Shown here: in pieces, positions 1-64,000 of the stretch
Layout: each line of letters opens with the position of its first letter
Position numbering within the stretch: the first letter of the stretch is position 1
Assembly (NCBI RefSeq): GCF_018977255.1
Contig: NW_024704768.1
Location: forward strand, 3,596,001 to 3,660,000
DNA: 64,000 bases
Source: Callorhinchus milii
Lineage: Eukaryota
Direction of reading: 5' to 3'
Notes under the pieces: model-generated
What the model saw: only the letters and a program-made list of their open reading frames with translations
What the model was told of the DNA's origin: nothing
The model's database searches: none
Translations under genes and position numbers: made by a program

Positions 1-11914: not shown

Positions 11915-12188
11915 CCCCACCCCCCACACACACTGCCCCCCCCACCCCCACACACTGCCCCTCCCACCCCCACACACTGCGCCCCACACCACACACACAC
12001 TAACCCCCCCACCCCACCCACACTGCCCCCCCCACCCCCACACACACTGCCCCCCCCACACACACACTGCCCCCCCCCCCACACACACTGCCCCCACCCC
12101 CACACACACTGACCCCCCCACCCCCCACACACTGCCCCCCTCACACACACACACACTGACCCCCCCACCCCCCACACACTGCCCCCTC
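11915..12188 (+). repeat. Minisatellite (CCCCCACACACACTGCCCC)n upstream of MYG1
   Basis: About 12 imperfect ~20-23-bp copies. Confidence 0.85.
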
Positions 12189-12219
12189 CCGCAACCAACG
12201 AATGAATGAATGAACGGAG

Positions 12220-12290
12220 CACGTGGCTCGGGATACTGGCGTCTTTCCTTTCTGCCAGCATCAAAGATGGCGCCGGCCGACCGGAAGCGG
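12220..12290 (+). promoter_or_regulatory. MYG1 CpG-island promoter motifs
   Basis: E-box CACGTG 12220-12225, YY1 AAGATGGCG 12264-12272, ETS/GABP CCGGAAG 12281-12287. Confidence 0.55.
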
Positions 12291-12348
12291 TCCGTCGACG
12301 CACAGCGTCCCCCACAGTCCCCCCCCCCGCCCGGGGCGGAGGTTCCGG

Positions 12349-15300
12349 ATGCTGTGGCTGCGGCTCTGTCCGCGCCGCTGCCTCACCCGCATGTCCGGGG
12401 CGCAGAAGCGGCTCCGCGCGATGGTTCGCATCGGGACCCACGACGGCTCCTTCCACTGCGACGAGGCTCTGGCCTGCTTCCTGCTGCGGCAGCTGCCGGA
12501 GTATCGGGTACAGGGGGGGCGCGGGGGGGGGGGGGGGGAGGGGGGCCGCGGGGGGGGGAGGGGGGGCCGCGGGGGGGAGGGGGGTTTGTCACAACTGACC
12601 ACAACTGGTCATTGTCTTGACATCGACCACAAATGGGTTTTGTCTTAAATGCCCCTCTCTCCCTCCACACCTCCTCCTTCCCCTCCTCCCTCCTTCCCCC
12701 TCTCCCTCTCCTCCTCCCCTCCTCCCTACCTCTTCCCCCCCCACTCCCTCCTTTCCTCCCCTCTCCTCCTTCCCCTCCTCCCTCCTTCCCCCTCTCCCTC
12801 TTCTCCTCCCCTCCTCCCTACCTCTCCCCTCCTCCTCCTTCCCCTTCTCCCCTCCTCCCTACCTCTTCCCCCACCCCCCCCACTCCCTCCTTTCCTCCCC
12901 TCCCCTCTCCCTCTCCTCCTCCCTCCTTCCCCTTCCCCCTCTCCTCCTTCCCCTCCTCCCTCCCTCCCCCCCTCCCTCTCCTCCTTCCCCTCCCTTCCCC
13001 CTCTCCCCCTCCTCTCTCTCTCCTCCCCCCTCCTTTTCCCCCTTCCTCCCTCCCTCTCTCCCCCCCCACCCCCCACAGCTTAAACCGGTTACAGATCAGA
13101 TAATAATAATGATAATAATCCTCGCATTTGATATAGCGCTTTTCACGTCTTCTCGACGTCTCCAAAGCGCTTCACAGAATAGACTGTAAAGTCAATCAGA
13201 AGCTGGTTGTCTCGTCTCAAGACCCCCACCGCTTTGACCGCACTTTCATCCAACAACTTGCATTCACAGCCTCCCCCCCCCCCCCACCCCACCCCTCCCC
13301 GCGGGGTAGCGTAGCGCCTCTGAGCACTTGACAGTGGCGGAGCACAATGCCAAACCGGGTGTGTGGGGGGGGGGGGGGGGGAGGTGACCGTTGGCACTGG
13401 TTGAAGAGGAAGGTCTTCAGGCGTGACCTGAAGAGGGGGAAGGAGGGGACGCGGTGGAGGGGTAGAGGAAGCGCTTTGCGACGTCCTCCCGACGTGAAAG
13501 GCCGCTGTCTGTCGTTGGGGAGGGGAGGTGGCGGCTGCCCGTCGCCCCCGGCCCGGCCCGTAACTCTCGCTGTGTTTCCAGGAGGCGGAGATTGTTCGGA
13601 GCCGGAATGCCAAGCTGCTCGCGGAATGTGACGTGGTGGTGGACGTGGGCGGCGAGTATGTGCCTGAGAGACACCGATACGATCACCATCAGAGGTAAGT
13701 AAGCTGCTGAGGGCTCTAAACTCACTCTCCGACTCACTCACTCACTCACTCACTCACTCACTCACTCACTCACTCACTCACTGATTGATGCACTCCCTTC
13801 CTCCCTCCCTCACTCACTCACTGACACTCTCACTCACTTACTGATTGATGCACTCCCTCCCTCTCTCTCTCTCTCTCTCACTCACTCACCCAAGCCCAAA
13901 TCCCTGACTGGCCCATTGCCTTGGAACGCCCTTCCGACTTGAAAGGTGCTGCACAACTGTAATTTGTTGTCGATTGGCTTTCTCACTGTTACACACTTAC
14001 CTGATCATCCATCCTCACTCACTCACACACACACGCACATTCACTCACTCACTCAACAACAACGCTCACACTCGTACGCTCCCATTACTGTGAGATCCGA
14101 GTTGCGGAAACTCGGGATAGCGTGTGCGCGGTGAGTTTTACTGTCGCGTACTCACTCGCTCAATCCTTTCCCAGGACCTTCTCGGAGAGTATGTACAGCC
14201 TCCAGCCGGAGAATCCCTGGGTCACTAAACTGAGCAGTGCCGGGCTGGTCTTCTTTCACTTCGGGAAGAGAATCCTGTCTACGCTGCTGGGGAAGGAGGA
14301 GGGAGACCCACAGCTGCCAGCCCTGTACAATAAGGTGCGTTGAGTGTTCCCAGTCAGCGACGGTAACTTGAGTTTTCTGCTAGTATTTTTGCTGGGATGT
14401 GCCTCTGAGTTTCCTTCCCTCGCTGGCAGATGTACGAAAACTTCATCGAGGAAATTGACGCCATAGACAACGGGATTTCGCAGCACGACGGAGAGTCGCG
14501 ATATGCTTTGACCACGAACCTGAGTTCCCGTGTCGGCTACCTCAACCCGCCCTGGAACGAGGAGGAACAGGACACGGAGGTGAGTGACTGTCCTGAAGCT
14601 GCTGGTATTCCCTGTGAGTCGCGGGGGGATTGGGATTCGAACCTGCACACGTTGGCACCTTAACCTACTCAACCACCGGGTAGAGCCAGCACCAAAGATA
14701 TGTGCACCCACACAGCTTGGGAATAATGATCGTTTTCTGGGGCTAATCATCTGTCAAGAAGAAAAAAAAATTGTCATTCAATTCACGACTGTTTGTGGGA
14801 CACTGCTGTGCGCAGTCAGCTGCCGGGTTTCGTTCCACAAAATGCGGTCAATCCGCCTCCCCAAATGTTCGGAAAAACTCTTTGAGACGTCTCAACGACG
14901 TGATATAACGCAGTATCAAACGTGAGGATTATTATAATATCCGGTACGGCATATGCGCACTCTCTTGCTTAACACACAAACGTACTTGCTCATATAGACA
15001 CTATACTCGCCCTATCCCTATCCCATTGCTGTTGCGCTGAACCCATCACAGGAATTCCGGGGAATCTCCAGAACGGAGATAAACCTGTTTTGTTTATTAT
15101 GTCCGGCTGAAAGTGCCTCACAGTACTCACTCCCTTCCCTATCCCAGGCAGGTTTCCGTAAGGCCATGGAGTTGGTGGGGACAGAGTTTCTGGACAGGCT
15201 GCAGTTTTTCCACAAGTCCTGGCTCCCGGCTCGAACTCTGGTAGAGGAAGCCATCAGGAAGCGATATGAGGTAAGAGCATGGCTGCCAGCATCCGTCCGC

Positions 15301-16940
15301 TTCACCCTGACTCCCTGGGATCCGCTTTTCCCGGGCCCTGGCACGTCTTTCCGACGTGAAGGATGCAACAGTTGGGTAAATCGTTGTTGATGCGTGTGGA
15401 CGGGATTAAAGCACATGTGATGTGTGCAGAATAATGGGATATCGTCACTGGGATGATATCTAGATCCAAAACACTGCATTATACCAGGGTCAACCTGTTC
15501 CAGAGTTGGAGAAATCCTTTGTCCAGGAGTAATCCCGTAGCACTGCGGATCCCGTAGTGGTTAGTGTGCTCGCCTCGCAGGCGAGAGGACCCGGGTTTGA
15601 TTCCCAGCCGGGCAGGGTAAAACCTAGGCAAGTTTCCTTACTCCACACACACGCCTCTGTTTACCCAACAGCAAGTGGGAACCCGGTTGTTAGTCGAGTG
15701 GTGGCTCGCTTTCCGGGGGAAACAATCCCTCCACAAAACAAATGTGGTCATTCGATCCACGACTATTTGTGGGGACGCTGCTGTGCGCAATTAGCTGTCG
15801 CGTTTCACCCACAAAATACAGTCACTACATTTTACAATATATTCAGTGAAGCGTTTTGAGACGTCTCAATGACGTGATAAGGCGCTGTATCAAATGCAGG
15901 GATTATTATTATAATAATAATGCAGTGCTGTCTGTCTGTCTGTCCCCAGGAGGATCCCAGTGGTGAGATACTGGTGATGGCGAGGGGAGGCTGCCCTTGG
16001 AAAGAGCATCTCTTTAACCTGGAGAAGGAGCTGAAGGTCGAGAAACCCATAAAGTTTGTGCTTTACGTAGACCAAAGTGGGCAGTGGCGGGTCCAGTGCG
16101 TGCCCAAGGGACTGCACACTTTCCAGAACAGGTGGGAGAGCGCGCGGCGTGTGGATGCGTGTTGAGCAACTAGAAAACTAATTCCCCGTCAAACCCTGAC
16201 CCCCGTCACAGTCCTGCAAACAACAACAGCAACTACTTGCACTTCTCCTGCGCCCTCCGTGCAGGGTAGTGTCTTAAGAGTGCTCAGGACACAACGGGCT
16301 GTCAAGCCACCCCCATCCAGTCTTCCTCCACGTGAGATACCTAACCTAACCCTCTCCTTCGCGCTCTCTCCCCTGACACCCTTTAATATTCCTCCGTTTC
16401 AAACATCTCTCCAATTCTCTTATTAAAAGAGTTGCCTCAATGACTGTTTGCGGCAGAGAATTACGCACTCCCACCTCCCTCCATGCGAAGAGATTTTTTT
16501 TCTCTCCCAACGTCCCCTTTTATTGTTATTTCTAGAGCGTAAAACGGTTCATCAAAGGCCTTCGAGGTGTAATAAATCCTGTGAAGCGCTTTGAGACGTC
16601 TCAGCGACGTGATAAGGCGCTATATCAGACACCAGGATCGGGCGGGGGGGGGTGGGAAAGCTGATGAGCGAGAAAAATTGGCAAAAAAGTAAACAGTGAT
16701 TGAGAATGGTTAGCGCTGGTGTGAGCTTGTGCATGATTGCTGGTGTCTGTCAGGCTGTCGTTGCCAGAGGAGTGGAGAGGCGTTCGGGACGAGGCGCTGT
16801 CTGCTCTGAGCGGGATCCCGGACTGCGTGTTCGTCCACAGCGCGGGATTCATCGGAGGGAACAAGTCGAAGGCGGGAGCGCTGGAGATGGCGAGGAGGAG
16901 CCTCCGGGACCAGTCCGGTGACGGCGACACCGCTGTCTGA
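12349..16940 (+). CDS. MYG1: MYG1 exonuclease (C12orf10), 7 exons, ~357 aa
   Basis: Exons 12349-12507, 13582-13694, 14175-14334, 14430-14579, 15148-15270, 15950-16131, 16754-16940 in frame (1074 nt). Motifs [76 protein letters not shown] at 16981. Confidence 0.97.
12653..13075 (+). repeat. Polypyrimidine (CCT/CTT-rich) tract in MYG1 intron 1
   Basis: ~420 bp almost entirely C/T with recurring ctcctccttcccctcctccctccttcccc units. Confidence 0.9.
15547..15920 (+). mobile_element. tRNA-derived Deu-domain SINE, full length
   Basis: A box tggttagtg, B box gggtttgattcc, core gggacgctgctgtgcgcaattagctgtcgcgttt, tail gtgaagcgttttgagacgtc...gcgctgtatcaaatgca(TTA)n. Confidence 0.8.
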
Positions 16941-17540
16941 CCGTCACCGCGGCTGCGTTTCAACTTCCAACACGATTTAAATTAAAAAAATATTTTTTTT
17001 TTGCATCAATCTCATCGCCGCTGTGTTCATTCCTACCTCAGTAACTGCATCTTAACGAACAAATGAACGGATGGAATTGGTAACTGGAATGTATGACCTA
17101 CACATTCCCAGTAACTACAGTAATAATAATTTTGCATTTGATCCAGAGACCTACTGATTCCATGTGCTTCACAGATCGAACAGTGAGTGCGATGTAAAAA
17201 TAATCGCGCTCTGCGACACTACACTGCGTGAGAGGCGCTATGTAAATGCAAGTTGTTATAATAAAGGCACAGATACTACACTCGACAGTAAATTTTTGAA
17301 GTGCTTTGAGACGTCCTTCCGCTGTGAAAGGAGACTTCCTAAGCGGAAGGATTGTTAACTTTATTTTGTGTGGACACAGCGCCGTTTGCATAACCGCGAA
17401 CATTTCAAAGCGCTTCCCACAACACGACTAGTTGGAAATGAAGTGACGGGTGTCATATCAGCAAACATTGCCGGTAATCTGAGCCACACAACAACCCAAA
17501 GGCTGCACTGCACGCATTCCTCGTTAGTACTACCATGGTA

Positions 17541-17873
17541 ATCCTTGTGTTTGAGCTGACGCCTCATCACATCTTCAAGACTTCTCACCAGCGCATCACA
17601 GAATATACTGTAAAGTGAATTGACCGTATATTTTGTGGTGGGGGGGGGGGGGGGAAACGCAGCAGCCACAGCAGTGACCCACAAAGTCGTGGATTGAGCG
17701 ACCAGATTATTCCCCACAAAAAGACGATCGACTGACAACTGCCAATCCTACGTACTACTGGGTAAACAGAGGCGTGAGGAGTAAGGAAACTTGCCTAACA
17801 TCTCACCCTGCCGGGAATCAAACCCAGCGCCTCTCACTTGCGAGCGCTCTAACCACTAACGCGACGGGACTCC
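17541..17873 (-). mobile_element. Same SINE family, degenerate
   Basis: Reverse-complement head (ggagtcccgtc...gtggttagagcgctcgcaag) plus tail. Confidence 0.7.
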
Positions 17874-18189
17874 CAACAACTAGTTAAAACACCGCAGCTT
17901 GTTTGCTCCGAGGATCCGTGGACAGCGATGCCTCATCTTGACGCCGACTGTCTTGCACGCTCTCGTCTTCGGCCCGAGCGGCAATGTTTTATTGATGGGC
18001 TGTGCGCTCAGCCGGGCTGAGCTCGCCCCCGGTGAGATGGCGACATTACACTTGGCGAGGGAGGGCGGTGGGGGGAGGAAAAAGGCCTCTGTAACTGCTC
18101 ACGCTTTCCCTATCTACGTATCTGCCTGAACAGCGATCAAGAGACTGAAATAAGTCTTTCCCCCTGGGAGAGACTCGCTGTTTCCTTTC

Positions 18190-18197
18190 TGACGTCA
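18190..18197. promoter_or_regulatory. Full CRE palindrome in the likely promoter of the LRRC3-family gene
   Basis: TGACGTCA in repeat-free sequence. Candidate UTR donors at 18483 (aag|gtattg) and 18774 (aag|gtcagt); acceptor at 19860-19861. Confidence 0.4.
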
Positions 18198-19101
18198 TCC
18201 ACCTACTGTGTAAGGAATACTGGTGTTAACTCTTATCGGGAAGATGACAAGGAGCTTCTCTATGCAAGACAGTCACTTCAATGGGCCTGTCGCCTCCCTC
18301 ATTGTAAATCAGCTGAACAACAGATTCATATGGTGTTTTTTAACCTGAGCAAGGTCTCTCTCTCTCTCTCTCTCCCTCTCTCCGAGGCAGCTTTATTTAA
18401 TTAACTCGCGCCGTCTTGCTGAGATTAACCACAAACGGATTCCAAGTCTCGCATCAACAGCCGTGGAAGGACCAGGAGGAAGGTATTGATTTATATTCTA
18501 TCTACTCTCTCGCTGCCCTCCAGCACATTTACTTTGTAGTTCTCCAGACGAGAATGGGTGGTGGGGGGAGGGGGGAAAGATGAGAATGGGGGAGGGGGGA
18601 GATGCAGACCCTTTGGGAATCTGACAGTGCCAATGTCTCATCAGCTACGCTGCACATCCTCCGAATGAAGGAAAGAACATTTTTTTTTAATCAGAGCTAT
18701 TCATGTCAGACTGTCGCCAATCGACTCGGTGATTACTGTTGAGAGCAGCACAGGTATACCAGGGGGCAGGAAGGTCAGTAACTTACTGTACAAATCAGCA
18801 CTAACTCACTGAATGACACTTAACTCACCAGACGACACTAACACACCAGATTACACGCTAACTCACTAAGTGACGCTGTGGCTCACTAGACACATCACTG
18901 CTGTAACTTATCCCCAAAGGCCAATCAGCTAACGCTTAAATGTCTGGGAAGAATGGACATTTGAAGGTTTTCCTCTTCGATCGTGCCTTTAGTCACCCCC
19001 CCGTCTCCAGCTCAGCGTCAAACCACACCGCTGTTAAGTGCTCTGAGACACTGCTCACGTGAAGGGCGTCATATAAGTGCAAATTGTTGTTGCTTTTCAG
19101 T

Positions 19102-19413
19102 TAATAATAATAATCCTTGCATTTGATGTAGCGCTTGCCTTTTCACGTCTCGGGACGTCTCAAAAGCGCTTCGCAGAATAGGCTGTAAAGTGAACTGACT
19201 GTATATTTGTGGGCAAAACTTGGGCACAGCCGTGAACCGCAAACAGTCGTGTGTTGAAAATGACCAATTCACTGTTATTTTTTGTTTCGGAGGGATTATT
19301 ATCAGGCGTGTGGAGTAAGGAAACTTAACCCAAGGTTTCGCCCTCTGCCTGGAATCGAACCCAGGTGACCCGCTTGCAAGGCGAGCGCTCTAACCACTGA
19401 GCTGCAGGACTCC
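19102..19413 (-). mobile_element. Same SINE family, near full length
   Basis: Head ggagtcctgcagctcagtggttagagcgctcgccttgcaagcg...gggttcgattcc on the minus strand; (TTA)n tail. Confidence 0.8.
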
Positions 19414-19919
19414 GCGGGATGCCAAGTTGCTCCCCGTTGAGCCACACCTCGGTGATGAGTGGAGGGAAGGAATGGGAGCACGAGTGCTTTATGCTACGGC
19501 TGTCTCTGTGCCCAACTGATCAATTTCAGATCCTCCCACTCACCTTCGAACCCCTTCATGCCCTGGCACCTTGCTTCCCCTCCGACCTGCTTATCCCCCA
19601 ACCCACTACCTCCGCTCGACCGGATCCTCCCTCCTACTTGCCCTCGTTTCCACTATCGGTGGCCGCACTTTCAGCCACTATGCCCTGAAGTTCTGGAACC
19701 CTCTCCCTCTATCTCTCTGCCTTACCCCCTCCTTCCCCGTCTTCAGGTCATGCCTGAAGACCTTCCTCTTCGACCGAGCGCTCTGGGACGCTACCCTGCG
19801 TGAAGGGCGCTTTGTAAACACAAGTTGTTGTTGTTGGTTTGTTTCAAGCAACCCACCTCAGGAATTGGCTCCAGACCAAGTTTGCCAGATGAGCCCATGA
19901 GCGGCGGTGAGGGCGGGAG

Positions 19920-20687
19920 ATGCCACAGGCGATGTCCTGGGAGAGGTCTCTGACCGCGACCCTGGTCTTCTGGCTGCTCGGTGTTGGGGGGACACTGGCC
20001 TGTCCGGATGGGTGCAGCTGTTCCGGAGAGAACGGGGAGCGTATCGTGCACTGCAGCCACCGGAACCTGAAGGAGATCCCGAAGGATATCCCTTGGGATA
20101 CGTTCGTCCTGGACCTGGACTCCAACCAGATCACCGAGGTGCCGGACGGGGCTTTTAAGAACCTGCACCGGCTAGTGGAGCTTTACCTGTCCAACAACCA
20201 GATAGAGAGGGTCTCGGCCACTGCATTCCGGGATGTGGCGGGGGGCCTGAAGCTCCTCGACCTTTCCAACAACAACATCAGGAGGCTGAGGCCGGAGGCG
20301 TTCAGCAGCATGAGAGCCAAGACCAGGCTGTACAGCAACCCCTGGCACTGCACCTGCGACTTGCAGGAGCTCATCAGTGTCCTCAACCCGGACCTGGAGA
20401 CGGTGAACGACATCATCTGCTCCACGGCCATCGAGGAAGAGTACGCAGGGAGGTCCTTCATCCAACTGCTAAACGCGGGGATCAATTTCTGCAACGTGCA
20501 GCAGAAAACCATGGACGTGGCTATGCTGGTCACCATGTTCTGCTGGTTCTCTCTGGTCATTTCCTACGTGGTTTACTACGTGCGACAGAACCAGGAAGAC
20601 GCCAGGCGCCACCTGGAGTACCTCAAGTCGCTGCCCAATCACCACATGATGCAGGGCGAGGCAGATACAGTCAGCACCATCCTGTGA
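19920..20687 (+). CDS. LRRC3-family leucine-rich-repeat type I membrane protein, single coding exon, 255 aa
   Basis: Signal peptide; LRRNT CPDGCSC...VHCSHRNLKEIPKDIP; 3 LRRs; LRRCT NPWHCTCDLQ; TM DVAMLVTMFCWFSLVISYVVYYV; family-diagnostic RQNQEDARRHLEYLKSLP. AATAAA at 21514-21519. Paralogue identity unresolved. Confidence 0.93.
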   Translation: MPQAMSWERSLTATLVFWLLGVGGTLACPDGCSCSGENGERIVHCSHRNLKEIPKDIPWDTFVLDLDSNQITEVPDGAFKNLHRLVELYLSNNQIERVSATAFRDVAGGLKLLDLSNNNIRRLRPEAFSSMRAKTRLYSNPWHCTCDLQELISVLNPDLETVNDIICSTAIEEEYAGRSFIQLLNAGINFCNVQQKTMDVAMLVTMFCWFSLVISYVVYYVRQNQEDARRHLEYLKSLPNHHMMQGEADTVSTIL

Positions 20688-22760
20688 GGTTTCGTGACCT
20701 CCAGCTTTTTTGTGAGCAACAAAGCAAATTCGATGTCCAAAGTGCCTGCGTAAAGTGCCTGATTTTGCCCTCGAAAGGGAGGCAGAATACCTTCAATCAG
20801 GCCCCCGTCCCAATGTGCAGCCATAGGAGAAACTGGGCCCTAGAATGCAAGCAAGGGGAGCAAGCTTCCACCCTCCCCCTCTAGTCCACCAGCATCAGTC
20901 AGGTTCTAACTGATACAACTTGCACTTAATATAGCGTCCCAGAGCACTTCAATAACAACAACTAGCATAAGCACACACCTTCCAAAGTATTGGAGATTAT
21001 TATTGCACAAGTCCAGTGGAGGCTGAACGGCCTTTCAAGGTTCTGGCAACATGTAGCCGAGCTACGTTGGTAAGCCAGTCGGGGCTTAGCACTCATCAAT
21101 AGCACCTTGGACATATTGCAGAGCTGCCTGGGTGTGTCTCCTCAAAGGCAGGTTAACCCCAGGGAAGCGCCCACTGGCAATCAGAGGAGGGGTTCATCCG
21201 GGATGGTGGGGTAGAAAGAGGTCAGCGCAGCCCAATCCCTGACCTGACCACACGCGCTTTCCGTCGAGGCAAGGTGTGATTCTACCCAATACAGACGAGC
21301 AGGGTAAACCAGGCTCATTTTCCTCTTTCCTAATCCACGGGATGCCGAGGGGATTGCAACTCCCTGCAGCGATCAGTAACTCAAGTGTGTGCATGTACTT
21401 GTGTGCGCGTGCACGAGGGAATGCGCGGGCATGTGTTTCACACTAATTCTGCTGCCGCAAATCCAGTGTCTAATTTTTGCACATCATTTCCCCCTTCTCT
21501 CCCCTCCCAAATGAATAAAAAAAATGAAGGATTGTTGAGGGTTGCTTTCTCTGACTTTCAAAGAATTTGCAGCAACCGCAGTTTCTGTGCCCCCGGCGAG
21601 GTATCCGACCATTCTCCCTGTGCCATCCCGCTCGTGGATGCGAGTGAACCGCACCAGTCTCGGTTTCCGCACCGCGCATTGTGACCAGCGCCTCACGCAG
21701 CGAGCTGCTTTGAAACACACTGGCTTTTATTTCAGGGAAACACGGGGTGTGCACTGCGTTTAGCCGAGGCAACGGACTGGATGAGACGTTAAATTCAGGC
21801 CCCATCTGCCTGCTGAGACCGACTTTAAAGATCCCATGACATCATTGGCACAGGGAATGGGGTTGTTCCCCAGTATCTTGGCTACCGCTGCCCCAGCTAA
21901 CGAGGCCATTTGCGTGACCTTAAAGTTACTACACTTAACAGCTTTTGTGGTGTATTTTGAGACAATCTGATATTGCGGGCAGCAGCAAATGAAATGCAAG
22001 GGTTGTCATTAACTCAGCTGGATATATCACATGCAAGGATTATTATTATGATTATTCATGCTGTCTAGCTATTAAATGCTGTTGGTCTGGGTTGAATAGC
22101 AGAGCCCCGACCCCCGAAAAGAGGCAGAGCGTGACTGCTTCACGGTGACTGCTCTGCATTCCCTCGGCTACGAGGCTATATACTCAAGCCAGAGAAACTT
22201 GTTTTGGAAAAAAAAAACACACTAAAATGAATCTGCAGTGGCAGCTTGTGTAGAATATTTATAACTCTGGAGACAACAGGAGCTGAGCCTTGTATTGGCT
22301 GGAAGCAAATCACTGATGTGTTGGAAAGAAGTGAATCCCGAGGCTAACAATGACCTACATTTCTGCTGCATTCAGCACCAGCATACACAAGCCCCTGCTC
22401 CCCAAGCCACAGTATTTAATAATAATCCTTGCATTTGATATAGCACCTTATCACATCGTTGAGACATCTCAAGTGCTTCGCAGAATATACTGTAAAATGT
22501 AGTGACCAGATTTGGTGGATGAAACGCAGCAGCCAATTGCGCACAGCATTTGTACAGATACACCAGGCGCACCCAAAATTCCTCCGAGCCTCAGCCTGTG
22601 AGCCCATTGTCCCTTGAAATCCAAGATGGCGAGGAAGTGTGGCTGCAACTTAAAATGTGGAGACCATTTCCCCGCGCCCCCATTTAAGAAGCCCCAACTC
22701 TGAAGACGATATCTGCCGCCCTTATCTGGACCCCCGGTCTCACTCTCCACTCCAGTTCCA

Positions 22761-25700
22761 TCACAACTCCGAAAACAGTTCTCGGGACGAGCTGCCATTA
22801 CTCCGGAACAAGGCAGGGCTGCGCCCAGGGCTTGGCCGGGACATCTGAGCGCTTACAAAGTAAAAAGGGATATTTGAGATTCTGCCAGTCGACCAACCCT
22901 AAAAAAAAGGGAAAAGGCGAAAGGAAAAACTCTGCTTAGTACGGCAGAACATTACAGAACACAAACGGGTCCATTGAGGTTAAGGTTACATTGGTGTTTC
23001 TCCCCCCACAAGCTATCCAGTCTAATCCCACCGGCCACTCACTTCCAATGCCCTTTAATATTCCCCCTCTTCAAATATCCATCTACTTCAGCTTCAAAAT
23101 AACGTATGGACTCTGCATTCACACACACGCGCACACGCATTATTGCCAGCAAATCAACGCACCCTCACGCTTCTTTTTATTTATAAACTACTCGCTCAGT
23201 TATTCTGATTTACATTCCCGTTCGTTCGCAGGATCACCTTAGTCCCCACCGCTAGTCGCGTAGCATTAATGTCTCAAATCGCATGCCTTTTTTTTAAAAA
23301 AAAACAAGCAAAGAAAGCGGGAAAGGGAGGTGTTGTTATGGTGGTGACCAAATTCATCGTAGAGGTAGGTTTTTAAAAAGGAGTGCTTGGAAAGCAGAGG
23401 TGAACAGATTTGGAGAGGGAGCTCCAGAGAGGAAGGATGTAGAGGCCGAGGCATGGCTGTTGACAGTGGGCGGACAGGCGAGGGATATGAAGGAGGCCTA
23501 AGTTTGAAAAGCAGGTATTATAAATAGAATGTCAATGCCAGCAGTTCCTTACCACAGTGAGCAGGGCTCCCTTCTTGAAGTTGGGATGGAAGCTGAGGAA
23601 CTGCGGTTCAGCATCAATCTCGCCCTGAATAAAACCACTGGGAGACAAGAACACACACTCGAGTCAGTTGCAAAGCAAACACGATTTTAAGATTTAATGC
23701 GTGATCTGAAGGACAACATCTGACAAACACAACACGCCTCACAATACTACAGTGGAGTGTCAGACTGGACTTTAAGCTCGTCTGGATTTTAGTCGAGAGA
23801 ATGGAGCCATTTGATGGATCATGGCTTTTTTTAAAAAGTAACCCCTTTTAAATGAATTCCCTCTTTTTCCATTATCTTGTAAATTTTTAAAAAAAACTAC
23901 TCAAACACTCACTCACAAATATACAGTCAATTCACTTTCCAGTATATACTGTGAAGCGTTTTGAGATATCTAGAAGACGTGAAAAGTCCTATATCAAATG
24001 CAAGTATTATTGCTACTCAGGTGCTTACCCAGGTCCCTGTTGAACCAGTTGTTTGTGGTAATACAGTAAACATCACATAAGTCACATCAGTTGGAACCAT
24101 ATATTTAATATAACATATGCAAAGTGAGTTATGTTAAACTTGCATAGAATATAAACTCTTGAACAGGACTTGGGCATCTGCAACTCAGGCCATTATATGA
24201 TTTATACTTCTGTGAGTTTTACTGGAATATTTCAACACCCGAACAACCCCTGTATTGTGTTAGAAAGAAACCAACTTGCAATTTAAGACTGAACAAAAAA
24301 ATTGTCCACAATGAATAATAATCCTTGTTTTGGGTACTGCGCTTTTCCTGTCAAGAGGACATCTCAAAGCCCTTCATAGGATTCACTGCAAATTGTAGTG
24401 ACTGCGTTATGTATGCACAATTCTGGGTAACCTTCAAATATTTTAAGACAAAATGATCTTCCAAGGTAAAACTAAGAGGTGCTTCGAGTCTCTGAACCGC
24501 AGTACATACCAGGGCAGGAGTTCGAACACAGGGCTGACGTTGGTTTTGAAGACTGCAACTAAGGTTTTGCTTTCTACATTAGTTGGGTCACCTGGGGTGG
24601 GGGAAGAGAAAGAAAGAAGACAAAAAAATAAAGTACACGGGCAACAAACACATACAAACAACCCTTTCACCCAAGTCAGAATAATTTCCAGCCTGCCACG
24701 AGAACTACCAAGCTCTGTACGGGTCAGTGTGATGTCTTTGCAGAACGGTTAATGTGCGGGTGAGTGAATGGTCCAATTACCTCGGAGAATAACTGCAAGT
24801 CTCTCACCGCTTGGGTCCCACACCATAGACTGCACCTCCCCTCCGACCCTGACAAAGACATCCATCAAAGCTCAAGTATAAACCTTTCGGTTGAAAATAA
24901 AAAACATTCAGGGGAATATCTGACATCAACTCTCCTCCCTTCCACCCGTAGGACACTCAGAACCATAGAAATTTAAAGCGGAGAAGACAGCCATTCGCCC
25001 AGGGCAGGTTCTTTTAAAGAGTGGATTAAAGAACAGAATTGGTGCCAGTTTTACCCTTGCTTGCAACACGAAGAGGCGCATTCTACCATTGACCACATTG
25101 CTCCTCTGCAGGGCCAGGTGGACGGATAAACAACCTGCAGTCAGAAACGTGCTTACCTAATTTCAGCCTGCTCGATCTCAAAGGTAGTCTTGGATAAGTC
25201 AGCACAAATCAAAGCTGTTTTTGAGCCCCCAACTTTTCCCAGTAATTCCCCTAAAAGCAGCGATGAAGAGTTGTTCAAAGTCAATTACCGCTATAACAAT
25301 GTCCAGCTATTTCACAAACAAAATACAGTCAATCCACTTGAGACGTTTCAACGATGTGATAAGGTGATATCAACTGCAAGGATACCATATTATTATTGCA
25401 GTAAAAAACAGATCCAATAGGTAGAGGCACTAAACAAATAACATTTGTATAACGCCTTTCACATCAGGAGGACATCCCAAAGCGCTGGACAGTCAGGCAT
25501 CTGACCTGAGCTGGTGGTTGGGAACAGGAAGGGTGGAGAGCAAGGAGGGTAGGGCTAGGAGAGTGACCGAAGGCACAATCGAAGAGGAGGGTCTTGAGAC
25601 GGGTCCTGAAACCCGGGTAATAAACACAACAACGGCACTTATAAAGAAACCAATTTCCAAGTTACAACTAAATTCAAGAAATTTCCACAATTCTTTGCAA

Positions 25701-28700
25701 TCTTAAAATTTGAAGGCAAAATGTTTCACAGGCTACAATTAGATAGAACTTATACCAGCTATCGGGCATAGCTTGGAGCAAAAGCCCCTATTGCAGGGGA
25801 AACCAATGCTAAAACTGTTTGACATTCAGTGTAAGTTACTAGTTCTGAGAAACTGGAAAGGGTATCCTTTTCTGTCAGCGCTAAAATTTCAAACCTACCA
25901 GTGTCCAAGAACGTCAGTAAATAAATCACAGATTCGCCTTCCACTGTGAACAATAAGTGGGTCCCATCCGGGCTCCAGCACCCTGTCTAAAACACAGCAA
26001 GACAAAGACGCACAGCGGGGGAAATCTCACATCAAAACTAAGTTAGAACAAATTCAGTTTCTGGTTAAAAAAAAAAAATTAGGCCTTTCTGTTCGAGCAC
26101 GTACCTGGCACTGCCCATTCAGTGTCGGCCAACGCTCACAGGTCCACGTGCGAGTTTCCCAGACCCTGTAATAAAGGAGAGAACATCGTAGAATATAGAA
26201 TCCTACAGCACTGAAGGCCATTTGGCCGATTGTGCCTGCTCTTTGAAAGAGCAATCCAATTAGTTCCACTTCCCCTCTCTTTCCCCACAGCCTTGCAATT
26301 TTTTTTTCTTTTCAAGTACATCTCTAATTCCCATCTGAAACTTATTATTGAATCTACTTCCACCACCCTTTCAGGCAGTGCATTCCAGATCTAAACAACT
26401 CGCTGCACACAAAAAATTCTCTTCATCTTCCCGCTGGTTCTTTTGCCAATTACCTTAAATCTGTGTTCCCTGGTCACAGACCCACTCACCTGTGGAAGCA
26501 GATTCTCCTCCTTTTTTTAAACAGATTCTCCTCATAGTTTTGAACGCCTCTATTAAATCTCTCCTTAACATTCTCTGCTCTAAGAAAAAGAATCCCGGCT
26601 GCTCACTCTTGATCACTACGTTTCACAACCGTGTACCGCTGAATCCCTTCATAAGCTCCCTCTAGATACAACTATAAGCAGCTTTAGCATATTTAAAATG
26701 CCTCCTGAAAGTAGTCCCATTATTCCCAGCTAATGTTCCAGCTTATCCCTTTCAGCACCCACCTGAAGACTGAAGATGGGGTGGTGGCCAGCACTCGATT
26801 TCCATCGGGGGACCAGGCTAGATACGTGACCCCTCCACCTCCAACTCGCTGCAATGGCACACAGATCTCAGTGGCGACATCCCAAATCTTTGATGGGGGG
26901 GAAAAAATAAACACAAGCACACATTAGGCCATTAAAACAAACAAACAAAAAACATTTATAGTACAGATACCTATTGAATCAAAATCTCAAAACATGACAG
27001 TAATTTCTGATAATTAACCTTTTTTGTGGTAGCCATTGGTGGTAGCAATTTGCACACGGTAAAATCCCACACAGTCGAACAGTGAATAATCTAGAGAACA
27101 GTGGTTAATCTAGAGAACTGTTGGCCCAGACACTGGGAGAAATGCCCATCTCTTCCCTCCCTCCTTCACACCACCCACCTCCATGTTGTCCACCTGAACA
27201 AGGAGATTGAGCCTTGGTTTGATGTCTCATTGGAGAATCAGTATCTCTAACATTCGGTTGGGAGAATTTCATGGATACACAAGAAGAAGAAAAAAATGAC
27301 ATGTGTATAGCGCCTTTCACGTGAAAAGCACTAGACAGTCAAGGATATGCTGAGGGTTGGAATCAGGAGGGCAGGGAGGGTCGGGGTAGGAGGGTGATCA
27401 ACCACACGTCGCCCTTAACATGTCTGTCTCAGCTTCTTACCAGCATCGAAGTGTCGACTGGTGATGCAGACAGAAGCAGCCCTCCTTTGGGGCACCAGGC
27501 AAGCGAGGTCACAGGGCAGTGGCCGGGGTGAGAGAGAACATGTGCGCAGCCAGAGGAAGGCCTGAAATAGAGGGAAAACAAAGCTCAGATTTCAGTCTCC
27601 AAATTACAACTGTTCAACAGCAACAACTTGCTCTTATGTAGTGCCGTTCACATAGAAGAATGTCTCAAAGTGCTTAAGAAAATTTCCATGCAAAATTGAA
27701 CACCATGTCTCACGTCTGCCCAAGTTAGAACATGTAAACGCATCAGCGATTGAGCTTTAGCTAAGGGGACTTTGGTTCTAAATGGTAAGGATAGCTCTGT
27801 AGTCAAGATTAGTTAGATGCACACTACACCAAAGGACATTATAATGGTTCCCCCTGTACCTGGTGGAGAGGGAGGTGGGATCTACCTGCCAGACCAGGAT
27901 GCAGCTCTGGCATCCCACAGCCAGCACAGAGGCACACAGGGGTTTCCACGCCAACGCTGCTACGTTCTTTTGCAGCCGGTGTTTCAGTGTCGGTACCGTC
28001 TCACTGGAAGGAATAAATATACATGTTTTTTTTTCATAGATTCATAGGTTCATAGAATGTTACGGCACAGAAGGAGGCCATTCGACCCATCGAGTCTGTG
28101 CAGGCTCTTTGACAGAGCAAGTCACTTTCACTAACCCTAATCACCAGCTTTCTCCCCATAACCCTGCAAACCCGTCTTCCCCCGATACCTATCCAGTTCT
28201 CTCTTAAAAGCTGTTATCGAATCGGACTTCACTGCCCTTTCAGGCAGATCATTCCAAATTCAATTGAGAGTCAACACACACACTGCACACAACGAAGGAC
28301 AAGCATAATCACCTTTGAGAATTATAAACACGGATGGAATCGTCTAGCAGAGCCACTGCAAACTTATCAGTGTGCGGATGCCAGGCAAAGGCACGCAGAG
28401 AGCACCCCGTCCTGCAAGAGACAGAGCACAGACACCTAAGTCACACAGGGATCTCCACTGGCCACTTAACCCCTGCTTCTATTCAGCAAATAAAGAGGTA
28501 ATAATACATGCATTTGATATATTGCCTTATCATGTCTTTGAGATATCTCAAAGTGTTTCACAGAATATTGTAACTGCAATGAGGCTTTTAAAGATGGATA
28601 GAAGGGTGGGGTTGGCATAATAATATAGCTTGTAAATTAACAACTTATCGTTTCTCCTTGGTCCTCCACAATTAAACTCCCGCCAGCGTCACTCTTGTCC

Positions 28701-30454
28701 TCCCACTAAACTCCCTCCTGCTCTACCCGTATCCCAGTCGGAGTCTACAATTCACACCTTTGTGTGAAAATAGGAACTCACCAATCGGTTACCTGGGAGA
28801 ATTTTGCCACCATGTTCTCGCTGCTGAGCTGAAAAGAAACAAGGCGAAACCTTTAACCCGACTGAGTAAGCTTCGATTTGAACATTACCTTGAAGCATCG
28901 GCGGAGATACGTACCTTGAGGTGGGGCGACAATGAACCGTGAAAGGCTCTGGCCCAGCGGGCCACAGCCAGGGTACAGCAGGACAAAGCCTTGAGCCATT
29001 TGGGCACTAAGATTAAAAACAAAATGGGAGTCAGTTCAACACAGCGACTATCAAAAGCACATTATGTACCACGTGCACCCGTCAGCATACTGCAAACCAA
29101 TCTTTCTACAAGAAGGCACGACGGCCTGAATGACCTGCTTCTGTCCTGAAAAATTCAGAATCTATTCTATAAAATGGGCTGCCTTGTTCGCCTACCAATT
29201 TATAGTCACTATAGTTATCTGCAAAGTACTTTGTTACCTTAACATTATGGCGCGGCTGTCAAATGCAAGGAATTATTATTTATCGCTTTGCTGTGCAATA
29301 GCATCACAATAGAGAAATTACCTTCATCAGGCGAGTTAGTTATTTCATCTAGTAATCCGTAAAGTCCTGAATCATGCCTGGAAATAAGAGGGAGACACAG
29401 AGGGTCAGTTGATGGTTATTTGAGGCTGGGATCAGTCTCTTCATAGTATGAAGACAATGTCAGCTAGGGTGAGAAAACCCCACTACCTATGTTCCCAAAT
29501 CAGATCTTTGTCAGAAAAGTGTCTGTGGTGCCCAGTACAACCAGTCATTATTCTTCAGCAACAAATATTCCAACAGTTCCCATGCACTTTAGTCCAAAGG
29601 AAACTCAGAATGGGATTGTACGTACCAAGCATTAGCACTGCGTTTCCAGACAGGCTCACGGTGATGGATGAATGCTGCTTTGGCGCTGTGCTCCAGGCGG
29701 CAATGAGGCTTCAGAGACTCTTTTCGAATGAGCACAGACGGAAAGCCCAATGTCTTTAAAAAAAACAGATAGCATTAACAGCCTCCTACAACACCAGATT
29801 TACATTTAAACCAAACTGCAGACATGCAAAATACTGTTGGCAAAAGTCTCTAAGAAGAAAAACGGGACAACTAATAATACTTGTAATGAATATGGTACTG
29901 ATAGCATCAAAACACTTGAGAATTCCTATCAAATGTAGACTGTGCAACACAGTCTGAGCAGATGAACAGTACTACATAATTGCAGCAATAGTCTGTTTTT
30001 AAAATTAATGTTTGTTTCCAGTACCTACTGAAAGGCGATAAATAATAATCCTTGTATTTGATATAGCGCATTATCACATCTTCCAACCGTCTCAAAGCAC
30101 TTCACAGAATAATAATACCAATCCTTGCATTTGATATAGCGCTTTTCACGTCGGGAGGACGTCCCAAAGCGCTTCACAGGACACACTGTAAAGTGAATTG
30201 ACTGTATATTTAGTGGGCAAAGCACAGCGGTGTTTACTGTGTGGGCCATAAAAGAAGAAAATGCATTTGGTTAGCCACCACTGGGCTGAAGTCTCTGTGG
30301 CTCCAGGTCGAACGAAGGGCGCAGCACACACCTGGGCCTGAAAGTTGTAAACCTCTTCGTCATTCTGCAAGCCACTGACCAGCTCGTTGTTCAGCTCGTA
30401 CAGGGTGATGTGACCCTCACAGAGCGGTGGAGGAAACAGGTCCAGGGAGCACAT
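22761..30454 (-). CDS. AAAS: Aladin WD-repeat nucleoporin, 16 coding exons, ~516 aa
   Basis: Exons (minus) 30454-30332, 29753-29626, 29377-29322, 29006-28915, 28828-28782, 28411-28313, 28003-27860, 27561-27441, 26887-26763, 26165-26105, 25986-25899, 25250-25157, 24848-24781, 24591-24510, 23637-23553, 22898-22761 in frame (1551 nt). [10 protein letters not shown]...LYELNNELV; [23 protein letters not shown]; [12 protein letters not shown]; GWSTGRI. Candidate AATAAA at 21731-21726. Confidence 0.97.
26190..26600 (-). mobile_element. CR1-type LINE 3' fragment
   Basis: tagaatcctacagcactgaaggccatttggccgat...ccctttcaggcagtgcattccagat...accttaaatctgtg. Confidence 0.7.
28040..28260 (-). mobile_element. 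CR1-type LINE 3' fragment
   Basis: (ttcatag)n tail then gcacagaaggaggccattcgacccatc. Confidence 0.7.
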
Positions 30455-30794
30455 CGTCAGACAGAGCCTGTGGGGAAACAGAGGGACAACAAATCACATT
30501 TGTATAGCACCTTTCACTATACATACACACACACACCCACAGAAGTGTATATATATATATACACATCTATATACACACACACACACAACTATATACATCA
30601 CATAACTTTATATATCATATGCAAAGGGTGTTTCGCCCACAAATATGGAGTCAATTCACTTTACAGTATGTTCTGTGAAGTGCTTTGAGACGTCTGGAAG
30701 ACGTGATAAGGCGCTATATCAAATGCAAGGGTTATTATTATTATTATTATTATAATAAACATATATTACAAGGATCATATAGATCTATGATCTA

Positions 30795-30904
30795 TACAGG
30801 GTGACCAAAACAGTCATGGTACCATTGCAATATCTACTAAGTCTTAAAAGAATGTATGACATATTATTTTAGATAATAGGGTAGTTATCAGTTGTCACCC
30901 TGTG
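30795..30904. mobile_element. Candidate Tc1/mariner-type MITE (~106 bp)
   Basis: TA-CAGGGTGAC ... GTCACCCTG-TG terminal inverted repeats around an AT-rich interior. Confidence 0.45.
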
Positions 30905-31079
30905 TGTGCGCGTGAGTGTGTGTATATGTACACACACGTGTACACACACATGTATATACACACCACACATGTACATACATATACTATACACATAAACACA
31001 TGTATTATATATATATTATACACAATCTAGAAAAGAGCCAAATAATCTCTGTATGCAAAATAATTCACTTGAGTATCGT

Positions 31080-31406
31080 GGAGCCCTGTGGCTCAGTGGT
31101 TAGAGCACTCGCTTTGCAAGTGAGAGACCTGAGTTCAATTCCAGGCAGAGGGCGAAACCTTGGACAAGTTTCCTTACTCCACACAGAGCCTAATAATAAT
31201 CCCTCCAAAACCCAAAACAATAATAAATTGGTCATTTTCAATCCACGACTGTTTGTGGGACATTGCTGTGCGCCATCGGCCGCCGCGTTCGCCCACAAAT
31301 ATACAGTCAATTCACTTTACAGTGTGTTCTGTGAAGCGCTTTGGGACGTCCTCCCGACGTGAAAAGCGCTATATCAAATGCGAGGATTGTTATTATTATT
31401 ATTATT
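31080..31406 (+). mobile_element. Same SINE family, full length
   Basis: tRNA-like head ggagccctgtggctcagtggttagagcactcgctttgcaag...gagttcaattcc, Deu-like core, L2-like tail, (TTA)n. Confidence 0.85.
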
Positions 31407-31690
31407 ACACTCGCGGCCACAACATAGTGGGGCGGGGGACACGCACAAAATAATCACGACGCGCTATATATAATAATATAATACACACACACACATATAT
31501 ATATATATACATATAAACCGAGAGAGAGATAAGGGACACACGGGCTCGCAGCCGCTCCTCTCTTAAAAGGCCTCGAGCCGCAGGCTTAGGCGCTGGCCGG
31601 GCTGCCACACAGGCCTGGAGGCGGAGGGGACGTCAAACCCCGTCGCCGCCCGAGTCCGGCCGCCGCCGCCGCCGAGCGACCTGAGTTTAC

Positions 31691-31760
31691 CTCAGTCTCG
31701 AGCGCTGCTCCAGTCAGAGAGCGGCGCCAACCGCCACCAACGGACGAAAACGCTCGCGAC
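31691..31760 (-). other. AAAS non-coding first exon (TSS approximate)
   Basis: Minus donor GAG|GTAAAC at 31691/31690 in a CpG island; the matching acceptor at 30467 is 13 nt before the ATG. Confidence 0.65.
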
Positions 31761-31769
31761 GCCCCGCTC

Positions 31770-31980
31770 TTTTGGCGCTCAAACCCGCCCCTCCCCCGCC
31801 TCCCGACCAATCAGAGGCCCGCGTCGCCAGCGCACCAATCAGCAGGGACTTTGGCTTCAGGCCGGACCGGCCAATGGCAGCAGGGCGGCGTCAGGGCTCG
31901 ACCAATCAGAGGCCAGGACTCGAGAACTGGCCAATCAGAGGCCTCGGGAGGAACTGGCCAATCAGCGCACTGGCCAATCA
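31770..31980 (-). promoter_or_regulatory. AAAS promoter: E2F site, GC boxes, seven CCAAT (NF-Y) boxes
   Basis: TTTTGGCGC 31770-31778; CCCGCCC 31784; CCAAT at 31807, 31835, 31871, 31902, 31931, 31958, 31974. Confidence 0.75.
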
Positions 31981-33299
31981 GGACGCTGTGAGGATGAGTT
32001 GGGGGGGGGGGTGAGGGGGCTGTTGGTCCCTCTCTGTCCAACTGTGGCCTCGGAGATGTTTGTAGGGTCAGGGTATCAAGGGGTCCGGGGCCAAGGCGGG
32101 TGATTGGGGTCGAGGTACACAGATCGGCCGTCACCTGATAGGGCGGCGGAACGAAACAGGCTCGAGGGGCTGAATGGCCTCCTCCTGCTCCCATGTCCCC
32201 CCCCCACCCACCCACCCCCCCAACCCCACCCCCATCCTCCATCGTTGCGCAATGGCGCCCAAGTGCGGGGGCTCCAGTTCCGCCAACACCACCACCCACC
32301 CGTTCGGGCCTCACCGGGCGCCTTCGACGGACAACCATTGGCCACCATTGGCAGCAAAGCCAGGACAACCCCACTGCTACCCCCCCACCCCCACCCCAAC
32401 TCCCAACTGGGGGCGGGGTGGGGGGGTGGTCTCGCCCTCTCAGGCGAGGGTGGTGTGTACTTGTGGGTGGGAAGTGGGTGAATTTCGGGGTGTGATTGCG
32501 TCGGGACGTGTTTGGAGTACCCGTGTGGTGGGTGTCTGTCTGAGGGGGTTATTTGTGAGGGGCGGTTGTGTATGTGTGCGAGGAGTGAGTGAGTGAGTGA
32601 GTGAGGGAGGGAGGGGGGGCATTTGTGTGTGTGTACGGGTGTGGATGAGTGTGTTTAGTGTGAGGGGTGTGGGTGCGCAAGGGGGTACTTGCCTGTATTG
32701 TGCGTGCGCGGCTACGTGTTCGTGAGTGTTGAGCGTAAACGGTGGTACTTGTGCGGTGATAGCGGGTGTGGGGGGGGGGGTAATTCTGTGGGGTGACAAG
32801 TGTTTGGGGAGGGGGAGATATTTGTGTGTGAGGTATATTTATTTGTATGACAATGTGTTCGTGTGGAGCGCGGGCGACTGTGTGTGCGTGGTGGTGGGGG
32901 GGGGGGGGAGAGGTATTTGTGAGTGTGTGGGTTATTATTTGTGACAGTGAGTGTGTGTGTGTGTGGGGGGGGGTATGTGTGTGTGTGAGTGAGTGAGTAT
33001 GATGTGTGGGGGTTGTATGATAGTGGGGGTGGGGGGGGGTGACAGTGTGTAAGGGGATTCCTGTGATAATTTGTGTGTGTGTGTGTGAAAGGGTTATTTG
33101 TGTATATGTGTGTGTGGGGGGGAAGAGTATTTGTGAGTATGTGTGTGAGAAGGGGTATTTGTGTGTGTGTTGGGGGGGGGCAGTATTCGTGTGTGTGTGG
33201 GGGGGGGGGGGGTGGGGGGGAGAGTATTTGCGAGTGTGTATGTGTGGGAGGTGGGGTCACAGTGTATGAGTGTGTGTATGTGAGAATTTGTGTGTGTGT

Positions 33300-34055
33300 A
33301 ACTGTGTGTATGGGTGGGGGGGGGGAGTGCATGTGAGTGTGTGTAAGGAGGGTGTGTGGGTGTGTGTGTATATGGGGGGGGGTTAGTGTGTGAATGAGTG
33401 TATGTGTGAGTGTGTGTGGAAGGGGGGGGTTATGTGAGTGTGTGTGTAGGGTGTAGGGTGTGGGGGGGTGAGTGTGTGTGTGTAAGGGGGGGTGATAGTG
33501 TGTGTATATGGGGGGGGTTATGTGAATGTGTGTGGGGGTGTGTGAGTGTGTGTGTGTAAGGGGGGGTAATAGTGTGTGTATATGGGGGGGGTTATGTGAA
33601 TGTGTGTAGGGTGTGGGGGGTGAGTGTGTGTGTAAGGGGGGGTAATAGTGTGTGTATATGGGGGGGGTATGTGAGTGTATGTATGGGGGGGGGGAGTGTA
33701 TGTGTAAGTGTGTGTGTGTAAGGGGGGGTTGATAGTGTGTGTATATGGGGGGGGTATGTGAGTGTATGTATGGGGGGGGAGTGTATGTGTAAGTGTGTGT
33801 GTGTAAGGGGGGGGGTGATAGTGTGTGTGTAAGTGTGGGGGGGGTGTGAGTGTATGTATGGGGGGGGAGTGTATGTGTAAGTGTGTGTGTGTAAGGGGGG
33901 GTTGATAGTGTGTGTATATGGGGGGGTATGTGAGTGTATGTATGGGGGGGGAGTGTATGTGTAAGTGTGTGTGTGTAAGGGGGGGGGGTGTGAGTATATG
34001 TATGGGGGGGGGAGTGTATGTGTAAGTGTGTGTGTGAAGGGGGGGGGGGGGGGGT
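33300..34055 (+). repeat. G/T-rich higher-order tandem repeat upstream of MAP3K12
   Basis: Recurring gtgtgtgtaagggggggttgatagtgtgtgtatatggggggg / tatgtgagtgtatgtatgggggggagtgtatgtgtaa units. Confidence 0.85.
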
Positions 34056-34119
34056 GTACACCGGGATGCTGGTGCGGGAGGAGTTTGGCCCTTTAAACCG
34101 CAGGGGGTGCGGCACAGCT

Positions 34120-34379
34120 CGGCTCTGGGCGTGTCTGAGGATCGGATCAGCTCAGAGCGGATCGGTGGTGGTTGAGGAGGAGGAGTGGGGGGGTTGTGTG
34201 TGTGTGTGTGTTGGGGTGTGTGTGTGGGTGTGTGTTGGGGTGTGTGTGTGGGTGTGTGTGTGGGTGGGAGCCGGACAATGAAGCTGTGAGCAGCGGTTGC
34301 AGCAGGAGCCAGAGGGGTCGGGGGTGGGGGGGGTGGGGGTGGGGGAGACAAGGCACCACCAAGGAGCCAGGCTGAGCAG
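34120..34379 (+). other. Candidate MAP3K12 non-coding first exon
   Basis: TTTAAA at ~34092, CpG-containing unique sequence, strong donor CAG|GTAAGA at 34379/34380. Confidence 0.5.
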
Positions 34380-36743
34380 GTAAGAGAGAGAGATGGAGAG
34401 AGAGAGAGAGAGAGAAGAGGAGAGGAGAGAGAGAGAGAGAGAGAGACACACACACACACACATACACACTCGCTGCATCCTCAGCCAAAGGAGGTTGTGG
34501 TCCTGATGCTGAGCTGGGCGATGGTGATGGGAGAGATGGGTGTGCAAACACTGACTGACTAACTGACTGACTGAGCTGTACTGTGTTGTGTGGGTTGGGG
34601 GTGGGGGTGGGGGTGGTGGTGGGGGAGGGGGGGGGGATCCATCCCCCTCTCAAGCCAGGCAGGCACCCCCTTGTAAATCACAGGATTTGCAAGGGCGATC
34701 TCTGCTCCGCGTCCGTCCGTCCGTCCGTCCGTCCATCCCCGGCAAATCCTGGGCTGCTGCCGCCGCTTCTTTTTTTATCCCCCTCCCTCCCTCCCCCCAC
34801 CCCAGCAAGTCCTCCCCCAAAAGCCATCTTTCAGAGCTGAGATTCGATTAGGCAGGCGGGCGGGCGGGCGGGCGGGCAGGCAGGCAAGCGGACGCAGACT
34901 CCTGCAAATCGGCCTCCTGCTTCGCCCGCCAGCGGTTAATCTGGGGCAAGCAGGCCTGGCGCCCGATGCAGTTCTGCGGTGCAGCAGCGTTCAAACGTCC
35001 AGCCCAGGGCTTGGCGGGTAAGTGTAGTGGCTGGGTGCACAATAATAATAATAATAATAATAATAATCCTTGAATTTGATACACCGCCTTATCGTGTAGT
35101 CGATACGTCTCGAAGCGCTTCACAGCATATATTGTAAAAGTGGATTGACTGTGTGTTGTGTAGGCAGCTGTAATAATAATAATAAGAAGAAGAATAATCC
35201 TTGCATTTGATATGGGCACCTTATCACATCGTCAAGACAACTCAAAGAGCTTCCCAGGATATGCTGTATAGAGTAGTGACTGTTTGTAGGGGACAGTCAA
35301 CTTCTCAACTGGGTGAGAGAAACCCTCTTCTCTTTTCGAGTAGTGCCGTGGGATCTTTAAGTTGTTGCTGAATTGATGTCAAGCGTAGTGACTGCGTCCG
35401 GCTTGGAACGAAAGATGGATTTTTTTTAAAAAAAGAAGGACTGCTTTATAATATTAATAGTGAAATAGCAATCATCGCATCTGATACGGCGCCTCTCGTG
35501 TCTCAAAGCACTTCGCAGGATTGACTACAAAGTGTAGTGACTGTGTGTTTTTGTAGGAACTTTTCAAAACCCGGGCTGATCTTAAACTTGCCGATAATGG
35601 ATTTAAGGCTCAGACCACGAGAATTCCTTGCCCTAGGTTTCTAAGTTTAAAAATAGAACCTCGCTAGGTAATCTCGATTTACATAAACTCAAGAGGGCTG
35701 AAATTCTACGCGGTCTAATAATAACCTCCGCGTTTGATGCATCGTCTAATAACATCCAGGCGCCTCAACACACGTCACAGGGAATTGTTGTCAAGTGTAG
35801 TGACTGTGTGTGCGTGTGCACTTGAAGGCAAACAGGGCAGCCAGTTTGCGCACAGCAGATTCTCTCATGCAGCACTGAAGTGAGTCACCAATTTTTAATT
35901 TGGGGGATTGTTGGTCAGGTAGCGCGGGAGAGAGAGAGAGAGAGAGAGGAACTACTTTCTCTTTTCACTTCACGGTTGTTTGCGGGGACGTCGCTGTGTG
36001 TGGATTGGCTGCCCCACGATCGCCTACAAGACACACTCGTCAATCCGTTTTACAGTAAAATCCTGTGAAGCGCTTTGAGACAGCCTTCTGATACGAAAGT
36101 CGCTGTAGCAAATGCAAGCATTATTATTATCATTATATGTGGAAAACTCCTTTTTATAATTAAAAAAGCACACACAGAACTGGCTCCGAATCAATCCCGA
36201 ATACAGGAAGTTTGCACAGATACAGGGATTTTTTTTGCAATTGGCTGCCACGTTTCGGCAATGAAAAACACAGACAATTCACTTTACAGTATAATTTGTG
36301 AAGTGTTTGAGACGTCACAACGCCTTGACGAGGCACTAGATCAAATGCAAGGTTTATTATTATTATTATTATATATACTGATTTGATATAAACCAGATGC
36401 TAAGGATCCCATGGCGTTATTCGGAAAGAGAAGGGAGTTTCTCTCTCTCTCCCGGCGTCTTGGCCGACAATACCCCAGATTATTATGATTAGATGCATTT
36501 TATGGCAAAATGTTCACACAGGCCTCTGTATTCCAATCTCCTTGCTTTTAGTGACTTCTGGTCTGCCCGCCTGCTTTGTTTCTGACATACGTTCAGTTAT
36601 TGATTATTTCTAAGTGCATATTAGTATCTCTAGGTCCTGCCCAGAACTCAGCCTCCCCATTAGCTGTAAAAGCATTGGCCCAGCTCAGCCACTTAATGAG
36701 CGTAATGGTGATCTGGAAGCAACAGCATTATCTTCCATTACAG

Positions 36744-36889
36744 GCTCCGGCTGATGCAGAACTCCGCAGGGACCTTGGCTGTGTGTGGAGTGGGCCCGGC
36801 TTTGTTCTATCTGTGGAAATAATTCACACCTCAGTGGAACAGCAGCTTGCCGAAGGCAGTGAGTGGGTTTCGCTGAAGAGAGGGAACAG
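36744..36889 (+). other. Candidate MAP3K12 5'-UTR internal exon with a uORF
   Basis: tcttccattacag| acceptor and CAG|GTAAGG donor; contains ATG...TAA (MQNSAGTLAVCGVGPALFYLWK*). Confidence 0.45.
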
Positions 36890-39763
36890 GTAAGGTGGGG
36901 TGGGGGGGGGGGGGAGGAAGAGGAGGAGGAGGAGGAGGAGGGATGAGTCGGAACAACAACAACAACTTGTATTTATACAGTGCCCTTCACACGGGCAGTG
37001 TCTCGGAGCGCTTAACAATGACGGAGCCTGACCCCGAGCTCGGGAAGGGGGGGAGGTGACCATAAGCACGGTTGAAGAGGAAAGTCTTCAGTCAGGATCT
37101 AAGGCGGGGATGGGACCTCGGTTTAACATCCCGTCCGGAGGATGGCATCTCCGACAATGTAGCGCTTCTGCCCCCCCCCCCCCCCCACTCCACCCCACAC
37201 TGTCTGCTGATTGTGCTGAACCCCCACACGCACATAGGCACTGCGGGGGGTGGGGGGGCGGGGGCCTGAGGTGGGTGTCAGTGTCCAAAGCGCTTCACAG
37301 AATCATAAAATCTTACAGCAACAGAAGGAGACTATTCGGCCCATTGTGCCTGTGCTACCAACTAGTGCCACTCACTCCCCCGTTCGTATCCCATAGCACT
37401 ACAACTTCTTCCTTTTCAAGTACTGTACCCGTCCAATTCCATTTTGAAAGCTCTCATCGAACCTACTTTCATCACCCTTTCAGATCGACGTGAAAAGCGC
37501 TATATCAAATGCAAGGATTATTATTTGTTATTATCGTAACTACTCTCTGGGTGAAACAAAATTCTCCTCGTCTTCCTTCTGGTTCGTTTACCAATTATCT
37601 TTAATCTTTCCAGCATATACCGTGAAGTAAATTGACTGTGTATTTTGTGGGTGAAACAATTTTTTTTCGGATTAGAGGGGAAAAGTTGCTGGTGTCACAT
37701 GCATCTGATCATGTGGCTGGTGTGGTTGGGTTTAAGGAGGTCAAACAAAATCTCTCCTTTGAATCAATCCCAACCTTGAAATCCTCAATCCTCACGGTTA
37801 ATCGCTCGCTCACTTTCAGAGCTGTTTGCGGGACTTTGCTGTACGCAAGACTGGCTGCCACATTTACCCACGAAAACAGTCACTACACTTGACGGCAGTT
37901 GTTTGTGAACCGCTTTGAGAGGGTTTAAGGTGCGCTCGTGAGAGCGCGCGCGCGCGCGTGTGTGTGTGTGTGATGTCTTCACTCCATCTGCTAAAAGGGG
38001 AAGGTTCCGGCAGAATTATCAGTGTAGCAGTTAACGAAACAACAACAACAACAACAACTCGCATTTATATAGCGCCTTCACTCGGGGCAATGCCTCGAGC
38101 GCTTAACAGTAGGTGGAGCCTGACGCCGAGCTGGGGTGGGGGGAGGAATGGAGAAGGTGACCGCAAGCACGGTCAAAGAGGAAGGTCTTTCAGTCCGGAT
38201 TTAATGGAGGAAATCTAATGTTGTTCGAGTGCATTTGATTGTGTGTGTGTGTGTGTGTGCGCCTGTGAGTCTGCGTGCATGCGAGCTTACACTCGGTCGC
38301 AGAACATGACCGAGTTTAATTGTTCGCCACGATTCCGCGCCACCATAAATCATAAGGCAAAGAAAAAAAAAAGGGGTCGGGCGGCCCGAGACCGGCTGGA
38401 ATTTGGGGGGGGGTGGGGGGGCGTAGGGAAGTCCAAGTTCCTCTTTTGTCTTTTCTGTATTTTTTTTTAAAAAAACAACGCGCCCGCGGGCGCGCGCGCG
38501 CACACGCACAAACACGCTCGTGGGTGCACGCATCAGTGGTGATCCTGCTCTGAATTGGTCCTGATGATGTTGGTGCCTTTACTGACCCCTGGGGACTGTC
38601 GATAGGATTTACAATGCAAAATAAGAAACTGTGTGTGTGTGTGTGTGTCTCTCCCTCTCTCTCTCTCTCTCGCCGCTTTTCCATTGCCGTTGATGCTCTG
38701 ACTCGGTACTACTTTGGCGAGGGTGAACAGGCAGTGGGGGAGTGGGGGAGTGGGGGAGGGAGTCCGTGTGTGACCCTCTCTCCTCCAGCGCTTGATATGG
38801 CTTTACTGGAAGTGACGCACGAATGTGTGTGTGTGTGTGTGGGGGGGGGTGGGGGGAAGGTGGGAGGGAGTCTCCAGGCATCAGCTGTGCACGGTGCCGC
38901 CTGAAATTTTTATTTCCGCGAGGGGGACATTAAACGATTGATCGCTCTCTCTGCAGAGACGCTTCCCAGAACACTCGTGAATCCTCGCTCAGTGAAGACT
39001 ATTTATTACACTCCTCTTCTCCCCCCCCCCCCCCCCACACCTCCCATACTGCAAGGCATCTTACAAGTCTCTGACGAAAGTACTGCAGTGCTCTATCCTG
39101 TGTTATTCAGTAACAGCTTTGGTGATGGACACAGCATCTATCACATCGCTACGTGTGTAGAACTGCAGCAAAGTGTAGTGACTGCGTATCTGCTGGCAAA
39201 TAAGGTGGCATTTTACGTGCTGCAGGGTCCCCTGAACCCCACGGCTGTGCGTTTCAACTCCACCTCGGCCTGCAAATAAATACGCACTTGCCTACAAATG
39301 CACATTCTCGTGAAGCGATTTTGAGATGTTTTGACGATTGGAGGCGTTGCATCAAATGCTAGAATTTAAATCCTGGGAATTAACATGACTCAGTTGCAGG
39401 GAATGTGCTGCTGCTGATGACCCCCTAACCCCTGCTGGGTCTAAGTCTTGGGGAAATTCCTTTACTATTGTCCTCAGGAGTCCTGGGAGCAGAAATCCGA
39501 GATTTCCATTATTCGTTACCTGCTGTTCTCGCACCTCCTCCAGTGCCTCAACCCTACCCTTCCTCCTTCCCCGCACCCACCCCCACCCCCTCGCATTACA
39601 ATGATCCTTGCATTTGGCATAGCACGAATTATTGCCAGAATGGCTCCAAACAAACAGCTCTGCAAAGTTACTGTAATGTGCATTGACTGTATTGCAGGTA
39701 ATTGTGGCTAATTTGTGCACAGCAGTGTCCCACAAACAGCTTGCTTGTATGATCAGTTTATTA

Positions 39764-40127
39764 TTAATAATAATACTTGCGTTTGATATGGCGCCTGATC
39801 ACGTCGTTGAGACATCTCAAAGTGCTTCACAGTATATATTGTACAGCGGATTGTGTGTTTTGTGGGTGAAACATGACAGCCAATTGTGCACAGCAGTGTC
39901 CCACAAACAGTTGTGGATTGAGTGACCACATTTTTTTACACATGGAGAGATTATGAACCCAGGAAAGCGCTCCGCCAATCGACTTACAAGCGGGTTCCTA
40001 CTTACTGCTGGGTAAACAGAGGCGTGTGGAGTAAGGAAACTTGCCAAAGGTTTTTCCCTGCCTGGGACTCGAACCCGGGTCTCTCGCTTGCGAGGCGAGC
40101 TCTCTAACCATTATGCTCAGGGACTCC
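39764..40127 (-). mobile_element. Same SINE family, full length
   Basis: Head, core and tail on the minus strand. Confidence 0.8.
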
Positions 40128-40325
40128 ATGGGAATTTGTTTTTACCCCAGGGGGATTGTCGGGCAGGATACCGGGAGAGAGAAACTCTTTTCTTTTCCGA
40201 ATAGCGCTACGTAATCTTCAACGTCTGCCCGGACATGGCACAGCCGGGGAGCGTGGGTTAACGACTTGTCTAAAGGACGGTGCCTCTGATAATGCAGCAG
40301 TGCTCTCGCCTTCGTCAGTACTTGT

Positions 40326-40597
40326 GGAGTCCTGTAGCTCAGTGGTTAGAGCACTCACCTTGCAAGCGAGACACCAGGCAGGGCAAAACCTTGGGCGAGT
40401 TTCCTTATGCCACACGCCTAATAATTTTCAATTTCATTTCATTTTCAATCCACGACTGTTTGTGGGGACGCCGCTGTGCGCAATTGGCCGCCGCGTTTCG
40501 CCCACAAATATACGGTCAGTTCACTTTACAGCCTATTCTGTGAAGCGCTTTGAGGGGTCGAGAAGATGTGAAATGCGAGGATGGTTATTATTATTAT
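40326..40597 (+). mobile_element. Same SINE family, internally deleted
   Basis: ggagtcctgtagctcagtggttagagcac... core gggacgccgctgtgcgcaattggccgccgcgtttcg. Confidence 0.8.
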
Positions 40598-42327
40598 CAT
40601 CACTTTGAGCTCAGTGTCCCCAAAGTATGGGCCTTAAATCTGCGGCCTTCTGACTTTGAGGGGAGAACCCGACCGACCGAGCCTCGATCAGAGAGCCACC
40701 CATTGTCATTGGAACAGCTCCCGTAACTTCTCCATAGCGCTCGGCGGGAATTACCATCCCATGTATTAAAAAGAATAGAGCCTTATTGTGTTGGGAGGTG
40801 GTCTGAAAGCTGTGTGTGTGTGTGTGTGTGTATGTGTGTAAGGGTGAGCACAACTGAGCATGTACAGAACAGGTCTGGGAGTCAGGTCTAATCTTATCTG
40901 GTTACCTCATGCTCGGGGATTGATCTGTGTTGCTTGGTAACTACTCCCTGCCTCCTTGTGCCTGTCCTCTCCCCTCCCCGCCAGGCTGAGAACCAGGAAG
41001 ATGGCTTTTCGCACCATTGCAGTGTGACGGCAGGAGTCTTTGGAAGCAAAATGTGCAATTAAAGAAAGCCATCGCTCTACTCTGCTCGTGTGTGAGTGCG
41101 TGTGTCTCTGTGTGTGAGTGTGTATGTGTGTCCTCAGTTCAATGTAAGCCTTTCGCCTCCTGTCTCTCACCAACTATTATTACTGCTTCTCGCGTGGTGA
41201 CTGCTAACACAAACAGTCACCGTGCTTGACAGTAATAGCAGTAATAATAATGATCCTTACGTTCATATCGCGCGCCGTATCATGTCGTCGAGACGTCTCT
41301 CAAAGCGCTTCGCAGAATATACTGTCAAGTGCAGTGACTGTGTACATTGCAGGGCGAAACGTGGCAGCCGATTGCGCGCAGCAGTGTCCCGCACACAGTG
41401 GTGGATTGAGCGACGCTATTAAGAAAGATAAAAGGACTTTCTCCCGGTTTCCTGGCCGACAATCCTCCCCCTCCCCCAATGCCCCCCCCCCCCCCCTCGC
41501 CCGCCACCACCATCGGATAAACCTCACGGTCCCAAAATGTCCGACTACGTTTGTTTACAAATACACCATAATAACATGTGCAGTATCCAACACAAATTAT
41601 CAGTGGATAAATGAGGGTGTTAGGCCCTGGGGGGGGGGGGGAGTGTGAGCAGGTGGGTGAGGGCGATGGGGGCAGAGGGAGAGGTGGGGGCACTTTTATG
41701 AGCTCTAGATTCAGTGCCCTGAGGGTTAAATGGTTTATCGCTTCCTTCCCCGCTGTGCTTCGTCCTACAGATGTGCTTTCTCTTTTGACTTTAATGAGTG
41801 CCGTGGTGGTGGGGGGGGGGGGGGCGGAGAGGCGGGGAGATGAAAGCTCGGGATGTGTAGCGGTGAGGGGCAGGGTGTATGTAGGTAGGCAGGATACAGT
41901 CCGTAATGGCCCCTTTCTCAGCCGCTCAGCAAACACTTTAATCCGACCGGATGAGATCATTCGGCGGTGGTGGGGGGTGGGGGGGGGGGAGATAAGGAAC
42001 GTAAAATCCACCTGCTTCAGTTCTCCTGCCTGCATTCCTGGAGTCTGACTCATTCCCTACCTGCTCTCTCGCTCACTCCGACACCTCCTACTCCTCCGCT
42101 CATTGGCTGTGCTGGTTGCACGAGGATATGCCGAGGCTGATTCCTTGCACTGCAGTCCCGTCACAGACTGCAGTCCTGGCTCTCGTAACCCGGCAGCACA
42201 GCCACCGTCCCCGGCGAGGGGAAAGGCTTGTACCGCGGGGTGCGGACGCCTGGCTCTGGCTGGCACCCTCCGAACTTAAACGTCCCGTTCGCAGTGAAGG
42301 TGAGAGGGCGAATCAGACTGTGATGTT

Positions 42328-42592
42328 NNNNNNNNNNNNNNNNNNNNNNNNNNNNNNNNNNNNNNNNNNNNNNNNNNNNNNNNNNNNNNNNNNNNNNNNN
42401 NNNNNNNNNNNNNNNNNNNNNNNNNNNNNNNNNNNNNNNNNNNNNNNNNNNNNNNNNNNNNNNNNNNNNNNNNNNNNNNNNNNNNNNNNNNNNNNNNNNN
42501 NNNNNNNNNNNNNNNNNNNNNNNNNNNNNNNNNNNNNNNNNNNNNNNNNNNNNNNNNNNNNNNNNNNNNNNNNNNNNNNNNNNNNNNNNNNN
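42328..42592. other. Assembly gap (N run)
   Basis: 265 N. Confidence 1.
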
Positions 42593-44442
42593 ACTGTGTG
42601 TGTGAGAGGGAGAGAGTCGCTGTATGAGTGTGAAGGAGAGAGACTGTGTGGGTGTGCGATGGAGAGACGCACTGTGTGTGGGTGCGTATGGGTATGTGTT
42701 TATTTGTGTGTGTGTATGTGAGGGAGACAGAGACAGCGAGAGAGGTGGGGGGAAAGTGTGTGCATGTGTGACTGTGTGGGGATGAGTATATGGTGAGTGA
42801 GGACAATGTGGTGGTGGAGAGTGGGGGGGGGGGGATGGGGTGAAGAGTGTGGGAGTGTGTATGAGGGTCTCTCTCTTTCTTGGTGACACATTAAGCCAGC
42901 CTGCCCGGTGTCTGAATTGGTTCCCCCTCCCCTCCTCCCCCCCCCCCCCCCCATCCCCAAGAGGTGTGCCTGGAGTGACCCTGAGTGTAACTGAAAGACA
43001 CATTCCTATTCACTTCCACTACTTCCCCCCCCCTCTCCCCCCCTTCCCATTTCAATCTCTCCCTTTGCAGGTCATGTTCCAAACAAACATGGTTTGGGAT
43101 AAACGTTTAACTTGGGGGAAATATGAGCCCCGCAATTTTACCCGGTCCTTTCGTTTCGAATTTAAGGTGGGGTGGAATTGTGAAAAAAAATTCTTCACTT
43201 CGCCTTTAATTTCTAAAACAATTTCCCGCTGTTTCTTTTCCTTCAGTCTCTGGACCCTTGGTGGATTATTCCCGACAGGATAAGTGACTGTGTATTTTGT
43301 AGACAAACGTAGCAGCCAATTTGAGCTGAGAAAGATCCTGTAAACTGCTTTGACGTGAAGGAATGGGTGATTTTTATCTGTGAAATTGGGACTGTCTCCC
43401 TTCTCTCTTTCTTCGTCCACCTGAACAGGCGCAGACGGCAGTGGAAGAGGTTCTCATTCCGACCCCCCCCCCAATCTTCCATGTGAACCACAACCTCTCC
43501 CATCACACTCGGGGAAGGAGTGTGTGTGTGTGTGTGTGTGTACATTGGTGCAAACAACTGTATCTGTAAACAACAGGGAGGGAAGGAGGGAATGAGTGAG
43601 TGAGATTGAATATGCAATTGAGTGAATGCGAGAGAGCGAGTGAGTCAGTGAGTGAGTAGCTCATTCATGGGTCCGTCACCTCGCCTCACGGCTGTGTGGG
43701 AACGATTGACAGAGTTGCAAAGCAGACTCAATGACTACCTGTGATGATAAGACAGTGAATGTGATGGTCAATGTGCTGCTGATGGGGGCTGTGGAAGATT
43801 CAGGACCATGAACAGCACCTGACATTCACCCACACCCAGCGTTTCATTCCTCACTCGCTCACTCACTTTCTCTCTCTCTCTATCTCTCCCTCTGTCTCTC
43901 TTTCTCGCTCACTTTCACACTATTGTCTCTCGCACTTTTGCTCTCACTTCGTGTCTTACCCTCTCGCCTCCGGGAATGTGGGTTCACATTTGATTCGCGC
44001 AGTGCCGTGCGGGGTGGCACTGCGTAGATGGAGGGGAGGGGGTAATAACCCCTTTAAAAAAAACATTGAGTCACTCAATCCACAACCTTATGGGACACTG
44101 CTGTCTGCAATTTGCTGCTGTGTTTCGACCACACACAAAAAAAAGCAGTCAATAATCCGCTTTACAATATATCCTGTGAATCGCTTTGAGACGTCTCAAC
44201 GGCGTGATAAGGCGCTATTTCAAATGCAAGGATTATTATTATTTTCATCATTAAGTTCTTTGCAGCAGTGAGGTGTTGTACGCTGTGTCTTTTAGACGGT
44301 TGATTCCCTGTGTTGATTTTTTTCAGGCAAGGTTCTGTGACGCTGGGAGGTGAGGAGAGAGAGAGAGATAGAGGGAGAGAGAGAGAGACCTGGACCAGGT
44401 GGTGTTGTGTTGGTGGGTTTGGTGGCTTCTCGGTGAGCAACA

Positions 44443-47400
44443 ATGGCGTGTGTGGAAGAACCAAGGAACCTGCCGGCTTCCCTGAGCAACTTCCAGTCCA
44501 CGCTGAAGGACCGGGAAGATAACTTCATAGCCTTGCGGAAGCTGGAATCCCCGGGGTCTCGCACCCCCGGAGGGACCCCCGAACAGGACCTGTCGCCCAC
44601 TCAGTGCGTGATGCAGAACGTCCTGTCTCCCGAGGGCGGGGGTCACAGCCCCAACGCCATGACGGATGTCAGCGAGGACGCCCGCGAGCACTTCTCCAAC
44701 AGCGTGCTCCAGCTGCACGAGAACGAGGGGGGCAATGTGGCGGGGGCTTCCGGGAGCGAGGGGGCCGGGGGGGAGTGCAGGCGGGACGCCAGGCGGCTGG
44801 ACCACGTGAGGATACAATGCACGCAGTCCGGAGGGGGCTTCCTGGATGGGCTGTTCGGCTGCCTGAAGCCCGTGTGGTACATCATCGGCAAGGCTTACTC
44901 CACCGAACACAAGCTCCATCACGAAGGTGAGCCCCTCACCCCCGGGCCTCCCATAATCCCCCCTCCCCCTCGCTTGGCCACAGACAGCGCTGTCCATACA
45001 GACCCGTCCGCCCCCTCCACTCTACTGGGCTCCAGCCTGCTCCATGTCCTGCCCCTTCTTAGCCCTGCCCCCCCCCCCCCCCCCCCTCCACCATCGACGG
45101 TCAGGCCTTCAGCCTCTCTGCCCTCATCCTTTGGAACTCCATCCCACATTCCCTTTGCCTTGCTCCCTCTGTTGCCTCTTTCAAGGCCCGTCTCAAGACC
45201 CTTCTCTTCGACCGGATCCTCCTTTGGTCACCCTCCTACCCCCACCCTCCCTGCCCTCCACCCCTCCTGATCCCAACACCCAGCTCGGGTGCAAATCCTT
45301 AACTATTCAGTGCCTTGGGACATGTCCCCCCAACATGAAAGGCACTGTGTAAATGTAATTTGTTATTGTTGTTGTTTCCGATCTGTGGTAACCCCTCGAG
45401 CTGCCTATTTCCTGATCTTAGGCAAGTTTCCTTACTCCGCACACACGCCTCTGTTTACCTAGCAGTAAGTAGGAACCCGCTTCTGAGTCGATTGGCTTTT
45501 CTGTTTTAAAAAAAATAATAATAGTGATTTGGTCACTCAATCCATGACTGTTTGTGGGACACTGCTGTGCACAATTGGCTGCCGAGTTTCGCCCACAAAA
45601 TGTACAGGCAATTTATTTTACGGTACATCAGTGAAGCACTTTGAAACGTGTCAACGACATAATAAAGGGCTTTATCAGGATTATTAATATTCCTATCAGT
45701 GCAGAGCGCCAAGTGTGTAAACGAGTGTGAACCCGCCCTGGGACGCTACCCTGTGTGAGGGGCGCTGTAAATGCAAGCTGTTGTTGTTTGTGTAGGCATC
45801 GTGCTCTGTTTGTCCCCAGAATCCTGGGAGGTGCCGTTTGAGGAGATCTCGGACCTGCAGTGGGTGGGCAGTGGGGCCCAGGGTGCTGTCTTCCTCGGCA
45901 AGTTTCACGGGGAGGAGGTGGCCGTCAAGAAAGTGCGGGATATGAAAGAGACTGACATCAAACACCTGCGGAAACTCAAACACCCGAACATCATCACCTT
46001 CAAGTAGGTACAGCCCCAACCGAAGCACGTTTTCCGCTCTTCCTCTCTCCCTCTCTCCTTGTTTCTCGTTCTCTTTTTCTCTCTTTTCCTTTTTCTCCAT
46101 CTCTGTCTCCCTGATTTTCGTTTTCACTTTCTTTCTCTCTCTCTCTCTCTCTCTCCCTCTCTCCCTCTTTCTCTCTACCCCTCTCTGTCTTTAAAGCGCT
46201 CTGCGATGCCGTCCGGCGTGGAGGGCGCTAAATAAATCCAAGTTGTTGTTGTTGTTGTCTTGCAAGTTTGCAGAGTCTGGGTTGAAATTAGTTGCCTGTC
46301 TCAGGGAGCGCCGACAGCTGACTTCCTGGATGTTTGTCTGCAAGCGCTCTGCGTGAGGGACGCTATATAAATGCATGTTGTTGTTGTTGTTGTTGCTTTT
46401 CCTGGTCATCCACTTCCCAGCTCCGCTCCCCTCTGGTGTGGGAGAGAGTGGCCTGACGGACACCTGCTCTGCAGTGTGTGTGGGCAGGAGCAGCCCTGGG
46501 GATAAGCAGGAGCCAAGGACCAGACAGTGATCAATACACAAGAAGTCAGACATCTCTCTGAGCACCGCTCACTCAAGTCGGACCCAAACCCTGAGACCCG
46601 CTGTGTATCTGCATGTTGTATAACCATCCTTAATAATAATAATAATACTAATCCTTGCATTTGATACAGCGCCTTAATTGCGTCTTAAACCGTTTCGCAG
46701 AATAGACTGTAAAGTGAATTGTATTTTGTGGGCGAAACGCGGCAGCCAATTGCACCGAGCGGCGTCCCCACAAACAGCCGTGGAGGATTGAGTGGCCAAT
46801 TTATTTTTTATTCTTTTAAAGCAGTGCGCCTTATCGCGCCTTAGGCGAGTCTCAAAGGATTCACTGTGAAATGTAGTGATTGTACGTTTCGTTAAAGGGG
46901 AACCCAGCAGCCAATTTACGTCTTAAATGGGGCAGCTCTGGGACGCTATATAAATGCGTATATAAACACAAGCTCAAGTTGTCGTCGTCGTCGTCGTGGC
47001 CCTCACGGTGGTACTCTTCCATTTCCGCAGGGGTGTGTGTACCCAGGCCCCGTGTTACTGTATCATTATGGAGTATTGCGCCCAAGGGCAGCTGTACGAG
47101 GTGCTGAGGGCCGGCAGGAAAGTCTCCCCTACGCTGCTAGTGGAGTGGTCCATGGGCATTGCCGGGGGCATGAACTATCTGCATCTCCACAAAATCATCC
47201 ACCGTGACCTGAAGTCACCAAAGTGAGTGCTGGGGTGGGGGGGTGGGAATGGGGGGGGAGGGGGAGGGCTCCATAATAATACTACTAATAATAATCCTTG
47301 CATTTGATATAACGCCTTATCACATCGTTGAGACGTCTCAAAGTGCTTCACAAGATACACTGTAGAATAGATTGACTGTGTATTTTGTGGGTGAATAATA

Positions 47401-50400
47401 CAGTTATTAATAATTAATAGTAAACAATCCACATTGACAATACACTATAATTAATGTTAATAAGGATCAATATTTAAATAATAATGGGTGGTAAAATTAA
47501 TAATCACTATAATAATAATACACATTAATAATTAATGATATCAGATAATTATCCTTGCATTTGATATGGAGCCTTATCACGTCATCGAGGTGTGTGGGGT
47601 GGGGGTGGGGAGAGGAGTGTGCGGAGGGGGTGAGGGGAAGGGGTGATGGTAAGGAGTGAGGTGGGGGTGAAGGCAGGGGATGTGAGGAGAGGGGGTGAGG
47701 GGAGGGGTAGGGAGGGACGGTGTGAGAAGAGGGTGTGAGGAGAGTGTGTGTGGGTGAAGGTCAGGATGACATGTCTCCACTCTCCCCGCTGCAGTATGCT
47801 CATCACCTATGATGATCTGGTGAAAATCTCTGACTTCGGGACGTCCAAGGAACTGAACGACAAAAGCACCAAAATGTCCTTTGCCGGCACCGTGGCCTGG
47901 ATGGCCCCTGAGGTCATTCGCAATGAGCCTGTGTCTGAGAAAGTGGATATATGGTGAGGGGCCAATAAACAGGCACATAGCCAGCGTGTGTGTGTGTGTG
48001 TTATCTCACTCTCTGTCCCTGTGTGTGTGTCTGTCTCTTTCTCTCTGTCCCTGTGTGTCTTTGTGTATATGTCTCTCTCTCTGTCCCAGTGTGTGTGTGT
48101 GTGTGTGTCTTTCCGCCTATCATTGTGGTTTGTGTGTGCCTTTCTGTCTGTCTCTGTGTGTACATATGTGTGTCTTTCCATCTGTGTGTACGTGTGTGGG
48201 CGGGTTATCTCTCTCACCCTCCCTCTGCGTCTCTATGTCTTTCATTGCCTCTGACTCTTTCTGTGACCCTCTCTCCCTCTCCCTCCCTCCCTCTCTCGTT
48301 CTGCGTCTGCCGTTCTCACTGAGCAGGAGGCTGTAGATTAGAGATTGTCACAGCAAAGAGCAGCTCTCTGTGATTAAACTAATTATTCTGGGTCTGTTCG
48401 AAAGGGTTAAACAGAAAAATGGTGATTAGTGGGAGTGGGGGGCGCAGGTGGTGGGAGGAGTCCTGTGTTTGGTCACACAATCTGTTCAGAGAGATTTAAA
48501 CCACCTCCCGCAGAGCGAGGGCTTTAATCTGCTTCTCTCGCCTGTGCAGCAACGCCCTCCCTGGCAGCCCCCTCCCCGGCAGATCCTCTCCCCCTCCTTG
48601 GGGGCACCAACGCTGTCACCCCCCACCCCTCCCTGTCCCCTGTGCCCCAAGAGGGAGGATCGCCTGTTTCAGGGACCGTTCCAACAATCACCTCACAGAA
48701 CAGTGACATATCACCGTCAACCAGGCTCCAGTTCACACCCAACACTCAGTGTGTGTGTGTGTGTGTGTGTGGGGGGGGGGTGTCTGTGCATGTGGGCTTC
48801 TCTCTAGGTGTGCATTTGTTTGTCTCTATAAATGTGTGTATGTGTGTTTGTCTCTGTGTATGTGTCTCTCTGTTTTTGTGGGTTTCTCTATCTCCCTTTG
48901 TGTGTGTGTGTGTGTATTTGTATGCGTGTCTCTCTCTTTCGGTGTGTGTTTATCTCTCTCACTGTGTTTCTCTCTCGCTCTTTCTGTGTGTATTTTCTCT
49001 CTCTCTTTCAGTGTGTGTGTGTCTCTCTCTCTCTGTACATGTAGGTATCTGTGTGTGCGTGTGTGTGTGAGACTCTCTTTCCTCTGCAATTTTATACGTC
49101 CAATGAAATGAAATGCAGAGTCGCTCCCATCTACTGCCACCCAGAGGAGACATTGTCCCACGCACACAAAAGCCCTGAAAATCAGTCACTTACACTTGAC
49201 AATAACAATAATAAACCTTGTATTTGATATAGCGCCTTATCACGTCTTCGAGACGTCTCAAAGCGCTTCACAAGATATACTGTAATATACTGATTTTCTC
49301 TCTCCTCTCTCTCTCAGGTCCTTTGGTGTGGTGCTGTGGGAGCTGTTGACGGGAGAAATTCCCTACAAGGACGTTGACTCGTCAGCCATTATCTGGGGCG
49401 TCGGGAGCAACAGCCTCCACCTCCCTGTGCCCTCCGGTTGTCCGGACGGATTCAAGCTCCTTCTCAAGCAGTGCTGGTGGGCTTTTGTTCCCTCCCCACT
49501 TTGACGTGATGTGTGTGTGTGTGTGTGTGTGTGTGTCGGCTCCACTGACTCCCCATTCCCCCAGAGGATCGAGTTCAGAATCCTTGTCCTCGCTTTCAAA
49601 GCCCTCCACGGCCTTCCTGCCTCTGTGACCTGCTAACCTGATACCAACTTTTCCGTTCCTTCCGCTCAGTCAGCTCCGGCCTCCTGCACGTGTCCCTTGG
49701 CACCTCCGCTCCACCATCGGCAGCCGTGCTTTCAGCCACTACACCACCGAGACTGTCCCTCCCTGCCTCTACCCCTCCACCTGCCCCTCCTCTCGTTGCC
49801 TGGCTTCAGATCGAACCAGGAGACTTTTCTCTTCGCCCTCTCCTATGGTCACCTCCCATCTCCTGCTCCGCCACTGATAAGCAGTCTGAGACACTACCCC
49901 ATGTGAAGAGCGTTGTGTATTGCAAAGGCTGTGGGGAGGGAGAGTGTCATCGGGGAATTGCAGGCAACAGCCTAGAGGTAAAGTTTCCTTATTATTTATC
50001 AGGAACGGGAAACCCAGGAACCGTCCATCTTTCCGGCAGATCCTCCTCCACCTGGACATCGCGGCGGCTGACGTGCTGGGCACTCCCCAGGAGACTTACT
50101 TCCAGTCTCAGGTAACTGAGGGGCGGTGGAGGGGGGGTAATAATCCCTCCCCCCAAATAAATAAATAAATAAAATAATCATAATTTAGTCACTCAACCCA
50201 TGGCTGTTTGTGGGGACGATGCTGTGTGCAATCGGCTGCCGCGTTTCGCCCACGAAACGTACAGTGAATTCACTTTGCAGTGTATCCCGCGAAGCGCAGT
50301 GAGACGTCTCGAAGACGCGATGAGGCGCTGTGTCAAACGCGAAGTTAATTATTATTATTACTAAACCCCTCTCATCTGGGTGAGCAGGTGGAGTGGCGGG

Positions 50401-53400
50401 AGGAGGTGAAGCAACATTTCGAGAAGATTAAGAGTGAGGGGACCTGCATTCACCGCCTGGACGAGGAACTGGTCAGACGACGGCGAGAGGAACTCAGGTG
50501 AGAACCTGCCGGGTGGGGGAGCGTATCTGGGGGATGAATGGACGGGGAGGGGGGAAATCTCCGGCCAGTATTCACCTCTCTCTCTCTTTCTCACTGGCTC
50601 GGGCACACAGGCACGCGCTGGATATCAGGGAACATTACGAGCGGAAACTGGAGCGAGCCAATAACCTGTACATGGAACTAAACTCGGTGATGCTACAGCT
50701 GGAGCTGAAGGAGAAGGAGCTGATCAGGTGAGGCTGACTGGATTGGGAGGGGGGGACAGGCTGGAGGGCGAATACGGCAGGGGAGAAGGGTCGAAAGGAT
50801 TATTATTATTATTATAACTGCATCCCGCATTCCCTTCACCTCGCTCCCTCCCTTGGTCCTTCAAGGCACGAATCAAGACCCTTCTCTTCTACCGTGCCTT
50901 TGGCCATTCTCCTATCTCCAACCCCTACCGCCCTCCATCTCTCCTGATCTGAACCTCCCCTCCCCGACCCCCAGCTCAGGTCCAAACCCCTGATTGTCTA
51001 GCGCCTTGGGACGTCCTCCCGGCGTGAAAGGCGCTGTTAAATGTAACTGTAAACGCCGGCTGACCAGAATAAACAAGATGCTGACTGTGCTCCGACAGGC
51101 GGGAGCAAGCCCTGGACACCAGCTATCCTGGAATCTTCCGGCTACACCCGGTGCGGCCCCTGGTACACGCCAACTCCGTGGAGAAGCTGCTGAAGAAAAG
51201 GAACACGTCACACAAACCGCCCGCTCACAGCAAGAGGTCAGCAATAGATAGATAAGGCTTTGTATCGAACGCGAGGATTGATATTCTTAATGTTAGGATC
51301 ACGGTCCCCTTGATTGTCCCGATAACCTGCCCGGAAATCCTCCAGATAAATTCAGACTTGGAGTCCTGTAGCGTATCGGTTAGCCTTGTAAGCGGGAGAA
51401 TCCGGGTTCCCGGACAGGGCGAAACCTTAGGGGAGATACCTTACTCCACACACACACACACACGCCTCTGTTTACCCAGCAGTCACTTTACAGTGAACCC
51501 TGTGAAGCGCTTTCAGACGTCCCAACGACGTGATGAGGCGCTGTGTCAAATGCAAGGTTCCCGCTGTCAGAGTAAAGCCCAGAGCTCGGTGCCTGGCACG
51601 ACGATTCCCCTTTGTTACTTTAATCTAATCGCTCACAATCCTTCTCCCTTATCCCTGCCCGTCTCTCCAGGCCTGACCTGCTGAGGTCCGAGGTCATCCT
51701 GCCGAAGCTAGACTCCGCCGTCACCCAGGTGACGATCCCGACCTGTCAAAAATCCTCGGCTTCTCCCGGCAAATCCCGGCACCGGGCGAAATCCCGGTAC
51801 AGGAAGGTGACCAACAAGGGGAGCCACGGTGACCTGATGGGAGTGCCGAAGGTGGTGGTGGGGGCTGGCATGGTGGGTGCGGTCAGGGACTCTCTCTCCC
51901 CGCCGCTGCACAGCCCGGCCTGTAAAGACCTGGCCACTCCTTGCTCCCAGAACCTCCGCTACTTCGGGCCCACGGCAGCCCTCCGCAGCCTCCCCCACGA
52001 CCTGCTCCAGAAAAAGCTCTCCTCCTCCAGCCCGGACCTGATCAGCAGCACCATGGAGGCCGACAGCCGCAAGAACAACAACCGGGGAGCAGGAGGTGAC
52101 GCTAACTGTAACCAGCAACCGCCTGGCCCGACTAGCCAGGACCCGCCCTGCATCGCGCCAGGCTCCCCTCACCTCTCCAGCAGCCCCGACTCGCCCGTGG
52201 ACAGGGGCAGGCTGCTGGGACGCTCGCACGGCTCACTGGCCCCGGTACAGAGACTGTACGAGGCCGGACAGGCTGAGCACGCGGCCGGGCAGAGCCATGG
52301 GGGGCAGGGGGCTGAGCGCAAGGCCTTGGACTGTGCCTCACAGGCCTGCACCGCGCCAGGCCTGCCTGGCCAACCGGCAACACTGGGCAAACAGGTAAAT
52401 AACAGCCGCGGTAGCTGTGCCGACCGCACGAAGATCACGACGACACTTACGTTTAAGTGGTGCCCTTCGAGTCCGGAGAGCATCACACAGCGCTGGGGTG
52501 GTTGGGAGTGGGGGGAGCGGAGGGGTGGATAGGTTTCTGGGATTAAGAGTGTGGGTGGGGGTGGGGTGGGGGTGTTGGAGGTGTCCAGCATTGGGGTGTC
52601 CACGGGGAAGAGGGAGGAAAGGACTCAGTTCCCCCCCCACGAAATGCACAGCCACTACTACCCTTACGGTACATTCTGCGAAGCGCTTTGAGACGTCTCG
52701 AAGACGTGATAAGGCGCTGTGTGGGGAGGGGTGAGGGTGGCGGTGGGGGAGGTGGGAGCTGGGAAGAGTCCAGGCGCATGGAGGTGTCGGGAGGTTTATG
52801 TTTTCAGTAAAAGCTGATTTCTTCTCCGCAGAAAAGGGGAATTTCGTCAGAGGAGGAAGAGGGTGAGGTGGACAGTGAGGCCGAGTTTCCACGGAGACTG
52901 AGGTGAGAGGAGCGAGCGGGAAATAAGAGCGTTTAACGGAAAAACGAGTTCCCAGCCTTTGAGGCGTGGCACACAGCAAGGGAGTTCGCCCGACCCGCGC
53001 CCCTTGTCAGACGCCCCGGCTGACCATAAAATAATCTCGTTACAGGCGGAACCTGTGCTTCAGCACGTGTCAGTCCTTCTCCACCTTCAGCTCAGAGAAT
53101 TTCTCGGTGTCGGACGGGGACGAGGGGAACACGAGCGACATGTCACACAGCTGCACCCCGGACGTGCTGAGCACCAACACCGACGAGAAGCTGGACGACC
53201 GCTCGGACGACGTGCTGTCGCAGAGCTCGGAGATCCCGGTCGACCTGCTCCTGCAGTCGGATGGGCTGTCGGAGAAGGAGGCAGCTCTGCAGCAGGTGAA
53301 GAACCAGGTGTCCTCGGGCAGGCTGGGCTCTCAGTATCCAGGCTGCGAGGTGGGTACAGACACCGGGCAAAGCTCCCGCAGGCGATTCCATATCCCCCAC

Positions 53401-53895
53401 ACCCCCACCCCGCGCTTTATACAGAGAGAGACCACCTTTATAACCTCCCCGTTTAATAACACGGTCACTGCACCTTACAATATATTCTGGGGCTGTTCGC
53501 GGGATGTCACCGTGTGCGATTCGGCTGATCTGTGCGCGCGTGTGCATGTTATAACATATAAATATTGCGGTCACTCACTCCACGACTGCTTGTGGGGATC
53601 CTGCTGTGCGGGCGCGCGTGCAATTGGCTGTAAAACGCTTTTGAGACGTCTCGATGACACGAGGTGCGCTATTAAATGCAAGGGTTATCAGGATTAATAT
53701 CTCGGTTTGTTTGAAGATTCGAGACCCCCCCCCACCACCGGCAATTGTCTTCCTGCATGTAAACCGCCTGATCCTTCCTTTCTCCCCCCGCAGAGCTTAT
53801 CGCACTGTGAAGACTCTGACTGCGACATCCCAGAGATGGAACGCTCCAGTACTCCCAACACAAGTCACAAGCCTCGGAGTTCATGCTCCTGGTAA
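44443..53895 (+). CDS. MAP3K12: Dual leucine zipper kinase DLK, 13 coding exons, ~950 aa
   Basis: Exons 44443-44926, 45820-46003, 47031-47222, 47795-47953, 49318-49476, 50003-50111, 50388-50497, 50611-50727, 51099-51236, 51671-52394, 52832-52902, 53046-53349, 53794-53895 in frame (2853 nt). DLK-type MAC... N-terminus, [39 protein letters not shown], leucine zippers, [12 protein letters not shown]; tail-to-tail with PCBP2 as in human. Confidence 0.95.
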
Positions 53896-55323
53896 CTGTG
53901 ACTCCTGGAGCCGGGCACCAGGCTGGACACACAGATGTACAATTCCTGTAAATACATGATTTGAAACTCTCCTCTCGCCCCCCCACTCCCCACCCACCAC
54001 CCCCTTTGTGATACTGAGTGCAATAAAACAACCCTCACATGCTTCCAGTTCACCAACAACTGAACCCGAACCAAGGACACAACCTCCTTTGCCATGAAAT
54101 TGCCTCAGTCTTGACTCTGAACTATTAACTACCCGCGTAAGACCGTGGAGAGCCCGGGCACACCCGAGGGCGAAGAGGATTCCACTTAACCCCATGTGGG
54201 GCCTGACCGTGACACGGGCTGGTTTTACAGACAACATACGCTGGGTTAAGCGGCGTGTGCACACGCGTGTGTTAAGAGTGCGAGCGAACGAACAAACGCC
54301 TGTGATCAAACATGGAACTGACAGTAGTCGGTGACAGGACTCCTGCTCTCACACCACAGTGAGACACAGCTGCTCTACATTAAACATTATTATTTCAGAC
54401 AAACCGACTGGGATCGTGTGGCTTTCTAACCAGCGGAACCTGTGAACTGCCTGTCCCCCCCCCACCACCCCCCCGAGCAGAGGTTGCTACAGCATAGCAC
54501 CCAGGAATATACAGAGAGGAGGGGAGCGAGGCGAACAGGGTACAAAGTGAGCAGTGAAGGTTAGTGCAGCCAGGGTTAGGAAACCGATCGGTGGAAACTT
54601 ATCCAAGTGTTGCTCTCCCTGCAACTTGCCTGAGGAAGAGGAGTACAACTTCCACTTGAATAGCACCCTCCGTCCAGGGTCGCGTCTCGAGCGCTCGACA
54701 CTAAAGTAGTAAAAGTAGTAACCTTTAGTAAAGCTTGGACTCTGCCACTCTCCTCACTGCCACCAACCACAAGCTCAAAGTGCAGTGCACAGGCAAGGGA
54801 GGAGTACAAAACCGCACCGTCCTCCCACACAAGAAGAAGATACCATTTATAGAGCGCCTTTCACGTCAGGAGGACGTCCCAAGGCGCTGTAACCGACCAA
54901 GGCTCCAGGTTCACCAAAGAACCCACTTCCTTCATCCTGGTCTTCATAATCTCCCCGCGCCCCCCACCTCCCATTTCTTCACCCATTCCCCTACTTCTAC
55001 CCTCCAATCCTTTTAACTCCAGTTCACCACTCATTATCCCACCCACCAGCAATGGCCGAGTCTTCAGCCACTACATTGTGAGACCAAAAAAAAAAACCAC
55101 TTGTATGGGTGAACAGCTTCAGTCCACGACCTTACTCTCTCCTCCCTTTCCTCAAACACTTCCCGAGCGTTGAGGCCTTCGGCACATTCAACAGGAGACC
55201 AGCTGTGGCGCAAGTCACTTACCTGGGCAGTTGGTGTGTGGTGGCTGCAGCCGTGGAGACGGCCTGGTTTGATCCTGAATGATTAATTAATAATTAAAAA
55301 AGCAGGAACACAAAAGAGGCAAA

Positions 55324-55373
55324 AATAAAGACTCCGGTGGCGAAAACTCCAGTTCTGATGTTTTGTTTTTATT
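55324..55373. terminator. Convergent poly(A) signals: MAP3K12 distal (+) and PCBP2 distal (-)
   Basis: AATAAA (+) 55324-55329; AATAAA (-) 55373-55368. A proximal MAP3K12 AATAAA lies at 54022-54027. Confidence 0.55.
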
Positions 55374-56736
55374 AGAAAAAAAATTGACATTACAGAGTTT
55401 GTCATCACTGCTGTATCTCTGTGCCACACTCAGCTTACATGTTTCTCTATTTTTTTTTAAACACTGGATGCAAATCAGAACAGAAAAAAAAGCCCAAAAA
55501 AGTTGTACAATAAAATAGAGAGAGAAAGAGATAAGATAGATATAGGGCGTAGGGGAGAGAGGGGGAGGGGAAGAGAGCGAGAGAGGTGGGGAATGGATTT
55601 GGATGGGGCAGAGACGGGGGGGGGAAGGATGGGACGGTGGGGTTGTGGGGAAGGGGGGACAGGGAGGAACTGGGTGTTTAAAAGAAAAAAAAATACAAAT
55701 TTAGGTGGGCGATACAAAGGAATACGAGACGTAATCAATCAAACATCCAGAATAAAATAATTTGCTTTTTTTTTTAAACTTTACTGGGGTGGGGGGTGGT
55801 GGGGAGGGTGGGGGGGGGGGAAGAGGCGGCGACGGAGGATAGAAAAAATGTACAAACTGGAACAGTTGTGTGAAGTGCTCATGAAATACACAGTAGAATC
55901 ATGGGGAAAGAGCTGGTGGGGGTGATGGGTACATTTTATTGGTTCCCCATTCCAGAGGCTTCAGAGGATAACCTAGAATACAGAGAATCGAGGAAAAGAG
56001 CAGTGTCTTAACACGTTCTGTAATACAGCAAAGCAGCCATGCTAAACGTGCGCTCCACTAAACACAGTCAATACACTGTTAGGCACAGGCTACAGACACG
56101 ATCCACAGGCTGAACGGCAGAGAGGGGGCGTTATCAGACGGAGCTGAGCGCGCTCCGCAGGGTTTGGCGGCACTGGTGGACGGACTCGGGTGAGGGTGTG
56201 CGGGGCCCTGACCTCCTCTACCGCGCTCCCGAGCCTGGCTGAACAGGCTCGAGGGGCTGAATGGCCTCCTGTTCCTATCTCCCCCCCCCCCTCCCCCCCC
56301 ACCTGCAGTGTTACCGGCTGAGTGCAGAGGATGCCCTGTGCTGGGTGTATAGACTGGCTCAGTGTGGGGAGAGCTTTGGAGCCGGGTGTAGAATAATCCT
56401 TGCATTTGATATAGCGCCTTATCATGCCTTCCGGCTGCCTCAACACAAGGACAGCCCTACCCTGGGTGTATAAACTGGCTCAGTGGTGGGAGAGCAGCCC
56501 TGACTGTGTATAGACTGTATGTACTCTGTATACACTCTGGATGTATAGCACATGCAGGGCCCTGCCTGGGTATAGAGACCGGTTCAGTGTGGTGGATGTC
56601 GTATGGTGTATGCACTACAGCTGAAGGGGAAACAGCACCGTCCACACAGAAAGCCGACCTAACGAGCACGAGTGCAGCCGAAGCCCCTTCAGATAAACCT
56701 CCTCTACTGTCGTTCACAGCAAGAAATCTCCAGCTC

Positions 56737-56761
56737 CTACACACTGTACAAGCTGCTCAGC
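56737..56761 (-). CDS. PCBP2: PCBP2 short distal terminal exon (…INAR-LSSLYSV*)
   Basis: Acceptor ccccccttccctctgatcag|g ctg agc agc ttg tac agt gtg tag; phase fits the 59387 donor; resembles the PCBP2 RLSSE... ending. Confidence 0.6.
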
Positions 56762-57152
56762 CTGATCAGAGGGAAGGGGGGGGGCACGAAAGCACAACTC
56801 CCCCTCACTAAACAGAGGCCTGCCCCCACTTCCCAACAACCCAGGTAGGCTGCAAGGTCTCTTGTTTAGCGGGCGAGAGAGGTTGGGGGAAGGAAGGGGC
56901 GAGGAGACCATTCGAGGTTTTACACTCAATTTGGGATCAGTTTCCGGTTTGAAACAGAACCAGATCAACTCCCAGAAATTCCCAGGCTTCGAGGCGTCAC
57001 GTCCGACCGCATTAACAGTGGCGAGGGGTTTAATACAATAACGGACGCTTACACCCGGCCTGCAGCGTGGGGTTACCTTGGGAAAGTACTGAACGAGCTT
57101 TTAAAATTCGGCAGCTGAAATTGGCCTGGGGGGGTGGGGGGGTTGGGGGGCA

Positions 57153-57196
57153 GGGGGCCGGATGTGGCCCGCGGGCCGCCATTTGGACCACCCCGG
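57153..57196 (+). mobile_element. hAT-type DNA transposon terminal fragment
   Basis: gggccggatgtggcccgcgggccgccatttggaccacccc resembles hAT subterminal/terminal sequence. Confidence 0.45.
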
Positions 57197-57833
57197 CCAG
57201 GGCAACGCTAATTCATTGAATTGATTTAACAGTCGGGAATGGAGGGCTGCTGGGTCGGTCAGAAACTTTTTGCCGTTCGTTGTGGTCTTAATGTCTTCCC
57301 AAGGTATCGCCCTCACCGCCGGCCAGGATTGAAGTCCGCAAATAAAATCTCTCTTCCACCCACCCACCCACCGACCCCCCCACCCCCTCCCACAACTCTC
57401 TCCCATCCCCGATGAGGCTTGAGCACTTGTCAGCAGCTAATTAAACACATTAATGTAACATCGCTAATCCCTCTGCTAGCAGTCAACAGCCCCGACACAA
57501 AAAAAACTGCCTGTCTGTCCAAAAAATCGCTCACACAAAAAAGCATACATTTTCTTTCAAAAACAGTAAATCCTGGCTTCACATCAGATTCTAAAACGTT
57601 TAAATGCAACGTCTCCTGTAAATAGCAGAAAGCGGTTTCTCTTTTTTTTTTTCTCTTTTGTTAATGAAAAAAAATTAAATGTAATCCACATTTTTTTTTT
57701 TTCTCTCTCTCTCTCCTACGACTACTACTAATAATAATGAAAAGAAAAAGAAAAAATAATAAGCTCTACAGAAGCATCATTGGTCATTATATTTCTCAGC
57801 TGGTTTTCCTTGTGGGCAGAGCGAGAGAGAGAG

Positions 57834-57865
<32 letters not shown>

Positions 57866-57889
57866 CTCGCTGTATAAACGCAGAGCTTT

Positions 57890-63516
<5,627 letters not shown>

Positions 63517-64000
63517 TCAAACACACAGAAAACAAGGCCGTTAAGTCAACCTCCTGAATGCACGCGCGCATCACCTCCTCCCGTCGACACGCGCGCTCAC
63601 TCACTCCATCCCCGCGCACTCACTCCCCACGCACACACACCACACTCGCGCGCGCTCTCTCTCCCCACCACCACGCATACTCACTCTTACTCCAAGCGTG
63701 CGCGCACACACACTCGCTCACTTTCGCACGCACACTCGCTCACTCTCGCACGCACACTCGCTCACTCTCGCACGCACACTCGCTCACTCTCGCTCACTTT
63801 CGCACACACACGCTCGCTCACTCTCGCACACACACACAGCGCACATTCTCCCGATGTATACAGTATATGCACATAAATACTCCCAACTGCCCCCACCCCC
63901 CACATCTATGCATTGCCTCCCGCCCACACACATTCCATGTGTACATTCTGTGCAAATCTACGCAAGCTGCTTCTGAAACGAGTCCCAGTCTCGCCCCCTC

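Follow-up and report, generated by a model that had tools for sequence, protein, structure and literature searches.

The 64-kb window, by which we mean the whole 64,000-nucleotide stretch of Callorhinchus milii DNA analysed here, contains an intact, spliced gene of the LRRC3 family between MYG1 and AAAS. We hold with considerable confidence that this gene belongs to a fourth LRRC3-family clade (hereafter clade 4) found across jawed vertebrates, likely the 2R copy on the HoxC/RARG chromosome and likely lost in mammals. A preliminary description of the locus had proposed a fourth whole-genome-duplication paralogue in the RARG/HOXC paralogon, and this is supported by the four clades of the tree, the presence of one family gene per Hox contig and the match of the quartet to the published one.

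Gene structure, transcript and neighbours

The open reading frame at 19920-20687 on the forward strand is free of stops and encodes 255 amino acids, with the whole coding region in one exon. LRRNT and LRR matches by Pfam and a transmembrane hydropathy peak confirm it as the complete single-exon LRR-TM frame described earlier. The features of the gene and its protein are as follows:

18190..18197, no strand assigned: palindromic CRE-like 8-mer TGACGTCA, candidate; sole copy in the 64-kb window
18356..18482, +: non-coding first exon (X2 piece 18388-18479, preceded by 32 more letters; also pieces from X1 and X3)
18483..19848, +: 1366-nt intron of the 5' UTR with GT-AG ends (spliced in X1 and X2 contigs; no joint in DNA-like X8)
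19849..21524, +: second exon, with 71 nt of 5' UTR, the whole open reading frame and the 3' UTR (unbroken in X1 over 19846-21455 and in X2 over 19846-21524)
19920..20687, +: fourth LRRC3-family paralogue, 255-aa open reading frame (open frame, homology, tree)
19920..19997, +: predicted signal peptide, aa 1-26 (hydropathy peak at aa 10-28; model helix 9-22)
19998..20498, +: ectodomain, aa 27-193, with LRRNT, three full LRRs plus a short fourth strand, and LRRCT (Pfam, motif and cysteine scan, AlphaFold2, Foldseek)
20514..20582, +: predicted transmembrane helix, aa ~199-221 (hydropathy 2.23 at aa 200-218; within model helix 190-237)
20583..20636, +: juxtamembrane cytoplasmic helix, aa 222-239, the best-conserved part of the family (conservation 0.85, 54 rows)
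20673..20684, +: C-terminal STIL, candidate class I PDZ-binding consensus (motif)
21514..21519, +: AATAAA, candidate poly(A) signal (motif; X2 contig end at 21524 inside an A-run)

The gene is transcribed and spliced. Contigs of runs X1 and X2 join 18479 to 19846, which with GT..AG at cut +3 gives an intron at 18483-19848. This joint occurs in two of the four RNA-like runs (both from one study) and not in the DNA-like run X8, and the nature of X1-X4 as RNA was read from the spliced last MYG1 intron (4/4 RNA-like runs) rather than from the run records. We therefore describe the window gene as having two exons, one of them coding, and the acceptor earlier assigned to the coding exon is real. X3 and X4 do not carry the joint, which is not evidence against the splice. 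The 5' end of the first exon is approximate and may lie further upstream than 18356, and the 5' UTR of the second exon contains two out-of-frame ATGs (19889 and 19897).

Two flanking signals in the preliminary description fared less well. The upstream CRE is present as an 8-mer at 18190, but its role as a promoter element is not borne out, since one copy against an expected ~1 (64000/4^8) is chance level and an X1 contig spanning 17871-18346 covers it, so that the 8-mer may itself be transcribed. Likewise, the AATAAA of the poly(A) signal is in place at 21514, but a working 3' end is weakly shown, since the X2 contig stops at 21524 within a genomic A-run and an X3 contig continues to 21606.

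The protein has the architecture of the LRRC3 family and is predicted to cross the membrane once at the cell surface: a predicted signal peptide is followed by LRRNT, about three LRRs and LRRCT, then by one transmembrane helix and a short tail, in ~255-260 aa altogether. Pfam places LRRNT at aa 27-58, three LxxLxLxxN repeats start at aa 61, 85 and 110, and all eight cap cysteines are there, four in the N-cap and four in the LRRCT (144/146/167/191). A scan of the 255-aa sequence found no N-glycosylation sequon. An AlphaFold2 model (22-row alignment, mean pLDDT 85.9) has the shape of a short LRR solenoid followed by a single helix at aa 190-237. Using Foldseek, we found that the nearest solved folds are generic short LRR modules (an amphioxus VLR-like protein, Slit2 and lamprey VLRs), and no solved LRRC3-family structure was among the 60 best PDB sequence matches or the listed fold matches. 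The best database match is a Callorhinchus milii UniRef entry (98%) that differs solely in the last residues; we favour the -STIL end over that alternative tail because the coding exon runs unbroken through the STIL stop in the X1 and X2 contigs. As a motif, -STIL does fit the class I PDZ-binding consensus that had been noted, making it a predicted ligand, and S/T-x-V/I/L/F ends 78 of the 82 clade-4 proteins discussed below (32/82 if Phe is not counted).

To place the gene among its neighbours, we performed Pfam searches on 440 of the 1050 stop-free frames of at least 38 aa in the window, which gave the order ESPL1, PFDN5, MYG1, LRRC3-family gene, AAAS, kinase and KH exons. The neighbouring features are:

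42..225, -: RAR-gamma1 N-terminal-like exon, synteny landmark (translation)
5378-6095, +: separase (ESPL1) exons (Pfam)
9449-10433, +: prefoldin (PFDN5) (Pfam)
13564..16937, +: MYG1 exons, upstream neighbour (PF03690 on six frames; last intron spliced in 4/4 RNA-like runs)
23535..28440, -: AAAS (Aladin) exons, downstream and convergent (PF25460 on five frames; spliced X2 contig)
45771-49501, +: kinase exons (Pfam)
59386-63516, -: KH-domain exons (Pfam)

Pfam on both flanks thus agrees with the reported position between MYG1 and AAAS, and the last AAAS exon lies at ~22520-22897 in RNA contigs. We take the kinase to be MAP3K12, the KH exons to be PCBP2 and the minus-strand exon at 42-225 to resemble the N-terminus of RAR-gamma1. 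The distance of ~20 kb from RARG in the preliminary description holds for this exon, which is 19.7 kb from the open reading frame, and RAR DBD exons lie 25.6 kb away, with the DBD and LBD exons just left of the window. The name of the receptor is less secure, as human RARG is the top match of the ligand-binding exon with RARB within 0.1 bit of it; the RARG label was assigned from the neighbourhood and from the presence of another RAR-type gene beside LRRC3B on contig C2. Because ESPL1 exons interleave with RAR exons, the local gene order may be mis-assembled. In other fishes, a hint of conserved position comes from a figure legend in the accessible part of PMC8389408 (Fig. 5), which gives map3k12, myg1 and lrrc3 in sequence in a block that ayu, pike, medaka and gar share. 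A search of host DNA in metagenomes with a teleost profile returned five loci, two of clade 4 and three weak matches to unrelated LRRs; the two teleost-like clade-4 contigs, 1.4 and 2.9 kb long, contained no neighbour exons.

Four family genes, four Hox contigs and the duplication history

A whole-protein search of this genome found four full-length LRRC3-family genes, and a family-specific search with 62 aa of membrane helix plus tail returned the same four genes and nothing else. Each lies on a contig that also carries a homeodomain cluster (10-11 matches):

C27 (5.3 Mb): window gene at 3.62 Mb; homeodomain cluster at 1.64-1.77 Mb
C2 (>122 Mb): LRRC3B at 45.40 Mb; homeodomain cluster at 48.06-48.16 Mb
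C6 (31 Mb): LRRC3 at 14.89 Mb; homeodomain cluster at 25.81-25.90 Mb
C23 (10.6 Mb): LRRC3C at 2.92 Mb; homeodomain cluster at 1.09-1.23 Mb

The Hox letters given to these contigs (C27=C, C2=A, C6=D, C23=B) follow from size, spacing and neighbours rather than from sequence comparison. RAR-type DBD exons are found on three of them: C27, at 25.6 kb from the family gene; C2, at 0.34 Mb (RARB-type, beside LRRC3B); and C23, at ~1.4 Mb (RARA-type, with LRRC3C). There are also three ORMDL genes, on C27 (154 kb from the family gene), C23 (0.76 Mb) and C6. Integrin-beta genes accompany the family gene on C27, at a distance of 52 kb, and on C6, at 0.72 Mb. A multi-exon EPTP gene 0.77 Mb from the C6 LRRC3 gene is presumably TSPEAR-like. 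One copy on each of four paralogous Hox chromosomes, together with paralogous neighbours, is what a set of 2R ohnologues should look like. Human LRRC3 lies on chr21. According to the part of PMC12198301 available to us, ITGB2 left the HOXD chromosome in primates only, which would explain that position.

We then built the tree with LRRC3, LRRC3B and LRRC3C that the preliminary description had proposed as a check, and the window protein nests in none of the three. Four clades were recovered in both a quick 123-row tree (row P0002 left out) and a careful 42-row tree, with support (bootstrap/SH-aLRT) in the latter of 100/99 for clade 4, 100/96 for LRRC3, 100/100 for 3B and 99/94 for 3C. The window protein is the earliest branch of clade 4. 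Each clade holds one gene of this genome together with bony vertebrates, so the duplication predates the split of cartilaginous and bony fishes. Human LRRC3B falls inside 3B and mammalian LRRC3C inside 3C (99/97). We considered whether mammalian LRRC3C might be a fast-evolving clade-4 gene and rejected this (AU p=0.0011 for 3C with clade 4).

These results bear on the outcomes that the preliminary description had named as contrary to its reading, namely nesting in a named clade whose gene is missing from its own locus, or a recent retrocopy; neither is what we found. It is true that the gene has a single coding exon, that its nearest paralogue in this genome is LRRC3 (57% identity, against 52% for LRRC3B and 49% for LRRC3C) and that its orthologues are often named plain "LRRC3". 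But all three named genes are present elsewhere, each at a locus of its own on a separate Hox-bearing contig and each also an uninterrupted open reading frame, and an AU test rejects an LRRC3 clade that includes the window protein (p=0.0024). The spliced 5'-UTR intron and orthologues across jawed vertebrates (60-66% identity in lungfish, coelacanth and caecilians) exclude a recent retrocopy. We thus regard a translocated LRRC3, LRRC3B or LRRC3C, or a recent chimaera-specific retrocopy, as barely conceivable.

The unrooted 42-row tree divides the family into (3B,3C) and (LRRC3,clade 4) with support of 100/98, and both alternative pairings are rejected (AU p=0.006 for clade 4 with 3B, p=0.0056 for clade 4 with 3C). 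As far as its available part goes, PMC12198301 states that 1R gave HoxA/B and HoxC/D, and the quartet, with Hox letters assigned as above, is the (A,B)|(C,D) that it predicts. In the part of PMC8302630 available to us, 2R pairs are described as one large and one micro chromosome, with loss biased to the small one, and each of the tree pairs here indeed joins a large contig to a small one (C6 with C27, C2 with C23). On the reading that we prefer, 1R would have given an A/B copy and a C/D copy of the LRRC3 ancestor, and 2R would have given LRRC3B (HoxA) with LRRC3C (HoxB) and LRRC3 (HoxD) with the window gene (HoxC microchromosome). The HoxC-microchromosome copy would then have been lost or cut down repeatedly, in mammals, probably in frogs and elasmobranchs, and likely by truncation in birds. 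A four-of-four Hox-paralogon ohnologue set whose tree matches the 1R/2R model makes the family a clean marker for that history.

The position of the root leaves some room for a different origin, in which clade 4 arose by a small-scale duplication, older or separate, on the ancestral Hox-linked chromosome and is not the 2R sister of LRRC3. A two-lamprey outgroup weakly separates clade 4 first (85/76) instead of dividing the A/B pair from the C/D pair; this tree and its AU tests were run after removal of nine rows, either long or redundant (Acnodon and two each of lampreys, tunicates, mammalian 3C and teleosts). When all four lamprey rows and two tunicate rows were included in a quick tree, the base was left unresolved and a lamprey protein on a long branch joined clade 4, a placement that the tree program flagged as a meeting of long branches. 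At 50% identity, the LRRC3-like proteins of lampreys form four clusters and those of tunicates one per named species. Set against this older duplication are the presence of one gene per Hox contig, the agreement of the unrooted quartet with the published one and the fact that the symmetric A/B versus C/D root is not rejected (AU p=0.31). In addition, lampreys share 1R according to the accessible part of PMC8302630 and so provide no clean outgroup. We therefore consider an older or separate duplicate improbable and retain the 2R origin.

Distribution, loss and short bird forms

We performed three protein searches restricted to 136-482 aa, taking the best 120 of 313, 600 and 552 matches, and scored the 225 listed proteins with clade profiles. 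This assigned 82 to clade 4, 132 to LRRC3, 7 to 3B and 4 to 3C, with a smallest margin of 51 bits for profiles built partly from the same rows. Among the matches listed, the 82 clade-4 proteins are the window protein, 11 unnamed proteins and 70 named records, which come from elephant shark, bichir, sturgeon, gar, many teleost orders, lungfish and coelacanth among fishes and from caecilians, axolotl, turtles, lizards, an amphisbaenian and snakes among tetrapods. The view that the gene was retained "in this lineage" is thus too narrow, as it persists broadly in bony fishes, lungfish, coelacanth, caecilians, salamanders, turtles and squamates. Absence from otophysan fishes, a pattern that we had entertained, is ruled out by a clade-4 member in a characiform (Acnodon). 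Most clade-4 proteins carry Cys or Val in the TMF-x-WF motif where LRRC3, 3B and 3C carry Gly.

None of the 70 named clade-4 proteins among the matches listed from protein databases is from a mammal, frog, shark, ray or crocodilian, or is a full-length bird protein; mammals, frogs and sharks contribute many LRRC3 matches to the same lists. The gene was likely lost in mammals, judging from this absence and from the adjacency of human MYG1 and AAAS, and probably also in frogs and elasmobranchs. For sharks, the available part of PMC10620051 places the HoxC region on the X chromosome and describes it as hard to assemble.

Ohnologues kept in non-mammals and lost in mammals are a familiar class. The window gene would be an example in which the fourth copy sat on a gene-poor microchromosome subgenome and was repeatedly lost, in line with the bias described in the accessible part of PMC8302630. 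It differs from this class in that the clade-4 gene is likely truncated, not lost, in birds. We had at first written of a loss in birds and dropped this when LRR-less bird and bird-like forms turned up in a search with no length limit. For that search, we used the C-terminal 120 aa of the four paralogues as profile against 50% representatives, and obtained 68 matches, 4 already known and 64 new; all 64 were compared with the four clades, and species and protein names were retrieved for 20 of them. The 68 include four lamprey clusters, tunicates (Styela, Ciona and Clavelina) and two short proteins of sauropsid type.

One of the two short proteins is XP_068266434.1 of the potoo Nyctibius grandis (96 aa, named "LRRC3B-like"), and the other is an unnamed cluster of 44 members with a 107-aa form, 86% identical to the potoo protein where aligned. 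In the 107-aa form, a hydrophobic leader and a cysteine stub resembling the first part of LRRNT are joined by a short linker to the membrane helix and the juxtamembrane motif, and the acidic tail ends as in turtles and lizards. It lacks ~145 aa, comprising LRR and LRRCT. By profile score, both short proteins are closest to clade 4 (68 bits against 49-55 for the 107-aa form, 49 against 35-38 for the potoo protein), and the best BLAST matches are turtle clade-4 proteins. In the lamprey-rooted tree, both fall inside sauropsid clade 4 (99/98, over ~60 columns); placing them with LRRC3 is not rejected (AU p=0.34). We found no locus for the bird-like protein in host DNA in metagenomes and no usable match to it in the ESM Atlas. 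The potoo gene is recorded on a sequence of 27.5 Mb, which is larger than would be expected of a HoxC microchromosome in a bird. From the sequences, the short bird form is probably of clade-4 origin. Given that origin, it is possible that the mini-protein works, though we would not presume it. The full proposition, that an unrecognised fourth LRRC3 gene shrank in birds through an in-frame deletion to an LRR-less protein of ~107 aa with the membrane and juxtamembrane helix as its core, we consider unlikely as a whole. If it were true, and the mini-protein made and under selection, it would be a natural deletion experiment, and the LRRC3 core would be an auxiliary subunit of a membrane protein.

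A similar short form might have survived in mammals, in which case the origin given above would be right but the loss in mammals would not. The bird-like forms, at 96-107 aa, were themselves missed at 136-482 aa and seen only without the length limit, so that a mammalian equivalent could have escaped in the same way. In the search without a length limit, though, the matches with mammal names, among the 20 of the 64 new ones for which names were retrieved, are 3C, and the two clade-4 fragments of sauropsid type are the potoo protein and the unnamed cluster. Human MYG1 and AAAS nearly abut. We consider a surviving LRR-less form in mammals highly improbable, and loss remains our reading.

Possible function and naming

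In an alignment of 54 rows that spans tunicates to mammals, the mean conservation per column reaches 0.80 in the membrane helix and 0.85 in the 18 cytoplasmic residues that follow, compared with 0.56-0.60 for the ectodomain. Compared with the other three genes of this genome, the membrane and juxtamembrane motif is 70-74% identical over 62 aa. We tentatively suggest that the clade-4 protein may be a plasma-membrane accessory subunit or adaptor. All LRRC3 proteins would then share a membrane partner, on which the near-invariant transmembrane and juxtamembrane helix would dock. A scaffold would hold the complex through the C-terminal PDZ-type motif, and outside contacts particular to each paralogue would fall to the LRR ectodomain, which is short and more variable. 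In the literature examined, no molecular partner of any LRRC3 protein is described.

A main role as a ligand-binding receptor for adhesion or recognition, with the LRR ectodomain doing the essential work, is a reading that we lean against but take seriously. The ectodomain folds like the LRR modules of VLR, Slit, NGL and LGI1, which bind protein ligands, and it has its full set of cap cysteines. It is also the less conserved part of the protein, and the likely bird form dispenses with the LRRs and keeps the helix and tail.

The accessory-subunit proposal has a counterpart in the BK gamma subunits (LRRC26/38/52/55), which like the window protein have a signal peptide, an LRR-only ectodomain, one transmembrane helix and a short tail. 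In the part of PMC13694676 available to us, they dock on their membrane partner through membrane and cytosolic contacts. They differ in having six LRRs where the window protein has three, and in positively charged tails where that of the window protein is mixed. LRRC26 is among the fold matches, but as a generic one (TM ~0.4, 19% identity) below VLR and Slit. The accessible part of PMC2235866 treats Lrrc3 as a small subfamily and places the BK gamma "Elron" cluster apart from it. We thus rejected membership among BK gamma subunits on the number of full LRRs, the position outside the Elron cluster and the generic fold match; these subunits may serve as an analogy for how the window protein could work.

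Within the family, the HoxD-linked LRRC3 is most similar to clade 4, with the same length, architecture, membrane and juxtamembrane motif and one-exon open reading frame, and on the same side of the quartet. It differs in forming a separate clade (AU p=0.0024), in lying on another chromosome and in having been kept in mammals, frogs and sharks. LRRC3B and LRRC3C belong to the same family and have S/T-x-V/L ends, but lie on the opposite side of the quartet. The LRRC3 family is without an established function, which limits the weight of the finding. Conservation and the likely LRR-less bird form do single out the membrane helix throughout the family, including LRRC3B, a putative tumour suppressor according to the available part of PMC9928207.

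Among the results listed from the full-text literature, searched mostly outside subscription journals, we found no description of a fourth LRRC3 paralogue. LRRC3 was not found in the supplements of PMC13450315, PMC8302630 (file 4 excepted) and PMC4504502, and the available parts of PMC13143021 and 10.1101/2023.04.08.536076 contain nothing on LRRC3 or on the pairing of Hox A/B versus C/D. Online ohnologue databases may already list the LRRC3 family. The protein had been called unnamed; it has no distinct name, but it is already annotated as "LRRC3" or "LRRC3-like", including in NCBI and UniRef. The RefSeq and UniProt "LRRC3-like" entries of lungfish, coelacanth, gar, teleosts, axolotl, caecilians, turtles and squamates are clade-4 orthologues, and database models of clade 4 are mixed with true LRRC3 under borrowed names. 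Many "LRRC3" and "LRRC3-like" genes of fishes, amphibians and reptiles are thus not orthologous to human LRRC3, and their orthology should be corrected. Shark 3C proteins, in turn, carry the name "LRRC3B" in databases, and the accessible part of PMC13188829 reports a catshark "lrrc3" as low-expressed.

Gene order around the window's gene

Beyond AAAS, the window carries two features:

28440-63516 (within), + strand, kinase gene, MAP3K12-like
28440-63516 (within), - strand, KH exons, PCBP2-like

No Pfam match for SP7, SP1 or AMHR2 was found between AAAS and the KH exons (440 of the window's 1050 stop-free frames scanned). This arrangement departs from the human gene order, which suggests an inversion.

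On the other side, exons of two genes were located on the contig that carries the window (C27 of the elephant shark genome, G000):

G000:C27:3587820-3588650 and window 5378-6095, + strand, separase (ESPL1) exons, flanking the RAR gene on both sides
L042:1606-1773 (a piece of C27), - strand, RAR ligand-binding exon

ESPL1 exons also occur within the RAR gene, which lies on the opposite strand; this pattern reflects either true interleaving or local mis-assembly. Compared with human RARG structures, the ligand-binding exon has Ser in helix 3 where those structures have Ala. This site is among the pocket residues governing RAR subtype selectivity, with Ser being the alpha type.

Transcript and C-terminus

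The spliced 5' UTR of the 255-aa ORF contains two out-of-frame upstream ATGs (window 19889 and 19897), one of which opens a three-codon uORF; these ATGs could weaken translation of the ORF. A gene model at the same locus, P0002 (UniRef A0A4W3JNM8), differs from the STIL form at its C-terminus. The RNA contigs favour the unspliced STIL ending over this alternative.

LRRC3-family proteins in other vertebrates

P0285 (Nyctibius grandis XP_068266434.1) and the 44-member cluster P0273/P0304 are likely bird remnants of clade 4, the fourth LRRC3-family clade, which includes the window's protein. They retain the leader, the membrane helix and the tail but no part of the LRR ectodomain. All 40 cluster members read are unnamed records.

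LRRC3 proper of birds has a long branch, and in sparrow the juxtamembrane motif is altered (bird and fragment set P0244, P0252, P0275, P0287); two unnamed fragments within this set look like decayed LRRC3. LRRC3C of mammals is likewise strongly diverged. The shark proteins of cluster P0110 were placed with LRRC3C by the tree, yet their RefSeq name is "LRRC3B."

Follow-up and report, generated by a model that had tools for sequence, protein, structure and literature searches.

The window, that is, the whole 64,000-nt stretch of Callorhinchus milii DNA that was analysed, encodes MAP3K12/DLK in 13 coding exons (Table 1). The 950-aa product is letter for letter RefSeq XP_042200069.1 (P0573; MAP3K12, Callorhinchus milii). 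All 12 introns are of the GT-AG type, the frame is open across all exons and none of the coding exons is touched by a masked stretch. The organisation of the protein is that of the DLK/LZK subfamily of mixed-lineage kinases, a Pfam kinase domain (aa 174-409) being followed by long helices at 305-396 of P0001; helices after the DLK kinase carry the label leucine zipper in PMC10886912. The first-pass annotation of this DNA had read the hexapeptide SDGLSE in exon 12 and a protein end, in exon 13, of ...CEDSDCD...SSCSW*. Both are borne out by the exon table, the RefSeq identity and the spliced contigs.

Table 1. Features of the MAP3K12/DLK region, in positions of the window
Feature	Position	Strand	Basis or remark
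Separase (peptidase C50), prefoldin, MYG1, LRR gene, aladin	5378-28440		Upstream neighbours by Pfam
258-codon ORF carrying LRRNT and LRR domains	19911-20684	+	Between MYG1 and aladin
MAP3K12/DLK coding span	44443..53895	+	GT-AG exons, open frame, RefSeq identity
MAP3K12 exons 1-5	44443-44926, 45820-46003, 47031-47222, 47795-47953, 49318-49476	+	
MAP3K12 exons 6-9	50003-50111, 50388-50497, 50611-50727, 51099-51236	+	
MAP3K12 exons 10-13	51671-52394, 52832-52902, 53046-53349, 53794-53895	+	
Kinase domain aa 174-409, exons 2-6	45855..50051	+	Pfam PF00069/PF07714; coordinates from exon table
Exons 7-9, long post-kinase helices (leucine zippers)	50388..51236	+	AlphaFold helices 305-328, 331-396 of P0001
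Exon 11, acidic motif	52832..52902	+	Kept in DLK of all groups, mammals and birds included, and in LZK
Exon 12, SDGLSE-helix module	53046..53349	+	Entire exon present in spliced contigs
Hexapeptide SDGLSE, aa 887-892	53257..53274	+	S887/S891 match worm S874/S878
Predicted helix aa 892-905	53272..53313	+	AlphaFold2 helix 757-770 of P0001
SGRL helix end, resembling LZK LGKL	53314..53325	+	Among sampled DLKs, cartilaginous fishes only
EDSDCD acidic motif	53809..53826	+	Common to human DLK; not LZK-specific
Terminal Trp and stop	53890..53895	+	Tail ends ...SSCSW
KH-domain gene	59386-63516	-	Downstream neighbour by Pfam, convergent

Transcript evidence and the identity of the gene

The GT-AG joint between exons 11 and 12 (52900>53044) is found in contigs of 4/4 runs, and the joint from the entire exon 12 to exon 13 (53347>53792), likewise GT-AG, in 3/4 runs from two studies. 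These runs were guessed to be RNA, none being recorded as such, though splicing is shown by the GT-AG joints. The motif of exon 12 is retained in spliced contigs, exons 11-12-13 being joined, and no motif-skipping joint is listed in the contigs of the four runs, which show the presence of forms rather than the absence of rare ones. Nor is a short inhibitory isoform without the tail found among the contig pieces, with which absence cannot be shown. In run X1 a contig of depth 3 covers the start of intron 12 (53349-53533) and is likely to be unspliced RNA or DNA; the reading frame of this intron is open up to 53694. A short interspersed repeat is present in most introns of 41000-55500 and dominates read depth.

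In a tree of 48 proteins, built on 344 kinase and zipper columns, the query lies inside the DLK group (95/94) as sister to Heterodontus MAP3K12. A grouping of the query with LZK against DLK plus invertebrates is rejected (AU p=0.0035; p=0.0086 with Heterodontus added). A clade test without outgroups gave p=0.068 but was ill-posed, as all it did was to make the query basal within DLK. The kinase tree proposed by the first-pass annotation as a check of orthology thus places the query with DLK and rejects a MAP3K13 placement, and its assignment of the gene to DLK is supported by the tree, the RefSeq name and the neighbouring genes. Separase, prefoldin, MYG1 and aladin upstream are presumably a match to the region of human MAP3K12. 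Relative to aladin, the pair formed by DLK and the KH-domain gene looks inverted when set against what we take to be the human gene order. The KH-domain gene is probably PCBP2. In human, PCBP2 and TARBP2 lie on either side of MAP3K12 (PMC10886912); no TARBP2-type domain was found in 440 of 441 filtered window segments scanned with Pfam.

A separate LZK paralogue is present on contig C76 of the same genome, falls outside the DLK group in the tree and reads SDGLSD-KECAVRRVKTQISLGKL. In both Callorhinchus genes 31 codons separate the start of the motif from a phase-0 donor. This equal position in the exon indicates that the motif is homologous in DLK and LZK, and its presence in the matching place in orthologues and paralogue alike shows that it is not a chance occurrence. 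Codon identity between the two genes is 9/14 at the exon end and 151/277 over the kinase and zipper baseline, with only 1/5 SDGLS codons identical. The difference at 4/5 of these codons argues against recent conversion.

Barring an assembly error, it is scarcely credible that the gene is really LZK (MAP3K13), or that its tail was acquired from LZK through gene conversion. The Callorhinchus tail is indeed the most LZK-like among DLKs, with SGRL, a terminal W and a spacer of 42 aa against 43 aa, and on the strength of the first two features the LZK-like C-terminus of the first-pass annotation stands. It does not extend to EDSDCD, which is present in human DLK (P0520). Two partial shark proteins, P0002 (Heptranchias) and P0003 (Cetorhinus), are 86-88% identical to exon 12 and are named MAP3K13-like, which might favour LZK identity; judged by their DLK-type tails they are probably misnamed DLKs. 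Against these two readings stand both AU tests, the separate LZK in the same genome, the RefSeq name MAP3K12 and a convergent KH-domain gene downstream, as in human MAP3K12-PCBP2. The synonymous divergence within the motif counts against them too, as does the E at position 6 with its flanks, which are common to all other DLKs.

The hexapeptide and helix in the DLK family

Human MAP3K12 shares with the Callorhinchus protein an identical activation loop, the LHLPVPS stretch and N-terminal and tail motifs that include STNTDE and EDSDCD. It differs in having a proline-rich stretch in place of SDGLSE and the helix, and in lacking the terminal W. The absence of the hexapeptide that characterises mammalian-type DLK is therefore not found in Callorhinchus, where SDGLSE is present and spliced in. 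Vertebrate MAP3K13/LZK has the hexapeptide and helix at the equal exon position, a GKL-like end and a terminal W, but reads SDGLSD-KECAVRRVKTQ, has a different N-terminus and is without STNTDE. C. elegans DLK-1L shares both serines and DGL with Callorhinchus DLK, and nematode relatives have a matching helix pattern; Callorhinchus has E for D at position 6 and no short inhibitory isoform seen in contigs. Caenorhabditis angaria and Ancylostoma served as stand-ins for C. elegans DLK-1 in the nematode comparison. X. tropicalis DLK (P0500) has SDGLSE and the helix, as does Callorhinchus.

All carriers continue after the hexapeptide with a pattern of the xE..[VLIM]..[VMFI]K/R type, so the unit is the hexapeptide plus about 13 residues. 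The element that had been proposed as conserved, the hexapeptide, is thus upheld and enlarged to the hexapeptide with a predicted helix. AlphaFold2 gives the last 395 residues a single helix, at 757-770 of P0001, its block having a pLDDT of 62-72 with an alignment that was chosen for carriers. A mammal/bird DLK fold had a mean pLDDT of 34 with the kinase unfolded, and is therefore no control for the helix. No solved structure resembling the module was found, the seven matches being ribosomal L24 at E 1.5-1.7, and exon 12 matched no Pfam family.

A module HMM run on 69 DLK-family proteins (50% representatives, many of which are fragments) gave 13 scores of at least 25 bits, 11 of these from seeds, and 5 further weak matches of 12-20 bits. 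SDGLSD with the helix pattern is found in Lytechinus, Octopus, Caenorhabditis angaria and Ancylostoma. Apostichopus carries SDGLSE with the helix pattern, so that E at position 6 is not confined to vertebrates. The lamprey carries the module, a tapeworm has the variant ADSLSE, and the scorpion and damselfly DLK-family proteins are without it. Since many invertebrate members of the family are without the module, it is labile. Its presence in lamprey, sea urchin, octopus and nematodes as well suggests that it is ancestral and repeatedly lost. This agrees with the proposal of the first-pass annotation that both paralogues ancestrally had the module, which is present in DLK, LZK, lamprey and several invertebrate DLK-family proteins. 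From the sequences compared, it is very likely that an ancestral module was kept in both paralogues and later lost in DLK lineages.

The first protein search was queried with exon 12 and is biased; its best 120 of 238 matches comprised 86 SDGLSD and 34 SDGLSE. Because of this bias, two more searches were made with regions of newt DLK that are without the motif (best 120 of 832 and best 120 of 294 matches), with cluster members added. Counted by species, exact SDGLSE is present in 4/4 cartilaginous fish (a biased figure, from the motif-holding query only), 6/6 non-teleost ray-fins, 2/2 of coelacanth and lungfish, 20/21 amphibians (the exception being Microcaecilia, SNGLSE), 12/16 turtles and 20/20 squamates. 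Among the turtles Carettochelys and Macrochelys read ADGLSE, and Emydura and Pelodiscus have lost the motif. The count is 0/7 in birds, 0/2 in monotremes, 0/5 in marsupials and 0/35 in placentals. Further cluster members add Pangshura SDGLSE, Chelydra ADGLSE and 0/14 additional marsupial models. A species was scored positive when the motif was present in one chosen model, the alternative models P0121, P0163 and P0227 being without it. Six models that stop short of the site (P0235, P0237, P0267, P0301, P0495, P0532) were excluded, and the crow site, which lies outside the scanned 220 residues, was read from the tail sequence. The sample does not include crocodilians, palaeognath and galliform birds, or tuatara and zebrafish DLK; zebrafish and crocodilian DLK are absent from the best 120 matches of each search.

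The earlier statement that mammalian MAP3K12 is without the hexapeptide is therefore confirmed, with exact SDGLSE in 0/42 mammals. Retention is no peculiarity of Callorhinchus DLK, since vertebrate DLKs other than those of mammals and birds carry the motif as a rule. The later loss in DLK that the first-pass annotation proposed is supported, with the correction that losses are several (mammals, birds, two turtles).

Teleosts have two DLK types that differ by N-terminus (e.g. P0161, P0565, Chelmon), the duplication being left unresolved by the tree of 48 proteins. Counted by proteins rather than species, the full motif and helix pattern is present in 57/73 of type A. Type B has SDGLSE in 54/63 and the full helix pattern in 0/63. 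Type A also ends in W, and the two types form a natural split of the element. The primer printed in 10.1101/2021.07.03.450951 gives the zebrafish dlk cloned there the end GQGPQN, not the W of type A, so that this gene may be of the eroded teleost type; this would explain why DLK is called domain-less in that paper.

In hand-picked sets, a terminal W is present in 15/15 LZK, 19/19 shark and ray-fin DLK and 0/24 lobe-fin and tetrapod DLK. On these protein ends, the terminal W is a loss in lobe-fin DLK separate from that of the hexapeptide and before it. A terminal Trp is common to LZK and several invertebrates (ETxVW-like ends). This suggests that the terminal Trp is a second conserved motif at the DLK/LZK end.

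Losses of the module and its possible function

Birds are nested within reptiles in the accepted species tree, so that on this tree the module was lost independently in mammals, birds, Emydura and Pelodiscus. The lesions also differ, with spacers of 21-23 aa in birds, 31-38 in mammals and 37 in most turtles. A tetrapod MAP3K12 gene tree made without the module nevertheless groups birds with mammals at 98-99, and Sauropsida is rejected (AU p=0.001 on all 791 columns, 0.043 on gap-free columns). If real, this grouping would need one loss rather than two, in a gene lineage that the two have in common through hidden paralogy in amniotes. Such a history is very unlikely. Without the columns in which G/A/R/P residues are gained or lost the grouping vanishes and Sauropsida has a support of 70, with birds plus mammals still unrejected (p=0.32), and in kinase-only tetrapod trees the two arrangements are indistinguishable (p=0.61, 0.59). 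The clean sites number only 7 against 3, alignment columns 637-655 form a gap block in birds, turtles and squamates alike, and a second DLK was not seen in any tetrapod match. The differing spacer lengths and the species tree also count against a single loss.

Birds (0.337-0.352) and mammals (0.319-0.374) have the largest share of G/A/R/P in the part of the protein that precedes the module; among turtles, the two species without the module have the top values (0.297 and 0.307, against 0.278-0.289 in other turtles). The grouping of birds with mammals is likely, from these protein compositions, to be compositional convergence. Loss of the module, as read from the same sequences, is one that tracks a GC-type shift in composition, and this is a neutral rival to any regeneration story. 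The history would then be unchanged, with the module in vertebrate DLK being no calcium-linked switch but a docking or stability element that is partly redundant with LZK and decayed wherever the locus went through rapid, GC-driven change. This is possible, if rather doubtful, and in that case the loss says little about regeneration. Besides the composition of birds, mammals and the two turtles, it is favoured by teleost type B, which keeps the hexapeptide and never the full helix, as expected from relaxation after duplication, and by mammalian DLK, which can be activated without calcium (PMC4896747). However, neighbouring short tail motifs persist in birds and mammals, and frog DLK, which evolves fast and has the longest of all branches in the tetrapod tree, retains the module unchanged, which argues for purifying selection. 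Together, the surviving tail motifs and the long-branch frogs indicate that the loss is selective.

The preferred reading, to which we give a probability of about 0.7, is that the tail of Callorhinchus DLK keeps an ancestral SDGLS[D/E] and helix module that likely acts as a phospho-switch docking on the kinase/zipper part. A single ancestral gene would have had the module, and both copies would have retained it after the vertebrate duplication. LZK would then have kept it and DLK lost it separately in each lineage, through erosion at near-constant length in mammals and with a shortening of about 15 residues in birds; two turtles would have lost the module, and one teleost copy the helix only. 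S887 and S891 lie where the predicted helix begins. When phosphorylated they would promote the active dimer, a phosphatase of the PP2C type would undo the phosphorylation, and the phospho-regulated helix would dock on the kinase/zipper part.

This proposal follows the worm protein. DLK-1L is regulated via S874 and S878, being an active homodimer when phosphorylated and binding the short inhibitory DLK-1S when dephosphorylated (PMC4014440, PMC4806438), and PPM-2 acts on S874 (PMC4014440). Serines of the worm-type switch are present at positions 1 and 5 (S887, S891) in Callorhinchus; exact SDGLSD is absent, position 6 being E. By analogy with the worm, the balance leans slightly towards a phospho-switch function of the module, and a calcium dependence may be suggested only tentatively.

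Complex prediction of the kinase and zipper with a 61-aa tail piece scored 0.35, against 0.02 for the best of three controls, with at least 48% contact agreement between runs and a partner pLDDT of at least 48. The pass mark admits 51/78 solved and 2/108 mismatched pairs (39/65 and 2/126 in eukaryotes). Passes at 0.60 or under comprise 5/78 solved pairs and all 4 passing mismatches of 180; because few solved pairs and all passing mismatches score in this range, the predicted docking of the tail on the kinase/zipper part is a weak indication. The tail of worm DLK-1L is said to contact the kinase part, as Yan and Jin reportedly found in 2012.

Implications for DLK and regeneration

LZK is described as having the motif and mammalian or Drosophila DLK as lacking it (PMC10886912, PMC4806438, PMC4896747, PMC4014440), and 10.1101/2021.07.03.450951 calls it absent from DLK without qualification. 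Its absence has served as an argument that worm DLK-1 has its functional counterpart in LZK rather than in DLK (PMC10886912, PMC4806438, PMC4014440, 10.1101/2021.07.03.450951). The hexapeptide of DLK/LZK is further treated in 10.1101/484683 and PMC4892358, and a supplemental table of the former marks NCBI proteins bearing SDGLSD, according to its legend. No report of the motif in non-mammalian vertebrate DLK was found in the literature text searched; the chance of a prior notice in print is about one in four. It is true of mammals and birds only that DLK is without the hexapeptide.

In X. laevis, regrowth of the optic nerve requires Dlk, with cell death unaffected, unlike in the mouse (PMC10162689); neither 'hexapeptide' nor 'calcium' occurs in that paper. 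Xenopus, axolotl, newt, Anolis and medaka, which are models of regeneration, carry DLK with the module, so that it can be edited in place where DLK is needed for optic-nerve regrowth, and the difference between frog and mouse in the effect on cell death makes this a direct test. The element itself is redefined as hexapeptide plus helix, the two being separated by natural variants (teleost copy B, birds, marsupials).

A link between loss of the module and regeneration is speculative, the independent losses being few and two of them in turtles. It is improbable that mammals and birds, both warm-blooded, each lost an injury-sensing phospho-switch, helping DLK of central neurons to turn from a signal for regrowth, as in the frog, to a mixed death signal, as in the mouse; if this were true, restoring the module to mouse DLK would shift the balance between death and regrowth. 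The Callorhinchus gene is an annotated DLK in its ancestral state as regards a regulatory module that has been too little described and that mammals and birds are without.
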